This document shows, in pieces, positions 1 to 23,058 of a stretch of 23,058 bases of DNA. The notes below the pieces were generated by a model that was not told the origin of the DNA, searched no databases, and saw only the letters and a list, made by a program, of their open reading frames with translations. The DNA is from a virus: the IMG/VR virus record IMGVR_UViG_3300017725_001848; one strand, given 5' to 3'. A program made the translations under genes and the position numbers. Positions within the stretch are counted from its first letter, which is position 1; every line of letters starts with the position of its first letter.

Positions 1-83
1 AAACACACTATGGTCGCGGCCCATAATACACCTACTACAACAATGATCATCTGAGCCACACCGGCCCAATTAATATTACTCAT
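1..83 (-). CDS. Small membrane protein, runs off the window edge (MSNINWAGVAQMIIVVVGVLWAATIVC...)
   Basis: Manually translated; ATG at 83-81 preceded by AGGAGAG Shine-Dalgarno and a sigma70-type promoter; hydrophobic stretch. Confidence 0.7.
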   Translation of the reverse strand, partial: MSNINWAGVAQMIIVVVGVLWAATIVC

Positions 84-105
84 AATACTCTCCTATTATC
101 TATAT

Positions 106-134
106 AATATACACTAAACATCAGGGTTTGTCAA
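106..134 (-). promoter_or_regulatory. Sigma70-type early promoter TTGACA-N17-TATATT
   Basis: -35 at 134-129, 17-nt spacer, -10 at 111-106; overlaps the 3' end of the upstream ORF (..VDKP). Confidence 0.8.
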
Positions 135-309
135 CCGAAATGTCTTGAAATCTATTCTTTTTTGTGTATTGATCAGGAACAGGAACTCCCATACATTCAT
201 ACATATAGCGATAAACTAGATGCTTATTCGTACTGCGTAGAACTATATACTGATCCTTATATAGTGTATACTGATTACGATTCTCTGTTATATAGTATGA
301 TTCTTCCAT
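121..309 (-). CDS. Hypothetical protein (probable start ATG at 309, MEESYY...)
   Basis: ORF track 121..330; ATG 309 lies 5 nt downstream of a TAAATA motif, the same spacing as two other genes. Confidence 0.6.
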   Translation of the reverse strand: MEESYYITENRNQYTLYKDQYIVLRSTNKHLVYRYMYECMGVPVPDQYTKKNRFQDISVDKP

Positions 310-631
310 AACACTATTTACACAGACCACACCGTAAAAGGGCGGTTATACACGGTAGAAGTGGTGATGCTATGCGAATCGCATATAGTGCCGTATGAAC
401 TGTATGACACTATGCAGAACCATTATGACTGAAAAACCATACATTTTGACCACCCTTTTCTTTTTTTCGACGCCTTTGCCAACCATGCTTTTAGAAAAAT
501 ATTAGCCATATTTAAGCATAGACCAAACCTTAGAGGGGAATACCTATTCCCCGAATAACCCTGCTCTGCAGGTGCTATATGCTCTATATAGTGCTATTAG
601 TGTATGGGAGTGTTGTATGTGTGTCGGCCGG

Positions 632-1249
632 CTACCTTGTGGGAACAGTAAACACACTATCTCTATAGTTTGCACACAGTTGTTTCCAGTTTGATAACTC
701 ATCACAATGTATGGTTTTTAACAATTGATGATATTCATTAGTGTTACACATCAGCAATTTACCTATATCAATAGTTGTTACTGCACATACTCCATCGTAC
801 TTACTGTAGCTATTACGTTCTGGATCACTGCTAGTACAGGCTATTCTAGTATAATCTAGGTTTAGTACACTACGTTCTACAGTTGTATTGAATGCTACAG
901 TATTCCTTTTAACGAACTGTTGTTTGAGTTCTTCATTCACGTATGGAACTATTAGACTTATGGTATTACTAGCACTGATCAGTTCTATGTCACGGTCTAT
1001 AGCATAATAATTATGAATGGGAAACAGTTTATACACCACATTTGATTTATCATTCCACTGGTTATTCTTCACAGTTGTTTGCCAATCAGCTTCATCATAG
1101 TACCACATTAGATCATCATATGTAGCCCAGTCTAGTTGTGTAGGATTAAATTGTATGTCGTAGTTCTGAAAGCCTTTATGCTGATTGATGAACCAGGTTA
1201 GCCATGTTCCACCAGTTCCTGCATTGTAGCTTACTGAGTATACCTTCAT
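632..1249 (-). CDS. Hypothetical protein, possibly P-loop/sulfotransferase-like
   Basis: 205-aa ORF; N-terminal beta strand plus Gly-rich loop SYNAGTGGTWL resembles a 5'-PSB-type loop; product call weak. Confidence 0.5.
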   Translation of the reverse strand: MKVYSVSYNAGTGGTWLTWFINQHKGFQNYDIQFNPTQLDWATYDDLMWYYDEADWQTTVKNNQWNDKSNVVYKLFPIHNYYAIDRDIELISASNTISLIVPYVNEELKQQFVKRNTVAFNTTVERSVLNLDYTRIACTSSDPERNSYSKYDGVCAVTTIDIGKLLMCNTNEYHQLLKTIHCDELSNWKQLCANYRDSVFTVPTR

Positions 1250-1254
1250 ATAGT

Positions 1255-1262
1255 TATTTATA
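1255..1262 (-). promoter_or_regulatory. T4-type late promoter TATAAATA
   Basis: Exact T4 gp55 consensus 5 nt upstream of ATG 1249. Confidence 0.7.
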
Positions 1263-1292
1263 TGTTATATACCCTGTTTTAAAGCTTCAAGA

Positions 1293-1317
1293 AAAAATTT
1301 GCGAGCCGTGCTTCGCA
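1293..1317 (-). terminator. Probable intrinsic terminator
   Basis: TGCGA-AGCACGGC-TCGCA hairpin followed by AATTTTTT on the minus strand. Confidence 0.6.
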
Positions 1318-1627
1318 GATATAGTGAGAGGGTTGATAAACCCGCAATCTGAGTGTTGAAAACCCTAAACACTACTGTTAATAACAAAGTGCTCCTTTGG
1401 TCACTATCAACAGTAGGACATATAGGTTCGAGGTAACTTCTCTGCACTACATACGGTTGTAAGCTGACACGTATTGTTACGAACTATTAGTATATTACCC
1501 TAATAATAGCTAATTAGGTTTTCCTGGCCTGCTATATAATCCAGGTGCTATAAAATATCTAGGATCGGTGGTTGCTTACTTACGAATAAGGTACGAGCTT
1601 TGCTAAGACTCTTTATTACCGCCTAGT
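1293..1627 (-). ncRNA. Candidate ~330-nt structured non-coding RNA, family not recognised
   Basis: Bounded by a promoter (1633-1661) and a terminator; at least 7 helices found by eye plus a possible long-range loop pairing; no convincing ORF. Confidence 0.65.
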
Positions 1628-1632
1628 TAGCT

Positions 1633-1661
1633 AATATATAAGGGGTTTGGTTATTTGTCAA
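1633..1661 (-). promoter_or_regulatory. Sigma70-type promoter TTGACA-N17-TATATT driving the candidate ncRNA
   Basis: -35 at 1661-1656, -10 at 1638-1633. Confidence 0.8.
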
Positions 1662-1698
1662 CCTATATTAATCCCTATTATAAACCAGGGTATAAAGT

Positions 1699-1727
1699 TT
1701 GATCTTGGTAATCTTTTCGTGTATAAT
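1699..1727 (+). promoter_or_regulatory. Sigma70-type promoter TTGATC-N17-TATAAT, divergent from the ncRNA promoter
   Basis: -35 at 1699-1704, -10 at 1722-1727, upstream of ORF 1761. Confidence 0.7.
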
Positions 1728-1760
1728 ACACAGTATTACAATAAGAAAAGGAACTAAACA

Positions 1761-2012
1761 ATGGAACTAAACACACTAAAACAAAACTATATGATCAGAG
1801 TTAGACCCACTACAAGCACAGGTAGTAACAAAATGTTTGATGTACACTATATAAAAGCTATTAGCAAACAAGACGCACAATCACAATTAGAATCCTCAGA
1901 TTATGATGGGGAGATTATAGATGTATTGGAACCTGGATCAGATGTTTATGGACTTACAAAACATGATATACGAGCTTTCTTTAGACTAAAAGAGATCAAA
2001 AAAAGTCAATAA
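1761..2012 (+). CDS. Hypothetical early protein
   Basis: 83-aa ORF with AAGGA SD and an upstream promoter. Confidence 0.8.
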   Translation: MELNTLKQNYMIRVRPTTSTGSNKMFDVHYIKAISKQDAQSQLESSDYDGEIIDVLEPGSDVYGLTKHDIRAFFRLKEIKKSQ

Positions 2013-2025
2013 AATCACTAGAAAA

Positions 2026-2057
2026 AGGTTGACAAGCAAGAAGTCTTACTGTATAGT
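2026..2057 (+). promoter_or_regulatory. Early promoter TTGACA-N17-TATAGT (repeat copy 1)
   Basis: -35 at 2029-2034, -10 at 2052-2057; 2026-2055 is 29/30 identical to 2361-2390. Confidence 0.85.
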
Positions 2058-2095
2058 AGTAGCATAGTTAGAAACATATAAGGAATCACAATATA

Positions 2096-2374
2096 ATGTA
2101 TGATGTATTCACAAGTCAAACCGGAACTATATTCGGAAAGCAATTCCCTTCAGTAGAACTAGCAGAAAAGTATGCTCTTACACTAGGAATTGAAGCACAG
2201 ATCTTTAAGGTTGGAGATCCATTTACAGTTGTTAAAAATGTATTCCCTATTCGCTTTGAGGACGTAGATCAATCAGTATTAGATGCTGAAGATCTGTTGG
2301 ATCGGTATCCCAATAGCATAGAACAGTTGGATATATTGAAGAAAGATTATCTAGGAATAGAGGTTGACAAGTAA
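2096..2374 (+). CDS. Hypothetical early protein
   Basis: 92-aa ORF, AAGGA SD, flanked by the duplicated promoters. Confidence 0.8.
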   Translation: MYDVFTSQTGTIFGKQFPSVELAEKYALTLGIEAQIFKVGDPFTVVKNVFPIRFEDVDQSVLDAEDLLDRYPNSIEQLDILKKDYLGIEVDK

Positions 2375-2392
2375 GAAGTCTTACTGTATACT
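2361..2392 (+). promoter_or_regulatory. Early promoter TTGACA-N17-TATACT (repeat copy 2) with a dyad in the spacer
   Basis: -35 at 2364-2369, -10 at 2387-2392; AGTAAGA-AG-TCTTACT inverted repeat at 2370-2385. Confidence 0.85.
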
Positions 2393-2420
2393 GTAAGTAT
2401 ATTAAATAAAAGGAGCGATT

Positions 2421-2768
2421 ATGCAAAAGCAATACACGGTAGAAGAAATCCAAACAATACTAACACAGGCTAAAATCTCAGCCCAGAATGCTAGTCAGAA
2501 GTATTTAGACGAGCGACTAGGTGGTGAAGATAACTTTCCTTGTGGATTTGCTTGGGTTAACATCTATGGAATCAAAGGCAATACCAAAATGGGTCGTGCA
2601 ATGAAGGCCGCAGGTATTGAGAAAGATTAAAGTGGTAGCTATAAGATTTGGAATCCAGGTAATTTAAACGTGCAAAACGTTGAAGTTAAAAGTGCAGGTG
2701 CAGAAGCTTGTGCTGAAGTATTCAAACAATATGGGTTCACTGCTTATGCAGGAGATCGTTTAGACTAA
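2421..2768 (+). pseudogene. Phage protein of the CGFAWV...SRLD type interrupted by an in-frame TAA at 2628-2630
   Basis: The same frame continues SGSYKIWNPGNLNVQNVEVKSAGAEACAEVFKQYGFTAYAGDRLD to TAA 2766-2768, matching the C-terminus I recall for this family; AGGAG SD. Confidence 0.7.
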
Positions 2769-3082
2769 ACTTTAGGGTGTAGGTTTCTTTGAGTAGGCTC
2801 ACTACACATTCTTTTACAAATACTAGGGCAGTTGGAGTCATTTGATTCTAACTGCTTTTTTAATAGTTGCCAGGTAGGACTGGCTTTTATATTATCTAAT
2901 CCTTGATCAAATAGATTTAGATCTTCTACATTTAGATTGTTATCGTTTACCCATAATAGGAATTCATTCCAGTCTCTGGCATTGTTTACAAAACAACAGG
3001 GTTTTAGATATCCATCTGGACCAACAAATACACTATTGCCTTTGAGAAGAAGACATCTAGGAAATAGTTTTTTATTTTCCAT
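2765..3082 (-). CDS. Stand-alone SPASM/twitch-like Fe-S domain protein
   Basis: RC...GPDGYLKPCC...CPSICKRMC; overlaps the end of the upstream radical SAM gene. Confidence 0.75.
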   Translation of the reverse strand: MENKKLFPRCLLLKGNSVFVGPDGYLKPCCFVNNARDWNEFLLWVNDNNLNVEDLNLFDQGLDNIKASPTWQLLKKQLESNDSNCPSICKRMCSEPTQRNLHPKV

Positions 3083-3728
3083 AACGATGCTCTTTCCATT
3101 TAGCTAATTCTTCAGGGAATAGGTATTGTTCTATATTATGGGTTGTTTCTGGATAGGGTTGCCAACGTGTACTCTTACGAGCTTCAAAACTATTAAATCC
3201 CCATTCCTTTGCTAGTTCTTTAGCCTTGTCTGTTTGATGTTGATTGAAAGGGAATTCAATCCACTTCCACAATGTATATGGTCTACGTTCTTCTGGCATA
3301 GCCAATATGGTTTGCATTGCATAGGTTATATGTTTCCAATTACTACGAATACGATATGTACTATTTGTATCTCGTAATCCATCTACACTAAAAGTCCAGG
3401 TAGTATAACTTAAATCTAATTCAGCTATCTTATTCCATAATTCTGGTTTGGTATTACTAGCATTTGTTTCTATGAATACTGTTTTACCTTTACTATTATA
3501 ATAGTCTAGTATCTCTACAATATCTGGATGATATATGGGATCTCCATAACAACCCACAAACAGATACTCTTTGAAATCTGTATTGTCAGCAATCCATTTT
3601 ACTTTTTCTAGTGGCATATTTCCTGTATGCCATTCCTTTTTCAAATGTTTTTGATAGTTACGTGGACAAGCAGGACAACCCAATGTACAAATTGTGGTTA
3701 GTTCAAGTTCTATAGTATTTGTGTACAT
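3072..3728 (-). CDS. Radical SAM protein
   Basis: CTLGCPAC (CxxxCxxC), GCYGDP, ETNAS, FSVDG motifs. Confidence 0.9.
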   Translation of the reverse strand: MYTNTIELELTTICTLGCPACPRNYQKHLKKEWHTGNMPLEKVKWIADNTDFKEYLFVGCYGDPIYHPDIVEILDYYNSKGKTVFIETNASNTKPELWNKIAELDLSYTTWTFSVDGLRDTNSTYRIRSNWKHITYAMQTILAMPEERRPYTLWKWIEFPFNQHQTDKAKELAKEWGFNSFEARKSTRWQPYPETTHNIEQYLFPEELAKWKEHRYGK

Positions 3729-4381
3729 TACAACCTTTTCCAGATTTTATCAAACGTCTCACAACCTAATTTAACACCTGGATGTTTGTCGTCAAGCCAA
3801 TCATCTGTTGTTGAGTTATAGGCCAATGTTAAGTAATCTAATTCTGTAGTTATAACACCAGCATCTTTAAGCATTGTCTTTGTTCGGTTCCATTCTTTAG
3901 GTTTGCACACTCCTGGCCAGCCTCTGAATACATATACCTTAGCACCAAGTTTTGATAGCATACAAAGAACTTGAATTAAACACTCAGTATCTGCTTCTCC
4001 AGATAAGTGCTCCAATGGAAATACTTTACTACCACATATAATAAATTCATTTTTGTCTGTTATATTGTTTTGAAAAGTATTAACTTCATTACTATTATCT
4101 TCTTTGGTTAGGTATTGGTTAACATTACATGGTCTCTGATAGCCAGTTAATTGTACTACAATAGTTGTATCTTTGATTTCGTTTACTAGAAAATGATTAA
4201 GAAGTCTATACAACATTAACCCATGAGTACCACCTGATTGTTGTATTCTGGTTACTTTTTTCCAATTACCAAGTTCGTAATCCTTGTCTGGAGTTGAATC
4301 GTGTGTTGTTGGTATGTATCCATCAAAGTATGGCATCCAAGATCTACCAAGACTACACCCACATAATACTAGTTTTTTCAT
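3728..4381 (-). CDS. SGNH/GDSL-like hypothetical protein
   Basis: N-terminal GCS and C-terminal DxxHP (DDKHPG); TAATG coupling to the radical SAM gene. Confidence 0.6.
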   Translation of the reverse strand: MKKLVLCGCSLGRSWMPYFDGYIPTTHDSTPDKDYELGNWKKVTRIQQSGGTHGLMLYRLLNHFLVNEIKDTTIVVQLTGYQRPCNVNQYLTKEDNSNEVNTFQNNITDKNEFIICGSKVFPLEHLSGEADTECLIQVLCMLSKLGAKVYVFRGWPGVCKPKEWNRTKTMLKDAGVITTELDYLTLAYNSTTDDWLDDKHPGVKLGCETFDKIWKRL

Positions 4382-4399
4382 TGATTTTTCCTACTGTAC

Positions 4400-4440
4400 T
4401 ATTTAGTTGCATAATTTGTTAAAGTATGTTATAATAAATA
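4400..4440. promoter_or_regulatory. Back-to-back TAAATA late-promoter motifs
   Basis: TAAATA on minus (4405-4400) and plus (4435-4440) between divergent genes. Confidence 0.5.
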
Positions 4441-4472
4441 CAATTATAATTAAAAGAGAAAAGGCTTTTCGA

Positions 4473-6002
4473 ATGAATACCATATGGGGAATTAATGTTG
4501 GCACCCATGATAGTAGTATCAGTGTTTTTAACAAAAATAATAGTGAATTAGATCTAGTGTTTGCCGCACATGGTGAACGTAGCTCTAGGATTAAAAACGA
4601 CAAACTATTAAGTCATGATATATTCCAACAAGCGATAGCACACAATGGAGCTAGGCTTCCTAATGAAGTTGTGTATTACGAAAGAGACCTCAACAAAAGA
4701 ACCAGACAGCTTTGGGCAAGACAATGGAAAACAGCTCTGCGGAAACCATCAGTGAGCAGTTACCTACCAGGGTATGTCAAGGAATCTATACTCTATCCTT
4801 GGGTAGGGTCTAGAGAAACCAGTACAGAGCATCACAAAAGTCATGCCGCGGCTGGATATTATACTAGCCCATACACTGATGCCGCAGTAATAGTTGTTGA
4901 CAGCATTGGTGAATGGGATACCTTCACCGTTTGGCATGGCGTAGGAACCAAACTTAAAAAAGTTTACAGTCAAAGCTATCCCCACAGTTTAGGCTTGTGG
5001 TACTCAGCTATGACACAACGAGTAGGACTAAAGCCAAACGAAGAAGAGTATATTTTAATGGGCTGGGCCGCATTAGGAGATCCTAAAAGATTACACAAAG
5101 AAATATATGATGATTTCTTTTATCCACTAAAAGATGGATCATTAAAAGTCAAGTTCAAACACAATCTACACAGAGGTTGTCGTTGGTGGAGACCTGAATT
5201 AAACAAAATAAAAGACTATGCAGATATTTCAGCAGGTACACAAATTGTTTATGAATATGTATTCAATCATATAGTAAAAGAAACTCGCAAACTTGTTAAC
5301 AGTAAGAATTTAGTTGTAATGGGAGGTTGTGCATTAAATTGTGTAGCCAACAGTATTGCACACGAAGCCTATGATGGAAACGTTTGGATAATGCCAAACC
5401 CAGGTGATGCTGGTAGCAGTTTGGGAGCAGTACTTGCAAAATACAAAACATTCATTGAATGGAAAGGTCCTTATTTAGGTTTTAACATTAGAGGAGACTA
5501 TCCGGTTAAAGAATTGCTACAAGAACTAAAAACAAATAGATTAGTTGGAGTAGCAAATGGACAAGCAGAGTTTGGACCAAGAGCATTGGGTAACAGAAGT
5601 TTGTTAGCAGATCCACGTGGAGCAGATGTAAAAGACTTGGTTAATACAGTTAAGAAGCGAGAAGCATTTAGACCATTTGCACCAGTTATAATGGAAGAGT
5701 TTGCACACGAATACTTTGATGGACCAGTTGGACCTTATATGCAATACACAAGTAAATGCAGATATCCCAAAGAGTTTCCTGCTATTGCTCATATAGATAA
5801 TACAAGCAGAGTACAAACAGTTAACAAACAACAACACCCAGGCCTATATGAACTACTACAGAAATGGTATAAAGATACAGGTTGTCCTATGTTACTTAAT
5901 ACTAGTTTGAATATAAAAGGTGAGCCAATGGTAGACACAGAACAAGATGCAGAACGTTGGCAGGAAAAATATAAAGTAAAAGTCTTTACAAAATCAAAAT
6001 AA
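4473..6002 (+). CDS. Carbamoyltransferase (NodU/CmcH/TobZ family)
   Basis: HDSS, ERxSRIKND, HHxSHAA, GGCALN, PGDAGSSLG, EFGPRALGNRS, KxRExFRPFAP, LLNTSLN; start moved to ATG 4473. Confidence 0.95.
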   Translation: MNTIWGINVGTHDSSISVFNKNNSELDLVFAAHGERSSRIKNDKLLSHDIFQQAIAHNGARLPNEVVYYERDLNKRTRQLWARQWKTALRKPSVSSYLPGYVKESILYPWVGSRETSTEHHKSHAAAGYYTSPYTDAAVIVVDSIGEWDTFTVWHGVGTKLKKVYSQSYPHSLGLWYSAMTQRVGLKPNEEEYILMGWAALGDPKRLHKEIYDDFFYPLKDGSLKVKFKHNLHRGCRWWRPELNKIKDYADISAGTQIVYEYVFNHIVKETRKLVNSKNLVVMGGCALNCVANSIAHEAYDGNVWIMPNPGDAGSSLGAVLAKYKTFIEWKGPYLGFNIRGDYPVKELLQELKTNRLVGVANGQAEFGPRALGNRSLLADPRGADVKDLVNTVKKREAFRPFAPVIMEEFAHEYFDGPVGPYMQYTSKCRYPKEFPAIAHIDNTSRVQTVNKQQHPGLYELLQKWYKDTGCPMLLNTSLNIKGEPMVDTEQDAERWQEKYKVKVFTKSK

Positions 6003-6012
6003 TGTGTATAAT
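5985..6012 (+). promoter_or_regulatory. Possible promoter TTTACA-N16-TATAAT for the GIY-YIG gene
   Basis: -10 at 6007-6012, ATG 7 nt downstream, no SD. Confidence 0.5.
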
Positions 6013-6019
6013 AAAGTAA

Positions 6020-6520
6020 ATGAAGAGTATAAAAAAATATAAAACAACAGTCAAAGACGTTCTAGCAGACAATCCACAAGGCGGATATGTGTATAGAATA
6101 ATGTATAATGACAATGTTCCATTCTATATTGGAATGACACTCAAAGGTGTTAAAGCCAGATTCAAAACCCATATGGCAAAGTTTTATGGACACAAAAAGT
6201 ATCCTGGCAGACCTAATTGTCAAGAAATAGTATGTGAACACGCAGATCTTACATTTAAGTGTACAGGCAGACAAACTCACGGTTATAGAACCATAAGAGA
6301 GGTATTTGATAGCAATAAGATTAAATACGATATGTATAATGCTGAAGTAATACTAGAAAAGTTCAGCAATGAAGCATTGAACGATTATGGTACTGACTTG
6401 GGTAAACTTACAAACAAGTTTTACTTTGAACAGTTTGAAACAAACTTAATCGAAAAACTACTACCACTTGCAAACGATGAAACTATTCATTTAGCAAAAC
6501 AACGAGTAAAGGAATTATAA
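6020..6520 (+). CDS. GIY-YIG family nuclease (possible free-standing homing endonuclease)
   Basis: GYVY...FYIGMT...ARFKTH with later E...N residues. Confidence 0.75.
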   Translation: MKSIKKYKTTVKDVLADNPQGGYVYRIMYNDNVPFYIGMTLKGVKARFKTHMAKFYGHKKYPGRPNCQEIVCEHADLTFKCTGRQTHGYRTIREVFDSNKIKYDMYNAEVILEKFSNEALNDYGTDLGKLTNKFYFEQFETNLIEKLLPLANDETIHLAKQRVKEL

Positions 6521-6521
6521 T

Positions 6522-6644
6522 ATGGAATTTTTATTATGGCACGGGTTAGCAATAACTTCTGTGATAGCAATCAGCTTTGGTTTAGGATTTATAACAGGTA
6601 AACAATATGTTAATAACAATAAACGAATTCATAGAGGCAAATAA
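6522..6644 (+). CDS. 40-aa single-pass membrane peptide (MEFLLWHGLAITSVIAISFGLGFITGKQ...)
   Basis: Manually translated; fills the gap directly after the stop at 6520. Confidence 0.6.
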   Translation: MEFLLWHGLAITSVIAISFGLGFITGKQYVNNNKRIHRGK

Positions 6645-6840
6645 AGGATCATTTTTAAGGACGTTGGTCTTTACACTTGGTCATTTTATTATTGCGGCTA
6701 CAATACTTAAGATACTTGATCCAGGTATTGAAATGTGGGTTGCAGTAACAGATGCTATTGTTGAACCATTAGTTAATGCAGTATGGTTTTATATACTAGA
6801 TAGACTATGGATAGATAAACAATTAAAGAGAAGAAGATGA
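6607..6840 (+). CDS. DUF2061-like small membrane protein
   Basis: RTLVFTLGHFIIA...AIVEPLVNAVWFYILDRLW pattern. Confidence 0.7.
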   Translation: MLITINEFIEANKGSFLRTLVFTLGHFIIAATILKILDPGIEMWVAVTDAIVEPLVNAVWFYILDRLWIDKQLKRRR

Positions 6841-7079
6841 TATTAGAACTAGCAATAGCAGGAATGATGTCTTGTTATTTAAAAAAAGATATAATTGTTA
6901 GAGACGAGTTACTTTGTTTTTACCAATGTATGGACACAACAAAAGAGTTTGCTAGAACTTTAAAACAATACAGTTGTCCAACAACACTACACGTAGACAG
7001 ACAAGCACTACCATTTAGCGAACGAGATCGCAAAGGCAACAGGTGGACAAAAGAACAAATAGAAAAATATATAAAATGA
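6837..7079 (+). CDS. Hypothetical protein with four Cys
   Basis: 80-aa ORF, ATGA overlaps at both ends. Confidence 0.75.
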   Translation: MILELAIAGMMSCYLKKDIIVRDELLCFYQCMDTTKEFARTLKQYSCPTTLHVDRQALPFSERDRKGNRWTKEQIEKYIK

Positions 7080-7231
7080 GCAATAAGAAAGACTACACAA
7101 AACCAGAACCGGCAGAGTTACAAAGAAAACTTGATGAGGCAATGAAAAAGTTTTTGGCAAAGGGTGGCAAGATAGAAAAACTTGAACCAATGAAGCCAAC
7201 TAAAGACCAAGTAAAAAGTTGGAAGATATAA
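7076..7231 (+). CDS. SutA-like RNA polymerase-binding small protein
   Basis: LDEAMKKFLAKGGKIEKLEP resembles the SutA core (AMEEFLxRGGKVQEIEP, from memory); start at ATG 7076 by ATGA coupling. Confidence 0.6.
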   Translation: MSNKKDYTKPEPAELQRKLDEAMKKFLAKGGKIEKLEPMKPTKDQVKSWKI

Positions 7232-7413
7232 TGGCAACATTCATAGACATTCTAATAGGATTGTTCTTGGTATGCTTTGGTGGAATAGGGTATCACCTTA
7301 TATACACTTGGTATAAAGAAAAAGAATGGGCAAAAAACAATCCAGATGAATACAAAATGCAATACCCTATTGAAGACAAACCAAAAGCACCTAGAAAGAG
7401 TATGATGGAATGA
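7231..7413 (+). CDS. Small single-pass membrane protein
   Basis: N-terminal hydrophobic helix; TAATG coupling suggests start 7231 (track start 7219). Confidence 0.7.
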   Translation: MATFIDILIGLFLVCFGGIGYHLIYTWYKEKEWAKNNPDEYKMQYPIEDKPKAPRKSMME

Positions 7414-7856
7414 AAATATTAATATGTGGATTACCTGGCTCTGGTAAAACAACATTAGCAGAAAGAATTGCACCAGCATTGAATGCGGTCCATCTTAATG
7501 CAGATAAAGTTAGAGAAGAAGCCAACGATTGGGACTTTAGTCCAGAAGGCAGAACTAGACAAGCCAACAGAATGAAAACTATGGCAGATGAAGCCGTAGC
7601 AAAGAATAGAGTTGTAGTTGCAGACTTTATATGTCCAACGCAACAAACAAGAGATGATTTTAATGCAGATTATACAATTTGGATGAACACAATAAATGAA
7701 GGCAGGTATGAAGATACTAATAAAATGTTTCAACCTGTAAAAGAAGCAAACTTTGTATGTGAATATAAAGATGCAACAACACTAGGATATTTAATATTAC
7801 AAGAATTAAGAGATAAAATACAAGAGGAGAAGAATGAACACAGAAGTAGTGAGTAA
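7410..7856 (+). CDS. cysC: Adenylylsulfate (APS) kinase-like protein
   Basis: GLPGSGKT P-loop, LNADKVR, DFSPEGRTRQ, VVADFICP. Confidence 0.8.
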   Translation: MKILICGLPGSGKTTLAERIAPALNAVHLNADKVREEANDWDFSPEGRTRQANRMKTMADEAVAKNRVVVADFICPTQQTRDDFNADYTIWMNTINEGRYEDTNKMFQPVKEANFVCEYKDATTLGYLILQELRDKIQEEKNEHRSSE

Positions 7857-8127
7857 TCTAATGGGACCAAATGGTGAATCTATAGATAGACTATACGGTT
7901 CTCCAGCAAGTGGAGGTCATATGAGATTAATCAATAAAGACTTTACCGAGTATAAAGGTAATATCCATAAACGAGCATTATCAAAAAAAGGACTTGACGG
8001 ATCTAGATTTAGAAGTTATTGTTATGTAACAGATGATGAAAGATGGTTTGATAGAAGTGGAATGCCAATCAATAAACCAAACGATTTACTAAAAGAGAGT
8101 AGCAGTGAGCCTAAGACAGAACTATAA
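7834..8127 (+). CDS. Hypothetical protein
   Basis: 97-aa ORF with GAGGAG SD. Confidence 0.8.
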   Translation: MNTEVVSNLMGPNGESIDRLYGSPASGGHMRLINKDFTEYKGNIHKRALSKKGLDGSRFRSYCYVTDDERWFDRSGMPINKPNDLLKESSSEPKTEL

Positions 8128-8293
8128 AAACATCTTAATTAACTTAGAAAATAATTGCGATATAGCAAGTAGACAATGGGTAGAGACACAAGACCCAGGA
8201 TACTTGAGAGCATATGAACACTACAAAAATGAAATGATAAGAATAAAAGAAATGATTATAGAGAGTGAAAGACAAGGAGAATTAGATGTTTGA
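8105..8293 (+). CDS. Hypothetical protein
   Basis: 62-aa ORF with GTG start, overlapping both neighbours. Confidence 0.65.
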   Translation: MSLRQNYKNILINLENNCDIASRQWVETQDPGYLRAYEHYKNEMIRIKEMIIESERQGELDV

Positions 8294-8690
8294 TCAATTT
8301 AAACCTACAACACAAATGTTAGGCAGATGGCAACCTTGGCATCCTGGACACACAGAATTATTTAAGAAAGCTCTTGCTGAAACAGGGCAAGTATGTATTC
8401 AGATTAGAACTGTACCACAAGACACAGATGCGTCAGGTGGACGTACTATGAAACAAGATGATAATCCTTTTATTGTTACCGATGTTGAAGAAAATATCAA
8501 GAAAGAACTAGCAAAAGAAGGCTTTACATATAACGAGGAATATGTTATAATGATTGTTCCTAACATAGTTGATATAAGCTATGGAAGGGGAGTAGGGTAT
8601 ACATTTACCCAGCATGATCTAGGAGAAGATATCCATAAGATTAGTGCTACAGGCATTCGCGAAGGAATGCGAAAGAACGGAGAACTATAA
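8286..8690 (+). CDS. HxGH-superfamily nucleotidyltransferase (cytidylyltransferase-like)
   Basis: GRWQPWHPGH, DNPF, ISATGIR motifs; AAGGAG SD. Confidence 0.85.
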   Translation: MFDQFKPTTQMLGRWQPWHPGHTELFKKALAETGQVCIQIRTVPQDTDASGGRTMKQDDNPFIVTDVEENIKKELAKEGFTYNEEYVIMIVPNIVDISYGRGVGYTFTQHDLGEDIHKISATGIREGMRKNGEL

Positions 8691-8693
8691 AAT

Positions 8694-8828
8694 ATGACTA
8701 CTTTAATTATAGGAATATTAATAGGATGGTTAATTCCAAGACCAATTTACGTTGGAAAAATCGAGTCTACTATTTGGGCTCCAATTAAGGCTAAACTACC
8801 TGAAAGTATTACAAAACATTTTGGGTAA
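8694..8828 (+). CDS. 44-aa small protein with hydrophobic N-terminus (MTTLIIGILIGWLIPRP...)
   Basis: Manually translated; GGAG SD; fills the intergenic gap. Confidence 0.65.
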   Translation: MTTLIIGILIGWLIPRPIYVGKIESTIWAPIKAKLPESITKHFG

Positions 8829-8840
8829 GGAAAGGAAACT

Positions 8841-9038
8841 ATGAACACACATGAACAGATAATGGCACACTATGAAACTTATCTAAGTGAGCAAGAAGCA
8901 TTTGAAACTAAAGGCGTAAAAGCGGCCGCATCTAGAGCAAGAAAAGCATTAGGTGAAATGGGCAAGTTATCAAAAGCTAGACGTAAAGAAATTCAAGATA
9001 AGAAGAATGAAATGACGTCTAAAAAAGCAGTAATGTAA
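8841..9038 (+). CDS. Histone H1-like (Hc1-type) basic nucleoid protein
   Basis: KGVKAAASRARKALGEMGKLSKARRKEIQ matches the KGNKAAxxRAR pattern of the Hc1 family. Confidence 0.7.
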   Translation: MNTHEQIMAHYETYLSEQEAFETKGVKAAASRARKALGEMGKLSKARRKEIQDKKNEMTSKKAVM

Positions 9039-9059
9039 CAACAGTAACCAAGGAGGGTT

Positions 9060-9260
9060 ATGACAAGTGTAGATGATTACGATAATGACAAGTCGTTTGA
9101 AAACGAACAAAGCACAGTAACAATACCCTTAAAAGAGTATGACAAGTTAAGAGAAAAACAAAAGTATATTACTGACAAAGATATGATTTCAGTAGTAGAT
9201 AAGATAGAAGAACTTGTCAGAGCATTAAGAAAACATATAGTCAGATCGGAGTTTGATTAA
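9060..9260 (+). CDS. Hypothetical protein
   Basis: 66-aa ORF with AGGAGG SD. Confidence 0.8.
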   Translation: MTSVDDYDNDKSFENEQSTVTIPLKEYDKLREKQKYITDKDMISVVDKIEELVRALRKHIVRSEFD

Positions 9261-9456
9261 TATGGGTAGAAAGATTAATATAAAGATCTCCGACGGCAAA
9301 GAGTTTAACGAAGAGAAAGAAGGATTAGGTTTAAAGAAGATATTTAAATCAGTTTGTCATTCAGCTCCAAAAGGAACAAAAGAGTTAAGAGTGGAGTATA
9401 CAAATCGTAAAGGAACTGCCGTAGACAGATGGGTTAAGATACCTAAAGAAAAATAA
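9253..9456 (+). CDS. Hypothetical basic protein (start may be ATG 9262)
   Basis: ORF in the coupled gene run. Confidence 0.7.
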   Translation: MINMGRKINIKISDGKEFNEEKEGLGLKKIFKSVCHSAPKGTKELRVEYTNRKGTAVDRWVKIPKEK

Positions 9457-9644
9457 TGAGAACTGTTTTATTAATTGTTACTTGTTTGATGCTAACTGGT
9501 TGTTTTGGGCCACCTATAATGTATGTAGGAGGACTAACAGTAACCGCAGTTGATATAGCATCTATTCCAGCTAAGAATAAGATAAGAAAAGAAATCATTA
9601 AAAACGAAAACGAGAAGAAGGCACTAATAACTAATGAACAGTAA
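9456..9644 (+). CDS. Putative small lipoprotein
   Basis: MRTVLLIVTCLMLTG-C signal with LTGC lipobox. Confidence 0.7.
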   Translation: MRTVLLIVTCLMLTGCFGPPIMYVGGLTVTAVDIASIPAKNKIRKEIIKNENEKKALITNEQ

Positions 9645-10320
9645 GATCATAAAACAATTACAAGTCATGTTCACCGCAAGTCCTCAGCTGATGCGAGACA
9701 CTGACTTATTGAGAAAGGCTATTAATGGAACATTTGGTGTTGATATTAATATTAGCTCTTTTGATAATGTAGAAAACCTTACAAAAATAATTGATCATGA
9801 AGTACTTAAGAACTATTTTAGTAAGGTGTGGCAACCACAAACAAAGAGGTACAAGTATAGTGGGTTATCAATAATTGATGAAGTAAACAACCTACAGCCC
9901 AAGAAAGTATTAGACTTGGGCTGTGGTTACAATGAATTTAAAGGCAAAGTCAACAACCTTATTGGAATTGATCCTTATAATGATAAGGCAGATGTGCAAT
10001 CTGGAATATTAGAGTACAATGCACAGACCAATTTTGATGTTGTAATATGTTTAGGTAGTATAAACTTTGGTACCGTAGATAAGATTTATTCTGAATTAGA
10101 ACACACAGTAAACCTAACAAAGCAAGGTGGGTTACTATATTTTAGAGCAAATCCAGGAACACAACACGAAGCACCTGAAGCAAAATGGATTGAGTTTTTC
10201 GAGTGGACAACCGAATTCATTATCAATAGTGCAGAACGATTAGGTTGTGAACTAGTTACGTTGAACCAGGATATGGGCGAAAGAGGCTCACGATACTATT
10301 TTGTATTAAAGAAACTATAA
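9634..10320 (+). CDS. Class I SAM-dependent methyltransferase
   Basis: VLDLGCG motif I, GID, FDVVICLGS, LxxGG. Confidence 0.9.
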   Translation: MNSKIIKQLQVMFTASPQLMRDTDLLRKAINGTFGVDINISSFDNVENLTKIIDHEVLKNYFSKVWQPQTKRYKYSGLSIIDEVNNLQPKKVLDLGCGYNEFKGKVNNLIGIDPYNDKADVQSGILEYNAQTNFDVVICLGSINFGTVDKIYSELEHTVNLTKQGGLLYFRANPGTQHEAPEAKWIEFFEWTTEFIINSAERLGCELVTLNQDMGERGSRYYFVLKKL

Positions 10321-10359
10321 GAAATTCATCATTATGTAGGTATTAAATCCTACAGATGA

Positions 10360-10491
10360 TAAATAAATGTAACAGTAAAGAGCTTTACTGTTCCTTCCAA
10401 CGTCAATATACAATACCCAAGCGAGTGCAAGGGAGCAAGTATCTCATAAGTTACAATAGGTTTTTATGAGTTTTGTTTAAAGCAAATTGAC
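10360..10491 (+). promoter_or_regulatory. TAAATA promoter motif followed by a structured 5' leader of tctC
   Basis: TAAATA 10360-10365; perfect inverted repeat 10371-10392; multi-stem junction closed by GTCAAT 10402-10407 / ATTGAC 10486-10491. Confidence 0.55.
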
Positions 10492-10521
10492 ACTTTCAAA
10501 AAAACAATACGGAGAATAAAG

Positions 10522-11589
10522 ATGAAAAAACTATTAGTCAGTGCATTAATTGCATTCGGTTTAATGGCAGGATCAGCTCAGGCTGATTATACCTTAATTG
10601 TTCCTCAGGAGCCTGGTAAAGGTACTTCTGTATGGGGCGAAATTATTGCTAAGAACTTAGAAAAGTTCTTACCAGATGGAGAGAAAGTTGTTATTAGACA
10701 CATTCCAGGTGCTAGAGATATTCCTGGATATAACAAGTTCCATAACTCACTAAGATTTGATGACAAAACAATCATGGTTGCACATGGTGGTAACGGTGTA
10801 TCGTTTCTATTAGATAAAGTTGATTACAATTATTTTGAATATGACTTAATTGGTTCAATGAATAATGATATCGTTCTTGGTAAACAAAACGGTAAAGATG
10901 AAAAAACAGGCACGTGGATTATTGCTGGTGGATCAGGCTATGAGCCAGATGGCGCCGCTCTTGCTATGCTTGTTTGTGGACCACAACCAAACGGTTCAAT
11001 TGATGCATATCTAGAATGTTGGAGAGATCGTGTTAATTGGATTAACGGTGTTGCAGGCGGAGAAAAACGTCTAGGCTTTATGAACGGTGAATTTGATGTA
11101 ACAAGAGAATCACCAGCGGCATGGAATCGTTTTTACACAGACGTTGAACAAGAACTATGGTTCACACATGGTATTTTGGACTTAGAAAACAAAGTACAAA
11201 TGAATGATCCAAACTTCCCAGGTTCTCAAATGGAAGATGTATATGAGAAGTTATGGGGCGAAAGACCATCAGGTGAGTTATATGAAGCATACCGACTTAC
11301 TCGTAACTGGCGTGATGTTGTTCAGAAATCATTATGGGTAAACAAAGGTAATCCAAATACACAAATCCTACGTGACGCATTGCACGAAATGATTAATGAT
11401 CCAGTAGCAAGTGCAGAAATTTATGCTAAAACTGGAACGTATCCTTGGATTGAAGGTAAAGATGGACAAAAAATGCTTGACATTATGAAGTCATTGATTA
11501 CAGAAGACGCATTGAAAAATGCAGTTAGATGGAATCAAGAAGCATATGGTTTCCCATCAATCTACAAACCAGAGCTACTAGAACAATAG
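10522..11589 (+). CDS. tctC: Tripartite tricarboxylate transporter substrate-binding protein (TctC/Bug-like, divergent)
   Basis: Signal peptide (AQA), LIVPxxPGxGT...VVIRHIPGA motif, adjacent to tctA. Confidence 0.8.
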   Translation: MKKLLVSALIAFGLMAGSAQADYTLIVPQEPGKGTSVWGEIIAKNLEKFLPDGEKVVIRHIPGARDIPGYNKFHNSLRFDDKTIMVAHGGNGVSFLLDKVDYNYFEYDLIGSMNNDIVLGKQNGKDEKTGTWIIAGGSGYEPDGAALAMLVCGPQPNGSIDAYLECWRDRVNWINGVAGGEKRLGFMNGEFDVTRESPAAWNRFYTDVEQELWFTHGILDLENKVQMNDPNFPGSQMEDVYEKLWGERPSGELYEAYRLTRNWRDVVQKSLWVNKGNPNTQILRDALHEMINDPVASAEIYAKTGTYPWIEGKDGQKMLDIMKSLITEDALKNAVRWNQEAYGFPSIYKPELLEQ

Positions 11590-11599
11590 GAGAGTAGCT

Positions 11600-13123
11600 A
11601 TGGAATTCATGTGGATGGAATATGTAATGTGGGCTATGGCCGGCACCGCGTATGGAATGCTAATTGGTATTATCCCTATCGCAGGTGTTACCACAGCACT
11701 AATTACTGTCTTCAGCATGGGTGCATATTTTATGGCCGACCCCTACTTGGGGTTGGTCTTTCTGACTGCAATCGTGGCAAGTTGTGCTAGTGCCGATAGT
11801 TATACAAGTATTCTTACTGGTATACCTGGTGCAAGTACGACTGCGGCCTGTGTTATTGATGGTTACCCTATGGCAAAGAAAGGTCAAGCGGCAAGAGCAA
11901 TGGGAATTGCTATAACTGATTCTACATTTAATGGAGTTATATTTGCGGCATTGACTTTCTTTTTACTTCCTTATTATGGAAAAGTCATAGTATTATTTGG
12001 ACGTCCAGAGTTTCTGGGCTTCATGACAATGGCCCTAGCCTGTGTAGGCTTTGTGGCAAGTAAAAATGTTTTCTTAAGTATCTGTGCTATTATCTTTGGA
12101 TTATGTGTAGGTATGGTAGGAGAAGATGTTGTAAGTAATCCTAGGCTAACGTTTGGTTGGGAATATTTACAAAACGGAATAGGTATGGTAGTTTTACTAT
12201 CAGGACTATTTGGAGTTCCAGAACTATTAGATGGATTTAAGAAACAATTGAAATCAGCGGCACCGCCACTTGAGGGAGACTATTGGTCTGGACTGAAGCA
12301 AGGCTTTGGTGATTGCAGAAGACATTGGAAAGATATGTGTAGAGGCGGACTAATTGGATTCGTAACTGGCTTATTGCCAGGCGTAGGAGGAGCAGTAGGC
12401 GACTTCTTAGCATACGGTGCCACAAAAGCCGCACACAAAGAAAAAGATCAAGAAGTTCCATTTGGTGAAGGTAATCCTGTAGGGTTACTAGGCTGTGAAG
12501 GAGCCAACAATGCACAGAAAGTATCTAGTATGATACCTGCTTGTTTGTTTGGTATACCTGCGGCACCATTTGCGGCCATGGTTATGGCAATTTGTATGTA
12601 CTTTGGTATGGAGATTGGTAGACCAAGTCTATTAGATGATATCAACTTTACAAACAGTTTGGCATTTGGTTATATTTTTGGAACAATTGGCGTAGCAGTA
12701 TTGAGTATATTTTTATACAAATATATACTTAAAATCTTAGAAGTTCCTTTCTGGATTTATGCAACATTTATTTTGATAGTCATAACGTGGGCTAATATGC
12801 AATACACAGGTGGATGGGAAGACTTTGTTCTACTCGTTATCTTAAGTGCTATTGGTGTAGTATGTAAACACTTTAATATTAGTAGACCAGCAATTCTAGT
12901 TGCATACGTTGTAGCATTTAAAATTGATGAATATTTTTGGGGAACACTACAGTTGTACGGTTATAAATTCTGGAAACCAGGATTTAGTTCAATGTCAGAC
13001 TTTAGATGGTTTGATTTATTCAACATTTATAATCACCCTATCTTTATATTTTGCATACTAGTTGCACTAGGCATATTTATAAACAGTCTAGTAAGAAAAG
13101 ACAAAGGAATTGATTACGTATAA
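11600..13123 (+). CDS. tctA: Tripartite tricarboxylate transporter permease TctA
   Basis: Polytopic; SILTGIPG, DGYPMAKKG, GLLPGVGG, EGANNA, LFGIP motifs. Confidence 0.93.
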   Translation: MEFMWMEYVMWAMAGTAYGMLIGIIPIAGVTTALITVFSMGAYFMADPYLGLVFLTAIVASCASADSYTSILTGIPGASTTAACVIDGYPMAKKGQAARAMGIAITDSTFNGVIFAALTFFLLPYYGKVIVLFGRPEFLGFMTMALACVGFVASKNVFLSICAIIFGLCVGMVGEDVVSNPRLTFGWEYLQNGIGMVVLLSGLFGVPELLDGFKKQLKSAAPPLEGDYWSGLKQGFGDCRRHWKDMCRGGLIGFVTGLLPGVGGAVGDFLAYGATKAAHKEKDQEVPFGEGNPVGLLGCEGANNAQKVSSMIPACLFGIPAAPFAAMVMAICMYFGMEIGRPSLLDDINFTNSLAFGYIFGTIGVAVLSIFLYKYILKILEVPFWIYATFILIVITWANMQYTGGWEDFVLLVILSAIGVVCKHFNISRPAILVAYVVAFKIDEYFWGTLQLYGYKFWKPGFSSMSDFRWFDLFNIYNHPIFIFCILVALGIFINSLVRKDKGIDYV

Positions 13124-13848
13124 TGCGACATCAAACTAACTGGAATAAAAAACTATCTGATCCCAAGAATGCAAAAAGTTCTTGGGATTGGACTGTTCAA
13201 CATAGTGAATATCATTTTGATGATTCAGTAGTAGAACAAGAAGGTGATTGGTTTAAAGTATTAGGTAGATTTAAAGGTAATTGGCAACAAGACACAGATG
13301 CTATTATAAAAGCCGCCAGTCCAATAACATGGGCAACAAGAAAATACTACAAAGAAAATTACGACCCAAGTCCAATGTTAGAACAAGAAGAACGTGACAT
13401 AGCAAACGTAGGAGTTGATCCTAGTAAACTTATGCTCACAAATATGTTGGAAGATTTAGACAAGTATCCAACACTAAAAAAGATGTGTGATTATTTTGAA
13501 GTAACAGGTAATTACAAATATAGAATTCATGTCCAATTAACAGGACAAATGTTTAACACACATATAGATAAACTATGGCACTTATCTGAGCATGACCCAG
13601 AGCAGATATGTAGAATGAGTATTATGCTAGAAGATTGGAAGCCAGGACAGTTTTATCAATATGGAAATCATACTTACACAGGTTGGAAAGCAGGAGAAGC
13701 TCATATATTTGATTGGGCTAACGTTCCTCATTCAACGGCTAACGCAAGTATGTACGCAAGACCATTGTTACAAGTAACAGGATTAAAAACAAAAAAGACA
13801 CGTGAACTAATCAACAATGGATCAAGCGATATAGTATGGGAAATCTAA
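13123..13848 (+). CDS. 2OG-Fe(II) oxygenase-like (cupin/DSBH) protein
   Basis: HID...PHSTAN...R triad pattern; TAATG-coupled to tctA. Confidence 0.7.
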   Translation: MRHQTNWNKKLSDPKNAKSSWDWTVQHSEYHFDDSVVEQEGDWFKVLGRFKGNWQQDTDAIIKAASPITWATRKYYKENYDPSPMLEQEERDIANVGVDPSKLMLTNMLEDLDKYPTLKKMCDYFEVTGNYKYRIHVQLTGQMFNTHIDKLWHLSEHDPEQICRMSIMLEDWKPGQFYQYGNHTYTGWKAGEAHIFDWANVPHSTANASMYARPLLQVTGLKTKKTRELINNGSSDIVWEI

Positions 13849-13849
13849 T

Positions 13850-14917
13850 ATGTTTAAAAGACATTGTTTGTTTCAACCTCTACAAAATTGTATAGTAGGT
13901 CGTAGCTATTCACCAGAGTTTTATAACTTTATTGAACACTCTGGCACAAGAAGCAGATGGCAACGTATAGCAGAAGAAACAGAAGAAGACTATCAACATC
14001 TAATTAATCTATTACAACAGTTTGGTGTAGAAACAATTAGACCTGTTGTAGAAGAAAAAGCAGAGTTTGTAGAAAGAAAAACAAGCAATGCATGGTTTAA
14101 GCAGTTTGGATTTCAAAACGGCGAAACAGATTATCCTGTATATAATTGTGTAGTACCTCCACCAATGGAACCACGTGATTGGTTTATGATGATGGGTGAA
14201 CAATTTATTCATTGGTTGAAACCTGATCAAATATCACAGTATCAAAATATATTAGAATTTATACATAACCAAGGCAACCTAGTTTCACATAGCAATACAG
14301 TATTGAATGCTGAAGGTTGGATTACTAAGATAGGTACAAGAATTACATATAGTTTAGGAGGAGCCCAATGGTTCCCACAACCAAGAACTGAGTTTGATAA
14401 GTTTGTTAGAGAGTTTGCAAGTGAATACGATAATAAGTTTTATGATGTACAAGGATTTGCAGACGGAGTTTATAGACCACTTAAACCTGGTGTGTTATTA
14501 AGTTTATATGAAGCACCACGTTATGCTAGTACGTTTCCTAATTGGGAAGTAATTAGTGTTCTTAACGATAGCTGGACTAAAATGGATAAGTGGTTAGAAT
14601 ATAAACAAAGTCGTAGTTATAAAATGTGGAATAAAGATGCTGACCGAGTAAGAAAAGAACTTGCGTATGAATGGTTAGACAACGGCTGGCAAGAGTATTG
14701 CAGTAAAAATGTATTTGATGCAAACATATTAAGCATAGATGAATCAAATGTTATTGTGTTTAATTATCGTAAAGATGTATTTGATAGATTAAAAGCAAAC
14801 AATATAACACCACATATTAGTCACTTCCGTCATAGATATTTTTGGGGTGGTGGCATACATTGTATAACTAGCGATATAAATCGTAAAGGTAATTTGGAGA
14901 ATTATTTTGGACACTAA
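13850..14917 (+). CDS. Amidinotransferase-fold (pentein) protein
   Basis: IAEETEED, PRD, FDANIL, GGGIHCITSD motifs. Confidence 0.85.
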   Translation: MFKRHCLFQPLQNCIVGRSYSPEFYNFIEHSGTRSRWQRIAEETEEDYQHLINLLQQFGVETIRPVVEEKAEFVERKTSNAWFKQFGFQNGETDYPVYNCVVPPPMEPRDWFMMMGEQFIHWLKPDQISQYQNILEFIHNQGNLVSHSNTVLNAEGWITKIGTRITYSLGGAQWFPQPRTEFDKFVREFASEYDNKFYDVQGFADGVYRPLKPGVLLSLYEAPRYASTFPNWEVISVLNDSWTKMDKWLEYKQSRSYKMWNKDADRVRKELAYEWLDNGWQEYCSKNVFDANILSIDESNVIVFNYRKDVFDRLKANNITPHISHFRHRYFWGGGIHCITSDINRKGNLENYFGH

Positions 14918-15116
14918 ATTAAGAAGTGTAGTAAAAACTATTAGTTGGAGACTGACAGGAACATTATGTACGTTCTTAATTAGTTGGGCCATACTAGGAG
15001 ACATTGCGACTAGTAGTGCAATAGCTCTTATTCAGCTCACATTTAATACCATTGTATTCTACTTCCACGAACGTCTATGGAATCTGATCAAATGGGGCAA
15101 AGACAAATCAAACTAA
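14907..15116 (+). CDS. DUF2061-like small membrane protein
   Basis: RSVVKTISWR...FYFHERLW; TTG start with GGAG SD. Confidence 0.8.
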   Translation: MDTKLRSVVKTISWRLTGTLCTFLISWAILGDIATSSAIALIQLTFNTIVFYFHERLWNLIKWGKDKSN

Positions 15117-15806
15117 ATTTCTTTCTATTTGATAATCAATCGCATAATCTAACTTAGGCAATACATTTATATTTAATACGTATCTATCTCGATTACCATC
15201 TTTATTTTTAGCATTATGAGGCTTACCAGCATCTAAGAAATATATTTTATTTGATCTCTTTACAGTATAATCTTTATCTAACACAGTCCAGGTATAATCA
15301 ATATCTGGAGTTAAACATATATGAAGCCTAATTCCTTTGTACCAAGGATAATCCATATGTAGTCTTTGACCTAAGTTACATCCAGCTTCCAATTTAATTA
15401 ATCGTAATTGTGTTACTGTACCTCTAAATTTAGATACGAGTTCATCTAGATATGGAAACCAAGCATCTGTTTTTTCTGTAAAGTTAGTGTCAAAATCAGT
15501 TTTCCAATCGTGATTAACACTATTACTAGATAGTCCATCTTGTAGTGGATTTTCTGCATTCGGAAAACTTTTAAAACATAACCCATAGTAACCAGGCCAT
15601 GTATCTGTACCCCACGTACTTGGATGTCCTTTATTAATTCCTTTTGGATAAGGAAACATTCCATAATTATCTATAGATTGTTTTATACCAATGTCTAGCT
15701 CTTTTAAATTAACATTATAGTGTTTATTTAGAGCCACAACATTGTGTGAGCTTAATGCATAATTGCTATAATAGTCTTTCCATTTTTGAACATCGTATTT
15801 TTTCAT
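15108..15806 (-). CDS. 2OG-Fe(II) oxygenase (Asp/Asn beta-hydroxylase-like)
   Basis: RLIKL...HMD...RLHI...PHNAKN...R. Confidence 0.8.
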   Translation of the reverse strand: MKKYDVQKWKDYYSNYALSSHNVVALNKHYNVNLKELDIGIKQSIDNYGMFPYPKGINKGHPSTWGTDTWPGYYGLCFKSFPNAENPLQDGLSSNSVNHDWKTDFDTNFTEKTDAWFPYLDELVSKFRGTVTQLRLIKLEAGCNLGQRLHMDYPWYKGIRLHICLTPDIDYTWTVLDKDYTVKRSNKIYFLDAGKPHNAKNKDGNRDRYVLNINVLPKLDYAIDYQIERNLV

Positions 15807-16051
15807 ACTAAATTGTATTTCTTCAGTTTATGAATTAGCAATGTTCTACCAATTCCTAAATGGTCAGCAGTTTTAGTCCTATTACCTTCATGTAATGATA
15901 GAGCATTGATTATTCTTTCTTTTTCTAAGTTCTCTACTTCAGTAGCAAGTGGAATATTAATTATATTAGCACCCCAATCTAGCTGATCCATAGCCTCAAA
16001 TAGTGCATCTTGTTCTAACTGATTATCTTTCAGCGATTGATGTCTAAACAT
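15803..16051 (-). CDS. Stand-alone Fis-type helix-turn-helix protein
   Basis: LEKERIINAL...GNRTKTADHLGIGRTLLIHKLKKY, like the C-terminal HTH of NtrC-family proteins; AAGGAG SD. Confidence 0.9.
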   Translation of the reverse strand: MFRHQSLKDNQLEQDALFEAMDQLDWGANIINIPLATEVENLEKERIINALSLHEGNRTKTADHLGIGRTLLIHKLKKYNLV

Positions 16052-16175
16052 TTAAATCTCCTTGGTCTAAATCATTAAAACTAATGTAAATATTTTTACA
16101 CCTTTTAATAAATATGTATATAGTTAATTATATCCTTTAGGATATTAGTATGTTATTATAGGAGTCAACAATACT

Positions 16176-16727
16176 ATGACAGTATTTATAAGAAGTTTTT
16201 TAGTAGTTGTAATCGTTACATTATTTTCTGGTCAAGTATTAGCTGATCCTATCGTAACTGAATCAACAAGTAATGTCACTACAAAAGGGACAACAGAAAC
16301 GACAGTAAAAAGCCCACCACCAAGTGCAATATCACCAAGTATCAATAGCAGTAATTCAGACCTATGTACAGTAGGTGTATCTGGTGCAGTACAAACCCAG
16401 ATACTAGGTATTAGTGGAGGATCAACAGTTAGAGATTTAAACTGTGAGAGACTCAAGTTATCTAAAACAATTTATGATATGGGTATGAAGGTCGCCGCAG
16501 TAAGTATTATGTGTCAGGACGAAAGAGTATTCAAAGCCATGGAGATGGCAGGTACCCCTTGTCCATTTAGAGGTAAGATAGGTGAAGAAGCTCAAGCAGA
16601 ATGGGACGCTGAAGAGAATAAAGAACTTTTACCTAGTGCCATAGAACAGGAAACACGTAAAAATGATAAACTTGAAGGCGCGGCTATGGGTGTTGGTGCT
16701 AGTTTGTTGTTGCTTCTGTTACTCTAA
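16176..16727 (+). CDS. Exported protein with signal peptide and C-terminal hydrophobic tail
   Basis: Signal (VLA-D), PPPSAISPS, 4 Cys, ends GASLLLLLL; AGGAG upstream. Confidence 0.85.
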   Translation: MTVFIRSFLVVVIVTLFSGQVLADPIVTESTSNVTTKGTTETTVKSPPPSAISPSINSSNSDLCTVGVSGAVQTQILGISGGSTVRDLNCERLKLSKTIYDMGMKVAAVSIMCQDERVFKAMEMAGTPCPFRGKIGEEAQAEWDAEENKELLPSAIEQETRKNDKLEGAAMGVGASLLLLLLL

Positions 16728-18915
16728 CAGTTTAGCAGACACAACGAATACTTCACCGGTTACAGAGGACCTAAGCACAGGTACTATAACAAATCCACAA
16801 TACGGATGTCCGTCAGGAACAACCGCGGCCCAAATCAATAGTTCAAATTGGGGCAGACAAACAATTCGCTTTGGCGAATGTGTTAACACCTTTGCTATAT
16901 CAAGAGCAATCAATCAAGCATTATCACAATCAGGAATATCAGTAGACAAAGCACACTACAGTTGGCGTTATGTTCACTGTTTTAATACACCATTGTTCAG
17001 TTGTAATCAAAACATAAGCAACAGAGTTAATACAGCCACAGGTGAGATTACTGATGATACTTATTGGGACGAACTACAGGTTACAGTAGAAATTACAGAT
17101 GCCAATGGAACAGTTGTTAAATCAGAAACTTGGAATATGGATAAATGGTATCAATGGAATGCGGCCAATAGTTATAGTGGTAACGAAGAAACTTCAGGTA
17201 GTGTACGTTGGCAAATAGTAGAAGGTAACATAGACTTTTATAATCACGTAGATAAAATAGGAACAATATATACACCAAATCAATTAGGCGATGTACGTTT
17301 TAGAATAGTAGGTAACGATGGTGGTAATTGGGATGGATACTATGGACCAGTTGTTAACCAAGTGAAGACTTGGTTTACTTACAGAAACAATCCTTGTACA
17401 GATACAGCCTTATATGATCCAAGTTGTCCAGGTTATGCTACAGCTCTTGCACAATATGAATACAATCAAAATTGTGCCGCCAATGCGTTATACGATCCAG
17501 GTTGTCCAGGTTATTCTACTGCATACTATAATCAACAATGTACTGCCAATGCATTATACGACAGCGGATGTCCAGGATATGCTGACGCATATTACACTCA
17601 ACAATGTCAATTAGATCCATTATATGATAGTGGATGTACAGGCTATGCTGAAGCATATTACACTCAACAATGTACTGCTGATCCATTATATGATAGTGGA
17701 TGTACAGGCTATGCTGAAGCATACTACACTCAACAATGTACTGCTAATCCATTATATGATAGTGGATGTACAGGCTATGCCGCGGCATACCTAGCACAAC
17801 AATGTTCTTTAGATGCAACATATGATAGTAGTTGTACAGGATATTTTGATGCAAAATGTGATAAAGATTCTTTATTTGATGTTGGGTGTCCGGGTTACCA
17901 ACAAGCATATTTTGATCAACAATGTTTACTTAATCCACAATATGATCAATTATGTAATGGTTATATAGCACCCGTTGTTTCAGACCCTACACAAATTGAT
18001 GATGGTACAGGAACAGGTGATGCCGTTGTTGATGATGTTATCAATACTGATACTACACCAGGAATTATACTAATACCAGTAATACCAGAACCAGAACCCG
18101 AAGTGCCTGAAATAATTGTAGTAGATAATACACAAGATACTACAACAGTTCCAGCACCATTAACAGATTTAGATGTAGAGATACCTAACGTAAGTATTGA
18201 GAATATTGAACGAGAAGTTGAACAAGAAATTGAAAGAGAATTAGAAATAGTAGTTGAAGTTGAACCAGAAACAAGTGAGCCAGAGGTTGTTGAAGATTCT
18301 TCAACAGAAGAGACTACAGAAGAATCAACTACAGAAGAAAGCACAGAAGAATCAACTGAAGAATCAACTGAAGAAAGCACAGAAGAAAGTACGGAAGAAG
18401 AGTCAACTGAAGAAGAAAGTACTGAGGAAGAAAGTACTGAAGAAGAATCAACTGAGGAAGAATCAACTGAGGAAGAGACTACAGAGGAAGAAAGTACTGA
18501 AGAAGAATCTACTGAAGAAGCAGAAGAAAAAGAAGAATCTAAAGAAGAAACTGTAGTAGCTAAGAAAGAAACTAAAAAGAAAACATTAACTAAAAAACAA
18601 AAAGCAGATGCTAAGAAAAAGAAAATGAAAGAAATAATTAAAAATAAACTAAAAGCACTAGCAGTTGAAATGGGTAAAGCACAATCATTAAAAGACCAAG
18701 CGGCACTACAACAATTAATTGCGGCACTAATAAATTATGTGCCAGGGTTTAATGAATACGGTAAATATAATATACCAGGCATAAACTTTTATCAACCAGA
18801 ATCTATATACCAAGATAAAAAAGTTCCAGAGAATCAACGTGGGTTGTTAAACGGACTTGCGAGTGAATTACTACATAAGAAAATGGTTGATATGCAATAT
18901 GAGGGTATGGAATAA
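16663..18915 (+). CDS. Large exported protein with Cys-rich repeats and an acidic EEST linker
   Basis: 750-aa ORF with signal-like N-terminus, 9 Cys repeats, E/S/T tract and basic helical C-terminal region. Confidence 0.9.
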   Translation: MINLKARLWVLVLVCCCFCYSNSLADTTNTSPVTEDLSTGTITNPQYGCPSGTTAAQINSSNWGRQTIRFGECVNTFAISRAINQALSQSGISVDKAHYSWRYVHCFNTPLFSCNQNISNRVNTATGEITDDTYWDELQVTVEITDANGTVVKSETWNMDKWYQWNAANSYSGNEETSGSVRWQIVEGNIDFYNHVDKIGTIYTPNQLGDVRFRIVGNDGGNWDGYYGPVVNQVKTWFTYRNNPCTDTALYDPSCPGYATALAQYEYNQNCAANALYDPGCPGYSTAYYNQQCTANALYDSGCPGYADAYYTQQCQLDPLYDSGCTGYAEAYYTQQCTADPLYDSGCTGYAEAYYTQQCTANPLYDSGCTGYAAAYLAQQCSLDATYDSSCTGYFDAKCDKDSLFDVGCPGYQQAYFDQQCLLNPQYDQLCNGYIAPVVSDPTQIDDGTGTGDAVVDDVINTDTTPGIILIPVIPEPEPEVPEIIVVDNTQDTTTVPAPLTDLDVEIPNVSIENIEREVEQEIERELEIVVEVEPETSEPEVVEDSSTEETTEESTTEESTEESTEESTEESTEESTEEESTEEESTEEESTEEESTEEESTEEETTEEESTEEESTEEAEEKEESKEETVVAKKETKKKTLTKKQKADAKKKKMKEIIKNKLKALAVEMGKAQSLKDQAALQQLIAALINYVPGFNEYGKYNIPGINFYQPESIYQDKKVPENQRGLLNGLASELLHKKMVDMQYEGME
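17395..17964 (+). repeat. Nine coding repeats of ~22 aa (CxxxPLYDxxCxGY...)
   Basis: 66-bp period; 17614-17679 and 17680-17745 are 65/66 identical. Confidence 0.95.
18292..18540 (+). repeat. Low-complexity coding repeat (EEST/EEEST)
   Basis: 12- and 15-bp units such as GAAGAATCAACT and GAAGAAAGTACT. Confidence 0.95.
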
Positions 18916-19253
18916 TGAATTGTTTAGTGTTAGGTTTGGCTTTGTCTATGCATTTAGGATTAGTAAATGACTATAATCAAGTACATCCTTATGCTATGTG
19001 TGAAACAGATAATACTATTACCGGCGCATACTATAATAGTTTAGATAGAACAAGTTTAGTAGGAGCATATAAGTTAAATATAAGTGAAGATTTAGTATTA
19101 GATCTTGGAGTTGTTACTGGATATGATTATGATGTTGTACCAATGACAAGATTAAGATATAAAAACTTTTTTGTAATGCCAGCATTAGAAAATAATAGAG
19201 CTGGAGTTGTACTTGGATTACAATTTAATTTTAAAGAAAGAACAAACAAATGA
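18915..19253 (+). CDS. Small beta-rich exported protein, possibly outer-membrane barrel-like
   Basis: Hydrophobic N-terminus, GAYYNS, LGVVTGY, near-terminal LGLQFNF. Confidence 0.6.
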   Translation: MNCLVLGLALSMHLGLVNDYNQVHPYAMCETDNTITGAYYNSLDRTSLVGAYKLNISEDLVLDLGVVTGYDYDVVPMTRLRYKNFFVMPALENNRAGVVLGLQFNFKERTNK

Positions 19254-19537
19254 TTTACCCAAAGTGCGAAAATGGAGGAAAACTTTATGTTACGTCAAGT
19301 AGTCAAGTAAGACCTTGTTGTTGGATTGGTGAGTACGGAAAGATAAATCAAGATAAAAAATGGAATTTAAATTACAATAGTATAGAAGATATCCTAGAAG
19401 TACAATTAAAAGAATTCGTAAAGAACGTAAAAGAAAATACTAAAAATTGGGCACAGAAGGCTTGTTATGAACAATGTAATAAACCATTTACATCAGTTGA
19501 CAATCCAATAGAAAACTGGGTAAAGGTTAAAAAATGA
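19250..19537 (+). CDS. Stand-alone SPASM/twitch-like Fe-S domain protein
   Basis: PKC...VRPCCW...ACYEQC; ATGA-coupled to the downstream radical SAM gene. Confidence 0.75.
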   Translation: MIYPKCENGGKLYVTSSSQVRPCCWIGEYGKINQDKKWNLNYNSIEDILEVQLKEFVKNVKENTKNWAQKACYEQCNKPFTSVDNPIENWVKVKK

Positions 19538-20187
19538 ATACAGGAATGTCACTACATTTAGAAATGAGTAAAAGGTGTCTACTTGAATGCCCTAAATGCC
19601 CAAGAACTATTCGTAGAGGCACGTATACTATTGACGATTTAAATATTAACCATGCAAAAGAACTAGTACTTAAAACAAGACCAAGTGATGTTGTTATGTC
19701 TGGTAACTTGGGTGATCCTATATATCATCCAAACTTAATTGAATTTGTAAGATGGTTAAACTTAACCAATTACCCGTTTGCAATTCATACTAATGGATCA
19801 GGAAAGAAAGTATCTTGGTGGGAAAAGTTTTATGATTCATACAAAGAATACAATAAAAAACCAAATGGAAATAAATATAACAAAATTTGGTTCGGAATTG
19901 ATGGACTAGAAGATACAGCTCACAAATATAGAGTTGGCATTAATTGGCAACAGTCATTTGATGCAATGTGTTTAGGTGTTAAAAAAGGTAAACAAGTTAA
20001 TTGGCAATGGATCCCATTTAGTTTTAACGAACACCAGATAGATGAAGCTAGGAAACTAGCAAAAGACAATGGAATTAATCTTGTACTTAGATTAAGTGGA
20101 AGATGGACTTCTAAAGATGATCCATTAAGACCTTCCGCAAAATGGCTTCCCGAAGAAGTACATGACGGAAATAATAAGGAGATATAA
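19534..20187 (+). CDS. Radical SAM protein
   Basis: CLLECPKC, GNLGDP, HTNGS, FGIDG. Confidence 0.9.
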   Translation: MNTGMSLHLEMSKRCLLECPKCPRTIRRGTYTIDDLNINHAKELVLKTRPSDVVMSGNLGDPIYHPNLIEFVRWLNLTNYPFAIHTNGSGKKVSWWEKFYDSYKEYNKKPNGNKYNKIWFGIDGLEDTAHKYRVGINWQQSFDAMCLGVKKGKQVNWQWIPFSFNEHQIDEARKLAKDNGINLVLRLSGRWTSKDDPLRPSAKWLPEEVHDGNNKEI

Positions 20188-20188
20188 C

Positions 20189-20689
20189 ATGGCTGAAATA
20201 GAATACAAAGGTCTAAAGGTAGGCGGAAGTAAACTATTATTAATAATTCCTTTACTAGGTATGATAAGTGGAGCTCTATGGGGAGGTTTTGAATTTTACA
20301 AAGACTACTCAAATATGAAAGATAAGATCGAACAGTATGTAGCACCAGACCTAAGTGGAATTAAAGCAGAACTAGCAGTAGTCAACACTAAACTTGACGA
20401 AGCACTAGATTATTCTAAAGATATTAAGAATGGTTTACGTGATGATATTGTTAGACTAGAACGTATTGTTGATCAAGTTGAAGATGATGTAAACAAAACT
20501 GAAGAAGATGTTCGTGTAGCTATCGATCTAGCTGACCAACGTTTTGAAAACAAACGTGATCAACTGTTAACTGATTACGAACAAAAAGCTGATAGTTTAC
20601 GTACTAGTACTGATTTAAAACTTAAAGAACTTGAATCTAGACTTAATAAAAGATTACAAAGAGCATTAGATAATCCACTAGCTCAATAA
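20189..20689 (+). CDS. Membrane-anchored coiled-coil protein
   Basis: AAGGAG SD before ATG 20189 (track start 20162); N-terminal TM helix then heptad-rich helix. Confidence 0.85.
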   Translation: MAEIEYKGLKVGGSKLLLIIPLLGMISGALWGGFEFYKDYSNMKDKIEQYVAPDLSGIKAELAVVNTKLDEALDYSKDIKNGLRDDIVRLERIVDQVEDDVNKTEEDVRVAIDLADQRFENKRDQLLTDYEQKADSLRTSTDLKLKELESRLNKRLQRALDNPLAQ

Positions 20690-21895
20690 TTATTTAGGTT
20701 TAACTTTTGATTTAGGACATATTCTGTTACAGATAGTTATATTTTCAAAGTTATTCATAATCTTTTTAAACGCAACACCTGAGATAATTTCATCTCGGGT
20801 GTTTTCGTATATACTCAGTGACTTAACATCTTCATCTGTAATTCCTGCTTCTTTAAAGTTATTCTTTTGATCAACACGCATAAAACAACAAGGCAAATAC
20901 AATCCTTCACTTGATATAAAGTTAGTATAATTTTCCATATTCATACATTGTGGAAAAACACTCTTAGTTTCAATAGCTTCTTTCTTAAATCTAATTGGCT
21001 GTTGAGCAAATTTGTTTAGTTGCCTTGCTTTAAGTTCTAATTCTTTTACCCCTGGCTTATTTTCTATATCAATAACTTTAGTAGTTTTGTCTTTTATTCT
21101 AAGATTATGTGCCTCAGGGTCTTTGTTTTCTATAATTTCTTTTATTTTAAATTGACTTGTTCTTGGTGTAATAGCAATTTTTAATCTAGTAATATGTTTT
21201 TGATATTGAAACTTTCCGTAATATGCGAGAGCTTCTTTTTCTTTCATATAAACATATTCTTCTAGTTTAGTTAAGTTCTTATCAAATTCTTCTTTATTAG
21301 CTAACATTTCTGGAGGAGCTCTATGAGTATGTACTACAACAAATTGAAAGAAGCCTAACTCTCTGGCAGTATCGTATGCAAGTTTCATATCTTCAAAACT
21401 TTGATTATATTTAAAAACAATGTATTTCCATCTAAGTCTAGCTCCATAACTTACTAAAGTTTCTACACCTATTTTGATACTAGGCCAGTCTGCATTCACT
21501 CTATATTTTGTAAAGTTTTCTGGAGTTCCATCTATACTAAAAACAATAAAATCTTGTTTGTTTACTAGCTTACCAATTGCCTCCCAATCTTCTTTTTTAC
21601 GATAACTTCCGTTAGTGTCAAATATAAATCTACCGTTTGGTAGGCTTTTTATAGCTTTTATTACCTTAATTAATTGTGGATGATATAACGCATCTCCATA
21701 CGCACCTGCTAATCTAAAGTCGTAAGCATTAGTGGAATGAAGAAACTCAATTAAATCATCTTCTTTTATATTACCATTGTCCCATTCTTTTCTACGATGT
21801 TGTTGGTATGTTCTAGGACAATTAGGACACTTAATGGTACACTTAGAAGTGAGTTCTAATTCTATTTTATTTGAGACCGGAAATTGATGTTGCAT
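20690..21895 (-). CDS. Radical SAM protein fused to a C-terminal SPASM/twitch-like domain
   Basis: CTIKCPNC, GAYGD, DTNGS, FSIDG; C-terminal PQC...GLYLPCC...CNRIC. Confidence 0.9.
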   Translation of the reverse strand: MQHQFPVSNKIELELTSKCTIKCPNCPRTYQQHRRKEWDNGNIKEDDLIEFLHSTNAYDFRLAGAYGDALYHPQLIKVIKAIKSLPNGRFIFDTNGSYRKKEDWEAIGKLVNKQDFIVFSIDGTPENFTKYRVNADWPSIKIGVETLVSYGARLRWKYIVFKYNQSFEDMKLAYDTARELGFFQFVVVHTHRAPPEMLANKEEFDKNLTKLEEYVYMKEKEALAYYGKFQYQKHITRLKIAITPRTSQFKIKEIIENKDPEAHNLRIKDKTTKVIDIENKPGVKELELKARQLNKFAQQPIRFKKEAIETKSVFPQCMNMENYTNFISSEGLYLPCCFMRVDQKNNFKEAGITDEDVKSLSIYENTRDEIISGVAFKKIMNNFENITICNRICPKSKVKPK

Positions 21896-21900
21896 AAATA

Positions 21901-21908
21901 TATTTATG
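21901..21908 (-). promoter_or_regulatory. Late-promoter motif CATAAATA
   Basis: 5 nt upstream of ATG 21895. Confidence 0.6.
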
Positions 21909-21919
21909 TTAAGTATAAC

Positions 21920-21948
21920 TTGACAAATCCAACACTACTGTATATAAT
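21920..21948 (+). promoter_or_regulatory. Consensus sigma70 promoter TTGACA-N17-TATAAT
   Basis: -35 at 21920-21925, -10 at 21943-21948; ATG 9 nt downstream. Confidence 0.85.
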
Positions 21949-21957
21949 AGAGTATAA

Positions 21958-22584
21958 ATGAGCAGATTATTAATTATAACAGGACCTCAAGGTTCAGGTA
22001 ACCATGTTTTCAGTAAATGTTTAGCAGTACATGAAGATGTATATGGCTGGAAAAGTCTACTGAACACGTATTGGGAAGGACATCACCATGAACCATTTGC
22101 TGATATGTGGCAAGATCCTGAACTGTTAAGAGAGTTTGATTGGACACAAAGTGAACATTTTGTTACTAGTGTTAGCTGTCCTTATTTTAAAGATCAGAAA
22201 CCTCATTCTCCTGCTTATAAAGAATTTATTAAAATAGCAGAAGAGTATGTTGATGTAGTAGATGTTGGTATTATTGGTAGAGATCAAACTATACTAGAGT
22301 ATCAACAAAACAGAATTAGAAAAGCTCATACAACACCAATAGCAAAAGAAAACTTTAAATGGTTGTTAGAAAAACAAAGATGTACATTTTTAAGTCAAGA
22401 ACTATTGTATTTGTATAAGAGCAGTTACTTAGAACAAGTGGGTAGAGATTTAGATTGGCCTATTGCTTATTGGGATCCAGAAATAGATGAGATCCTAAAA
22501 GAAGATGCGAACAAAAAGTATATCAAACCAGCCGACGAACATTGGTTAGACTCTGAAGTATACAGAGCAGTTCGCGAAAGTTAG
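21958..22584 (+). CDS. P-loop protein, sulfotransferase-like
   Basis: IITGPQGSGNH loop and later IIGRD resembling the 3'-PB motif. Confidence 0.6.
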   Translation: MSRLLIITGPQGSGNHVFSKCLAVHEDVYGWKSLLNTYWEGHHHEPFADMWQDPELLREFDWTQSEHFVTSVSCPYFKDQKPHSPAYKEFIKIAEEYVDVVDVGIIGRDQTILEYQQNRIRKAHTTPIAKENFKWLLEKQRCTFLSQELLYLYKSSYLEQVGRDLDWPIAYWDPEIDEILKEDANKKYIKPADEHWLDSEVYRAVRES

Positions 22585-22594
22585 AGAGAATTAT

Positions 22595-23058
22595 ATGTTA
22601 GATGTTTTTATGTTAACCTTTGGAGAGCCAGAGGCAGATGATAATTTTGAAATATTAAAACAAAAAGCACCACACGCAAAACGCATAGATGGTATTGAAG
22701 GATTACTGAACGCACACAAAGCCTGTGCAGAAGAATCTAAAACAAGTTACTTCTATGTATGTGATGCTGATGCAGTTATACAAGAAAACTTTCAGTTTAA
22801 GTTTGAACCAAGCGACAGAAGAGAAGCATATCCTGGAGTTCCAGAAACTGAATGTGTATTTACATACAGAAGTCATAATCCTATTAATGATTTGATATAT
22901 GGATATGGTGGACTTAAACTGTTTCCTAAAAAGAATTTATTAGCAGTAGAAGAATTTAAAGTTGATATGACTACAAGTATAGGAGCAAAGTTTGTTCCTA
23001 AATTTGAGATAAGCAATGTTACAGCATTCAATACTGATCCATTTAATACATGGCGTAG
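22595..23058 (+). CDS. Glycosyltransferase-like protein (GT-A, DxD), runs off the window edge
   Basis: Manually translated MLDVFMLTFGEPEADDNF...AHKACA...FYVCDADA...YGYGGLKLFPK; open to the end of the window. Confidence 0.75.
   Translation, partial: MLDVFMLTFGEPEADDNFEILKQKAPHAKRIDGIEGLLNAHKACAEESKTSYFYVCDADAVIQENFQFKFEPSDRREAYPGVPETECVFTYRSHNPINDLIYGYGGLKLFPKKNLLAVEEFKVDMTTSIGAKFVPKFEISNVTAFNTDPFNTWR

Follow-up and report, generated by a model that had tools for sequence, protein, structure and literature searches.

What is encoded in the 510-nt gap between two divergent genes near one end of this phage sequence, and is it conserved as DNA, as a message or as an RNA in its own right? The window analysed here is a stretch of 23,058 nt from the IMG/VR viral record IMGVR_UViG_3300017725_001848. 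Working from the letters alone, a first-pass annotation had proposed that the minus strand between positions 1661 and 1293 encodes an independently transcribed, multi-domain structured RNA of ~330 nt, with a possible long-range pseudoknot, and that this might be an undescribed phage non-coding RNA or ribozyme expressed early. We collected relatives of the locus and followed the changes among them base by base. The RNA is non-coding, it is more constrained than both of its neighbours, compensatory changes preserve several of its helices, and it is the minus-strand transcript on which the constraint acts. The locus very probably holds a real structured non-coding RNA gene.

Distribution of the RNA and its carriers

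Related phage contigs were reached by using the two flanking proteins as queries (83 aa, 1761-2012, plus strand; 205 aa, 632-1249, minus strand). The RNA unit was found in ~45 marine metagenome contigs, which represent 19 distinct variants (alignment A3) and originate from Tara, several other ocean surveys, JGI samples and one NCBI assembly. In addition, a 601-base stretch around the element (window positions 1200-1800) is complete in 14 seawater DNA runs from 13 studies. One of the carrier contigs, L036, is 329,779 bp long, and a 72-kb carrier, G003, was assigned a completeness of 21% by CheckV; these two figures point to a probable jumbo phage of ~330-360 kb as the carrier, without a cultured close relative.

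Searches in larger collections added few copies. A blastn search against 50,697 phage records was negative for relatives both of the element and of the window's first 4.5 kb. Scans of IMG/VR with four different conserved blocks gave one true contig only, the remaining matches being due to chance, and a scan of JGI metagenomes gave four true loci only, all of them at least 82% identical to the RNA of the window. The scan of GTDB genomes produced a single chance match, in a Bathyarchaeota MAG, and no true copy. With the covariance model R1, no paralogue was detected in the window, and no distant copy around the 27-28%-identical relatives of the 205-aa gene or in the whole IMG/VR contigs G001 and G002. 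The RNA family is narrow: it belongs to one marine phage clade, with at least 81% identity between variants. Covariation in A3 has to be read with this in mind, as the alignment holds only five to six lineages, most double changes fall on one branch (L033-L035), and the high similarity leaves many pairs uninformative.

The variants are mosaics of a few block types (the 5' junction, P4/P5, the flank of P7 and the 3' linker; the helices are described below), as can be seen when L041, L047 and L051 are compared with L023, L013 and L003. Such a pattern suggests frequent recombination between co-circulating phages inside the 340-nt unit.

A promoter-to-terminator unit

An early sigma-70-type promoter, GGTTGACAA-N-TATATT, is located on the minus strand at 1633-1663 (-35 element at 1661-1656, -10 element at 1638-1633); taken as TTGACA-N17-TATATT (1661-1633), it matches the consensus at 11 of 12 positions. 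Promoter, terminator and every complementary segment listed by the first-pass annotation were found where it had placed them. The first 2.4 kb of the window contain four sites of the pattern GGTTGACA-N(15-19)-TATANT, where 0.01 would be expected: 106-136 and 1633-1663 on the minus strand, 2027-2057 and 2362-2392 on the plus strand. The promoter of the RNA is one of these four and is therefore a member of the phage's early promoter class, and the first 2.4 kb as a whole have the look of a region of early genes, transcribed in both directions away from a point near position 1700.

Both promoter hexamers are invariant in 19/19 variants, and the spacer between them is variable. In L039-L042, the spacer and all DNA upstream have been replaced and the divergent 84-aa gene is absent; both hexamers, the 4-nt gap to AACUAGG and the RNA unit are still present. 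Retention of the hexamers and of the RNA start despite the replacement upstream fits the pattern of an autonomous promoter-to-terminator cassette. In L039-L041, at positions 1475-2000, the promoter of the RNA is bordered by a different A/T-rich sequence, which contains a terminator-like A7...T7 motif. Wherever the 84-aa gene is retained, an invariant inverted repeat, CCCTGG-TTTATAAT-AGGG (window 1672-1691), separates the two divergent early promoters; it may be an operator or an UP-like element.

The RNA would be ~335 nt long and occupy 1292-1628 on the minus strand, with a predicted start at A1628 or A1627 (AACUAGG...) and its end at the U-run. These limits coincide with those of conservation: sequence invariance starts at AACUAGG, four variable nucleotides past the -10 element, and stops after the U-run, and model R1 matches the window at 1291-1632 with 400 bits. 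The intrinsic terminator (1292-1317, minus strand; stem 1317-1300, U-run 1297-1292) has a hairpin of -7.1 kcal/mol in 16 variants and of -1.6 kcal/mol in L013, L014 and L044, in which the 3' half reads UUAAAA; since this half is lost, read-through must occur in these three.

The stretch is represented in six metatranscriptomes (X15-X20). Two metatranscriptome contigs, from two studies, lie wholly within the RNA (1365-1613 and 1372-1607), another (1142-1465) runs from the RNA across the terminator into the next gene, and two cross the promoter. All RNA-library contigs have a depth of 2-4 and show neither transcript ends nor strand; DNA carry-over or read-through may be their source, and at such depth a gap like that at 1761-2012 in X16 and X18 is no evidence. 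Independent transcription of the unit, as claimed earlier, is supported by the comparative evidence and, weakly, by the metatranscriptome contigs; the RNA-library contig that crosses the terminator and the destruction of the terminator stem in 3/19 variants count against it.

Strong constraint and absence of coding

Over 136 pairs of loci, the RNA has a mean pairwise identity of 92%; for the downstream 205-aa gene, the corresponding values are 73% (nucleotides), 63% (third codon positions) and 68% (protein). In the 11 loci (55 pairs) that also have the 84-aa gene, the figure for the RNA is 91.5%, versus 84% (nucleotides) and 76% (third positions) for that gene. Compared with near-neutral sites in both neighbours, the element evolves three to four times more slowly. 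Substitutions and indels are concentrated in loops and linkers (A3 columns 95-101, 137-146 and 312-321), and long blocks are invariant.

Part of this constraint might be sought in a protein, the 3' part of the RNA serving as mRNA for a peptide of 35-60 aa, made from ORF 1265-1447 or from a UUG start behind AAGGAG, possibly type I toxin-like and with its ribosome site hidden in the apex of P7. AAGGAG is indeed followed by UUG in the apical hairpin of P7, and a same-frame ORF of 35-37 codons can be read in every lineage. However, the changes in ORF 1265-1447 comprise 18 non-synonymous versus 5 synonymous ones, spread evenly over the codon positions (8/8/7); a 1-nt deletion abolishes the UUG start frame in 12/19 variants, and in 6/19 the C-terminal half is thrown out of frame by a 1-nt insertion. 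The frame also traverses the terminator, with its stop codon beyond the U-run, and the conservation of its amino acids merely mirrors the invariance of the nucleotides. All three stop codons are present in nearly every frame, and stop-codon reassignment leaves the region closed. The overlapping ORF is non-coding. Codon-type conservation, which the first-pass annotation had named as one of the signs that would speak against an ncRNA, is absent, and we regard the peptide reading as largely refuted and give it next to no weight.

Helices kept by compensatory changes

The structure was tested on the 19 variants of A3 by scoring standard pairs per cell and two-sided changes, with 500 shuffles and with partners slid by 1-3 columns as controls. 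In the revised structure, 98.8% of the cells are paired and seven pairs are changed on both sides, a number reached by 7 of the 500 shuffles; the slid controls give 0-2. Folding energy adds little at this scale: the whole 338 nt fold no better than dinucleotide shuffles (z of -0.04 for the minus and -0.50 for the plus strand), so that a single sequence does not prove structure.

The 5' end would form a three-way junction (1559-1626, minus strand) made of P1, P2 and P3, which is the minimum free energy fold in most of the variants folded. P1 (1626-1618/1569-1559) corresponds to the first helix of the earlier proposal; the variants are consistent with it, and it is invariant and hence uninformative. 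P2 (1611-1609/1597-1595) holds the invariant loop motif UAGCA, and its pair 23:37 is A-U in 14 variants, G-U in one and G-C in four. P3 (1593-1587/1582-1577) is closed by a UUCG or UCCG loop. The hairpin that follows, P4 (CCUGG/CCAGG, 1523-1545, minus strand), had been proposed as helix 2 and is now supported: 100% of its cells are paired, and in L033-L035 two adjacent pairs are changed on both sides (U-A to A-U and G-C to U-A). The best-supported helix of all is P5 (CCUAAU-UAGCUAUU-AUUAGG, 1499-1518, minus strand; 1518-1513/1504-1499), with an invariant 8-nt loop. All its cells are paired and four consecutive pairs are changed on both sides, giving three versions of the stem (CCUAAU/AUUAGG, CCAAAU/AUUUGG and CUUGGU/ACCAAG).

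Of a different nature is the support for P7, a long hairpin (1372-1416, minus strand) in which 12 bp are capped by a CAAAG-GAGCA-CUUUG apex and which had been proposed as helix 4. It alone stands out locally in folding energy (1416-1372, z of -4.35, 0/200 shuffles), and it shows three one-sided switches (C-G/U-G, A-U/G-U and G-U/A-U), with 100% of cells paired in the sense versus 83% in the antisense orientation. These wobble states pair only in minus-strand RNA, and the strand is therefore fixed as minus. In L033-L035 the apex has been replaced and is 12 nt shorter; a 15-bp hairpin remains. The GGAG of the apex persists in these variants, but in the stem of a different apex, and they speak neither for nor against the AAGGAG loop as a conserved ribosome-site mimic. 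Near the 3' end, the hairpin GGGUU-UAUC-AACCC (1330-1343, minus strand; helix 6 of the proposal) is nearly invariant and 98.9% paired, so uninformative, and the variation is consistent both with it and with the terminator.

Not every proposed pairing withstood the comparison. For helix 3 (1484-1426), the segments are present, and its outer stem is contradicted at pair 153:209, which is unpaired in 16/19 variants. Hairpin 5 (GUGUU/AACAC) fails at pair 270:283, a U.U in 8/19. The proposed long-range pseudoknot between 1523-1517 and 1364-1358 is unpaired in 9/19 variants at 112:281 and in 6/19 at 115:278, shows no two-sided change and overlaps the covarying stem of P5. The covariation that had been suggested as a check on homologues is thus found, in seven two-sided pairs, though not at 1523/1358. 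The broader claim of an undescribed multi-domain structured ncRNA has held up (no Rfam match, no coding, covariation, and conservation from start to terminator), with the qualification that its best hairpin, 1518-1499, had been overlooked.

Similar constraint could in principle come from a DNA-level element, such as a regulatory or replication-origin region or an origin primer transcript, or from a cassette recently spread by recombination, with conservation that would not stem from RNA function. The locus sits where transcription diverges, conservation extends over all 510 nt between the two genes, including the invariant inverted repeat between both promoters, and the mosaic look of the variants is that of recombined sequences. 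On the other hand, compensatory changes in P2, P4 and P5 and wobbles that pair on the minus strand only are unexpected for double-stranded DNA sites, substitutions and indels prefer loops and linkers, conservation ends at the terminator, and lineages differ by up to ~19%, more than a very recent sweep would allow. We consider either of these origins of the conservation highly improbable. The earlier argument for RNA rather than DNA palindromes is borne out by the one-sided G-U changes, which pair on the minus-strand transcript only.

Central domain and candidate tertiary contacts

The central domain (1419-1485, minus strand) contains long invariant stretches (GUAACAAUACGUGUCAGCUUACA). For this part, an alternative to helix 3 was derived, AGYU-CGUA-ACAA-UACG...AGCU together with CGUAUG/YAUAYG, which has a mean energy of -7.9 kcal/mol and 96-100% of cells paired; the corresponding values for helix 3 are a mean of 0.0 kcal/mol and, in the outer stem, 83%. 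By these predictions the alternative fold would be more stable than helix 3 and fits the variation better, and we keep it as a candidate only.

The invariant loop of P5 might take part in a local H-type pseudoknot (1482-1511, minus strand), in which AGCUAUU (1511-1505) would pair with AAUAGUU (1488-1482) across a variable linker of 9-11 nt. Its seven pairs are 100% paired in the 19 variants, with two one-sided wobble changes. A seven-pair run of this kind is expected by chance with P ~0.01-0.07, and the pseudoknot therefore is only a candidate.

A second contact may be drawn over a much longer distance. The P4 loop (window 1541-1528) is variable except on its 3' side, where a conserved GCRGG (A3 columns 103-107) can pair with YCUGC just before the terminator (1319-1315, columns 321-325). 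This is one of many 5-bp candidates, and it is paired in 19/19 variants, with G-U, G-C or A-U at one of the pairs. A long-range contact at these sites is possible and would compete with the terminator stem. Sites complementary to the invariant loops are not enriched elsewhere in the window. The 4-mer AGCA is present six times against an expectation of 2.0 (P 0.0045, uncorrected), an excess that loses its significance once all 4-mers are considered.

The downstream gene and the question of a leader

In all ~45 loci, the RNA lies upstream of a member of the 205-aa gene family and shares its strand, and this includes loci that have lost the other neighbour. The 205-aa protein (632-1249, minus strand) is fast-evolving, with 60-73% identity among relatives, and its sequence matched nothing in Pfam or the PDB. 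The AlphaFold model of the protein (pLDDT 83) bears a weak resemblance to sulfotransferases (Foldseek probability up to 0.96, TM ~0.45), on which a sulfotransferase-like fold can be suggested weakly, and its N-terminal motif GTGGTW recalls the PAPS-binding loop.

The constant linkage raises the prospect that the RNA is a cis-acting 5' leader, riboswitch-like or an attenuator, of this sulfotransferase-like gene, so that sensing of a ligand or factor would select a terminator or an antiterminator and thereby set the level of read-through. Several pairings would suit such a switch. GUGUUU (1372-1367) can pair with AAGCAC in the terminator's 5' half, which is invariant even in the variants with the 3' half lost, and two GGGUU segments, that of hairpin 6 and a second one at 1362-1358, could compete for the one AACCC, the RNAalifold consensus having chosen the 1362-1358 form. 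The RNA-library contig 1142-1465 also bridges the terminator. Yet these alternative pairings lie in invariant columns only, an RNA of ~335 nt and seven or more helices far exceeds known aptamers in size, and distant relatives of the 205-aa gene (27-28% identity) are without such an RNA.

Furthermore, the gene appears to have an expression signal of its own, outside the RNA. This is TAAATA-N5-ATG (1247-1260, minus strand), in which the spacing is fixed in 19/19 variants and N5 and the 30-60 nt upstream vary; one lineage has a 29-nt insertion between the terminator and this signal, and no Shine-Dalgarno sequence precedes the gene. We liken TAAATA to the T4 late promoter consensus, TATAAATA, and it is from this likeness that a promoter role is proposed: by analogy, TAAATA could be a T4-type late promoter with a start at the A of the ATG, producing leaderless late mRNAs. 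The same TAAATA-N5-ATG arrangement precedes the fused radical SAM gene at 20690-21895 (minus strand, ATG at 21895, element at ~21896-21906). With its separate signal set against the switch-like pairings, a leader of the 205-aa gene, though the strongest competitor of a trans-acting RNA, seems to us unlikely.

Comparison with known RNA classes

At gathering thresholds, Rfam 15 gave no match over the whole window, with 6S, SRP, RNase P, tmRNA, ROOL, GOLLD, OLE, raiA, IMES, manA, self-cleaving ribozymes and riboswitches among the families included. At E up to 10, the only matches were mir-7177 (19 bits versus a threshold of 86) and a Brucella sRNA (9 bits versus 398), both on the wrong strand, and in four variant loci Rfam gave no match inside the RNA. 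ARAGORN predicted no tRNA or tmRNA in the 23-kb window. The first-pass annotation had not recognised the RNA as tmRNA, RNase P, 6S or SRP, which agrees with these results, and the novelty it had made conditional on the Rfam search stands in the absence of a strong match. Its ribozyme alternative fared less well: nothing points to a ribozyme, and in the window no match was found with the Rfam models of hammerhead, twister, pistol, hatchet, HDV or glmS.

The closest parallels are in kind rather than in sequence. ROOL (RF03087) and GOLLD (RF01998) belong to the large, 'ornate' structured RNAs that are associated with phages and prophages (Weinberg et al. 2017, PMC5737381; cryo-EM study, PMC12286853). 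Like them, the present RNA is a multi-domain, phage-carried molecule with invariant loops and covarying stems, adjoined by no partner gene of known function and standing outside the enzyme and riboswitch classes. Unlike them, it is ~335 nt long, compared with roughly 580 nt (ROOL) and 800 nt (GOLLD), it is not matched by their covariance models, and it is confined to one marine phage clade; its sole hint of self-assembly is the palindromic invariant loop UAGCUA. Jumbo phages such as PA5oct also have ncRNAs, which were defined by RNA-seq (PMC7318152). Like these, and like the species 1 and 2 of T4 (rnaC and rnaD), the present RNA would be a stand-alone, stable, phage-encoded RNA of no known function. 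The two T4 RNAs lie within a tRNA cluster and are ~120-140 nt long, whereas the present RNA is larger and more ornate and has no tRNA gene in 23 kb. The T4 stable RNAs are expressed from host-type promoters.

With riboswitch and attenuator leaders the RNA shares the order of promoter, folded RNA, intrinsic terminator and same-strand gene, a conservation of the RNA that exceeds that of the gene, and the possibility of terminator and antiterminator pairings. It differs from them in that the next gene has its own TAAATA-N5-ATG and lacks a Shine-Dalgarno sequence, in that no known aptamer is matched, and in a size and number of domains that exceed those of the known classes. By the general yardstick for structured ncRNAs, compensatory changes above the controls, the RNA qualifies, on the basis of few lineages. 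It is a new RNA family of a known kind of object, that of the ornate phage RNAs, T4 stable RNAs and jumbo-phage ncRNAs, with a narrow distribution.

A possible role early in infection

We favour the view, to which we assign a probability of about 0.6, that this RNA stands alone, is made early and acts in trans, with its invariant loops in contact with a partner. Judging from the sequence, host RNA polymerase would start transcription at the phage's early promoter, one of the GGTTGACAA...TATAnT class, and would stop, in most variants, at the predicted intrinsic terminator. The transcript would fold into the 5' three-way junction, P4, P5 with its possible local pseudoknot, the conserved central domain, P7, and the 3' hairpin with the terminator. 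In early infection it would then serve, in trans, as a structured scaffold or decoy, and its invariant single-stranded loops (UAGCUAUU, UAGCA and UGUCAGCUUACAAC) would make the contacts with a protein or another RNA.

A bolder reading would give this RNA a class of its own among the ornate phage RNAs. It would not be a regulator but would work as an RNA machine or assembly, in the form of a particle by which a host factor is captured at an early stage of infection by the jumbo phage. In such a particle, the P5-loop pseudoknot and long-range contacts such as GCRGG/YCUGC of the P4 loop would bring about compaction, and the invariant palindromic loop UAGCUA might allow self-pairing. We think this very unlikely.

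The slow evolution of the sequence and the presence of the phage in seawater metagenomes of at least 13 studies make it very likely that the RNA does something important early in infection. Structured phage RNAs without a known function are a growing and poorly understood class, and with ~335 nt and defined boundaries the present RNA offers a compact target for structure probing and cryo-EM. If early RNA genes of this promoter-to-terminator design are a feature of marine phages, RNA-based takeover of the host, or RNA-based counter-defence, may be common among them.
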